DNA of 64,000 nucleotides from Microthyrium microscopicum (Eukaryota): NCBI GenBank assembly GCA_010405405.1, contig MU004240.1:960882-1024881 (forward strand). The letters are read 5' to 3'. Both the position numbers and the translations under genes were made by a program. Shown piece after piece: positions 1-64,000 of this stretch. Within the stretch, counting starts at the first letter, position 1. The number at the start of each line of letters is the position of its first letter. Below the pieces are notes generated by a model. It searched no databases and was not told the DNA's origin. It saw nothing but the letters and a program-made list of their open reading frames with translations.

Positions 1-3000
1 GTCTAAATTAATTATAATAGTATACTTAATAAAAGATAACTTTATTATTAGAAATAGGTCGTTCTAAGTAGGTAAAGACTATAATTATTATAGTTCAAGT
101 AAATATATAAAAATAGGGACAAGAGTAATTACTAGGGAGTTACTTAGACCCCTATAATCTCTCTTCTTTATTACTTAAAGCTATAAAGACTCTACTAAGC
201 TATCTATATTTATAATAGGTTATTATTAGTTAACCTAACTAATAATACTTTATCCTATATAAATGTATCCTATTAGTAGTTATCTTAAACTAGAGGTATC
301 CTAGTTCCTAATATTTATAGTATATAATAATATATAAAAAAAAAAGAATATAATTTTTATAGAGTTATATAGCACTACGTAATATTCTAGGTAATAATAA
401 AAGAAGAATTCTAGTATAACTATACTAAGTAATATATTTTATTATATTTACGTAGGTAGGTAGAATATAGTTCTAGTAATAAAATCTTTTAGTTTAATAA
501 CTTCTTTAAAAAGTTAAAATATAAAGAAGACTTTTCTAGTAAATATATATAGTATAAATATTAATATATAAATATATAATTCTATTAAAGTTATACCTTT
601 ATAATATATATTTACGTAATAAAAGCTTAAGAGATAATACTACGTTCCTTTATAAGAAGCTTATTTATATTACTCTAAAGTATTTATTACTTAAGCTAAT
701 TATTCTCCTACTCTTCTACTCTATTAATAAGGATCTTAAGCAATAAAATATTAAATAGAATTACTAATAAGAGTATAAGTCTATAACTCTAAGGGTTATA
801 TAAGAATAATCTAAGAATTCTAGTAGAATTATATAATTCCCTCTTATTTCTTATAGAATTAAATAGTTTAATTAGTTTATTTAGTTTAATAAGAACGCTT
901 TTGCCTAATAGGATATTTTTCTATAGCTTAGAGATATCTATAACCTTATTAGATAAAGTACCCTAAGAAAATATTTTATTAGTAATATAAATAAGTAAGG
1001 TTAGTCCTATAGAGAATATCCTAAAATATAAGTAGAAATTAAGTATAAATTATATATAAATAATCTAAGAGTTCTAATAGAATTATATAGTTCTCTTTAG
1101 TTAACTATAAAATAATCTTTACGAAATTAAATATCTATAATTCTAAGAATAAAGCATAATATATTAGATAATATTAGAATAAAATAGTAAACTTATATTA
1201 AATTAACTATGAGACTATAAAAGCTTTAAGGATCTTAAAGAATTCTAAAGTAATTCTAATTACTACTCTAGCTTAAAAAAATAAAAGAGACCTAAAATAT
1301 ATACCTAAGAAGACGCTATATAACTTTATATAAGATAAGCTAATATAATTATAGTAGAATTATACTTATTAATAAGAAAAGTTAAAAAAAAAACTAAAAA
1401 AGTTAGAAAAGGAATTAAAGAAGTTAGATAAGCTAAAAGAATTAGAAGAAGAGTTACTATTAGCTAGAATTATATTAAAATTATATAAGCGCTTTAAAGA
1501 GAAATATATAAGAGCTACTAAAAGAGCTAAAGATAGAAATACCTTTAAGTAAAAGTAGAGTAAGTAGAGATAGAGTAAGTACTAAAGTTCTATTAGAATT
1601 ACGTACTATATAGTAGAGAAAGCTTATAAAAGCTACTAAAAGAGCTACTAGAGAAGCTACTAAAAAAGCTACTAAAGGAGCTAAAGATAAGAATACTTTA
1701 AGATAAAAGTATAATAGATACTAGAGTTCTATTAAAATTACGTATAATATTATAAAGAGAGCTTATAATTACTATTATTTTTAAACTCTAAGCTACTAAA
1801 TAAGCTACTAAATAAGTTAGAGGTATTACTACTTTTAAGTAAAATGAGTACTAGAATTCTATTAGAATTATATATAAAATAGTAGAAAGAGCTTACTATT
1901 AACTTTACTTTTAAGCTTAAAGCTACTATCTAAGTTATCTAAAGAACTATTATCTTTAGAGATAGCTATATTAATAATAGCTATATTTCTATTAAAATTA
2001 TATATAACTATTAGTAAATAAGGCATATAATAAAGTAAATTAGAGTAGTCCTCTTTAGTATTAAAGCCTAACTAAGAAAGAAAAGATATAGATTTAATAA
2101 TATCTAAAATTATATAAGAATTATGTAAGCTACGTAGAAGATAATATTAATAGTTAATCTTTTAATACTTTAGCGTTAAGGTAAGAGAGAGATTAAACTT
2201 AGAATTCTTATTAGAGTTAAAGTTAAGAAAATAAGCTAGAATTATAAGTAAATTATACTTTTTATCTTAAAAAAAATATATAGTATATTATATAAGCCTT
2301 CTACTTAAAAAATATAATATTCTTAGCTAGATAGGTTAAAGAATTATAAAAGAACTTTATAAAAATTAATACTTATAAGTATTACTATGCTTTTATAGTA
2401 CCTATCCTAGCTAAAAAAGATTAGCTATACTTAAGAAAACTATAATAGAATTATAAGCTTACTATCTTAGAGAAGAAAGAGGAAGTACTATTAATAGCCT
2501 AGAAGTATATTAGTTAACTCTATAGTTATAGTAATTATAATAGAATTATACTTATATAGTAATAAAAGTAAGAACTATACTTCTTAGTAAATAAATTGCC
2601 TTTTTTAGTATTACTAAGCCTAATAATAGATTAGTTCTATAATTCTTATATAATTATAGTAAGTACTTATACTAAGGTCTCTAGCTTAATTATTATAATA
2701 TTATATAAGCTAATAAGTAGTAAGTATTTATATATAAGTTAAGAGGAAGTAGTACAGTAGTAGTACTTACGATCTCGCGGCAGGCCCTACCTATTTAAGA
2801 ATCCGCAGAGTATAGATTTAATTCCTATCTTCCTTACCACCCTAAAAAGGTAATTATTACTTGCTTTTAAAGCTACGTTTACTCCTTTTTAGAGAAGGTT
2901 ATCCTTTCCTTTTTAGTAAGTATAGAGGACAAGCTATAGCTCTTTTTAATACGTTATAAAAGGTACAAATTTTTATATTACGTAACTACTATATATAGCT

Positions 3001-5255
3001 ATAAAATCATTCTTATTAAAGCTCTACTAATAATAACGAACTAGCGTTAAAAATTACATAATTAGAAACTAGCTACACGGCACGCAAAGCTATATAAAAA
3101 TAAAGCCACAACATCGCTAAAGCGTAGCAAATTCGGCATGCCAAAGCCAATTCTTTTACGGCTCTTAGCAATTAAATCAAAGGAGCGGCCTTAGCTTAGT
3201 AAGCCCAAAATCTAGCCGCAATTAGTTAAGGCAAAGATCAGACCAAACGACACGACAGTAAATTACAGGATCTAGGAACACTACGGCTCAGTAAGTACAG
3301 TGCCCACGGGTTAGCAATACGGCGCTATAGGAAAAGTTAACAAACTTAAGGGAGGTAACCTAGAACACGCTAGTCCAAAGGGCCCTAGATCTCAGCTTAA
3401 AAGCAAAACACAGCGTAGACAGATAGCTCTTAGTAGACTATTAGCGCTACCTTAGACTTAGTATTACAGCACAAATAGAGGAATCTAACATAATAACAAA
3501 GAAGGAATCTTAGCCCCTTAAGGAACGACAATATTAGCAACTTCAAAAACTTAAAGCAGTAGACTAAACGAAAGAATAATAACCTATAATAAATACTAGC
3601 CTAGAGAGGTGCTACGGTTAGATACTACCTAGAATTTAGCTCTCCTAACCTACTAATACTTTCATAGCTTAAGAAGCTAATAGAGCTTAGCATAGTATTA
3701 TTAGCCTTAGTATAGATTAGCCTATAAAACATAATAGTAAGGTTTTCCCTTATATAGTTAGCGCCTTAGTTTACTAAACATATAGAGATTAGCTAAAGCT
3801 AGACTAGGCCTTAGGCCTAGAGCAAGCTATACTTAGCTAGATTTAGGTAGATTAGCTAATTAGATAAGGGTTTTTACCCGCTTATTAAGAGTAGCGTCTA
3901 TATAGCCTATTAGCGTAGCTGAAAGATAATAAAACAAGATTTAATATATATAAGTTAAAATTATGCTAGAATTATAGAAAGCTAACTTACTTATATTTAA
4001 TCTTTACCTTTATATTATAGAAGTAGAGATTATAAACAAATATAATATAAATACTAATAATTATAAGAGAAATCTAGTAATATATTAAAAAGTAACTTAT
4101 ATCTTAGTAGAAGTCTTTTTATCTTCTCCTAATTAACTTATACTAATAGAATAAGCTTTATTAAGTTAGTAAAAGTATAGTAGAATTCTAATAAAAAACA
4201 AACTAGCTCTAAAATAGTAAATATAAATATAGGCGTAAATCTTAAGTAACGTTAGTAGAAGATTAATATAATTCTATAAGAACTTCTATAGTATTACTTT
4301 TATAAGGATAACTATACTAGATTAACTTATTAGATGTATTCTTATCTAGGACTATAATAAGGTAGCTATAATAGAATTATAAGCTAATTATATTTAGTTA
4401 TAGGAAATATAGCCTTCTTTATATTCTAATATTAGCGTAAGAAAGTAACTTAAGTAATAAATTTATATTATCTTATACTATTAGCTTAGTAAAGCATAAT
4501 TCTAACGTAATTACTTATTATTTTCTTTAGCATTAAGTATTAAGATAGAGTAGCCTTTTTAAACCTTATCTAACTTAGCTTTCTAAGCTTATATAGCTAT
4601 AGAATTATAAGTAAATTATACTTTTAAGAATAGTAATAGATATTTATATAAAATAATAGCGCCTTTATTAAGGTTAAGAAAAGCTCCTAAGATTCTTATT
4701 AGTATATAATTATAATTACGTTAGAATTCTATACTAATATATTAACTAAATTATATCTTAAAATTTTTTCTAATAGTATTAATATACCTATTAGTAAATT
4801 TAGCGTATAATGCTTAGATATTTAGAGCTATTAAAATTATATTAGAATTATGTAGGTACTTTAGTATAAATAAGAATAATAATTAACTTTACTTAAAAGA
4901 TTAATTTAAAGATAAAATAGAATAAAATAAAGAAATTAAAGAATTATAATAGAATTCTATTATTATTTATTTTACTATCTTAAATCTACTACTAGAATAT
5001 TATTTTTCTATACTCTTTTAGTATACTAAAAGATTCTTATTCTCTTTAGGCTTAGGTATCTTTAATTATAAATATATATACTAAAGTTAATTAATATATA
5101 CTAAGTATTTTAAAATAAGTTATAAAAAGCTAGTAGAATTATAATAGAATTAATTATTAATAATATAATTTAGACTCTCTAAATAGCTTAGTAGCGTTAC
5201 GTCTTTTTCTAATTTAGGCTCTCTATAAAAAGTAATTTAGGTTTAGGAACTTTAA
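1..5255. mobile_element. RIP-degraded AT-rich repeat/transposon block (element family not identifiable)
   Basis: Very AT-rich, saturated with TpA, almost devoid of TpG and (outside ~2760-3900) CpA. No ORF >=60 aa in the track. Sharp transition to normal composition near 5255. This is the classic RIP signature. Confidence 0.9.
1465..2010 (+). repeat. Imperfect tandem repeat, about 5 units of 118-139 bp, inside the RIP block
   Basis: Core TTCTATTARAATTAYRTA at ~1588, 1727, 1857, 1987, with a variant at ~1470. Internal AGCTACTAAA sub-repeats at 1630-1680 and 1790-1815. Confidence 0.7.
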
Positions 5256-5685
5256 GGGTTCCAGAGTCTAAACCCGCTAAGCATTTCGTGGCGCACCCAA
5301 ATCGCTATTACATCATGAGATTCTGGTGCTGTCAAGTAGGGACCATATCGAATTGCTAAACTTGGGCAGCAGCTCTCGGTCATGCTAAGTTGCTAACAGA
5401 CACTGGAAATAAGGGGCCACCAAGCACGAAAATGGGACAAGGTTGAGAGCTTGTCTTAGTCATGTTGAAATAGGCCCTAAATTATGTTCCCAGCCTCATC
5501 TTCAACGTCATTGTATTCTTGGGCGAGAGTCCACGCAAAAACAAATGTCGAGGATGTTCATGTCGATATGGTTGTGGATGTTCTGTAGAAGAGTCGTTGC
5601 TGGCCATGCACATTTCGTCTTCGATGTCTCTTTCATTCCAAAATAGATGTCTACTTCACCATGAGACCGACCATCTCTACAATTC

Positions 5686-8600
5686 TCACGAGACATTCTC
5701 CAGGGCATTCGAAAGCATCATATCACAATGTGTCCGTATATCTCTGTCCTGCAGCACCTCGTACATAGACCTCAACTCGTTCAAAGACGTCGGCGGGTCC
5801 TGAGAAGCCAGCGCCCCAATCGTCAACAACATAAATCTCTTCGAGTGAGGCACCATTGTCCAGCCACGAGAGTATACCGATTTGACCCTCTCTACATCAC
5901 CATGTGCCAGCTCGAACTGCATATACATAACCCACAGCATCGGCGAGTGTTGTCCTTGCTTGTTTTTCACTCCTCGTTCAAACAATGCTCGCACTGAGTG
6001 CATGTTTGCCTCTGCGCCGGCATCGTATTGGACTTCTGCCCAGATTGCGAATATCCAATCAGAGAGTAGGTTGCGATTTTTGCTGCCTACTTCCATGCGT
6101 ATGGGAGATAGCAAGTGGCCAGGGAGCTTAGAACGTGGTCGGTGTTTTACGAAGGCTTCTAGAATCATCGTATTGCCTGGGAACGCATTAAAATTTCGTT
6201 GTAAGATTTTGCCGATGTTTGTTGGAATATGTTTTCCATGCGTTTTAGGCTTTGCTTGGTGGTAATTCAAGAATGATGTCCAAGATTGGTGAAGTAGCTC
6301 GCGAGATACGTTGTGGCTGGTATTGTCGGGGTCCAACAGAGCTAATGATTCTTCATAATTTTCAGAAGCCTGGGATAGCTTTTTGCTGGTTGTTAGATAT
6401 GTTAGTAGCATGCGAAGCTCTGCTATAATCAGGAAGCCTTCTGGATTTTGTTTCGAAATATGCTCTAGAGCAAGCTTCTCAAACTCCTGGTCAAGTGCGA
6501 CAACAAATTCGAGTTGAACAGGCTCCACACTCTTTGGAAATGGAAATGCACTCTACATCCGGTTAGCAAGCAAATCTTTGGATAGTTGTAGGAGAGAACA
6601 TACTTTGCCTTTGACATACGACACCAGTAAATGCATTGCAGCGTCGTCATTACCAATCTCGAGCTGTTGCCAAACCCATGTTTGCCAGAGTAGAACAACT
6701 ACCAATTGATTCTTTGCGTCTAGGGGTTTGCTATTTTCTATAGCCGTAGATAGAACTTTATTAGCCGACTCCATTTTGCCTCGATGTCCTTCGATTATGG
6801 CATAGGCATTGTATAACCGAAGACTAGATAGCGACTTCTTAAGTAACCTTTTGGCCTCTTTCGCTGCTTCATTGGCATTCCAGTGCTCCAGGACGAACGC
6901 GACGTAGTACTCTGCAAATTCATCATTCGACACAAATTTTGTAGCGATTGAATGCAAAATATTACGCAGCCATGACTTGTCGATAAGCAGTGGAAGATTA
7001 AAGGCTCCACGAAAAAGCTCTTGTGTAGTGAGCAGACGCGACTTGAAGGCTGCAGGTAATGAGTCTTTAGTACTAACGATTTTCCAAAGATCATGATGCT
7101 GGACATGTAAAAAGTCTCCAGACCAGCGGTTTGGAGTCTTTGTTGAGAATAAGGACGATATCAAAGGAGGGAGGCCAAAGTGATCAAGAAAGGCTTCCAC
7201 AAGGTGTGCAGGCTCCACCAAGCTCACATTATCGACTTCATTGAACGGAATCGTCGACAAGACAGGTTCCAAGTCTGCAAAGAATATCGTATGGAAGAAG
7301 TCGCCAGCGGGTGTTTTGTCTTGAGTTCGACCTGGTCGCTACGAAATGATTAGTCTACAGTTCCGCGGAAGATTCGTTTAAGAAATATAGAGTGGATTAC
7401 AGAAGCTTACCCATAATTCGTCCTCCAGTCTCCATTCCAGCTCGACAAATCGTTTCATAATGTCTTTGGTAGGCTTTAGACTCTCTGCTTCGACAGTCAC
7501 CTCTGCCAATTGCTCAGTCTGCTCAGCTCCGGGATTATAGCTGGGCCAAGAAGCATTGGGACTTTCGCCTAATCGTGCTCCCTCACTTCGCCAGAATTGA
7601 CCAAAAAGTTCTAGATTTGTGACGTTTTCCGGTAAGGATGTACGACTATGAAGACACAAGTCGAGAGCTGATTGCCAAAGAGCGACGTTTAGTTCGCCGT
7701 AACCGCATTCGCGTATTAGGTTGCAGAGCTGAAGAAATACGTGGGCATACTTCCCCGAAAGATCAATTCGTTTGGAATCAGCTAGATCAGCTGCGGAAAG
7801 TTGTTCACGCAAATATAGCAAGATGTCGATATAATCGGCATTGGATCTTTCTGTACAGGCAGGACAAGTTAGCATACCTGTGGCTTATTTCCACGCGGAC
7901 TGAGAGGAAGCGCTTACTGTAAAAGAAGCTGAACGGCTTTTTCAGGAATGCCTCAACTCGCATGAGCCGGAGAGCAATGCTGTCTGGTCGAGCGTTGATG
8001 ACTTTAAGCCAACTTCGGACCAAGTTATCCTCGTCAACTCCCACGGGCGTTTGTTCCATCATGCCAATCAAGAGATTCTCTTCTGCCTCTTTATTCGCAG
8101 ACATAGCCTTCAGTGCGTCTCTGTATACCATTGTCCTATTGTCGTGGAGTTTCTTCTGTTCCGATGGACTCAAATCCGCAGCGCGGTCGTATTGTGCACT
8201 ATTCCCTGTTAGATAAACTATCGCCTCAGATTCTGTCTACGAGAAATGAATAGCATTTACTCCCATAAAGGAAGGAGCCTGTGAAGTATACTTTTCAACT
8301 ACCGCAGCAGGAACAAAAGTTTGTTTTTGTCAGTTTATACCACCAAACCGCAAAATCAGATATCAGAGGGCCTGTTGAGAATGAAGACACCCGGGGCGAA
8401 CTAACCTTCGAATCACCTCCTCCTGGTGATCAATTAAATTCAACCAATTTGAGATGTTATGCGGGTCATCCAAAGTTAAGCGCTCTAATCGCATGTTGAG
8501 TTTCTCTGCCCATTTCCAGGTTGGCTCCTTCTCTGAATCTGCATCCACGGACGGCCTATCTACGGGCTTGATAGCTTTTTGAGCGAAGTGTAAGGGACCG

Positions 8601-9407
8601 GATTGATTCGAGTCATCAGAGTCGTCGTGGGCTTCGTCCTCATCAGAAGCGGCGGTTTCCCTGTCGTCCAGAGGTGCGTAATCTGCTCCATGATCAAGTT
8701 TTGTCTTAAGAGGAGCAAGTTTGAATGTTTCGCGTATCGCCTTGTGCTTTCGAAGTACAGGTGGACCGGGTTTCTCCAATACAAAGGGGTTGTCGATGAC
8801 AAGGTGTTTGTTCGTTGAAAGGGTGCGGTCGATCTTTTTTCGGGGATGAATTCCTACCACACTTCCCCAGCCGCGTCTATAGTATCTTGGGACTTTTGAC
8901 TGTTCTAAACTTCCATATTTGATATTGAGAGGGTCGCCTTTGCGGTCAATGAAGAAAGAATCCTCGTCTTCATAGTCGGCTTGGCGTTTAGGTAAAAGAT
9001 GGCTGACTGTTCTCGAGGATATCGAGTCACGCTCTGCTCTACGAGAGTAAGAGAGTTGTCCTTCTCGAACATACTCTTCTTCGTCATGAAGTCGTCTTCG
9101 ATCTTGGGTCTTCTCTCTCACCCGATGTCGCGATTTATCATCTTTCTTGTCATCACGCGTTCGTTTGAGCCGGTCACCAAGGCTTAGTGCACCGTCTCTT
9201 TCATGGCGACGCGCTCGTTTCTTTTCTCTATCTTGATCGATACGGTCTTCAGAAACACTATGGTCGTCTAGTCGCGACCTGGCACTGTCTATGGCTCGCT
9301 TGGGCTTGAAACTAGAGAACTTTGGCACTGATCGAGTTTCCTACATTTCACCGATGATTAGCAGTCATCCATTATTGAAGGACAGATGTTTTTACCTTTT
9401 CAGCCAT
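5686..9407 (-). CDS. NRDE2: NRDE-2 family (Nrl1-like) nuclear RNA-processing protein, multi-exon
   Basis: ATG at 9407 (MAEK, then intron). Basic N-terminus, motif FFIDRKGDPLNIKYGSLEQSKVPRYYR, W-rich HAT-like helical repeats, and C-terminal VRALFERGV...SPMLWVMYMQFE...VPHSKRFML. Five collinear minus-strand ORFs linked by GT-AG introns. Confidence 0.88.
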
Positions 9408-10008
9408 ATCTAATTGATGGATGTTGTTTGTTGTCCATGTAGTTCGGTGGAAGTGTTCCGAGCCGAGATCTGCAAGTCGGGATGCCGATTTAGAGGCAAA
9501 TTTGTCAGACTCACTGTCTCACACTAGTGAAGTAGCTGAAACTCAACACCACAGCTTCACTCACCCCTTCCTATCTGGGTAATCATCGAAGAACAATTTC
9601 ATTGCCATGCACGAAGCCAGCCCTTTCGGAATGTCTATTCTTGATGCTATCGTGGACTATCTTTTGTATCTCGACAAATGAAGCGAGAGATACAGTCATT
9701 TGTCCTCTCCTTCCGAGGTCTTTGCGATATACGGAGTAGATCCCTGCATCTCGCATATAAAGATATGACACACAGCTCAATACAGCTTTCGGATACATGT
9801 AGTCGTAATAGCGCAATAGTGACGTTATCTCTTGATTGCGCTCTGGTCTAGTGCTTTGAGGGCACATGCAGTCTGCTCTGCGCGAAGAATATCATTTAAA
9901 GGCTCAGGTCTTCTTACAACCATTCACAGCATGTAAGAGCTCTTTATCAACCCGCTGGATTTGGTCCTGCATTTGTCACTCACCGGTGCACCATTTAGAA
10001 GCTGCAAG

Positions 10009-10759
10009 ATGTCCATTGCTACATGTTGTGTTACTGGATTTCAGTGGGCAGGTACTCCTTCCGGGTGAATCAATAAACTTGCTTCTCTCAACACCTGGGT
10101 ATGTTAGCGGCGACAATTCGAATGTGGCAATCCTTATCATGCCTGACCTACTAGGCTGAAAGTACCCGAATGTCCGACTTTTGGCAGACCATTATGCCCG
10201 AGAAGTAGACGCAATTGTCTTTGTTCCGGATTTCTTTGATGGCGAAGAACTTCCCTTTGAACCTGTAGACAAAGGGCGATGGCAAGAGGTTGATATTGGA
10301 GGGTTCATGCAAAGACATGGACGAGACACTTCTGAGCCCTTCATCTTTGAATGCGCGTGCGCCCTTCGCAAGCAATATAAGATCGTTGAAGCTGTCGGAT
10401 TTTGCTATAATGGATGGGCCGCTTTTCGTCTTGGAGCTAAAGAGCATGGAAAACCTCTACTCGATCGTATCACCGTTGGACACCCCAGTCTGTTGACGAA
10501 GAAAGATATCAATGAGGTTGCCGTACCAATTCAAATACTAGACCCCGAGCTGGACCCGGTCTACACAGTGGACCTGAAGACATACACATCTCAAACCCTG
10601 CAACAATTGAATGTTTCATTTGACTACCAATATTTTCCTGGAGTTGAACACGCTTGTCTAGTCCGAGGCGATCCTGGCAAACCCGGTGAGCACGAAGCAA
10701 TGATCAGGGGCAAGAATGCAGCCGTCAATTGGCTGCAACAATTCTGCCGCCGTCCATGA
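10009..10759 (+). pseudogene. Dienelactone hydrolase family pseudogene
   Basis: MSIATCCVTGFQWAGTPSG* (TGA 10066-68), then a frameshift at ~10096-99, then a second TGA at 10157-59 in LLG*KYPNVRLLADHYA. The downstream part retains VGFCY, HPS and YFPGVEH motifs. Confidence 0.88.
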
Positions 10760-11314
10760 GCCGCCTGTTGAATTGAAATTGGTCACATCAAGATTCTGTA
10801 CATCGGCTCAGGTCAGATTGACAACTTCGCCACAAGTTAAGACAGCTGATCACAGTCAAATCTTCAAGGGTTTAGTTATATTTATACAACGTTTTTGTTT
10901 CTGGAATTGATCTATATATCTAGACAAAGGCCTATTCTCAAATGGTCACTGTCCCTTTCCGACAAACAAGTACAGCTTTTGTATACCTATATACAGAATG
11001 AACTTGCCAACGACCATCGAACGACTCTCGTGCTAGAACATAACTCAGACAGACTACGGCTGCGAATGCAGAGCATTTTATACTTGGGATTTTATAACAA
11101 CTAAGAACTGACCATGGATATCAAATATATATTTCTGACTAGGGCTGGCGTAGTGAGTACAAGATGGGCGATTTAAATGATAGCTATGGATGAATGATAT
11201 TTGGTATTGATACTTTGTAACAGCTATTGAGTATAAGAAATAAGGAACTAACAAAGGGAAAGCAGGCTCAGGGGGATCTACTTAGATCCAACTCCGATGA
11301 ATCTCACCGGCTTC

Positions 11315-12634
11315 TCAGGTTTTGATCGGCCGGCCGATCCATACGGCGGAGTCTTTTGTACGCCAGGCCTGAAGTTTGATCCAGGAGTGATAATAACTGA
11401 AAATTATCATAGCAGGAAGATACTTCAAATCTGAAGGCTGGCGTACGAAGTGTGGAAGAGGTTTGGCTATCTTGGATGCAAAGATCCAGAGACCCATTGC
11501 ATACATGGCATACATTGTCCAGGGTGAGTTCCCCATGGCTTTGTAAAGTAGCATAAGCAGCATTGGATCCCAGACCAGAGCAAAATTGATCAGATTGCTG
11601 AAAAAGACAGCATACCAGGACCAAGGGAATCGTTTGCGAACCAAAGGATCAACAATCATTTTACGATTCTCCTTGATGGAGGTTCTCATCCACCGAAGGC
11701 ACTGACCAAAGAATTTCTTTGGGTCGCCAACTGTAGTATAGATCATACCTGCATCCGAGTACTGGATGCGAATATCCCAGCCTTGTTGGTACATCCAGCG
11801 AGTTAGCCACTTATCGTCACCAACGCTGACAATTTCAGACTTACCAGTAGCAGGATTGAACGTGGTTTCGTTCAAAAACGCATGCTGTAGGTCTGCAGAT
11901 GCCAGGATTGAAGTACGATAAGCTGCCGCACGACCCGATAGAGTGGAAAGTCCGCCGTCAATAGACGTGGTTCCCACCATATCGAAGTTACGGCGCTCGA
12001 GATAGATGACGCCCAGGAAGTTGACGAAATCCCGCCAGCAGAAGCCCGCGTTGATGCGAACCACCCGTTTTTTGGTACCTACGCCACCAATGTTGTCCAT
12101 CTCGAACGGTGCCACAACCTCCTCAAGAAACTGAGGTCCTAGGAAGACGTGGTCATCGATAGTAACAATGATGGCGGTATTGGCAGCGTTGACACCACAG
12201 ATAATCTGCTCGCGCTTGTTAGCTTTAGGAGCCTCCAATACTCGCCAGTTCGAGTATGATAAAGACTTGCATGCGAGCTCGGCTTGCTCGATGTTTGGCT
12301 TACCTACCGTGACAATGAGGACCTCGAAAGGCTTGTTGATCAAGGCGTTATTGACGGTACCTTGAAAGTCGGGGTTGGCTGGGTCAACTGTGGGAATGAT
12401 GATCGTACAGTCATGAGGACTATACTTAGGATCAGGAATTTTTGGTGCATCCTTGAAGGTTAAGTATGCAAAGCAATGGACGACGAAGCGAGCATACCTA
12501 AAGAGGAATGCTGCAACGAAGAGAGCTATGAGAAGTGCTGGGAACATACTTGGAATACCAGCGTGTCTGTTGTGATTGGTTTGTGAGATTTTTTCGAGGC
12601 AGCTGATGGTAATTATTGGAGGATGTGGACTCAT
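11315..12634 (-). CDS. Processive glycosyltransferase family 2, CPS1/hyaluronan-synthase-like polysaccharide synthase (intronless; start may be the later Met of MFPALL)
   Basis: N-terminal TM segment. D,D,D,QxxRW signature (PTVD, IDDH, GDD, QCLRW), LSGRAAAYR, and C-terminal TM helices. Confidence 0.88.
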   Translation of the reverse strand: MSPHPPIITISCLEKISQTNHNRHAGIPSMFPALLIALFVAAFLFRYARFVVHCFAYLTFKDAPKIPDPKYSPHDCTIIIPTVDPANPDFQGTVNNALINKPFEVLIVTVGKPNIEQAELACKSLSYSNWRVLEAPKANKREQIICGVNAANTAIIVTIDDHVFLGPQFLEEVVAPFEMDNIGGVGTKKRVVRINAGFCWRDFVNFLGVIYLERRNFDMVGTTSIDGGLSTLSGRAAAYRTSILASADLQHAFLNETTFNPATGKSEIVSVGDDKWLTRWMYQQGWDIRIQYSDAGMIYTTVGDPKKFFGQCLRWMRTSIKENRKMIVDPLVRKRFPWSWYAVFFSNLINFALVWDPMLLMLLYKAMGNSPWTMYAMYAMGLWIFASKIAKPLPHFVRQPSDLKYLPAMIIFSYYHSWIKLQAWRTKDSAVWIGRPIKT

Positions 12635-13051
12635 TCGAGTCTATAAATTGATAATCATACTCAATTGACAATGGCAATGTATTCACATATGGTCCTTCAA
12701 AGTCTCGTAATCGCGAGGTACATTGGTACTCTCCGTATTTAATGTTAGACTATGTCTTGTGAATCGAAAAGAACAAGTCTTTGTCACAGTGAGCTACAAT
12801 GGCTTTGTCAATACAACTGGGCAAATCAAGACAAAGATTGGCCTATCTCTAAAAGCATTTAGTACTAATAAATCCCATCTTCACAGCACAACCGGAACTT
12901 ATGGGTCTACCGCGATATCATGCATGAACTCCCCAACTCCGAGCTAATACTTGGTGCGAACTACCTATGTTACCTATCGCATCTACAATTAATGTGAATC
13001 CTATTTCTGCGTCCCAAATCCAAGCGCGGTCGACGACTCTTGACAGTTGTA

Positions 13052-14121
13052 CTAGTACACTATGGTACGTTTCTTAAAGTTCTTAAGATCGCTTTTCAGG
13101 TTCGCAATCCGCCGCTTGTGCGCATCGATCTGTATTTGGGTGTGATTCCAGCTATCCGATAAATCCAAGCGATACTGTGTCCGCTCTGTCAGCGGAGCAA
13201 GTCCTTCGACCGTGTCGTTTCTCTCGAGAAGTCTAACATTTCACGATAGACGTTAGCCTTTGTTCGCAAATAAATCATCTTGGAGGTCTAAAGAAGAGAA
13301 CGTACCTTGGTGCATGTAGTCTGTTAAAAGCTTCTTCGATCTTACGGTTGTAGCATAAGGGTGATATTGGTACATTGAAGCTTAGACTCCACGTGTATCC
13401 CGCGTTGTTGATATCGCCATCATGGGCGTCGGGGGTTTCGTGGAAAGACCAATCAGTCACCGATCTACAAGAGCCCCCGAAGCCATCTCGAACAATCAAA
13501 CCCTGTGGTCCCAGTGCCTGTAAAGAATTAGCTCTTAGGCTTTGCTGCCTAGCTAGGCAATAACAGCTCACCTCTTTGTAGTCCCAGTACTTTTCGCCAT
13601 AATGCTTCGATGGATCCGCATAGTTGACTCTTCCGACTCCAACAAACCACCACCTGGCATAAAAAACCCTGTAGCTTCGCAGAATTAGTAGGAGAGCCGA
13701 TGGTAGAGCAAAAGAAGACACACCGCGTATAACTACATGTACCTAGTATGTGAGCATTACCTAGGAACGTTAATAAGGATATTGATAGTAGAACTAGGCG
13801 TAGATGATCAAGCAATCCGAGATTTGACACGGGCATAAGAAAGGGAATGCTCACATTTTCCATCAAAATTTGGGACGGTGGGCAGGTCAGGAAATCCAGG
13901 GTTCTTGAACTGTACAATCGTCAGTATAAAACAAGCATTATGATAAAGCTTTGATGATTTCCACTTACCTCCTCAAGCTCTTTGATCATCGCTTCTTCGT
14001 GCATAATCTCACGTTCAACCTGCTGCCTGTCGCGTGACGCAACTTGAAGCATAGCTGGCCAAGTAGCTGCGATGGCGACCAAAAGGCCCAGTATGAGTAT
14101 GAACAACCGCATGGTAATCAT
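13052..14121 (-). CDS. Secreted multi-exon Cys-containing protein, KP6-like effector candidate; probably prematurely stopped (frame continues to 13001)
   Basis: Signal peptide MRLFILILGLLVAIAA. Hand-spliced product: ...FDGKCNAHILGTCSYTRYRVFYARWWFVG...GGSCRSVTDWSFHETPD...WSLSFNVPISPLCYNRKIEEA...KRTIVY*YNCQE...K*. Donors GTAAGT (13968), GTGAGC (13854), GTGTGT, GTGAGC, GTACGT with matching acceptors. Confidence 0.7.
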
Positions 14122-14557
14122 GAGTTTTGGCTGACCAGTTTAGATCCGTAGAAGAAAGATGAAGAAATGGAGTTATCTTTTAGGCGTTCAGGCCAGAGCC
14201 AATTTTTATTTATGCAGTGGGCTTCCAGAGTCTGGTATAAAAATTTCTATTAGCGCCAGCAAAATAATCTGTGCGAATCTAGCTTACATTCTTAACCGTA
14301 CCGTTCTTCTTGACTCTACTATCTAGGTAGGCACCAGTCTATTGGATTATAGGGCCCTTGTGCGTTGTGTTCTGGGGCAGCTAGATCGTATCTAGTCGTT
14401 AACTCAGCTGGTTGCTTTGTTCTAAAGAGTTTAGCATATGGACAAATCATTTCTTCTGCTCATATAGTTTGAAATGGTGCGATATTAGAGGGTATCCATA
14501 CTAAGTGAACAGGATACCCTCCACTAACCACGTTTGAATGTCATTTCTTTAGCATTA

Positions 14558-16292
14558 CTAGAAAATCCATCTGATCGCGGTTTGTATTTTCCCCTTCCAT
14601 CCTGGTAGATGTTCTTTGTCCAGTTCGCCAGGCTGAACCACGTAAACATCAGACTCTAGATCCATTTCTTCCAATTTCACGATTTCCGTCTTCTTGACAA
14701 GTTTCCACCCCACATACATTACCAACATGACTGGAATCTCAATATAGTAGGAAACGAAATCCACAGCACTAAACTTGGGGCTGAAGCTGCTCCATCCTTG
14801 AACCAGAACTAGCACAATATTAAGTATAACAGAAAACCAAGGACCATAAGGGTATGTCCAGTTCTTGAACGGCAGTAAGTGCGTTTTGCCTTGTCTCTCG
14901 AGTCCAGCACGGAAGCGTATAGATGCAACGCCGATACAGATCCAGGATATTTGGTTTGATACGCTGCTTACATTAGCCTAGGAAAACCTCTAAGTCTTAT
15001 ATGACTCACCCAACAATGTTTTGCAACCAAGACCACAGTTGTCCGGCTCCAATGAAACTTGCGCCAAAGCAAAGACCGGAAACAGCTCCAGTTGTTAAGA
15101 CTGCTATCCAAGGAACTTGGTTTCGATTGAGATTCCCAAAGAAAGATGGTGCATGTCGATCTACTGCAAGTGTATAGAGCAACCGTGTTCCAGCGAAAAG
15201 AGCGTGATTTCCAGCAGAGAGAACACTTGTCATGATGACCGCGTTGATGAAACTTCCAGCCGCTGTAGAGCCAGCCATTTGAAATACGATAGTGAAGGGA
15301 CTAGTGGCAGATGATTTTGTTGATAAATTCGGCGTGTTGTATGGAACGTTAAGGCCTATTAGTAGAACTGACAGGACGTAAAATAGTAAGATGCGCCAAA
15401 ACACATTCTTCACTACTCGAGGAAGGTTTTTGGTTGGGTTCTTAGTCTCTCCCGCGGTGATAGCAATTGATTCCGTACCTCCATAAGCAAAAGAGGCTGT
15501 TACAAAAACGGAGGCGAAGCCACCAATTCCACCAACGAACGGGGCACCTGGTAAGTGCCAGTTTTCACCACCAATATAATGATGGGCTTTGTTTCCACCA
15601 GCGTTAACTGCAATTCCTAGGATAATAAAGATAATAATGGTGATAACCTTGAGCAGGCTGAGCCAGTATTCGAGCTGCATCAAATTTAGCACAAGTCCAC
15701 GAAATTAAGCAATAAGTAAACGTACCTCGCCATATGCTCTTACAGTGATGATGTTGACCCCAACTAAGACGAACCAGAAAATCAAACTCAGCGCCCAGCC
15801 TGGGAAATTGGTGTTCCAATATGTCAAAACCAGTTGTAAAGCAATCAGGTCCGATGCAGTGCTTACGGCGTCGTTGAACCAATAATTCCAGGTCAGAGCG
15901 AAACCAAGAGCATCGTCGACAAATCGGCCGGCAAATGTGCAGAAGGAACCAGCTATCGGAACAAAAGCTGCCATCTCACCCAGAGACAACATAGTCAGGA
16001 AGACGATCACGCCGACGATAATATATGCGATGAGTATTGAAGCTGGACCACCAGTGGCTAATGATTTACCAGTGCCGAGGAATAAACCAGTGCCAATTGT
16101 ACCCCCGATAGCTATCATTTGCACTTGACGAGCTGAGAGCTTTCGTGCCAGCTTATCAGCAATGACATGCTGATGTTCCGCGGCATCCCCATCATATATG
16201 GGAGGGGAGTTCCCATAAAGGTCCTTTTCTATTCCAGAGTGTTCTGGTATTGCCTGCGGCTTTCCTGTGTTGTAAGAACTGTTCTCTGCCAT
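14558..16292 (-). CDS. Amino acid permease (APC superfamily, yeast amino acid transporter type)
   Basis: RQVQMIAIGGTIGTGLFLG, EMAAFVPIAGSF, FAYGGTESIAITAGETKNP, about 12 TM segments, short introns. Confidence 0.95.
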
Positions 16293-17998
16293 GACTACAA
16301 TGAGTCCTGGTAGCGGCGCCTCGAATTGCTTGTTGGTTTTCTGGGCTCCTGACTTATCATCCAAGGTGATATTACTCGATGAAGAGTAGGTGATCCGAGT
16401 ACCTGGAAGATCCGGATAAAGCTTGAGTGCAAAGTTGCATTTCGTTCAATGCAAGGTAGTAGTCGGAATAATATACTCTATTTTGTAGTGTATTTTGCAG
16501 TGCTCCACTGTAACCAGTCGGGCCACACTTTTCAGGTCAGAGTAATGGCGTAAGAAAAGCCGCAGAATAGTGATACTATTTTGCGGACCCTATCCCCGTC
16601 TTCCTAATGCTCAAAAGGTCTGCCTCGTATCCAACGCGTTCGTGGGGTTTATGAGAAGAGGTTGAAGTTGACCCTACCGGATATCGACCGGGGTAAAAGA
16701 ATACTGCACGTTTACTGGTACAAGACAGCAGTTTGATACAGCGGTAACCCTGCTAGGAGCAGCTTGTTGATACAGGTAATTAACTCATCGAAGGTATTGT
16801 CAGCGAAGCAGAGATAATCCAAAAGGTCAATACACATTTCAAGCTTTTATTACAGAATGAAACGGTTCGGTCTTGGGCAATCCTGCTGGAAATGTAACGT
16901 CCCAATTACTTGGACAAATGGCGTGATTTGGGTCGGGCTATCTTACGTAAATCATGTGTATAAATTGGAGCAAAATGGAGATTTTGACGAGAAATCGACT
17001 ACAAAGTATAATCATGATACACATTTTATTTGAATTCTTTGGCATTACAGCAACCGCCGATGAGCTACATTTCCGCATGGTCTTCAACCATAGGTAATTT
17101 AAGTACTGTTGTGTTATTGAGGAGCCTAACAAATGCGCAAGTCTGAGCTGGCTTCTCAATCTCATAGGACTTTTCACTCGAAACGCACGATATCTCTGTA
17201 GCAGAGACTGAGCCTTCCTCTTCACATGACAGCTCCTACTACAGCAAAGATAGAAAAGTTTTCAAGCTGGGCGACGTATCGCGAGTTCAAGGAAAGAACC
17301 TAGCTAAGAGTCATGCTCAAATTATCTATTTACTACTCTTGTCTTCCCATGAACTACTGTACTAGTAATTTGAGCAGGAGAAGATAGAGTCGGCAAGAAT
17401 CCTCAATGGCAACATGCTCGCTTTTTCCAAGATATCATGGTAGCACGAGATGATCAATGGAAAGTGCCTTACTGTTTCTCGGATACCGAATTTGAAACCT
17501 ATGTTGAAGTTGCATATTACTTGAGCTCAACGGCAATTTGACAACTACTAATTAGTATGACCAACAGCTTGTACGCAGCAATACTGACTGATGGATCAAT
17601 TTTCGATAAGCTAAGGAGGTGGCGCAGACGCTGATCCATCGCTGTAGGTTGCGATTTCGGTTCTCTCGTGATGTATAAATGTCCTCATGTGCCTCGCAGT
17701 TTTGGTACGAGGTATATATCGATGCTGGATAATCCTCCGCGAAATATGAAGGCCGCCGGACCATGTTAATGCAAACAGAGATCTTGATGGTGGTGGAGAA
17801 TGGGAGCTTGGGGAGGTCGGCGATGTGGCACATTAAATGTTGACGATCGATAAGATCAGATGTGAGCAGGGGTTGAAGCTTCAACTCTAAAAATAGCCTA
17901 GCGTTCAACAATGTGTCCGTTTCGCGATCAGAATTATTGACAACTTCAAGATACAACTGTCGCATACCGCTAACATCCCGTCTACCGGTCATGTCGCC

Positions 17999-19457
17999 AT
18001 GACCGTTTCTCCCCAATTTTCAAGGACCGAGTCCTGGGCTCTCACAACCCTCACCATTGCATGCTTTGGAGTTCTTGCCAATGTCTTCCAGGGCGATGGA
18101 AATCCGGTGTCAGCCTCGCTGGCATTTAGCGGAATATGCTACACATCTACTTATTGTATGATAAAATGGCTAGGCGCAACCTTTATAAAGGCCAATTTGA
18201 AGGGCCGCGACATGTCAAAGCTGAAGAAGGTTGAGATGTGCGTCCATACCAAACTCCAATCTTGCTACTCCGACTAACACGACTTCCAGACCTGAAGCCA
18301 TGGGTGCTGTAGCCGCGATCGTATATCTTCTAGCCATCATAACCTTCATACCATTTCCTTTCTACAAAGACATTGTCACCGCGACATCGGGTGGTGGAAA
18401 TCGCGACTTTGTCATCGAAGCACAACACATCGAAACCGGACGCCTCCTACACAAGTTTCCGCATAATAAACTTGCTTCTTACCTTTCCGCGATCCTCTCC
18501 CTCCAGGTGATCGTTATTCTAGGCATAGGCGATGATTTATTCGATATCAGATGGCGACACAAAGTGTTGATCCCGGCCTTTGGCGCAATTCCAGTTCTCA
18601 TTGTCTACTTTGTCGACTTTGGCGTAACTCAAATCAGCCTGCCCACGTTCCTACGTCCATACGTTGGCGGTCGCGAGCTAGTAGATCTTGGAGTTCTTTA
18701 TTACCTCTACATGGCTGGTTTTGCTATATTCTGCCCGAACAGTATCAACATTCTGGCTGGTATCAATGGCATCGAGGTGGCACAATCTCTCGTCCTTGCG
18801 CTCCTCATCCTTCTAAACGACGTCCTATACCTCCTTCCAAGCGCACCATATCCACATCCTGCGATCGATTCCCATCTCTTCTCGGTCTACCTCTTGCTGC
18901 CATTCGTAGGCGTCTCGCTCGCACTACTCAAGCACAATTGGTTTCCATCGAAAGTGTTTGTGGGCGATACATACTGCTATTTTGCCGGTATGCTCTTTGC
19001 CGTAGATGGTATATTAGGACATTTCAGCAAAACACTCTGGCTTCTACTGATACCCCAAGTGTTCAACTTTATTTATTCCGCCCCACAGATCCTACATCTG
19101 GTGCCATGTCCACGCCATCGACTGCCACATTTCAACGTGCGTACTGGACTTATGGAACCGTCAAGAGTAACGTTTGAGCGCCCACTACGACCGATCATCC
19201 AAACAGTCATGAAGATAGCGGCTGCCGTCAAACTATTGGATATAAAAACCGACGAGAGCGGAAACATAATCGAGTCCTCAAACTTCACCATCATAAACCT
19301 CTGGCTAGTCTGGTTCGGCCCCATGCGCGAAGATCGTCTCGCAATGGGATTAATCGCTCTCCAAATAGCCTGCGGTCTCCTTGGCCTCTTTATCCGGCAC
19401 AAACTAGCCCTGCTGATATTCACATCGGATAACTTGCAACATAGTAGCATAATTTAG
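17999..19457 (+). CDS. ALG7: UDP-GlcNAc:dolichyl-phosphate GlcNAc-1-phosphotransferase (GPT/DPAGT1)
   Basis: LKGRDMSK, PEAMG, GDDLFDIRWRHK, NSINILAGINGIE, VFVGDTYCYFAG, CPRHRLP. One intron at 18238-18289. Confidence 0.97.
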
Positions 19458-19589
19458 ACGTTCCAATGAAATTTACTGTATATATCCAACCTACTCCATC
19501 GCCATGCATCTATTGTATAACGAACGAGGGGTATATATCTAACTACTAATCAAAGAGTACCCTCAAGATCTCATATCAGAACGAACGTG

Positions 19590-21939
19590 CTATAAAGGCG
19601 GCAAAGGCGGACTTGCATCCCCCAAACCTCGACTATCCCTCCTCAACAGTCCCACACTCTGCTCTTCACTCCCTCCCTGCTCCCCCATAATCCAACTTGC
19701 CGGTCTTTCCCCATCCCTCCGCACCAACAGAGGCGGGTCCACCGTCCCAATACTCTCCCCCCTTGCACGCCCACTGCTCGTCGCGACCGCCGTATACCGC
19801 ACACCATTCACCAGCGTCGTCGTGCCGGGGACTAAACCTGCTACGATTGCTGCGCGGTCGGTTGGACTAGATGCTGTATTTGGTGGTGCGTTGATAGCTG
19901 AATGGCCGTACGTGACTCCGTGGCTGTTGATGCCTTGTGTAGTGGAGGACGATGTGTAGGGCCGGTCAGGAACTGGGAGGTGGAATTTTTGGTAGGGAAG
20001 GGTTGTGGGGATGCCGCTGGGGTTTGTGGACCAGGTACCTATTGCGCGGGATTCGAATGCTGATTCTGGGAATGTTAGTGCTTGAGTGGATGAGTAGGAA
20101 GGGGATCTTACGGAGGAGGGGGAGGAGAGCGTTGGTGCGCCATTCGAGGCGGCGGTAGGAACCGATGTCGCGGGTGCGTTGGATTGTGGATACGATGGAT
20201 GGCAGGAAGATGTTGGTGAGGATTATGAAGCTGCCCAGAATGAGGAGAAGGAGAAGGCCGAGAAAGCTGAAAGAAGTGTAGGCGTCGGAGGGGGCCGCTT
20301 GCATGTTACAAAGGGAGTTTGCGGCGGGATTTGCGGCAAAGAACGTATCTGGCCGAGCGGAGGGGTTTGTGGGAACGGCGATGAAGGATTGTTGGAGAGC
20401 GACGAGGCTTATTGCAAACCAGTATTCCATTTCGCGGACGGTTTGGTTGTTGGCTAGTGGTGTGCTGTATGTCTGGCCAGAGTCTGAAAAGCCCTGCTGT
20501 GTAGATGCGAGTAACGCATCTGCTTGGAGGCCACTAAAGATATTGCCCAGCTGGGCAAAGGAAGCGGCGGTTTGAATGTTGGTGATGGTAGCATGCTGGA
20601 TTGCTGTCAATCCATCGTCGTCCCATAGATGGAAGCTGCCGTCTTTGGCATGACCAATATCCTCCCATCCACCTTTTCGAGTGCAGAGACCGTTCAGGGG
20701 GTTACAAAACTGATATGTGGTAACACAGCCAAAGGCAGAATAAGAGCGCCCCATCAATGTGCCATTGTTATCAATTGGCCCAAAGAGTGTATCATTGAAT
20801 GTGCCAGAGTATAGAGCCGTGTTGGTCAAGATCGCAATATCCAAGTCTCCAAATTCGGGACGAAGTCCATCCGCCGCAGAGTAAGTAGCGTTCTCAGCCG
20901 GAGTTGTATTGGCATAGACTGTCGCATAATCAAAGTGATAAGGACTTTGACTGAGTCCCGCAGCATCGGAATATATTGTGCTAAGAGGTGGATCCGTGAA
21001 GTTGTAAGAAACTTGATATGCGACCCCTTCGAACACATCAGTGCCTGTAATCGTAAGAAACCCATCTTGAGGTGTATCTGGCAAGGCAGAACATGTTCTC
21101 TCGTGACGAAGATTGATTTGATCTTGAGGTCCGGCATTGAGTCCCAGATGAGTGTTGGAATTGATTAGAGTGCTAGTGATCCTCACTGCGCCTTCCTCAC
21201 TAATCCGACACATCTTTGGATCTGGAAATGGACATGGAACATTGGTCGTGATTGCGTAATTGATGTTCGAAGAGGCAAAGGCTTTCTGCGAACTGCATGC
21301 ATCCGGATAACTCAAAGCCTGAGCGACTCCTGGGTAGCAAGGCTTTGCATAGTTTCCACTCTCTTGCAGCAATTGCCGTTGAATTGCCCAAGAGTCCACA
21401 TTAGTTTTGCCTTTAGTGCTGAGTTCAGGCCAGATTCCGCAGTTTTCTATACCTTTGAGCAATACCAATCCATTCGCGCCACTGAGGGCGACGCGAGAAC
21501 TCAATAGCGTCGCTGCAGTCCATATCGCAAGATGAGCAGCAGCTAATATGATAAAAGGTGTTTGTCTTCTCCATACTAATGCCGCACGGTCTTTCCAGGC
21601 CCATGATATACGACCAAGGTTTATGAGTGTTGAAAGGGGTCCGGAAGAATTTCGTAAGATAGTCTGTCGTTGGTGATAAAGTCCATCGCGAGCCAAAGCA
21701 TCTGATCTTATTTGGTGTGCCACAAAACAAAAGATACCTAATAACGAATGTTAGCATCCTGTCGTGAACACAATAATTGACTTACTCCAGAAATTCGAAC
21801 CAACGATATATACAAAAGTTGCAAAGAATGCGATTAGAATATGAGCCTTATCGTTGGATAAAGTGATGGTTTGGCCATGAACTTTTCCTTTTGACCAATC
21901 AACCCAATACCCCTGATGTGCGATGCTCGCCTGAACCAT
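19590..21939 (-). CDS. Uncharacterised fungal membrane protein (about 3 TM, large Cys-containing luminal domain)
   Basis: N-terminus GYWVDWSKGKVHGQTITLS plus TM, GLYHQRQTILRNS, CPFPDPKMC, GCVTTYQFCNP, SFSFLGLLLLLILG, LEWRTN. Introns at ~21785-21730 and 20111-20067 give a continuous frame to 19590. Confidence 0.82.
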
Positions 21940-23297
21940 ACTATCAACAGTTAAGCTGAAGTACTCGCCCCATAACAATACATGAATAAGAATATACGAA
22001 AATGCAAAATAGAATCGGGCTACAAGTCGGGACCACCTCACCTACTTGTAAGTATATGCCTCCTCTCTACATTTTATTGAATCAGGCTATCAGCTAAAGA
22101 GCTTTGAACTGCCACTGCAATCGACAGATGAAACAAAGTAAAAGAACCAATACCATTGGATGGCGTTATTATTGGAATATTTTGGGGTGGCTGAGCAGAG
22201 GGGTTCTTCCAGAGAAGATGTCATGCAGGCTCAGACTTGCGCATAAGAAAAGCCTTGACGCCTTCCTAGTTGGGCGGTTAGAACGTCACGATGTTTGGAT
22301 CGTGGTGTTGAGGTTACCACAAGGCATAGCGGTCATAACGATGGGCCTACACCTTTCGGCAGTTCAACACCACTCTTTTGACCATGATGCAGACGATGGT
22401 GCATCAGAGAAGATTTCTCTTCCTTTGAAGTGAAAATAAAATTCGTGTTAAATGAGGCTTTGGGGCCGCCGAGTTTTGGCGGACATTTTGGCTTGAAGCT
22501 GCGGCGTTGTTTTGATAGCACCAATCATGGAGTCGGAAGAGCGCCACTTTGCAGGCAAGCTTCCCCACGAACACTCGTCAAAGTCAGCATGATGGAGTTC
22601 TAATTTTAGATAGTGGTTGGCTGTCATCTTAAGACTTAAAGGAGTCGAGAAATATGAGACATCAACGAATTAGGTGATGATTGTTCTAGACCCCATCGCC
22701 AAAGTGATGTAAGCACAACAGTCCATCAGTTCCTTGCAGGGCAACGTTATATCGACTTGAATGAACTTTGGTTAAAGACTCAAGAGAGGGGAGTGGTTGC
22801 TCATAGTGTTCAAACATGTTTCTATTCGAAAGCTATTGAAGCAAACTTTAAGCTCTAGACGGCATAGCTTGACGCTCATCAGACCCAGGACTGCGGAGAA
22901 GTTCTTGATAAGTTGATGCAGAGCACTAACAATTGCTTTGTAAATAGTAGTTGGGTCAAGAATTTCCATCACCAGAAGCTGCGGTGCAAGATTCTCGCAT
23001 GGCAGACAGCGCAAGAAAAGATAGAAGTCGCAATGGACAAGAAAGGAAGTCGCGACGCGCTACTGCTCATGCTTCCAGCCTGCAACTCGTACTCTACAGT
23101 TGGTAGTAATCGCGTTCCGCCCATGTCAATATCGGTGATCAAATACCGCTTTGAAGAACCGTTATGATATGGCATCTGATATGCAAGTCTGCTAGAAGTT
23201 GCAGTGCAAAAGTGCATATGATCAACAACTGCCGACATGTGAAGAAAGAAAAGCGCGGGGATTCCACGCTAACCAATCACGGAAAGCCCTCGCATTG

Positions 23298-23413
23298 CCT
23301 CGGTCCCGGAACGTCATTCATCACTCAACAACAGTTACCAAAGCCCAGAGAGACCGCGGGTTCATCACCTGCTACTGTGCATGGATCAGGACATTTGATA
23401 TTATTGCCCTCGG
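23298..23413 (+). promoter_or_regulatory. Two CCTCGG elements (FarA/FarB, CTF1-type fatty-acid response sites) upstream of FOX2
   Basis: CCTCGG at 23298-23303 and 23408-23413, about 240 and 130 bp before the FOX2 ATG. This hexamer is the established FarA/FarB site in beta-oxidation promoters of filamentous ascomycetes. Confidence 0.7.
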
Positions 23414-23536
23414 TGTTTTGTTGGCCTCTTTTTTTCCTACCACTTCCGCTTCAATTCTCCATCCCTTCCTCCCTTCTCCTTCCTCACGCGCAACACATCT
23501 CTACCTTCCACGACTCTATTATACTATTCATTAGCT

Positions 23537-26500
23537 ATGGCAGGCTCAGAGCTCCGCTATGACGGCCAGACCGTCGTCGTTACTGGCGCTGGTGGTGGTT
23601 TGGGAAAAGCATATGCCGTATTCTTCGGTTCAAGAGGTGCTAATGTCGTTGTAAACGATCTTGGTGGTTCTTTCAAGGGAGAAGGTACTTCATCAAAGGT
23701 GCGTCAGTTCCAAGCTATCCCGACATGTGAAACTAGAAGCTATGCCAATGGCTTGATCTGGACCACTACATGGGCTCAATGGATCATCGCTAACATTCTA
23801 CCTCTAGGCCGCCGATGTCGTTGTCGACGAGATTAAGAAGGCTGGTGGAAAGGCTGTTGCCAACTACGACAGTGTCGAGTTTGGCGAGAAGATCATTGAT
23901 ACTGCCATTCAAAATTTCGGACGTGTCGATATTCTCATTAATAACGCTGGTATCCTTCGGGATGTTAGCTTCAAGAACATGAAAGATGCGGACTGGGATC
24001 TCATCAACCAGGTTCACGTCAAGGGAGCTTACAAGGTATGTTTGAAAGCTATAATTCCGAAGATCTTATCTAAACCCTCCAGTGCGCTCGTGCTGCTTGG
24101 CCACATTTCAGGAAACAAAAGTATGGCCGTGTTATCAACACTGCGTCAGCTGCTGGTCTTTTCGGAAGCTTTGGTCAAACCAACTACTCTGGTAAGTACT
24201 TTGTACTGCTCAAATGTTCTTCTCTAACAGTTTCTAGCGGCCAAGCTTGCTCAAGTTGGATTTACCGAGACCCTGGCCAAGGAAGGCGCCAAATATAACA
24301 TTATCGCCAATGTCATTGCACCGATTGCTGCAAGCCGTATGACAGAAACTGTCATGCCACCGGATGTTTTGGAGAACCTCAAGCCAGACTGGGTTGTACC
24401 TCTCGTAGCTGTCCTGACTCACTCATCCAACAAGAGCGAAAGCGGATCAATCTTTGAAGTTGGTGGTGGACACATTGCTAAACTTCGATGGGAGCGATCA
24501 AAGGGTGCTCTCTGCAAAGCCGACGAGACTTTCACCCCAGGTTCCATTCTCGCCAAGTGGGCTGATGTCAACGACTTTTCCAAGCCAGAATACCCAGATG
24601 GTCCAGCCAACTTCTTGGAACTCCTCGAACAAGCCAAGCAACTTCCCTCCAACCCTCCAGCTGAGAAGCTCGACTTTACAGGAAAGGTCGTCTTGATCAC
24701 CGGAAGTGGTGCTGGGTAAGTGCATCTCAATTTTCATCAATTGTCTTACTAACATTTCTCAGTATCGGTCGCGCTTATGCCCTTCTTTTCGCTAAGCACG
24801 GCGCTAAGCTCGTCATCAACGATTTGGTTAACCCCGATGATGTTGTCGCCGAAATCAAGAAGGCCGGCGGTGAAGCTGTTCCAGTCAAGGCCTCTGCTGA
24901 AGATGGTGATGCTGTTGTCAAGGCTGCCATTGATGCTTATGGCCGTATCGATGTCATTGTCAACAACGCCGGTATTCTCCGCGACAAAGCTTTCACCAAC
25001 ATGGATGACAAGCTTTGGGATCAAGTTATGAACGTCCATCTCCGTGGAACCTACAAGGTTTCCAAGGCTGCTTGGCCATATTTCTTGAAGCAGAAGTACG
25101 GACGTGTCATCAACACTACCAGCACCAGCGGTATCTATGGTAACTTTGGTCAAGCCAACTACTCCGCTGCCAAGTGTGGTATTCTTGGTTTCTCTCGTGC
25201 TCTTGCTCGTGAGGGCGCCAAGTACAATATCTTTGTCAACACTATTGCACCAAACGCTGGTACTGCCATGACCGCCACCATTATGCCACCAGAGCTTGTT
25301 CAAGCTTTCAAGCCAGAATATATCGCACCAATGGTTGTTCTCCTAGCCTCAGACAAGTGCCCAGACCCAACTGGCGGACTCTATGAAGTCGGTAGCGCAT
25401 GGCAAGGACGAACAAGATGGCAGCGAACTGGTGGCCACGGCTTCCCTATCGATGTCAAGCTGACCCCTGAGGCTGTTCTCACCAAGTGGGAAAAGATTGT
25501 CGATTTCAATGATGGCCGCGCAGACCACCCTGAGAGCGCTCAAGATGGACTACAATCCATCATGGCCAACATGTCAAACAAGAGTGGAGGCAAAGGTAAA
25601 CTATAACCCCTCCATCTTGCCTTTTTGTTAGCTGTTTGAATCTCGCTGTAATTGTATATATGCTTGATCTTCAAAAAAAAGTTATAGAATGACAAGTAAC
25701 ATTTTCAACGTATAGGTGCCTCTCCCGCTGCTGCCAAAGAACCTGCCGGTGGCAACGAGTATTTGACCAATATTAAGAAATTCAAGGCCATCACCTCTGC
25801 TGGAACCGACTACGTCTACGATGACAGAGATGTCATCCTTTACAGTAAGCCTCACCATATCTCCCTCCCCAATCCCACTTTCTAACAATATATCCCATAG
25901 ATCTCGGAATCGGCGCCAAACGCACCGATTTAAACCTCGTCTACGAAAACTCCGATGCCTTCACCCCCCTCCCCTCCTTCGGCGTCATCCCTCCCTTCAA
26001 CGCCGTTCCCGCCTTTGACTTTTCCGACCTCCTCCCCAACTTCTCCCCCATGATGCTGCTCCACGGCGAACAATACCTCGAGATCCGCCAATTCCCCATC
26101 CCAACCTCCGGCACCCTAACATCCACCGTCAACCTCATCGATGTCGTCGACAAAGGCAAGAGCGGTATCATCGTCACCGGCCAAACCACCAAAGACGCCC
26201 AAGGCCGCGACGTCTTCTACAACGAAGCCACCGTCTTCGTCCGCGGCGCCGGCGGTTTCAACGGCCCCCGCGCAATGGCCGAGCGCGGCGCCAGCACCGC
26301 ATCCAACACGCCCCCTAAGAGAGCGCCAGATACGGTAGTAGAAGAGAAAACGAGCGATGACCAAGCGGCGCTCTACCGACTCAGCGGAGATAGAAATCCG
26401 CTACATATTGACCCAGAGTTTAGCAAAGTAGGTGGATTCAAGGAACCTATTCTGCACGGTCTGTGCTTCTTTGGCATTGCGACGAAACATGTGGTGCAGA

Positions 26501-26688
26501 GCTATGGGATGATTAAGAATGTCAAGGTGCGGTTTGCGAGCACGGTGATTCCGGGGGAGACGTTGGTGACGGAGATGTGGAAGGTGGGTGGGAAGGTGCT
26601 GTTTCAGGTTAAAGTCAAGGAGACGGGCAAGATTTGCATTGCTAGTGGCGGTGCGGAATTGCTTGATGGGGGAAAGACGAAGTTGTAG
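23537..26688 (+). CDS. FOX2: Peroxisomal multifunctional beta-oxidation protein (2 SDR dehydrogenase domains + hydratase-2)
   Basis: TGAGGGLG and TGSGAG-IG Rossmann motifs, NNAGILRD twice, GQxNYSAAK twice, hydratase motif [14 protein letters not shown]...LHGLC, C-terminal -TKL PTS1. Confidence 0.98.
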
Positions 26689-27861
26689 ATGGTTGTGACA
26701 GATGTTGGATATGCGGTGTGGTATGTGTAAAAGTGGAGGGAATTGGGGATGACTGTTTGGATATAGAGGGGTTGTTATGTACTGGTGTATGGTTTTAGTG
26801 ATTTGGAGTTATGGGATTAGTGTTAGTAAATTTGAGAACTTTCTCCATACTATGAGTTTCATACCTGCTGAAATCCGACTTTGAGTATAATTATACCTAC
26901 CTTCTTGCTCTTGGAGCCCTCGAGATGCGTTCAAATCTGTTTTCATTGACACCAATGTATTGTATTTTGATATGCTCCCTTTCATTAAGTTATATGTTAG
27001 TAGAGTAGTTTAGTAACCATGCGTGATTTTTTAATCCTATTTGCCGCCCGACTTGGTACATGATGGCATTATACATAGGTGCATTGGACGATAGCTCTTG
27101 ATACCTCTAGCTTCCTGCATCTGTTAGATCTACATCAAAGAGCTCCTTCCAGGAGCTACCACGTCATGTCCACTTTCTCTCCCAAATATCCTTACTAGCA
27201 AATCTGGGCTATACTGATACATGATAGAAAAATTAGCTGATCAAGATAAAAATGGGGAGCTTCCAAAGACCCTAAAGCTTTCGAAAGTGAGCAAAATGAT
27301 TTCAACCAGAAGAAATCTCTTCTCATGATCAGATTATGTGGTGAGAGAAAATTTGCAGCTCAGTTTATCACTCAGAATTTTAATCGCTCTCTGCTCAATA
27401 TCGACAACTGACAAGGCTGAAACCTTCCTTATCTTCCCCACTCTATCGAAATCTCTACGCCCCATTGGTAGCGGGGAAAGAGCGAGGGGTGATGGAGGAA
27501 GCTAAGAAGCTTCAAACGTGGGAGAGCTCGGGCCTGCATTGCCAATTGAACTACGGTGAACATCTCGACAAGACACTACTTAGGTACCACTGATCCGACG
27601 ACAGGACCTTGGGCCTATATCTATCGCTCCTTTCACTTCTTCACCTACTGATTCCCTTACGATTCTTACCCATTTCACCTTGTCGCCCTATCAGCTCCTT
27701 TAACAACACCTCGTGGTCTATATCACCATTCACCATACCATCGTACCACTATTCCAAGACAACCATCGAACCACCAAAGCCCTCTGTACTCCCTCTCCCA
27801 TACAACCAGCACCAAATCCACCGATCGAACACCCTCCAAACTCTTCATGCCTCCCACAAAC

Positions 27862-30527
27862 ATGTCGAACGAAGAAGTCCCTCCCCCTCTCCCCGAGAAA
27901 AAGCGCCGCATCGCTGTCCTCACAAGCGGCGGTGATGCGCCAGGCATGAATGGCGCTGTCCGCGCTGTCGTCCGTATGGCTATTGCCAAGTGAGCAGCAC
28001 TCCCAAGCTTCACAAACCTTTTCTGATAACGTATAACAGAGGCTGCGAAGCATTTTTTGTACACGAAGGCTACGAAGGCCTAGTCAACGGCGGCGACATG
28101 ATAAAGCAAGCAGACTGGGAAGACGTCCGCGGATTCCTGCCAGAAGGTGGCACATTGATTGGTTCTGCGCGCTGTATGTCCTTCCGAGAACGCTGGGGAC
28201 GGTTATCAGCGGCGAAGAATATGGTACGTATACCATGTATATATGTGAATAAATGGTTGCTGATACGAAGACTAGGTGCTGAACGGTATTGATGCGCTCA
28301 TCGTATGTGGTGGAGACGGCAGCTTGACGGGTGCAGACTTGTTCCGCAAGGAGTGGCCGGGTCTGCTAGAAGAGCTGGTCGGAAAGGGCGAATTGACAAC
28401 CGAGCAGATTACACCATTCAAATCGCTAAATATCGTGGGATTGGTCGGCTCGATTGACAATGATATGTCGGCGACGGATGCGACGATTGGGTGTTATTCG
28501 TCGCTGCATCGCATTTGTGGATGTGTGGACTCGATTAACGATACGGCTCAGTCCCATCAGCGAGCATTCATTGTTGAAGTCATGGGCCGTCATTGTGGAT
28601 GGTTGGCTTTGATGTCGGCCATTTCAACCGGTGCTGATTTCTTGTTTATACCAGAGAGCCCTCCCAGTAGAGATTGGCGGATAGATATGAGTACTATCAT
28701 AACGAAGGTGAGTTGGTTGTACTTCTGATTGTTCATTTGCTAATCATTGTAGCATCGGAAAATGGGCAAGCGAACAACGCTAGTAATCATCGCTGAAGGA
28801 GCCATTGACCAAGACCTGAAAAAGGTCACTCCTGGTGAGATCAAGGATCTGCTCTCGAACGAACTCAAACTTGACACTCGAGTCACTACTCTTGGCCACA
28901 TCCAAAGAGGTGGTGCACCCTGCGCCTATGATCGATTGCTTAGTACGCTACAAGGAGCAGAGGCTGTCAATGCTGTTCTGGAAGCTAAAGAAGGAACCCC
29001 AAGCCCAGTCATATCCGTAATCGAGAACAAGATAGTACGACAACCATTGATGGAAGCCGTTCGTTTGACGCAGCTTGTTCCAGCCGCCATCGAACACAAG
29101 GATTTTGCTCGAGCCATGGAGCTGAGAGATGCAGAGTTTTCGGAATATTTTAACGCCTATAGGATTACTGGCGCTGCAGAGTTACCAGAGCTACTTCTTC
29201 CAGAGAACAAGCGTATGCGAATAGGTATAATTCATGTCGGTGCACCTGCTGGGTAAGTAAAATTCCTCTTTGGCTGAACAATGACTGATCTGAGACAGTG
29301 GAATGAATGCCGCATCGAGAGCAGCAATTGCTTATTGCTTCAGTCGTGGACATACACCAGTCGCATTATATAATGGTTTCAGTGGTCTTATTCGACATCA
29401 TTCAGATAAACCACAAGGCTCTGTTCGAGACATATCCTGGCTCGAAGCTGATTCTTGGGTGAGCAAAGGAGGCTCTGAGATCGGAACGTAAGAATAGACC
29501 CATGATTTCGACCTTCTCAGCACTGACTATCAAAAGCAACCGTACCCTTCCCTCAGAGAACATGGCAGAAGTCTCATTAGCCTTTGAACGATACAATATC
29601 CAAGCTCTTTTCTGCATCGGCGGCTTCGAGGCCTTCCACGCTGTCAGCGAACTCCGCAAAGCCCGCAAAGAATTTCCACCAGTCTCGATCCCTATCGTCG
29701 TCCTCCCCGCCACCGTCAGCAACAATGTCCCCGGCACTGAATACTCCCTAGGCAGCGACACGTGTCTCAACGCGCTGATAGAGTACTGCGATACCTGTCG
29801 CCAATCCGCCTCCGCCTCGCGTCGCCGTGTGTTTGTGATTGAGACACAAGGCGGAGAATCTGGCTATGTTGCCGTTATTGCTGGCATCTCAGTCGGCGCT
29901 CTCGCTGTGTATACGCCAGAAGAAGGCATCAATATCAAAATGCTTGATAGTGATATTGATGCGCTACGCGAAACATTCAAGCGGGATCGCGGACAAAATC
30001 GTGCAGGTAAATGCGCCCCTCCTCACCAACCAACACCTAGAGTGTGGAACTAATCTTGTTTCCTAGGCAAAATCATCCTCCGCAACGAAAAAGCCTCCTC
30101 CGTATACACAACCCAAGTCATCGCCGACATCCTCAGCGTCGAAGGCAAAACCCGTGAAGGCAAAGTCCAATTCGAAGCTCGCGTCGGCATCCCCGGCCAC
30201 TTCCAACAAGGCAAAGAACCCTCCCCCATGGACCGCGTCCGTGCCGTCCGATTCGCCGTACGCTCGCTCCAACATCTCGAGTCCTTTGCAGGCTGGAGCC
30301 GCGAAGAAATCGCAAACGATCCTACAACTGTCAGCGTCATTGGCATTCGCGGCGCCAAAGTACAGTTCAGCGCTATGGAGACGGTAGAGAATGAGGAGAC
30401 GGACTGGAAACATCGGAGACCTAAGGCTGAGTACTGGCGTGGTTTGACTGGCTTGGGCGATATTTTGGCGGGAAGACCGAGACGGACTGCGCCTGATGAT
30501 CAGGAGATTGGGATTTTGCCAATTTAG
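27862..30527 (+). CDS. pfkA: ATP-dependent 6-phosphofructokinase
   Basis: [54 protein letters not shown], and a duplicated regulatory half ([15 protein letters not shown]). Confidence 0.97.
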
Positions 30528-30862
30528 TGAATATAGAAAAGGGGGAATTTGTAGATAGGGTGGGGTTAGAGGGTAGTAGAGGTTGCTAGAGACGACGTTA
30601 TGTGTTATGTCATGGCTGGTAGAATGACTTTTTTGTGCATAGGTTTTGTGAATTCCATTTCATGGTCTATCGTCTGTCTATGTTTCGTCGTGAATCGTCC
30701 TTGACCACCCCTGGTTCTAGTCTGTAGTTCTGAACATCTTATCCCCATTTTCGTAGAGCTTTACATTTCAAGCATGCATCATCACCGGTCGTCTGCTATC
30801 TTCATTTAAGGTCCAAAACCTAGCATGCTTCCTCTTTGTCTTCTATTACAGCACATCCATCA

Positions 30863-32676
30863 TCAGTAGCCCGACGGCTCTGGCTTCTCGGGAAACGCCG
30901 TCTTGCCCATATTCTCTTTACACTGCTGCTTCCAATCCCGCGGCGTGTACTTGTCCACAATAGCCTTAAATGCTTCCTATAACCAAAATTAGCCGCCGTC
31001 TGACACCACTCCATCAAGAACGCTCCGTTTGTCAACTTACCAGCGTACAAAAGCTCTCATCGCCCTCCAAATGCTTTCCAGCCGCCTTGCACCCCGGGAC
31101 CGTAACAACAGCATCATTGTACCTTAACCGCACATAATACCCATCCAATCGCTCTCGCTGCACACTGTTCAATTCGTCCATCGGTTTACGGCCAATCTCA
31201 GACTTATCCGCCATAGGATTCACCCAATGGAACCACCCACCACCACTCTTCTTCGCAGCCAAACCATCCATATCCTTTCGAAACAGCTCAATAGCCACAT
31301 GACTCGTAAAAGGCGGCCACTTGGTCCCCTTGAACGCTCCTAAAGAGCTCAGAAGGCCAGCAAGCGTCGTATCATGACACCCACTCATACTGAACCTCAC
31401 CACCCCCTTCCCCTCAGCGCGCTGTACCATTCGACCTACAATATCAGCCGCTAGACTTCCTATGCCCAGCATGCGATATTCGCGGTTCTCTTGATATCCA
31501 CTATACCACTCCTCTACATTAACACGCTCCAGCGTATCGCGTAATTGGGGGTCGTAGAATTCGCTGGGGAGACGGGTGAGTGGGCCGTGGGCGAGGGTTG
31601 CGTTGACGGTGTCCAGGATGCCACTAAGACGCGGTTTACCATCCACGCGCACATCACCCTCTACATATTTACCGATGAGTTTCGTCGCGTGCTGCAGCGC
31701 AGGAGAGGTATTATGGCGATCGGCGGTCCGTTGGCCGAAGGCGCGGGCTAGGGCGTTTAGACGGCGGCAGACTACTTCGTTGGGGAAGAGGGTTTCGTCG
31801 CCTGGGGATCTTAAGATTATGGCGGGAGGAGGGAGGGTGCTGGGCCGGGTGCGTGGTGGGTAGAGACCGATGAAGGCTTGTTGGAGGGATTCGAGGGCTC
31901 GGGGGATGGGTGTTGCGCGGAGGTATAGGGAGTCCAGGACGGTGGGGGTTAGGTCAGAGGGGAGGAAGGAGAGTTGCTGAATGTAGAGGTTGCGGAGTCG
32001 TTGGCCGAGGGCGAGGGTGGTTTGACGGCCTAGGTCGGTGAGTTCGCCGGGCTGGCACATGGAGTTGGGGTCGCCGGTGGGAGACGTTGCGAGGGTGGGC
32101 GCGTCGTCGCTGTCGGAGAAGCGCTCGAGATGGCGCTGCCATTGGAGATTGTCCCATGAGGAGGATGCTGGGTCGGTGGTGGCTAGGACGGTGCTGGTAA
32201 AGCGGCTGGATGCTTTGCAGTACGGCCAGTCTGTGATGGTGCTGTTTAGCCACTAACTATTTGGATGGTTTGACGAACTTACAAGCGGGTAGACCGGCCT
32301 GAGATATGTCAGTATGTCACTTTGAAAGACTTTAAACTTGACTCACATTCTGAAATCTAGGTGCTACGGGAGTTCGTTCGCCTTTTCTTGTGTTAGTGTG
32401 CGACCGGACAAACGGCAGAAGTCAAAATCATATTCTATGCGGGATGAATATCTTGCATACCATGACGGAGTAGCTGGCTTCATGTTAGCAATAGTAACTC
32501 AATCCATGGAACAAAATGGAGACGGAAGCGAGTAAATATAGGAAGGGACGCAAGGCTGAAACACTATAAGGCTGGGTGCTACTTACAATCTGTACCAGCT
32601 GGAGTTGCAAACCCTTTGGATAGAGCTTACCGAGCTCCTCCTCAGAGTATGGCTCGCGGGGAACAAGTGTGGTCAT
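30863..32676 (-). CDS. Histidine acid phosphatase (clade 2)
   Basis: RHGERTP assembled from micro-exons 32473-32461, 32381-32347 and 32298-32283. GELTDLG, RATPIPRALES, CHDTT. Last exon ends ...PEKPEPSGY* at 30863. Confidence 0.92.
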
Positions 32677-33163
32677 TATGAACTCAAGGAGCTTCAAGTG
32701 CCGATCGCCGTTTGATTTGGCAGAGTTGCAGTGAGAAGAAGCGAAGGGTGGAAAAAGTGAGAGGAGAGAAGTTGGATCGCGTCAGGGAGGCTAAATAAAG
32801 TAGCTTTGCTACTAGCTTTTGATTGGTCAATATTTGATGCGTGGCGCGCTAGGATTTTAAGCCTAATGGCTGTCTATCAGGCTACAATCGTGGAGGCTGG
32901 TGGTAAGTTACCTAAGGTAAGTCTAGCAGTATCTGAGCAGTTTCCTATGTGTGTCAATTAAGTGAAATATCAAACATAACTGCCAAAGAACGTGGCTCAT
33001 TCACTGCTGAGGCTACCTGTTAAGTGTTCATCCACAAAGACACCAGAGTCTTTAGAGGTAAGCAAAGCCAGGCATCATTACCAAGGAACATATTGCCAAA
33101 AGTGAACGGGCCAATCTTTGTAAGTTTAAATTCATATGGGAAGTTTTGGCTGAAGGCACCAGA

Positions 33164-35175
33164 CTAAATAATCGCAAAGGTCTCTTCGATGGATTTTGGG
33201 ATCTTTGGGAACGAATATTCGACATCCAGCATGACATGGCCTATCCTGATGAAGCACTTGGTTCCTGTTGCGACACGAGCGCGTGCAATCCAATCTGCGT
33301 CTTTGGCTGGGCTTGCCAATCTAAGAATAAGTCCTGTCAAGTAGATTTCGCGCCATAGGTAAAAGGGTAGAAAGTATATGTGATCTTTCAAGGACATCTC
33401 TTCAATCTCAGATGGTACATCTGAATCCAAGTCGGCATCCCACGACATGTCATTGGAGCCTGATTGATCAGGTCGGGCCATAGCCATGCGATATCTATTG
33501 GGTTTGTCATCCAACTCCATGTTCTTCAATGCCATTTCTATAAGCTGTCCTCGAAGCAGAACAAATCCGCCTGAGACCAAACCAGTCGGGTCATCTGTAC
33601 TCAGATGACAACAAACGTCATTAAATTGCACCAAGGGCTCTTCGATAGTTTCCAGTGGGTAGTAGATCCAAGTACTGTCCAAGCTGTTCGTTAAGTCGAT
33701 AGACGCCCATGTAAAGGATGGTGGACATGAGCGGCCGTCTTGTGATGGTTCCACTCTTTGCCTCGCTCCATTACCCTTTACACTCCACAGAAGATCATTT
33801 GGCATACGTTGACGCCATAACCCAGCACAGTATCCCAAATCTTGCCGATTAATGAAGAACTTTGCTATGCTAGAAAGTGCTGGTAGCCGGTCCTCGGAGT
33901 ATGTAAGGCCCAAAGACCCATATTCGCGCACAATCGTGTTCCAGTTGTTCAGAAAGCCATATGGAGAAACATCTGCGATGCCTTGTATGTAATCGTAGAT
34001 CGCAGACTTGTCGCGATATCTGGTTGCATTTCTGCATTCACACGATTGGCCTTCTCGACATTCCCACACTAGCTCCTCGCGTGTAAAATGTATGGTTCTT
34101 CGAGAGAGCAGTAGTTCCTGGTAGACCCAAGCCCGCCGGAATAGTGGAAGATGGCGGGCACTCCGTTCCATAGACCAGATATCGCTGTGATCAATGGCCT
34201 CTTGAACGTGAATCTTGTATTCTTGTCCATCCATTACTCCGCTAATGGGCTCGGAGCGAGGTCGTGGGAAAAACAGGCCCTGACTGCTGTCACTGGCACC
34301 ACTAGCCGCGATTGTGAGATATGCTGATTCAAAAAGTCTACCCATGGCCGCAGATTCTTGTGCCCAGTCGTCAATATCATCTTGCAGGATGCAGAGTGAA
34401 TCGATCCAGATATGACGCAGGCCCAGTTTCTCAGTGACTCCCACAGCATCCTGAAAGGTTTTGCCAAGCTCATTCCAAGGTATACGACGTTTGTGCTGTC
34501 CTATGTTTAGCGTTGTAGTCTTGAGAGTGAGTACGTGGCCCCAGCAATGACTAAGTGCGACATAAGGAATACAACGAGTAAACCAACCAGCCTTAGGTTC
34601 GACTAAATTTACAAGCAGTCCCTTAAGCCCATGAGATATCTGTATCAGCCTGGATGGGACATATGTTGGCAAATCTGTTGCTCGACCACGGCATTTCTCG
34701 TGTTCTGAGAGACATATTTTGAGTTTGTTCTTCAAGAAAGCTATATCTGCAGCGAAACAGGGTCGTTCGTTCAGTATTGGTCTTGACGTGATACCTTCCC
34801 AGGGACTACTTTCGCCTCATGGCCATGTCAGTACAAGTCTCAGAATCCAGTAGTGAGCATATATCAACCTTCACTGACTGCAAAGTATAGTAGTTTCTTC
34901 ACACCGTCTTTAGTCGTAAAGGACACTTCTAATTGTGGCTCTTCTTTTCTGATTGACTTGTAAACGACCCAGAATAAGGCAAATTCATCATCAGCACCAA
35001 ATCTCTTACACCCTTCATAAATAACCCGACAGGATTGACAACCTGATTCTGATTTCCTACGAAGGTCGTGATTGAATACATGGAACAAGAGCTCAACATG
35101 CTTCAGGTTAGACGAATCAAAGGGGTCGACTGCAGGCTCTGGGCGAAGGTCTTTGCACACATAACAATCATCCAT
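33164..35175 (-). CDS. HET (heterokaryon incompatibility) domain protein
   Basis: PSRLI...YVALSHCWG, KTFQDAV...LGLRHIWIDSLCILQDD..DW..ES, YLTIAA, RAWVYQE, LVWEC, DRLPALS, PSFTWAS. N-terminal CxxC exon at 34864-35175. Confidence 0.95.
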
Positions 35176-37869
35176 GATAAGTCCTGCGGCTAATGGACGA
35201 CCTAGTCCTGCCCCAGGCTTCAGATTTCAAGACTCGATAACAGAAAAGTAGAGGTCTATCTTGAACATCCTTTAATCTTTTCAGCTCACAGCGGTGAACA
35301 ATTCGAGGTCGTCGTTGTTCGGATAAATGGGCCTAATCCGGTTAATGAAAAGCCTCACTTCCGGATTGGTTTGACACTGCCCCTTTCCTGCCCTCAAACT
35401 TGGAAAATGTTTAACAAGTCGGTACAGCGATGATAATCTCTGTTTTCCATTTCAATCCCATATGCGTAAAAGGTTAAACTTGCTAGACCACAAAACTCGA
35501 GAGCTTTGCAGCTTCAGACTAATTCAAAGAGGGTCGGCTTTGTAGACATGAAGCTTTTATGTCAGACTACCTGTGACAAGATCTACGTGCCACGAGGAGA
35601 TATCTATCTCATCTGCCCTTGTATCAGCCACCATGCTATACATCGTATCGGCATAGGACCACGGGACGGTACTTCTTGGCCGACGATTCAAATTAATTCG
35701 ACGACGTCTATTTCTACACCTCTGGAGACAGCTTCCTGCATGCTGTAATGCAAAGAGCATGCCAAGGCACAGCTCTCGAAACCTTGTCTACAACTGCTCT
35801 CATCGAAAAGAGAACAAAACAAGAGAACAAAAATAAATGCTGCTACCCACGCCCCCAGCTGCATTATTGACATCTGTTGCCTTATCAAAGTGCTCAGTCA
35901 TTGTACCTCGCCATTTCGGCAAGCACTCCAGTTTTTGTTACTAAAGTCTCATCAGAGCCTGCATCTCAGTCATCCTTCCATTAGATTTGAACAGGAACCG
36001 GATGTTCTCAAAGTAGATCGTCCCTATTTCGAAAACTGCAGAGTCTGGACTGGCAGGACTGGATACTGTATCAGACATTATTGGTAGAACACATCCCGTT
36101 GGATGATCTTTACCTCACCATCCTGGCTCGTGAGGCAAACAACAACCTTTAAAATCAGTCCCCGCGTGAATCCGGGATGGAGCTCAGTGTGGTTCGACTT
36201 CCAGAAGTCAGACACTAGAACCGGCAACGAACAAGACTGGCCATTTCTTACTCCAACGGCAGTTTACTTATCATGCATTCCAGACTGTGGTTTGATACAG
36301 CAACAGCGAAAGAACTAGTAGTGAGACTAAACATGGTGATCAGGGTCAACTTGGAAGTAGCCACTGTTCTGGATCCCGACACTTTGGGCACAAGTCTTCA
36401 ATTCAAGGCAAGTGTTTTAGACCTGTTCAAGATCAGCATGGAAATAGCCCTTCTAGGTGAGTTCCCCAAAGATAACGACTGCAAGTTGCAGCATGTTGAC
36501 TATTTCTCAGCTCATATGACCTTGAGTGTTTCTCTTTTCTGCATGATGTTGCTGGGATGCCAATTCCCAGAGAGTTCCAGTCCCATGGTTATTCTCCATA
36601 GGCAGGTTTAACATGTGCTTCGCTCGAGGTTGTAGACATCTCTGCATGACATCCTGAGCGACTATGGCTGCTCTTTGAATCACGGTATCAAAAGTCACAG
36701 TATCAAAACGCTGTCATCGAAAGGTTAGATACTGGTCAATATGCATCTTCAAACAATACAGTTATGTTTTGTGTTCAGAATTGCAAAAGCTCTTTCCTTG
36801 ATGCTTTTTTCCCATGCTCTGTGTCGAAATGTTGAACCATCAGCAACACGATCTCCTTGTGTGCTCCGAAATATATTGATCTTATTGATAGCAGCAGTGT
36901 ACCGATGACTTACCTTTCGATCATTTCCAAAGCATTAGAGATATAATGGGGCATCTCCTGGAAAGAACTGCGCTTCTATGCTTTTGATTGACGTTGAGTA
37001 TCAGGGGCCTATATGCGAGTTCTTCCTAGTCTCTGCGACGCTTTCAGTCGATTACTTGCCATTCTAAACTCTAGTTCTTAGGTCCGTATCAACATTTGAT
37101 AGATTCTTCTAACAATTCGTGCCCCATCTGTGTTCCATACATCTTAATCATAATCCAACCTCAGACATTCTCACCACATTTCGGAGTATAACGACATCCG
37201 ATACACAGTAGAATTCCATCAGCATAGAAGAAAATAGCTCGAAACTAGGCGAAAGACCCTGGTATCGGGAATATGCGAACATGATTTTTAGTGCTAGCAC
37301 TGCTAGTTTGCTGACAAAGTCCATCGAATCGTGCAGTCGGCATTTCCCGATGAAATGATAAGCAAAGTCCCATCTCAAGTCCGACCGGCTGATTCCCTAT
37401 TATTCTGCAAGTGCAGCTGCGAAATCTAGTACCAACAACAGATAACTTTGATAAGTACATGCAGGTAATCCATATCCACAACTCCGAAAATTGGGTTGCA
37501 TGAGGTTGTCTTGAACGCCACATAGTCAAAATATCTCACTACCAAGATGTCCTCGACGGGAGCTGGATTCGGCTTGGGCCGTTTCCCAGTTACCTGTCTA
37601 TCAATTCTACTTGCAGATGGTGCGTATCTTGCCGCATGAGGGGTTCACCACCTATCATGAAGACGGATGTATCCTCCATATCTCTCTCTCCCGACGGTGG
37701 CATGAAAGTAGTGTTCAACCAATATATAAATGCCCAATCCGCTACCATAACCATCCCTCCAGCTGATCATCACATTCATCTACCTCACAATAACTTCTAA
37801 CCTCAAAGGTTTCGATTGGATCTCCTTCAAGCATTCAAGTCTTCAAATCCTCTCATAAAATTTATCACA

Positions 37870-39441
37870 ATGTCTTCCAGTCCAGATATGGAGAAGAAGT
37901 CTCCCATGGACATTAGTTACGCCATTAAAGATGAGACCTCTGAGATTGGCTCCAGCAATCAAATGATATACATCGATCCTGAAAAGGAGAAGGCTGCATT
38001 CAAGAAGTTTGATCGATATGTGGTCCCTGTCTCCTTCGTCTTCATGCTCCTCTGCGCCTTAGATCGCAATAATGTAAGTCCAATATTGTACCTGCAAGTT
38101 CTCATAACTGATACGATTCTATAGCTTGGCAATGCCCGTGTCTTTGGTTTTGACCAAGATTTAGGCCTCAAAAGCGGTCAATTCGGCAACATCAACACCT
38201 TCTCTGCTCTTACTACTATGCTGTTCGAAGTTCCATGGGTCTTAGCTGTCAAACGATTTGGAGCGAACTACACTCTTGGAGCTGCATTTCTCATCTGGAG
38301 CGCTTCTACTCTAGGCACGGCTTTCGTTCAAAACTATGGTCAAGCTGTCGTTTGCCGTATGCTCGTCAACGCAGCTGGTGGCGGTCTTGAACAATGTTTC
38401 GCATATCTCTTCTCTACGATATACCCCCGGAAAGACATAGGAAAAAGAATCATCACAAACAATTTGGCCATGGTTCTCTCTGGTGCATTTGGAGGTCTTT
38501 TCGCGTGGGCAATTCAGCAAATGGGAGAAAAAGGCGGCCTCGCCGCATGGAGATGGCTATTCATCATCGAATTCTGCATTACAGTCGTCGTTGGTTTAAC
38601 TTGCTGGGTTTTCCTTCCTCATACCGCCGAGACCGCTTGGTTCCTGAATGCCGAAGAGAAAGAAACCATGCGCCTACGCAAAGAACGCGACATTCTATTC
38701 CGAGGAGATGCCAAATTCGACAAGAAATGGATCAAAGCTGCCCTTCTCGACCCATTTGTCTGGCTCATTGGTACTGCGTTTTTCACATCTTCTGTCGCCA
38801 TCAATGGCTTCAACGTCTTCTTGCCAACTATTCTTCAAGGTCTTGGGTAAGCTTACTTTCGCTCTGGCCCTGAAAACGTTATGCTAATGATCTCCAGATT
38901 CGCAGATCTTCGTGTCAACTACATGACCATCCCAGTCTACCTCGTTGGAGCCGTCTCACTTGTTACCGTTGTATACCTCTCCGATAAATTCCAAAAGCGT
39001 GGACTTTGCATCATGGCATGCCTCGTACCTGTCATCATCGGATACATCATTGCCGTCGCAACTCCCAACCAACACGCTGGCTACGCCGCCATGTTCATCC
39101 TCGTGCTTGGAATTTACCCTACCTCCACGCTTGCCGTCACATGGACCGCTGGAACACTAGCTCCCGATGACAAGCGTGCCTTTGGTATGCCTCTCGCCGA
39201 TTCCATCGGTAACCTCTCCAACTTTGTATCGTCGCAACTTTACCCCACTGCACAAGGTCCACGATATGTCCAAGGTAACGGAGTTTCTGCCGGGCTTACT
39301 GTTGTTGCATCTTTCTTGTACGGTTCATGTTGGTTCTTGCTACGAAGCAGAAATCAGAAGAAAGAGAAGCTCATCGCTGAAGGAGCCACAACGAACGGTC
39401 TCGAGGGAGATCTGGCTCTTGATCACAAGTACATTCTATAA
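37870..39441 (+). CDS. MFS transporter, anion:cation symporter (Dal5/Tna1-like) family
   Basis: LDRNN-LGNARVFG, SGAFGGLFAWAI, WRWLFIIE, PTILQGLG, GPRY. Two introns. Confidence 0.93.
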
Positions 39442-40864
39442 ACTTGGATAAAATTGGGTGGTTATGATAGTTGGGGCTTTACCTCCTTTGATGCTTATGT
39501 CGATAAAATTACGAATCTCGGCGTTGGATGCTCGCATTATATACACACTTTGATAGAATCCATTTGATCTCACTCCGTTATATTCCCGGCTTCTGAATTT
39601 CAGGACACAATGAATTTTGACCATTCTGGAAGTACCAAAAATCCTCAAAGACACAGGTGCAATTCTGGATGATGCACACGAGCCGAGTTGAAGTCGAGTG
39701 GACCCGTTTGTCAATGTAGAGTAATGCCTCCTAAAGGAGCTCGGGCAAAACTTTGAGCACAAGATCTCTCAGTGCTTTTGGTCTTCATTGCGGCTATGCC
39801 CATGAATCGGGGCCAAGGTTTTCCCACCAGAACGCTTCTCACACTGTCATATCTTACCTTCCGTCCTTCTTGCTCTGTCCATGTTTATCCAATGGTTAAA
39901 TCCATGTTCAAGAGCCGCCACTCCAGCTGCCCCCTCCTCGCTCTCCTATATAAATTTGCACCGATCGCGGTGTTCCTTTGTTTCCTCGCTGATTCAATTC
40001 TCTACTAGCAGAAAAGCGGTCAAAGGAGACTTAGTCCTGACTCCTGGCGTTTTTACTCTTATTCTACCTGTCAAACATAGAAGAAAGATACAAAAGATTG
40101 GAACAAGACATATTTCAAGATTCACACAGAACAGGTTGTCAGGTCACGGGCACAAGTTGGCAAAATGAGGTTAGTCTTTGAGATGAATGTGCCCCTGCCC
40201 CCTGCGGATATGTTGGACATTAGATGCATTGTTCACAAGCTAATAATTAAGGTAGTACTCACTGCTTGGATGTAATCCTGTGATATGTTTGCCTGTAATT
40301 GACATCTTTGCTTCTTCTATCTACTAGGGAGTCTCGCTGGTAGCCTTGGAGCATGGGAGTTCTACTTTTTTCCGCGATAACCTGGTGGTGGCTTTTGTTT
40401 CTGAAGCGGTACGGTACGTTCCTCCCGCAGCGGGTCGTGCCGCGTTTAGCGCCGGGAACAACTCTAATTGCTTTGGAAACATCCACAATCTAAATGCTTG
40501 AAGGCTTTTCTCGTCCAGCCAGCTATTTTCAACCTCACGTGGCCATTAGGTTGGTAGTGATCGATAGAAGGTGTACCGATTGACAGGGCAATTTAAATCG
40601 AAATTGGGTAAGCAAGAGACGAAATGCGACGTAAGAAACCCACTTTTTGACAGCCTGCGTGGGAATATTTCCTCGTTATAAAAGGACCAAGGGTATGACA
40701 TGCTGATTACTGATTAGGAAACTTGATAATAAAACGTCGAGATCGAAGACACTAGGTTGGGATCAAAAAGTAGAAAATGAGCAAGAAATTATGCGAAGCA
40801 ATTCAATTTGAACATAGATAAGTAAGATGTAAGGGAATTCTGAGCTAGAGGGCTTTGCAGCACA

Positions 40865-41710
40865 CTAAAACTTGGTGAGACATTGGATTAGTGCGTTCCA
40901 TTGCTCGGCCTCGGTACAGGCCGTCTGATTGTCGTCAGTGAAAAGCGACACCCAAGCTTCGCATTGCTCAAGCTGACTTACCACTCTTTGGTAGACCTCG
41001 TCTGGGGTTTCAAGAGCATGGGTTTCGACGAGCTTACCAGCAGTTCTATACTTTTCAATCACTGCTGGAGACTCCTGGTCGAAGCGCTCGATGCGTCGCT
41101 TGAAAGTGGCCTCGTTGTCCTCACCACGGCCTCGTGACATGAAACGTTGGAGGTTGATGTCTGAATAACAAGTCAGCGATATGGCAATAATTGGGGAATC
41201 TGCTTTGGTAAGGCAATCATCAAGAGCGTCGGACTGAGTGATGGTCTTGGGGAAGTTATCTAGAAGGATTGCTTGTGCTTTATGCTCACCACTTACTCTT
41301 AGGAACTCTTGCTTCATGTCAGGGATTAGTCGCATTCACATGCTGTTGCCGGTCTTCACATTTGCTTTGCTACAAACGTATAGCTCGAGAGCAGGTGGTG
41401 CGTGTGCCTTCCAGTCTTCTCCCCATGCTTCAATGAGCAAAGGTTCTGGAATCTGACGCCCCTCAGACACGTACTCATTGACAAGACCAGGGGCCCCAGA
41501 GATTGGGGGTTGAGCTTGAGAGCGGAGCCAGTCGCCAGAAGAAAGATGGTGCAGGTTGTAAGTCTCTATGAGTCGACTTGCAAGCGTGCCTTTGCCTCAG
41601 CCGCATGGGCCGAGGAGTAAAATGATTGGGAGCATCTCTCGCGAACTGCTCGAGGCCTCCGGAGGGGGCGTAAGGAGTCCGCTTCCAACGATTAGTTGCA
41701 TGTTGGTCAT
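40865..41710 (-). pseudogene. Adenylate/UMP-CMP kinase-like pseudogene with two in-frame TGA codons
   Basis: Single 282-codon frame: IILLLGPCG*GKGTLASRL...HHLSSGDWLR...NSM*MRL...ILLDNFPK...RGRGEDNEATFKRRIERF. TGA at 41599-97 (in the P-loop) and 41338-36. Confidence 0.85.
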
Positions 41711-42459
41711 GGTGTTGTTGGAGCTTGGAGGTAGAGTATAAAAGCGATTGCAGACAATCGCGGGAGTAGTTCGGAATATAGCAATGGCAACTTGGTATCA
41801 GATGACGGGGCTTATACATTTTAGCGAAGTGAAAGTCAGATGAAGACCTCCTCGCTGGATTTCGAGAATAATGTTCATCGTTAGAAAGCAACATCGTGGT
41901 TTCTACAGAGCACAATGCCTTCAGATTCTGAACTAAAATATTATGTTTGAAACTTTAGAAGGCTCAGAATTAGAAGGGGTGAGACCAAGGACAAAGAAGC
42001 TTCAAGTTTGCTAGAGCACAATGCCTTTGCTCTTGCACAACCGTATGATATAATAGCGACTCGAACAAAGAAAACAGTTTATTTTTCAGAAGGTAAAGAG
42101 AGTGCTCGAATGCTGCAGGCTAAGACTTTGACGCGGCACGGATGGAACATGAAAAGATATTATGATGTCCCTTCTAGGCTGCCTTTGAGCGAGACTGGCA
42201 TGTCATTGTCAGCCAAAAATGACAAGGTAGAGCGGAACTGTTGAATACTAGTCGTGATGAGTAGGCATGTGGAAGGATAACTCTTTGCAAGCACACCATG
42301 AATCTATTTGATTAAAAGCAGCACCCCTACGGTCGAATAGAGGATGTTGATCTGCATGATATCTATACCCATGCTTTTACACGATAACACAGTCATTCTT
42401 AGCTCGTGGTAGGTAAGAATTGGCTCGCACCCTTGAGATACATGACACGGGAAGGTCTC

Positions 42460-44139
42460 CTATTGCGATAATTTCGCTTTTCCAGCAGCACGACTCGCCG
42501 CCAAAGCGCCAGAGAGACCAAACTGGGATGCCCAGCCGTTGATACGATGGGTGGCATTCAAGTTCTTGACCACGACCATTTGATAGCAGGTAGCGCTACC
42601 TTGACGGGAAGCAATAGTGGACCAAGCCAAGAAGAGCTCCCAGATTCGGTACCAGCGCTGGCCATATTTTGCCTTGATAACTTCGGCATTGCCAAGCCAG
42701 TTGCGATACCAGCGCCAGAGAGTTCCTGAATAATGCACACCTATTGTGTCAATGCTAGATAGAAAGTCAGCATACAAAATATTGTTGAGAAGCTTCTTTG
42801 ACTAACCTTTTGATTTCCCACCCAGCGCTCTCCAAACAACTGACATAGTTGGCAAGAGGAGTAGAAGCGTCGGCGCCGGGAAAGATGTATTTGTTCAAGA
42901 ACAACCCCCAAATAAAGTCTTCATATTGCCACGCCTTTCGCAGTCCAGAGAGCTGAACATACATTGCCCCGTCATCTTCGAGCATGTCGTAGCATTGACG
43001 GAAGAAAGTTGTTAGTCGCCGAATACCAACATGCTCACCCATTTCGAGCTGTGAGATTTTGTTGAACTTGCGAGCCGGAATGTCACGATAATCCATACAC
43101 AGAAGATTGCTTTGACTTTCAGGAATTCCAGCACGGCGAAGGGCATCATTGCCCCAAGCAGCCTGATTGCGAGCCAAAGTAGCTCCTATAACGTGGGCTC
43201 CATAGTTGACGCTAGCAAATCTGGCAAGTGTTCCCCAGCCGCATCCGATATCCAAGAGAGATTCTCCCTCCTTGAGAGCTAGTTTCTCACAAACAATTGC
43301 CATCTTGTTATCTTGCATCTCTTCGAGTGTCTCCTCGCGGGAAGGATCAGAGATAACGCCACTGGTATAGATCATTCGAGGACCCAAGAACCAAGCATAA
43401 TGATCATTCCCACGATCGTAATTGGGTCGAATTTGCTCCTCATCTTGCTTTCGCGAGTGGAACAGAACGTCCGGAATGAAAACAAAAAAAACGAAATGAA
43501 AGACTGCCCAAGTGAAATTGAAGGTGGCCCAGTCGTGACGATATTCCATGACCTCGAGAACATCTCCGTTGAACTCAACAGCTCCATCAAAGTACATCTC
43601 GTAAAAGGTTTTCATTGGTACTTTGTTGCGGCCACTCCATCGTTCGCGATCTTCAGCTTTCTTGAAAGTAACATATTGTTCGACTGGGCGGCCAGGAAGC
43701 TTTACTTTGTCGTTGATTGGTGGTGAGTAAGCTGAAACAACGGTCCAGAAGGTGATGAGAATCGGCAAAAAGAAGATCAAAGTGAAAAATACAGTGGTCT
43801 TGAGACCGCCTCCAAGGCTGCGAGTAACAAATATCGGGATACCTAGAAGTAGCGCTCCAAGGAGTAAATTTGAAAATGATTCCGTGCCAGGACCTTCGGC
43901 TGGTAGTGGTGGATTGTGTATGGTTGCAAACTTTGGAGCAAGTCAGTTCAGATATATCCCGTTGTAGGAAATTGTATGACTTGAGTATTTGATGAAGCCC
44001 GATGTTCAATAGTGCTTACATTTGTAGTTTCGATCCCACAATCCTCTCCTGTTGCGAACTTGGACGGTGCTTGAGCGGGAGTAGTAATGAAAGTAATATC
44101 ACCCTCGAGCTCCTCGCCCTGACGCTTTTGGGACTCCAT
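42460..44139 (-). CDS. Sphingolipid C9-methyltransferase (cyclopropane fatty acid synthase family)
   Basis: PLPAEGPG.ESFSN, YDRGNDHYAWFLGPRMIYTSG, LLDIGCGWG, LEMGEHVG, KYIFPGADAS, STIASRQGSATCYQ. Two introns. Confidence 0.95.
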
Positions 44140-44554
44140 GATTGCCAAATAAGACAAGACTTCAAGACCTTCTTGATACTTGTCAAATTGGGATGATGTT
44201 TATGTTTTTCAAAGATGTGTCGACTGCCAGCGATAATCCCAGCCTCCTGTAAAACTTTTATGGCCCCACTTTTATTCCCATCCTCCAACAGTCCAACTTC
44301 AACTCGCAACTCATGTTTCCTTCTACTTTGCACTGCTCATTAGTCTTGGTCAAACAAGGCAAGAATTACCCCAGGGTCATCTACGATACTCGTTGGCTTT
44401 TGAAAACATGATTGCATCCAGAATAAGTGAGCAGAGGTTCTTGGCACATAGATGATGCAGATCCATGCTAAATTTGGCTTTCTTACTATCTACCGCACTT
44501 TCTCTACTATCTATACATAGTTTGGCATGAATTTGAGACTGGGAGCAAGCACTT

Positions 44555-45127
44555 TTATGCTGGGACAGTACCTCCAAAGTCTGTCACTGCACCGGCCAAT
44601 TTATCGGTAATACCTTTGGCAATTGGGTCGGCGATGATTCCCAGGACACTTGGTAGTGGCAATGATCCGGTGATGGCCTTGGAGAATGGTATGGTTGCTG
44701 CGTATTGCTTCTGAAGTTGATCAAGGACGTCTTTGATCTGACCTCCCTTCTCGAAATCGGCTTTCTTATCCTTAAGGGCGCTTGCAACATCTGCCACTTT
44801 GGTATCCAGGCTTCCGACTGGAGTAAGGATTGAAAGAACATCGGCCACTCCTAAAGCAGGACTGGCTTTGATTTTGGTTGTGCCGTCTGCGAGGGCTGAA
44901 AGGATAGCGGCAGAGTCAGCAAGAAGTGCCGTCAGATCTTTCTTTTCTGGGGAGTATGCTTTGATATCGCCGATGATCTTGTCAATTCCAGAAAGAACCT
45001 TGTCGACATTTTCCTGGATGGTCGGCATATCAGCAGGGACCATGAGCGTGGTGGTATGCTGTTGAAGAGGTGCGGCAATAGCCGCTTGAGCGACAACAGC
45101 AACGATGAGACCGTTCTTGAAAAGCAT
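44555..45127 (-). CDS. Secreted HsbA/Mp1-like (hydrophobic surface binding) protein
   Basis: Signal peptide. 190 aa, Cys-free, amphipathic helical, with DGTTKIKASPAL...LKDKKADF...VLDQLQKQ pattern typical of the HsbA family. Confidence 0.8.
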   Translation of the reverse strand: MLFKNGLIVAVVAQAAIAAPLQQHTTTLMVPADMPTIQENVDKVLSGIDKIIGDIKAYSPEKKDLTALLADSAAILSALADGTTKIKASPALGVADVLSILTPVGSLDTKVADVASALKDKKADFEKGGQIKDVLDQLQKQYAATIPFSKAITGSLPLPSVLGIIADPIAKGITDKLAGAVTDFGGTVPA

Positions 45128-46429
45128 TTTGAATATGTAATTTGCTGGTTGAGGTTTGAGCAGTAACTTAGCAGGAGAAGCGATGGTACATATACCGTCT
45201 TTTCAACCAATGTATGAAGCCCAACTCTGAAAGAAATTATTTACGAGCCTGGCCGTATTTGCCCAGGCTTTGCGTTCACTCGGAAATTTCATCATGGAGT
45301 TTGATTTTACAGTCCGCGGTGACTGGGAACTGTTATTGTCATTGCAGAAGCTACTCACTGCTGGTCGTATACTCTTTAGAGGCTTGGACATGAAAGCTCT
45401 GAAATTACTATTGACAGGATTGGCACTATTTTGACTATAATATAGGCTGGGATGGGGTGCTCAAACCCGGGACAAACCTTCAAGTCGTATCAACGATCTA
45501 GCACAATTCACTTGGAATGACTATTCGGGCGTATAAAGGTAGGGTACAAGAGGCCGCACTACTTTAGCTCTCAAACATCCAATGAGGCTGATATAATATG
45601 TATGCTCCGGACAAAATAGATTAAGAAGTGGGCAAAAGTGTCGGACGTAGATCAACCCTGTTGAAATGGTTTACGAGTGTAATTCAAATAAACATTGCTA
45701 AAAAGCCTATGTACTAACTCTGCAATCATGATCATGCGATACCAAACCATATGCGAGCTTTCGTCTTGTCTCTCTTGCCGCCAAAGAGGTTCGAACAACA
45801 CAAACTAAACTCAAGTAGACCCAAACGTGGATGGAATTCAGTTTATGTTGAATTCCCTCTATCTGTAATACCTCGTGAATATCAGGTTCACTGTTTACAA
45901 ACAAAAAGTCCTGGAAAGGATGTGCAAAGTTTACGTTAGCTTTAAGCATATTGCTTTGATACTTTTTCACTGCTTTCGTCTTTGGCTTCGAGACAAAGTT
46001 CGGCCAGTCAAAACATACGAGTAGAAGCAAAATATCTGGTAAATGTTGTTTTCACAAGCAACCAAGTGTCACACTATAATTGGATTTGGGAATCATTGTT
46101 CAACTATCTGTTCGATTTATGAGTAATGACAAACAATCAAAGTCGATCTTGTTTCAAGACTGATCCATTATGAAACAACATGCCTGGAGATATTACTTAA
46201 GATACCAAAATGCACGTAGTATGACAGACACGCTAGTCACTGTTTGGGAATAGTTTTACAGCTGCATGTCGATGTACCAGTCTCGGTCAGAATGTATGCA
46301 TAATCTCTCACCGCATTTTTATGCCTTGGATTTTAAGAATATTTCTCTGCCTTTTGAGGCAGTGAGCCTGTTTTAGCAGCACCATCTTACCAATTTCTAG
46401 TACGCTGCATCCTCTCACCCTATCTGATC

Positions 46430-47339
46430 ATGACAACGAAAAGCTGTAACGTCTGCGGCAAAACTGAAGGCTTTGTTCCCCAAAGTTGTGGCAGGTGCAA
46501 GGCTCGTGTTTTCTGTGGTAGAACGACATTCTCTAGTCTCCATGCAATGTACATACTAATCCATTTGCTGTAGGCCCGGAGTGTCAACGCTCAGACTGGC
46601 CTTCTCACAAAGCGACTTGCAACGCGAAGAGGGCCAAGGAAAGAAAGTGGCAAGACAGACATCGCCTCTGCGAAGATGGCAGCAGCCACTTTGGAGAAAT
46701 TGAGCTTATCACCTGGGAGGGTGAAGATTATGACGGGCAACAGTATGGATGGGGCGGAACGGTTGAGGACCCTGAAGGCCTGAAGCGCAAATTTGAGAAA
46801 GAGTTTCGAGGTGGTAAGAGTCTCCCCAGCCGAAACAGCTTTGTCGATAGGATTGGTTTCAAGGCTTATATGATGACCGAGATACTTCATGTCTTTGACT
46901 CTCAGCCTTATGGCTTCCGTAGCATGCTATGCGATGCTGGGTGGGATTGAGATACTAGATCATCCGTAGTGTTCGGCCACAACGGCGCTCGATGACAGCA
47001 TCACACTCTTGCTACTGCAATACCTTCATCTCATGCTAACCTCTGCCAGACAAGGGGAAGTTTTACGACTATTGGCCTTCAGGATTCCGGTGGACATGCT
47101 GCGGTACGATTGGAGATATGAAATACGGTTGTGATCACCATGGAACTGGGCCAAGGCCATGCACCTGCGATTTCTGCCACATGGGGAAGCCATTGCCCGA
47201 TAGGCTCTATAGCAAAGAAACTATAACGCGGAAGGGATTGACATTGTCTCGTGGACCAGACCCACGCTCGTTCAATCATGCCAAAGCAGCAATTGCTGAC
47301 ACTGCGCGTACTATCTTAGGCATGGATTCCGAAGCATAG
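46430..47339 (+). CDS. MYND zinc-finger protein with Cys/His-rich C-terminal domain
   Basis: CNVC...CGRC..VFCGPECQRSDWPSHKATC after intron 46518-46573. Intron 46814-47049 joins to FRWTCCG...GCDHHGTG..PCTCDFCHMGKPLP. The N-terminal part is missed by the ORF track. Confidence 0.88.
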
Positions 47340-47733
47340 AGCAAGCGAAGAGGCCAATGATGCACAAGATACCGTCAGATTCTGCAGCTTCTCTGCTATC
47401 CGCATTTTATGGTTACAAGCTATTGTCCCAGACATTGATATTACTGCTTGGAATCGTACAAACATTGTCCAAGGGATACCACACAGCCGAAGGTCTTTCG
47501 TAACGGATCTGGGCTTTATTGGATTTGCGCCTGCTGGCAGCACTATTGGAGATCACAAATGCTTTCTCATCGGCGGAAACGTCCCATTCGTGCTTCGCCG
47601 AAAAGGTGATCGTTGGCATTTCGTGGGCGACTGCTTTGTCCTTCTGATAATGAATGGAGAAGCTTTTCATGGCTTGGAAGATAGTCAGGTTGAGAATTTT
47701 GTGTTGTTCTACACAGGTAATAGTTGTGTTTAA
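47320..47733 (+). pseudogene. Orphan C-terminal fragment of a HET-6-like gene
   Basis: Open frame without an upstream start codon: RRSFVTDLGFIGFAPAGSTIGDHKCFLIGGNVPFVLRRKGDRWHFVGDCFVLLIMNGEA. This matches the RxFxTxxGxxGLxP...GD...PxxLR...GxCYVxGxMxGE tail of HET-6-type proteins. Confidence 0.8.
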
Positions 47734-47959
47734 TAGGGCCATCCAGGAGAACAACAACACTGCGCACCCACAACATCAAGTTCACTGATATTGCCCTATG
47801 TATAAGAGTTAGCTATCCGTGCATAACTCATCTACAAAGTAGGTACGCAATTAATCAACAAATCGGATATCCCAACTTGAGCCTCACTCTTTTCTTGACC
47901 ATCTCAATGGCAATACCTAAAATACCTTCACCAATGCGAATTCTCACCTTTTACTCATC

Positions 47960-48765
47960 ATGAAGACATCAATACATCTAGCCGCCTTAGCAGCGCTCCT
48001 CCCATCCACAATAGCCCAAACAACCAACACAGACGCCTGCTCACCCCTAAAGCTCGTCTACTCCCGCGCAACAGGCGAACCAGGCTTAACCTCACCCACC
48101 GCTGGCTACGGCGCCGCCGGCTACGCTCTCCTCACCAACCTCACCGCACTCGTCCCCGGTGCCAGCGGCCATGCCTTAGACTACCCCGTAAGCTCCCCAT
48201 ACCTCTCCATTCTCCTCTTCACAATCTCCCATCTAACGACCCACAGGCCGGCTTCCTCCCCACCTCCTCCAACATCGGCACCACCGCCCTCCTAACCTAC
48301 CTATCCAGCGCCTCAACCCGCTGTCCATCCCAACGCTACGCCCTCGGCGGCCACAGCCAAGGCGGCAACGTAACCTACCACGCGATCCCACGCATCCCCG
48401 CTGAAATCCTGAGCAAGATAGTAGCCGTGACGATGTTTGGTTCGCCCAAATGTCAGCCGCAGGTCGTGGGGCGGTGTAATTCGTACTGCTATGTGGGTGA
48501 CTTTGCGTGCGATGGGCCGGGCGGTGGCAAGTTTGGGAATGGTGGGACCGAGAGTCTGAATTTGAGGGTTAAGAGAGAGGAGATGGAGATGGCGGTGAAT
48601 TGTGAGAAGTTGTTGGCACTGAAGCCGCAGGGAGAAAAGTCGAGGTTTGCGAGTGGGTTTGGGGGTGCGCATATGAGTTATGCTGCGGATGGGGTCTATG
48701 TGCAGGCTGCGGCGTGTTATATTAAGCAGCAGTTTGAGAAGAGTAAGGCGGCTGGTGCTAGATAA
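47960..48765 (+). CDS. Secreted cutinase-family (CE5) esterase, atypical
   Basis: Signal peptide, C..L..VYSRATGEPG, DYPA across intron ~48188-48246, GHSQGG nucleophile, VAVTMFGSP, CYVGDFAC (Asp), AHMSY (His), 8 Cys. Confidence 0.9.
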
Positions 48766-50323
48766 TCAGTCTGTACTAAGCGCCTGTCTTGATGTTGAAG
48801 TCGTCGCACAAGATAGCGTATTAGGAGAAATGATTAGCTGTTTTGGAAAAGATAATTTTCATTCGGCTTACTACTGTTAGATTGAAAGAGAAAACAAACC
48901 TACCTATTGGCAAAGCAAGATGATAATAATGTAGCAATATCAGAACGACTTAAGCGAGGTATCGCAACCGCTTTGCAATGCTACAACAAAGCGATGCAAG
49001 ATGGTAGCAGTAGAACCAAGTTGACATTCCAACCTGCCCAAAAGCTGCGCTGCGTTCGTTCTATATCAGACCACCGTTTTCTCAAGATCTAGGCGTCATC
49101 GACGTGATCGAATTCAGGGTCTAGAGATCCAATCTGGTGGTCAGGAATGTGGAGAAGGAAAACGGCTGGTCGTTAGATGGGCTGCAGGAGGTTGTACACA
49201 GGGCTGGCTGCAAGCACTCTGCTTTGTTCTCGGAGTTCTCTCCTCGACTCATTTGTCGTACAGACGGGAGCATCCCGTGAAGCGCTACGGCTCGATCCTA
49301 GCATGACGGTTTTCGTAGATCAAATCTACAACAGCAACACCTAGATAATGAAAAGGGTCAGTAATTAGTGATTGGTTGGCTTGTCGATGGAATAGAGGGT
49401 ATGCTGGTGATGATGACCTTGCCGATCGCCCTTCACTGATACAAACAAACCAGAAATGCGAGACGACAATCCTTGATGCGCTTCCTTCCTGCTGATGATA
49501 TTGCGTTAGTCAAGAATCACAACATCGGCATTCAAGGGCAACGCAACGCATATCAGTCTCTTACCCTGAGTTGAGTTATGGAATGAACATCTTTGTTCGA
49601 GACCGGAGAATGTGACATTGTCGCGGTTAAAATGTGTTAGGCGAAAGGGCGTACATGACCGAGCTGTTTACTTTGTGTCCCTATTCTAATAATCGATCTG
49701 GAGGTGACACAGCGGCGAAGAGGCACTTGTTGAATGACACGATAGAGGATGAGTAAAGCTGACGAGAGAGCCCAAGAATACCGAGTTAAACCGGAATTCG
49801 TAAAGAAGCCGACCCTTCAGAAGGAGGCGAAAGATGATAGTGTCCATCACAGTTGAAAGTTATAGAGTACATGGTGCAAAAGCTGAGGAAGAAGGCTGGT
49901 GATCGAATTTCGCAAAAGTTTTTGTGACAAAGCCTTTGTCGTTTACCGCTGCATGGTTGAAGAGTTCTTTATGTCGCAATCGCAAACCAGAATCAGGTTG
50001 TTTTTGACTAGAAAGTGTAGACGCAAAGCTGCCAACTAGGTAGAAACCCCGAGGAAATTACTGTCCGTCGCGCACTGAATACTGATTGTTCTCGAAGCCG
50101 ATAAAGAAAACCTTTGACCACTTTGATGACAAGAGAGCCGAACTCCTAATCTCTTTCGCTGATTGGAACTTTTTCGTCCTCGTTCCCAGTCGCCAACAGA
50201 TACATGATAAGGAATTCGACAAGACTGTTTATGTGCATTGGGTTGAGACAATTTTCGAAACTGGGCTTGTTGTAACCACTAGTCAGTCCGTTTCGTTTCT
50301 GTGTGTGTTAGCTGGGAGGACCC

Positions 50324-51451
50324 TTAACGAGAGTAGCGGTCATCACCACCACGGTCTTCATAACCACCTCGGCCTCCTCCTCCACCATAAGGCTCACGGC
50401 CTTCACGGGGAGCGGATGGACCTTGGTCGTAACCGCGTTCTTCTCGTCCGCCGTATCCTCCTCCTCCTCCTCCGCCACGACGGTCTTCGCGCCCGCCGCC
50501 GTAGCGCTCTTCCCGTCCACCACCAGCATAGCGATCCTCACCGCGAGGTGGGCCACCATAGCGGTCTGAACGGCCATATTCGCCGCGATCACGATAACGA
50601 CGATCGCCGCCACCACCATAACCGCCTTCACCGGAGCGATCATCGTATCGGTCTCCACCACCACCACCACCGTAGCGCGAGCCTCCACGATAACCGCCTC
50701 CTCCTCCTCCACCACCACCATAAGAGTAGTCGTCGCGACGTCCACCGCCATAGCCTCCACGGCGGTCCTCGAAACGACCTCCACCGCGGGGGCGACCGCC
50801 GCCAAACTCTTCTTGCGATGTTAGCTGAGCGTCAGGTACAAGGAGCCAAGAATGCATACCGCGTTTAGGTGGGCCATAGTACTTGCCCGGGGTGGGAGTA
50901 CGTGGGCGCGCACGCCGAGCCTTTTCGATGCTGAGAGTGCGGCCTTCATGAACAACACCTTGAAGAGTATCACGAGCTGAATCAGCGGCCTCAGGAGTAA
51001 CCATCTTGACGAAGCCAAAGCCACGAGACTCGCCGCTATGTGGATCGCGCATGATGTTACATTTCTCAACTTCGCCATATTTTTCGAATAGTTGTGTCAC
51101 ATCAGCCTCAGAGAGGCGTGGATGAATACCAGTGACGAAGAGATTAGTTCCAGGATTTTGGGCATCTTCGTCTTCTTTGTCGCCGCCGCCTCTACTGAAA
51201 GGAAATCAGTAATTGTCGCTTTTGGAAGCAGGGTGAGAGAATATATACCGAGGTGGGCCGCGATCACGTCCGTTGGGAGATGCACTACGGGCTCGAGAGT
51301 CGGCGCCACGAGGAGAACGAGAGCCATCACGCTCGCGTTCAAAACCTCGCACTTCGTCTATGTTGTGTCAGCGCGTGGTCCAAAGAGACGGATAATTGTG
51401 ATGTATACCTTCGTAGCCTCGAGTATCGGGGTCAAAGTCAGCAGCACTCAT
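50324..51451 (-). CDS. RRM RNA-binding protein with RS-like N-terminus and RGG/YGG-rich tail (Tra2-like)
   Basis: ATG at 51451. NPGTNLFVTGIHPRL (RNP2), SRGFGFV (RNP1), RRARPRTPTPGKYYG, Gly/Arg/Asp/Tyr-rich tail. Three introns. Confidence 0.92.
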
Positions 51452-52247
51452 GTTTGCGAAAGAAAGTTGATGATCAGGCTGATGCTAGAAAATAGTGGTA
51501 GTTTTTAGGCAAAGTTTGCTGAGGTACGCTACGCTAAGCTGGGTGGAGAGGGTGGAGAGTGCAAGATTTATGAGGACAAGAGGAGGCAAAGAGAACAAGA
51601 ATAGGCCGCTGAAGGATGGTTGTTGAGGCAGATGAACAGTGAAGCCAAAAGGATGACAAAAGGACGGGGAGGGAGGTGTTGAGGCTATGAAGGATTGAAG
51701 GTGAAAGAGCAAGAACAAGTAAATTGACGAGGTGCAGGTGAGACATCCAAGAGGCCCCGGCGCTGTGGCATGGAAAGTTGTTGGGTCGCTCCTGCCAATT
51801 GGGTTGCCTTGGGCCGGGTCACAACTACTGCTTTGGGACATGGGGCTTGGCGTTGCGTTTTAGCCGCAGCCTCCTCGCCTGGTTTGCAGAATAACAACTC
51901 CCCATATCATACTGTTTTCAGCCCAGTAGCAAGGGCTACGACAACGCTTTCGAATTATGCAGTGTTACATGAGGCTGTAAGCGACGTTACTCAAGGTTGT
52001 ATTCAAGCATAGGAATGGTATGGTAATCTTGATGAGTTTGTAAACAGTTAATAATGTATTTCCTATTCCTCACTACCTGACCTTTCAGTATCAATAACGC
52101 ACACTTTTGGGTATACAAGACCGCACCAAACACAGAACCGGAACAAAGTTGATACAGGTTTCAAGCCAGCACAGGTGAATCATACTGCGCTCGTTAAATC
52201 ATACAGTCATCGCACAAAGCCATCTCACAGACACCTGATTCTTACCC

Positions 52248-55200
52248 TCATCTTTTCCGCTTAGGTCGGGTTTTTCTTTTTGTCGTCGGAACGACCAGTT
52301 TCTCCTGCTTCATTGGCGTTGGATGGTCAAGCATGTTTTGCTCTTCTTCCAAGAGCCGCACTTGTTCATCGTCAAGCTCACTTAGCTCTTCACTGATCGC
52401 TCGGATTGACTCTGGCGGCGCAGGTCCAACTTCATCATGAATGGTTGTACCTTGAGGATCGAAAGATGCCAGGTACCATGGCACGCCACCATTTGCCAAC
52501 GTGGATGATGCATCCTTGTTGTCCTGAGGTGGTGTCAATGGATCATGATAGCCGGTCGAAGGATTTGTGCTTCCAGAGTTTGAGAGTGCTGGAAGAGCAG
52601 GAGTGGCACGAGTACTCCCAGCTTCTTCATGCGTATGGTCATCTCCAGCTTCAGCTCCGGCCTCAGTGTCTTCCATGGGCAATTCGTTGATGACGGGTGC
52701 TCCATTAGTCATGACTGCGTCCGTGGTGTCTACATCGTTCATGTCAACATCATCATGATCGTTGGCAGCAACGTTGGAATGAAGCTCATGGTTGATATCC
52801 ATTTCGACGTCTGTTTCACCATCTTGTGCTTCGCCATCCACAGACAACCCCGCATTTGCGGGAGCCTTAAGCGCATTGTCCATGATCGACTGTAAAAGCC
52901 GGCGATTGTCTTCGGGTATTTTGACTTCAATGTCGGCCTCACTTTCTGCTGCGTTCAAGAGGAAGGGCAAGATTGTCTTGATGATTCGTTTCGCACGCAT
53001 CTTCTTGTCCTTCTCGAGATTTGCTTTCTGCTTGTTGATGGGTGCGTTGACTTCTCCACCGGGGATGCCAACAGGCTCATCAGCCGCGTCGGGCGAGTAC
53101 ATGACGCGATTGAAGACACGACCTAGGTGTTCTGCGAACGATGCGACGTTAAGGTACTCCCGGTTTTCCAGCTTGGGCTTGATCTCAGCAAATCCCCTCT
53201 TAAAGTAATTATAGCTTGAGTCAAGACTAAATATTGTTAGTGACTGCAGAATGGAACAGTTTGATGATTACTTACCCAACTGCACGATCAAAAATGTGCC
53301 ACAGAAGAGGCATGAGAGGAAAGTAGACAGTATTGACGATATCTCGGAGTGTCTCGGCATCTTGAAGTTTCATGCCTTCGCGTGTGACAATTTCATCGCA
53401 CATGTTCGAGATGTTGCTCAGCTCTCCTTCCAATCCTTCCGCAAACTCGATGCGTTGCGTGAGCTTAGGGGCGCCAGAGGCTCCCATAGCTGCAAAATTC
53501 CGCCGTGTCATCTCCATAGATGTAAAGGTGTCAAGGGAAAGCTGAAGTCTTTTGAGCAGCGCAGCTCCCCGTCTGGCCTCGCGCTTCAAAGTCCAGTATT
53601 TGCATGCCTCAGCCACAAACTCCTTACGTTTGCGAACCTGATAGCGACTAAGTAAAGTTTCCACATTGTGGTAAACTATCTGAGGAACGACTGGGGCCCC
53701 TGATGGAAGTCGCCAGATCTTCTTCTGCAATGCCGCCTTTTTTCGCTTGTTATTACCAACCGTTGACAGCGGATCATCGCCTTCTTCTTCTTCTAGCGCG
53801 CCGGGTTGATTGGAAGGGAGGGCAAGGGCATCTTGTTGGCTATCGCCCCACTTTCTACCCTTCATCGAGGTGCGGTAGAAAGTCTTGGCCTCGTTGGTGG
53901 CAGCTTCAACATCATGTTGTTTGCGCCATTCAGGTGAAACATGCTTATCGCAATAGCCTTTGAGGGTGTTCTTTTCCTGAATCTGACCATGTGGGGTTTT
54001 CATTTTCAGATACAGACGGCAGCGACGAGCACATGTAACATGAAATGCCAAATAGCAATTCTTGTTACTGCATTGAATACACGCGCCCATTTTCTGTTGA
54101 CAGATGTAACAATTCTAAAGAGCATCAGCGTGGTTCAGTGCAAGCGGTACAAGTATTATCTTACCAATTTCCAGCGGGGCTTTGGAACCTTTTCGACATC
54201 CATGACGGGCTCCATGAAGGTATGGTTTCCTAAAGATACTTCTGGAATCCAAAGGGCGCAAAGAAGATGTGACCATCTTAGAGTGCTTGTTTGCTTGAAA
54301 GCTCCTTCATTATTTGGGCAAAAGATACAATCCTAATATATGTTAGAATGGTTTCCGTTGCATTGGGTCTGCAGCTACCAGATAATGGGTTCCCAAGTGC
54401 AGATCCGGATTTGACAGGGCTGAACTTACTGGTGTGTTTCGACCAATCAATTGGCACTTTCGACATAGCCACTGGCCCTCAGGTATAAAAGGCACGCCGT
54501 AGCACTCCTGATGAACTGCTAGGTCGCATCCGTCACAAAACACAATTGCATTTGTATTTTCGCAATCTCCGTCATCGCAAACTGCACATTTTGTGTCTTG
54601 TTCTTCAGCGCCTGCAGGCTCTCCGTTAACTGCTGCTGCAGAACTGGATCTCGGACGATGTGTCTGAGGTGGCTTTGGATTTGGTTTTGGAATTCCTGTC
54701 ATTATTTTAATATTCATGTTCCCCGCTCGATGTTTTAGCAAACACTTACGTTTTTCCAGGGCATGCCATTCCTTTTCAATCAAGGTCATGGTAATTTCGA
54801 AATATTGTGGTCGAATTATGTCCACACCTTGCGTTGTTCTTTCTTCATTTACAACTTCAAGCCAGCGTTCGTCTTGCTCATCCATGTCGTATTCGACTCG
54901 AATTCGTGGATGCGACACTGCCGAGTTTCCTGTTGACGAACCTGCGTTGACACCTTCGATGGGCATGCTGGATTCAACATCATCTTCAAGTGTTTCTTGT
55001 CCACCACGAATAAGATTGCGAGGCTGGATGAATATGTCACTCTCTTGATATCCAACGAGAGCGAGTGCTTTCTCCACAAAATTAATACCAACACCTGGAG
55101 ACTGTTCGTAGGCAGCGAATGTTTCGATGCGCCTATAATTGGGCTTCGGTAAGACAAGTTTCTCCTTAGGATTCTGAATTGGTGCCGGCGTAATTTTCTG

Positions 55201-55872
55201 TGGTGTTGGTGATCCGATTCCATACATCAACGCGCCGGATCTCTTGGGTGGGCGACCTGGTCCTCGCTTAATGGGAGTCACCAGAGCCTGCACAGGTGAA
55301 AACACCCCATTGATTCCATCCGCGTGCATTTTGAGTTGCTGGCTGGCCTGCGCAAGAACGGGACTAGCGGTTGCATTGGTGCCAGCAAGGGCTTGCAAAG
55401 GAGTAGACATCGCAGACTGACGACTTGCGTCGATTTCCTCGGCATTGAAGACATGTAGGTCTACATCGATATCTAAATCAGTATGGAACTCCTCCCAGCT
55501 TCTCTCTTCCCGCGGTTTGTATGAATCGTTTTGGGTCATGGCAGTAGCAGCGGCAGCTGCCGAGCTGAAGGTAGGTTTGGGATCTTGTTTATCAGTTTCT
55601 GGAGGAACTGGGGTAGAGGGTGATCGTCGTCTGGTGGTGGGGAGATCGGACTGTCGGCGCGACGGACGCGCTCTCGGCGCGGTTTGCGAATGACCATTTG
55701 CACCGCGAAGTGAAAACGGCGTGCTTGTGCTTGATTGCCTGCTATTCATGCCGCCTGCCGTGTATCGGAGCTTCTTTCGCGGTGGTTCGGTTTCTGGTAA
55801 GTAGGGAAGCTTCCGTGGTCGACCTCTTCTGCGACGGCCACTTGCAGGAGTGGTATCTACTATGGGCGCCAT
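52248..55872 (-). CDS. NTO1: NuA3 histone acetyltransferase subunit (BRPF/Jade-like; EPL1 + PHD-zinc knuckle-PHD)
   Basis: VEYDMDEQD, CAVCDDGDCENTNAIVFCDGCDLAVHQECYG, GACIQC...FHVTCA, KYWTLKREARRGAALLKRL. AT-hook-like GRP motifs. Confidence 0.95.
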
Positions 55873-56688
55873 TTCGAAAGGCGAGGGATGTATCTTGGTT
55901 AATGAGGATCAGATTGGTGGTGTGTTGGGAGGAGGTTCGCGCAGCGCAAGGCGTGACAAAGCGCGCTATCGTACATCGAAATCCGATCCACGTCTTCTAT
56001 GAGGGCCGAGCAATCCAGGCGAACGTGGATTAAGATTTAGTGATGCCAGATTGACTTTGGAATTGCGAAACACGATGGTTCAAGGTTGGCTGTAAGTCTT
56101 GACGGAGGTTGCATCAAGAGAGGGCCATTTGAGTCACGTGCACTGTCCGCTGAATAGGCACAGTAGCGTGGACGTTTCATCAATTGTCATGACAGCCTTC
56201 ATCATTCATAGTGACATTACGGTTGACTTCTTACAAATCCCATATCAATAGCCAATCAATAATTTTACGACTGTCCAAATTCGGAGGCAGATTGCTTCAA
56301 ATTGTTAGCCATCAAGAAGTCTTGGAATTTTGGCCGCTCCAGCTTGCACTGCGGTGCATTTACAGTCTAGTCTGTTTTGGGAGTTAGTGGCCCGCCCCCC
56401 TCGCCTTGCTTCTCATTGGACCTTCCCATCCTCACGACTGTCCCAAGCAATCGAAGTCGACCCTCCGTGATTGTTGCCTTCATCTTTCAGAGGCTACACC
56501 TTTGCCATGTTGTGTGCTAGGTTTCTCTCAACCATGTTTTAAACAGGCTTGCAGTTGCCAAAATAGCCTGAAGCAACTGCTTGGGCTCGGTCTACTTCAA
56601 ACAGTAATTCCAAGTCAAACAACAACACAACGCATGGCATCTACAGTGTACACCCCTCGTTTCCGTCTAAACAACAACAACAAGCGTC

Positions 56689-57700
56689 ATGGTCAAGTCT
56701 CCTGAGATATTAGCGTTTGTAAACGCCCTTTCCAGGCTATTGGGATGGACATAGTAAGCCATGCCACTGCTCTCATCATACTGGAAGCGTTTTTAACTCA
56801 AGAAGCTTCCTGGCGTGGTCTATCTCATTTTATGCTCAGCCATATTTGAATTGGCAGCGCAAGTCAACCCAAGGTTTGGCGATAGACTTCCCGACATTGA
56901 ATTTATTAGGATTCGTATGCTATACAATCTCGACGGCGTCATTCCTGTGGTCACCCACTATTCGCTCTCAGTATGCGGCGCGCCATCCAGCGTCTCCCAA
57001 AACGACTGTACGATTCAATGATTTTGCTTTCGCTCTGCATGCGGCAATCATGTGTATAGTTACTTATTCGCAATTCTATTCTTCGCTATGGGGATTCAGT
57101 GTTGGCCGACGCCAGCGAGCAAGCCGGGGCGTTCTAGGAATCGTCCTGGCGAGCATCCTCTCTACCATCGTCATCGTCTTTGTAATTGCAGGAACTCCAG
57201 GAGGAGGAAACGATCCGGACGGTTGGGCTTGGATCGACTTGGTAAGCGCAAACCATTCTTTGGTACGTCGGAACCCGCTATTGACTCCTAAAGATTTATA
57301 CGCTAGGGTATATCAAATTGGTTTGCTCTCTGATCAAATATTGTCCTCAAGTCTTTCTCAATTATAAGCGAAAGTCTACTGTTGGCTGGAGTATCTTGAA
57401 CATCCTTCTGGATTTCACCGGCGGCATTCTTTCTCTGATGCAACTGATTATCGATTCAAGTTTACAAGGAGACTGGTCTGGAATCATTGGAAACCCCGTA
57501 AAACTTGGACTATCGAATACCAGTCTCTTCTTCGACGTGATTTTCATGGTTCAACACTATGTGTAAGTAAAGTCTCGCGTATCTTGAGAGTCATTCTAAT
57601 TATTGACAGCCTCTATCCTGCCGATCTAGAACAGATTCCCGATCATTATGACCGGGACGATAGCCGAGCAACCAGAGAAGAGCAAGAACCCCTTTTGTGA
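56689..57700 (+). CDS. ERS1: Cystinosin-like PQ-loop vacuolar transporter
   Basis: [75 protein letters not shown]-terminal EEQEPLL acidic dileucine motif. Confidence 0.93.
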
Positions 57701-59706
57701 CCACACTTGCAAGCCTGACGCGACTTCCTTGTCGTGTGGATTGATATTGTGTAGATCACAAGAGCAATACAATTCAACAAGGACCACCATAGTAATCAAC
57801 TATGGGCCTGACCTTGGACTTATCTTATTTGCCTAGGAGTGAAGACAAGTTTGGCAGGTTCCTGGTACCTGGAAAGTGAATCATAGGCAGCTTTTGAATG
57901 TGACAGCTTACACGTTCAGCTAGCATTGGAAATTATCATCGAGGCTTATGTGCACTTTGCTACAATAGCAACACTACATACATGGTTTAACAGCATGGAT
58001 TCTCGATCAATCATGCTTTTGGCTAGTTCAGGCCACCAAGATAGATGAATCAAGTTTTTGCTTGCCTCGTCGAGTGCATGCCAATAATAAAATCATCTCT
58101 ATTTCGACCGTCATGGATTTTACGCGATTATCAGATTTCCGAGTTCATCACGGACTTCTTCGCAAGTTCGCCATCTGAGGCTAGCCTTCCATAAGCTTAC
58201 CGACTCGAAGTTGCATTTCAAATCTTAGCGGATATTCTCTACCACAACGTTCCCACGTGCACTTGTGTCTGAACCATTGATTTCAACCAACCGTAGCACT
58301 AAATTCGACGTCTGGAGCCGACTTGAAGCATTGACATGATGGGTCAAACGTGAGGTCGTGCCGTACGCCATTTCCTTCGACGTTGACATGAACGCGGGAT
58401 GCCGCGCAGAATAATATCCATTTTCGTGGTGGCGCTGTATGAGCAAGCTGGCAAGGCTGGCTATCAAGTAGCAAATACGGTCAAGACCGAGAAAGATACG
58501 GCCTGGGCTCCCTGTAAAGTTCGCGAAACCTTGCGATTATCAACGCCGATTCTTGTAATAATCGGGCCGTAGCAACAATCTCAACTGTTGGCTTATTTTT
58601 GAAAATTTGTGGCATGATCGATTGCTCATAGATCGAATTGATTGAACCCCCCAGTCATTGAATTTGGAAACTTCCCTGATAATCAGCTAACTAATCAAGG
58701 ACAGTTTACGAGGATACTATTAAGAATGTGCCTATAGTCTGGCGAATCTAGAAATCTCCGTAATTGGTGCATGATAGCCTGGTCAGGAGGCCCTTGTTGT
58801 TGGTTCACAGTGATAGGCACATCGGCTTGATAGCAAAAGGCTGGCGGTGGCCTCATCACATTGATTCGTTGATTGAGATAAAAAGCATCCATGAATCGCA
58901 TCATAGCTTGAACCCAGGCTGACCAGCAAGATGCGGCACATTGCCGATTTGCTGCGCTTCGCCCCAGATGTCAAGGCTCGTTTTAGCCTCATGAGCTAAC
59001 AAAAAAAGATCAAAGGATAGAATCTGACTCGTCAGAGAGTGACAGACACGAAATCGCGCGCCAATCAGACTTACAGGCGGCCATCTAGGCGATCGACAGC
59101 GTACATTTAGAGTTCTATCATAATTCGTAGTGGTTTCTGCATGCGGTACTGGTACATGGTAGGCACGCTTAAGCCTGCACAACCCCTTTTCGCGTGATAT
59201 GTTTCATACTCCAACATCACTTCATTATTGCCTTGCTCTTTTTCCTCCCTCTATCCCCCGAGGTTGCACTATCTTGCGAGCACCTAGCTGGCGAATTACT
59301 TGGGTTATTTGACCACCGTAGCTTGCCAAAAAACAAGTTTAGTATCGGTCCGTTTGATCTCATCCTCGCTCGAGATCTAGAGCTCACAAGCTGCACTCCC
59401 ATCAATGAGATGCGTTTGTCGAGGATCCGGCCCTCCACGCGACATCAGTCTATCTCCCGTAGCGGCTTGCGCACACTAGCCAGTAGTGCCTCATGCGTCT
59501 GCTTCAAAAGTCCAAACCTTGTCCCATAGATGATAGAATACCTACAGCATTGCTTACCTCTTAAGCAGCTAAGTATCTACGTTAGCCTACTCTCCTATGA
59601 GAGACATTGCATCTTTCCAGCACTCTTCGTTTTAACTAAGGTACCCAAAAGATTACACGTAGCCTTGTAAGGCTACGTTGCGCAAGTGACAGATACTTGG
59701 TGTCCA

Positions 59707-59746
59707 TATCCTACTATCCTACTATCCTACTATCCTACTATCCTAC
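59707..59746 (+). repeat. Perfect octanucleotide tandem repeat (TATCCTAC)x5
   Basis: Read directly, about 570 bp upstream of the LOV gene ATG. Confidence 0.95.
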
Positions 59747-60314
59747 TACTAAAAAATCCGATAGTTCGGGTCAGTATTAAGCTCCAAGACATGGGCTTTT
59801 CGCAATCATAGGACCCATATAGGCCATGGTTTTAGCATGCCGCCACGATCGGATCAAGTCTACCAGATGCCAGAAGTTAGAGCGCAAGGCCTCCCATCCG
59901 AAATTCAATGTCATGTATGTCATCCTAGACTAAAGATCCACCTTGAGCCACTTTTGCTTGTCCCACGGAGTCTGCTGAACTGTGCTTCCATGACCTTGTC
60001 CTGTATACGCGCCCATCCAATTGCTTCTTCTTCTGCTGGTCAGAATCCAGGGTCCTGGTGAGTATCATTCTGGTCCCATGTTTCCTCTCCTTAAATCACA
60101 AATGATCAATTATTGTGATGCCTAGTTGGTCTAACATATAAAGACTGGTACACTCGGCCCCGCGGACGACTACCTAATTTAGTGTCGATTTAGTATTGAA
60201 GCTTTCGCTAGACCCTCAATTTCCAGCCATTGATGCTCTCGTCATACGGTAAACTAAACGTCCAGACTTTGAGTTTCTTGGTAGGGCCCACAACAGTACC
60301 TACGCTAATCCACA

Positions 60315-62919
60315 ATGATGGGTTCTCCATTCACCACTCAGGCTACGGGGTCCATGGTGTCATTGGTGTCACAACTGCTTCCAGGTGCCCCAAGTCAATC
60401 GAACGACTTTAGCCGGCTCCGATTAAAGACCAAGGATTCCATTGATAGTTTGCGCCAAAAGATATCTTCTTCCTTTCGACCTCACTCATCAGGTTCAACA
60501 CCACGACGACGAGCAACAGTCTCAATCCGGCCCCAAACAGCTCCAACATCTTCACTCCTTGAGCACTACCCATACCAGAATAAATCGGAAATCATGCTGC
60601 ACAGTTCTGCGCACAGAATGCCAAACAAAATCGTAAAACGCAATCCTAGGCTTCTCAGTCCACTGCCCCAGGATGCTCCACCAGATCATGTGCCATCTGC
60701 GGGCTCAAGTCTGTACGGTGAAGCAGATTTCGAGCCTCTTATCGACGACGACTATATTCCAACCTCTGCAAAGCCGTTGATCAAAACCCAGGAGCAGCGC
60801 GCTCAGCGAAGACGATCTCCATCACCCCAACGTTCGTCAAAAGTGGATTCTAACTACGAGCCACCAAAAACGCCAGATACGCCACACCACCGCATAGATT
60901 CGGTCCTAGCTGTCAATGATGAGTAGGTTAACCCAGAGAACTTAAACTTTTGATGTCTCCACGTGGATTAAGTCTAATCTCATCTTGTAGATCTTCACAT
61001 TATCGCAGGAAATCAATCGTAGATTCAATCACAACCTCTTCACTGACCAATTCCCCGCGAGAAGTCGCTTCCGTGAACTCGGCCATTTCTACAGAGACTG
61101 CGACGTCTGTTCATGGTTGGGGACTGGCTCCACTTCAAGCATCAAGCGTACTCGATGAGACCGAGAAATTGGATCCAGTCCTAGAAGATGACCCGGCGTC
61201 TTACGATCTGGTGTCACCGCCTTCAATGGACAGTCGCAAACAGTTTTCCATCGAGGAGCGCATGGAGGAGATGTTTTCAAAGGAACATTTGCAAGAAATC
61301 TTTTCAGATCCTTCGTCCATGTTGAAGTTCACAACATTTTTGACTCATCATCGACCACAGTCTATTCCACTTCTTATCTACTATTTAGATGCGTTGAAGT
61401 CCATCAAAGCAGTCCAATATGCCAATGCGATCGCCGAATCTCTTACCCCCATAGACGATATGGCGTTCACCAGAACAAATGTCTCCAAGACTGCGAATGA
61501 GTCACTCGAAACAAGAGCCCAGCAGGCATTTGATGCGCTGCTCCGAGAGGATTTGCCAGCATTCATCGCACAGGTTTTCATCAAAGTGGTCGATGCCAGT
61601 GTGAGGCAAAGAGTAACCTGCTCATTACCCGATCATCTACGAGACGCTTCTGAAGGACTCGCAGAAGTATTTTGTCTTACAGATCCGTCCCGACAAGATA
61701 ATCCCATCGTTTTCGCCTCTGAGGAGTTCCATAAGACAACGCAATATGGAGTCGAATATGCCATTGGGCGCAACTGTCGATTCCTCCAAGGTCCCAACAC
61801 TAGCAGAGATAGCATAAGACGATTGAAAGAAGCCACATCAGCAGGTAAAGAGGCATGTGAAATCTTCTTGAACTAGTAAGTGTTGTGTCCACCTTCCAAG
61901 AAGTCTGCTAACAGACAAAAGTCGCCGCGATGGCTCTCCATTCATGAACCTCCTCATGGTCGCCCCATTGACTGACAGCCGCGGTGTCACCCGCTACTTC
62001 ATCGGCGCCCAAGTCGATGTAACTGGTCTTTGCAAAGACGCCACCGACCTCGAAGGTCTTCGCCGTATAATCAGCAAGAAACAAAAGTCCACCAAAGACG
62101 ATGCTGACGATGATACCGAGCCCATGACTATTATTCCCAGCCTCCCTAGCAGCGACGACGAATTCCAGGAACTCAGCGAAATGTTCAATGACGCAGAAAT
62201 CGACATTGTCCGTAAACACGGCGGCCGCATGCATCCTCACACGATCGAAGATGAATACATCTCCCACCAATCGCTGACCAATCTCCCCATCCACACCCGT
62301 GATTTCACACGCGACCCTTCACGCACTGTCATCGCTGCGGACGAGGACAATTCACCCTCCTTTTATCCGTCACCAACACGCGGCCGTCTCCTCAGTGTCT
62401 ACCAAAACGTAAGTGGCCAAGTCCATATCTGAAAGTCCTCATTAACAATTCTAGTATCTGCTGTTGCGCCCAGCGCCCTCTCTCCGCATCCTCTTCGCGT
62501 CCCCCGCCCTCCGAACCCCCGGCATGCTACAATCGCCCTTCCTCAGTCGTATCGGCGGCTCCGCCCGCGTCCGCGACGAACTCGCCGCCGCACTAACAGC
62601 CGGCCGAGGCGTCACCGCCAAAGTCCGCTGGCTGCTATCAGGACGCGCAGCCCAAGACTCATCCCCCGGACGACCACGCTGGGTGCACTGCACGCCATTA
62701 CTAGGCAAGGGCGGCGCAATTGGGGTGTGGATGGTGATCTTGGTCGACGAAGAGGAAGGAGCAGGAAGTAGTGAAAGACAGAGGGGTGGACGGTTCAAGC
62801 TGGCGCCACCGGTTGGGGGTCGTATGGTTCGGCCGGAGAGCACGATGAGTCTGCGGTCAAGCAACCAAAATACGAGTAGGCGGTCGAGTATGGGGGGTAG
62901 TTTGGTAATTGAGGAGTAG
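60315..62919 (+). CDS. RGS-LOV-DUF blue-light photoreceptor (BcLOV4-like architecture)
   Basis: RGS-like segment (F..FL..HRPQS.PLL.YYLD), LOV core FCLTDP...DNPIVFASEEF...GRNCRFLQG...NYRRDGSPFMNLL...YFIGAQVDVT, C-terminal LRILFASP.LR.PG.LQSPF domain. Three introns. Exact start uncertain. Confidence 0.9.
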
Positions 62920-64000
62920 AGAGGCGCAGGAAAGGGTATTGCTGGATATGTGGGCTTATGATTTCATGGTTTGACGTGGGAATGATGCATTGGGACTTTT
63001 CTAATGGGTATATGGTTTAGCGCATCTATATTCCCCGGCCTATTGGCATTTGGCATGGTTGGTGTTTGGGCTGTGAGGCCCAACAAGGCATTATTGAGGA
63101 TTTAATGTATATGTACATGTAGGATATTATGGACACATACATTTGGTATAGACGTTCTTGTATGACTTAATAACAGAGTAATGCTTCACAGCAGGTTTAA
63201 ATCATATTTGGTGAACTAGATCTATGTGGTGACACTACCTACTTTTGTGCGATAACCAAGGAATTCTAATATGCTTTCATGTATGATCAAGACGCACAAA
63301 ATCGTCCTCACTTTCAGCTTGTTGTTTAGGATTAGTTGGCGTATAATGAAAACAGAATTACGTGTAGCTGTTACCATCAAATCCAAGCATTTCAGTCAAG
63401 GTGTTGCATTATCGTGGATGTTATATAGAACCCGCAGTTTCCATAATGCTGTTCTAGGAGATTCGAAACAGGGTGTAATTGGGTTTTCAACAATCTTATA
63501 GTCTAAAATGGTGGATCATGGCCGCCTACAAATGGAACTTGTAGAGATTTTCTAAGCAGTTCGTCTATCATATGTCGAAATTCTCGCGTGACCTGTATTG
63601 TCTTGACCTCTTCAATCGAGAAAGCCCTCAATCCTTTCCATCGTCAACATTCTCCACCTCTCCGAATATTGGATAGAAAAGCCTACAAGATATCACAAGA
63701 CCAACTGAAAATACAAAGACATCAAGGCAACCAATGGCGCTTGCCAGCTTTCTCTTCATCTTCACGATGCTTGTCTCTTGTTGGATAACCCGCAGGTGCT
63801 TCAGACGACCAAATCCGCCTCCAACATCCCAGCACAGCAAAGACTACCTCCTTGCCATCAACATAGCTCCCAATGCACGCGAGTTTATCTTCTTGGTCCT
63901 ACAGATGGCTCATATTGCCCTGACGATTCAAGATCGAATAAGTCCCTCCTTGTTGTGCCCGAAGCCAGCCAACCTTAACGCCCAGTACTTCGCTTGGACG

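What the first reader, a model, noticed from the sequence alone, without database searches (positions are those of the whole stretch)
25561..26688. FOX2 intron hides a second PTS1-like C-terminus: possible dehydrogenase-only peroxisomal isoform
Seen: the intron at 25596-25715 lies in the linker between the second SDR domain and the hydratase domain. Reading into it gives ...SGGKGKL* (TAA 25604-06), almost the same as the true end ...DGGKTKL*. The intron is the longest in the gene (120 nt) and contains TGTATATA followed by an A8 run, resembling fungal 3'-end signals. Known: GKL and TKL both fit the broad microbody pattern [STAGCN][RKH][LIVMAFY]>; fungi make cryptic PTS1 isoforms by alternative splicing; mammalian MFE-2 releases its dehydrogenase part by proteolysis. 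Inference: intron retention or intronic polyadenylation could make a stand-alone, peroxisome-targeted 3-hydroxyacyl-CoA dehydrogenase from this locus. I do not know of this being described.
Basis: partly seen in the sequence, partly recalled or inferred. Interest (0 to 1): 0.72.

Follow-up and report, generated by a model that had tools for sequence, protein, structure and literature searches.

The report
FOX2 intron hides second peroxisome tag
An intron in the middle of this fungus's main fatty-acid-breakdown gene holds a stop codon, a likely peroxisome address tag and likely message-end signals, so the gene probably also makes a shorter enzyme that does only one of its two jobs, an arrangement shared by many related fungi.

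Summary
Observation confirmed. FOX2 intron 5 (25596-25715) lies between the dehydrogenase pair and the hydratase; read unspliced it gives a 606-aa protein ending GKL-stop. The 908-aa product equals an NCBI Microthyrium microscopicum protein.

It is not chance. In related loci, 21 of 21 linker introns stop within 3 codons (controls 42/186) and 18/21 end in a broad PTS1 (controls 7/184). They are long, carry TGTA (20/21 vs 16/186) and have weak branch sites. Two intron phases converge on xKV-stop and [SG]KL-stop. Relatives give apparently processed short transcripts; in one, a KGKL 603-aa form and a 905-aa form share 601 identical residues.

Against: the only run for this species shows the intron spliced; some of the nearest relatives end GTA or GN; 33 of 55 clusters show no such intron; Fox2 can be imported without a PTS1. 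No poly(A) site, protein or localisation is shown.

Best reading (0.62): intronic polyadenylation makes a peroxisomal dehydrogenase-only Fox2. Ten literature searches found no description. This scan noted the same feature on another genome (e1-7703522).

The parts
23537..26688 (+). FOX2 gene, 7 exons (23537-23698, 23808-24035, 24083-24191, 24238-24715, 24763-25595, 25716-25844, 25901-26688), 908 aa: SDR-A, SDR-B, linker, hydratase 2
   Evidence: identical over 908 aa to NCBI KAF2665588.1; Pfam adh_short x2, MFE-2_hydrat-2_N 636-762, MaoC 783-892
23537..25606 (+). Coding span of the predicted 606-aa dehydrogenase-only isoform (introns 1-4 spliced, intron 5 not); both NNAG and YxxxK motifs retained, hydratase motifs absent
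   Evidence: isoform inferred, not observed in this species
25596..25715 (+). Intron 5, the linker intron (120 nt, phase 1)
25596..25601 (+). Weak donor GTAAAC; the only one of the six introns without +5 G (162 of 186 control introns have it)
25595..25606 (+). Hidden tail G-K-L (25595-25603) and stop TAA (25604-25606)
25647..25660 (+). Two TGTA motifs (25647-25650; TGTATATA 25653-25660), candidate upstream 3'-end elements
   Evidence: role inferred from PMC3111234 passages
25673..25692 (+). A8 run (25673-25680) and AATGA (25688-25692), candidate A-rich positioning element; the A8 run is also an internal-priming risk
25695..25700 (+). Non-consensus candidate branch site AGTAAC (no CTRAY)
25845..25900 (+). 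Intron 6 (A|GTAAGC, same phase, begins S-K): internal control, reads S-K-P-H with no tag
26677..26688 (+). C-terminal T-K-L and stop of the full-length protein

Best explanation
Intron 5 is an alternatively used, domain-cutting intron. When spliced (shown here) the mRNA encodes the full dehydrogenase-dehydrogenase-hydratase Fox2. When the weak splice sites lose to 3'-end signals inside the intron (inferred), the message is cleaved and polyadenylated in or just beyond the intron, which would avoid nonsense-mediated decay. It then encodes a 606-aa (3R)-hydroxyacyl-CoA dehydrogenase whose new C-terminus GKL serves as its own PTS1 (inferred). Both products would be peroxisomal, so the switch changes domain content, not compartment: it raises dehydrogenase relative to hydratase, or serves (3R)-hydroxyacyl-CoA made by another hydratase.
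For: (1) Linker introns versus other FOX2 introns, 55 clusters plus the window: stop within 3 codons 21/21 vs 42/186; broad PTS1 18/21 vs 7/184; TGTA 20/21 vs 16/186 (2/26 for controls of 66 nt or more; shuffles give mean 8.9, max 17 of 21); median length 110 vs 52 nt; CTRAY branch 6/21 vs 163/186. (2) Two phases reach a similar tail. Phase 0: donor GTATGA = V-stop in 17/17, against 0/66 other introns of the same loci, with +7..+30 only 34% identical. Phase 1: [SG]KL-stop with varying Leu and stop codons, CTA TAG, CTT TAG, CTC TGA, CTA TAA. (3) Among 333 representative proteins, those stopping in the linker end in a broad PTS1 in 54/76, with GKL 8 times; those stopping at later or earlier introns in 1/60 and 1/38. 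(4) Processed short forms. P0433 (603 aa, KGKL, 1969-bp contig) is 100% identical over 601 aa to P0430 (905 aa, 3047-bp contig), while the genomic ORF P0429 starts only at aa 199. P0233 and P0234 match the spliced product of L014, which has two upstream introns, at 99% without gaps yet end NKV; P0233's 1840-bp contig cannot hold the 92-nt intron. 13 of 17 such contigs are 1.84-2.17 kb. (5) The cut falls outside both Pfam domains and matches a crystallised 604-aa yeast dehydrogenase chain, PDB 2et6. (6) GKL ends 12 of 103 full-length Fox2. (7) 33 of 35 more distant ~600-aa forms (agarics, chytrids, paralogues) end in a strict PTS1.
Against: The one run held for this species has a contig that splices intron 5 out, and bin depths leave no room for contig cover inside it; contigs drop minor forms. 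Some of the nearest relatives have the early stop without a tag: GTA (P0297, P0298, P0407, P0409), GN (P0232, P0311), GT (P0203), GTL, GSL, GNL, GAL; P0407 looks like a processed short transcript ending GTA. Others end KEV, KKV, KQV, RKV, QKV, SQV. Only 3/21 linker tails fit the strict [SAC][KRH][LM]; G at -3 is missing from the fungal consensus quoted in PMC12316961. 33 of 55 clusters show no linker intron. The 17 phase-0 cases form one clade (L027 and L071 were left out of that tree), so they are one origin and the Fisher P values overstate the evidence. Ustilago Mfe2 is imported by the Pex5 N-terminal domain without a PTS1 (PMC9133605), so a tag may be dispensable. Short contigs could also be assembly breaks; 4 of 17 are 2.7 kb or longer and fit plain retention.
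Confidence: 0.62

Rival explanations
1. The short enzyme is real, but the truncation is what is selected. The tail is a helpful or accidental extra, and the short protein is imported through the Pex5 N-terminal domain or stays partly cytosolic.
For: The stop is more conserved (21/21) than the tag (18/21; 54/76 in proteins). K before GT is the usual exon end and V or G-K come from the donor. In the Podospora/Schizothecium cluster neither form has a PTS1 (KEV; AELV/L). PTS1-independent import of Mfe2/Fox2 is reported (PMC9133605; PMC3764329). P0407 is a short form ending GTA.
Against: L-stop after [SG]K with synonymous variation is not imposed by any donor (0/57 controls). In Botryosphaeria the read-through continues to GKSKL, beyond the donor (phase inferred from protein only). 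Distant short forms end AKL/SRL in 33/35.
Confidence: 0.2
2. In this species the tail is a vestige: the intron is spliced constitutively and the short form, real in relatives, is no longer made.
For: Run X1 shows only the spliced join; tails are variable in the nearest clade.
Against: The window keeps the whole set of features together: stop, GKL, two TGTA, weak donor, weak branch, long intron. A near relative (P0411, 92% over 89 aa) also ends KGKL. One contig set cannot show absence.
Confidence: 0.1
3. The intron is an attenuator: premature cleavage or retention with decay tunes the amount of full-length Fox2, and the short protein has no role.
For: Early stop, TGTA and weak splice signals would serve this equally well.
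Against: It does not predict a PTS1-like tail, a cut exactly at the domain boundary, or stand-alone dehydrogenase-only forms with strict PTS1 in other lineages. PMC7491326 section 19 argues that replacement by unspliced duplicates points to a distinct protein.
Confidence: 0.08

Closest known systems
Cryptic PTS1 by alternative splicing or read-through in fungi (GAPDH, PGK, MDH, GND; Freitag et al. 2012, seen only as cited in PMC9549241 and PMC7491326 passages)
   Same: One gene, alternative RNA processing, a hidden C-terminal peroxisomal signal conserved across species.
   Different: Those switches sit at a protein end and toggle cytosol versus peroxisome for the same enzyme. Here the switch is mid-gene, both products carry a tag, and a whole catalytic domain is dropped.
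Yeast FES1 retained intron with stop and poly(A) site; Lipomyces MDH retention (PMC7491326 passages)
   Same: Retained intron that supplies a few codons, a stop and a poly(A) site; conserved over long times.
   Different: There the spliced form carries the signal and differs only by a short tail; here the unspliced form gains a signal and loses 300 residues.
Fission yeast Aco2-L21 fusion with internal polyadenylation (bioRxiv 2019.12.16.879015, abstract and outline)
   Same: A fused two-function gene gives a truncated N-terminal enzyme by internal polyadenylation in the linker.
   Different: The stop there is created by the poly(A) tail, not encoded in an intron, and the enzyme and compartments differ.
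MFE-2 / D-bifunctional protein family: stand-alone dehydrogenase units
   Same: Isolated units fold and are active (PMC3538638 passages for human; PDB 2et6, 604 aa). Proteolytic release of the mammalian dehydrogenase and separate nematode DHS-28/MAOC-1 genes are recalled, not confirmed by any search (one search found no passage on cleavage).
   Different: Here the separation would be made at the RNA level, with a second targeting signal.

Membership tests
Fungal Fox2/MFE-2 | Two SDR domains followed by a hydratase-2 (MaoC-type) unit | tested here: met
   motifs
Fungal Fox2/MFE-2 | Expressed, spliced full-length message | tested here: met
   contig of run X1 joins all six introns (RNA status is the tool's guess, supported by the joins)
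Cryptic-PTS1 isoform genes | Alternative product ends in a PTS1-like tripeptide plus stop | tested here: met
Cryptic-PTS1 isoform genes | Signal conserved beyond what splice consensus imposes | tested here: met
   18/21 vs 7/184; [SG]KL-stop 4/4 vs 0/57; with clear exceptions
Cryptic-PTS1 isoform genes | Alternative transcript detected | tested here: inconclusive
   not seen in this species; inferred in relatives from protein calls and contig lengths; contigs themselves not read
Cryptic-PTS1 isoform genes | Tail directs Pex5-dependent import | not testable with these tools
   needs fusion and deletion experiments
Cryptic-PTS1 isoform genes | Main product lacks the signal, so the switch gives dual localisation | tested here: not met
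   full-length product ends TKL and keeps its own tag; the switch changes domain content
Intronic polyadenylation (FES1 type) | 3'-end elements and weak splice signals in the intron | tested here: met
   TGTA 20/21, weak branch, long intron; note PMC3111234 lists UGUAU/UGUAUAU and AAUGAA as frequent but says UGUA is not predominant in A. oryzae
Intronic polyadenylation (FES1 type) | Mapped poly(A) site inside the intron | not testable with these tools
   only contigs available; Magnaporthe poly(A) data were not in the held supplement list

The most novel reading that the evidence does not exclude
Filamentous fungi run a second, split form of the D-specific peroxisomal beta-oxidation step. A dehydrogenase-only Fox2, cut out by intronic polyadenylation and tagged with its own PTS1, works beside a stand-alone hydratase 2 (this genome has one ending KKSKL). 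The need is old enough that the tag was arrived at several times: phase-0 xKV, phase-1 [SG]KL, Botryosphaeria GKSKL, agaric KAKL, and truncated paralogues. The fused-versus-split ratio would be a regulated switch.
Probability: 0.3. Interest if true: 0.85.

Novelty: new variant of a known kind. Interest (0 to 1): 0.72.

Why it matters
Fox2 is treated as one bifunctional protein in fungal genetics and in strain engineering; deletions, C-terminal tags and cDNA rescues would all miss or remove a second product. Few alternative-processing events in fungi have a known function, and the known peroxisomal ones switch compartment. A conserved switch that changes which catalytic domains reach the peroxisome would be a different use of the same trick. 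It is cheap to test: an intron-less allele, a TGTA mutant and a GFP-tail fusion separate the rivals. It would also explain why several public annotations list 604-605-aa Fox2 proteins.

Tried and rejected
Expression here: one run listed, none on record as RNA. Its contigs give no cover inside intron 5, which cannot show absence.

Piggyback idea (the short tagged form carries untagged full-length Fox2 into peroxisomes): dropped as a main reading. In the Podospora group neither form has a tag, L049, L062 and L087 have a tagged long form with an untagged short form, and PTS1-independent import is reported.

RNA structure in the intron: none (z 0.34); no Rfam match in 23000-27200. Alternative acceptors at 25681, 25687 and 25696 are out of frame with exon 6 and have no support. 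An upstream donor at 25584 was chosen by my aligner with 2 of 3 guide proteins but the contig join is at 25596, so linker boundaries in other loci carry some uncertainty.

AATGA/ATGAA alone is a weak discriminator (10/21 vs 14/186; 6/26 in long controls). Poly(A) data for Magnaporthe: only a 3-kb metadata zip was listed, not read; the gene id used was recalled. No structure or complex prediction was run. Rows dropped: three implausible intron calls (L051 aa 897, L082 aa 3, L089 aa 611); two controls without a stop in the held DNA; four loci left out of the tree (L027, L070, L071, L082).

Full report
Gene and observation. The window lies in a 37.1-Mb, 58-contig genome. FOX2 runs from 23537 to 26688 in seven exons and gives 908 aa ending DGGKTKL. 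It is identical over all 908 residues to NCBI KAF2665588.1 of Microthyrium microscopicum. Pfam shows two short-chain dehydrogenase domains and a hydratase-2 unit from aa 636. Intron 5 (25596-25715, phase 1 after aa 603) falls in the linker. Unspliced, it reads G|GT AAA CTA TAA and ends the protein at 606 aa with SGGKGKL. It is the only intron of the six without +5 G, one of two without a CTRAY branch site, and holds two TGTA motifs, an A8 run and AATGA. It forms no unusual structure and matches no Rfam family.

Expression in this species. One run was listed. A contig at depth 1504 joins across all six introns. The bin depths around intron 5 equal the exon share of that contig to the decimal, so no contig lies inside the intron. 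The spliced form is therefore shown and the short form is not; contigs drop minor forms.

Related DNA. A metagenome scan with an alignment that left out the tail confirmed 210 of 434 candidates and returned the best 80, 55 clusters at 90% nucleotide identity. A spliced aligner of my own recovered the window's introns, though it put the linker donor 12 nt early with 2 of 3 guide proteins. It was run on one locus per cluster. With the window this gave 21 linker introns and 186 other FOX2 introns after dropping three implausible calls. Linker versus control: stop within three codons 21/21 vs 42/186; broad PTS1 18/21 vs 7/184; strict PTS1 3/21 vs 1/184; TGTA 20/21 vs 16/186 (2/26 among controls of 66 nt or more; 2000 base shuffles gave mean 8.9, maximum 17); median length 110 vs 52 nt; CTRAY 6/21 vs 163/186. 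For comparison, the 200 nt after the true stop hold TGTA in 36/43.

Two intron types. Phase 0 (17 clusters): the donor is GTATGA in 17/17, giving V-stop, against 2/186 controls and 0/66 other introns of the same loci. Beyond +6 the introns are only 34% alike (controls 29%). Tails are SKV 9, NKV 2, GKV 2, AKV 1, KKV 2, KQV 1. Phase 1 (three clusters, the window, and L042 read by hand): SKL or GKL then stop, with different Leu and stop codons. Of 57 phase-1 controls, 18 start [SG]K, 3 start [SG]KL and none stops there; the intron at aa 640-647, same phase and same A|GT start, gives 0/16. In a FastTree tree without displayed support, the phase-0 loci group with named Leotiomycetes and Sordariomycetes, and the phase-1 loci lie near Venturia and Tothia. 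The phase-0 cases are thus one origin, and the independent count is small. 33 of 55 clusters show no linker intron; three of these have no intron at all in the part held and may be spliced RNA, and one is broken there.

Related proteins. Three searches (each lists the best 120 of 8000 scored candidates, and each query included a tagged tail) gave 333 representatives. Those stopping in the linker end in a broad PTS1 in 54/76 (SKL 17, SKV 16, GKL 8, AKV 5, GKV 4). Those stopping at the aa-647 or aa-462 introns do so in 1/60 and 1/38. Exceptions matter most near the window: GTA, GN, GT, GTL, GSL, GNL, GAL, beside a close KGKL (P0411); some could be contig ends. Named pairs show the same fork: Venturia (SKL), Botryosphaeria (GKSKL), Colletotrichum (SKV), Truncatella (GKV), Coniochaeta (AKV), and Podospora/Schizothecium (KEV, no tag). 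Among 35 more distant ~600-aa forms (agarics, chytrids, a few paralogues), 33 end in a strict PTS1. In three agaric clusters, 600-aa and 886-919-aa forms share over 90% identity; their gene structure was not seen.

Evidence for short transcripts. The unnamed proteins come from intron-unaware calls (many show intron read-through), so a complete ORF from Met1 implies spliced RNA where the genome has upstream introns. P0233 and P0234 match the spliced product of L014 at 99% without gaps and end NKV; P0233's 1840-bp contig is too short for the 92-nt first intron. P0433 (603 aa, KGKL, 1969 bp) and P0430 (905 aa, 3047 bp) are identical for 601 aa, while the genomic ORF P0429 begins at aa 199. Of 17 such contigs, chosen by me from the lists, 13 are 1.84-2.17 kb and 4 are 2.7 kb or longer. 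This is inference from metadata: the contigs were not read, and assembly breaks could mimic short messages. P0407 is a short form ending GTA, so the transcript does not depend on the tag.

Mechanism. Shown: intron position, stop, tail, sequence signals, conservation and the spliced message. Inferred: competition between weak splice sites and 3'-end elements; cleavage near the intron's 3' end; a stable dehydrogenase (a 604-aa yeast chain of this span is solved, PDB 2et6; human units are active alone, PMC3538638 passages); import by GKL (the ending of 12 of 103 full-length Fox2). In A. oryzae, UGUAU and UGUAUAU are frequent upstream and AAUGAA just before poly(A) sites, though the authors say UGUA is not predominant (PMC3111234 passages). 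The genome also has a stand-alone hydratase-2 gene ending KKSKL, a possible functional partner, and a second FOX2 without the linker intron. The main caution is that Mfe2/Fox2 can be imported without a PTS1 (PMC9133605 and PMC3764329 passages).

Literature. Ten searches found no description of a short Fox2 isoform; most subscription papers are not in the library. Seen as passages: PMC12591190, PMC9549241, PMC9133605, PMC12316961, PMC3111234, PMC3764329, PMC12276699, PMC3538638, bioRxiv 2021.11.08.467853. Passages plus section 19: PMC7491326. Abstract and outline: bioRxiv 2019.12.16.879015. Supplement list only: PMC6257040. Freitag 2012 only as cited. Closed bioRxiv supplements may list such an isoform.

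Verdict. A real, conserved feature, and a new variant of cryptic-PTS1 processing in which the switch removes a domain instead of changing compartment. Probability that the short form is made and tagged as proposed: about 0.62. Interest 0.72.

Noticed in passing
G000:C5 about 1981100-1984300 (-), L009: Second FOX2 paralogue (about 903 aa, ends KASL) with six introns, none in the linker.
   Followed up: partly
G000:C11 about 325150-326212 (+), L094 1314-2369: Stand-alone hydratase-2 (MaoC-type) gene ending KKSKL; possible partner of a dehydrogenase-only Fox2.
   Followed up: partly
P0201/P0242, P0214/P0245, P0230/P0265, P0264: Agarics have 600-aa forms ending KAKL or KSRL, 886-919-aa fused models (two with odd-looking junctions) and a hydratase-only ORF with its own Met ending TKL; the locus may be fused, split or both.
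   Followed up: partly
P0171, P0183, P0187, P0176: Divergent ~605-613-aa dehydrogenase-only Fox2-like proteins (Mytilinidion, Fonsecaea, Cercospora, one unnamed) ending SRL or AKL, branching outside the main Pezizomycotina clade.
   Followed up: partly
full-length relatives: At least 30 of 103 full-length Fox2 end ELV, ELA or ELL with no PTS1, mostly Sordariomycetes.
   Followed up: partly
P0023, P0124, P0126, P0135: NCBI lists 604-605-aa short forms as the gene product in Colletotrichum salicis, Diaporthe eres, Truncatella angustata and Podosphaera aphanis.
   Followed up: partly
window 23602-23735: Contig depth 1427 against 1066 expected from the main contig: extra short contigs near exon 1 or intron 1, unexplained.
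   Followed up: no
window 26996-29256: Phosphofructokinase-like gene downstream (recognised by eye); a 4465-nt contig starts at 26996, about 850 nt before the likely ATG, suggesting a long leader.
   Followed up: no
window 1-6000: Strongly AT-rich stretch (GC 0.21-0.30), perhaps a mutated repeat.
   Followed up: no
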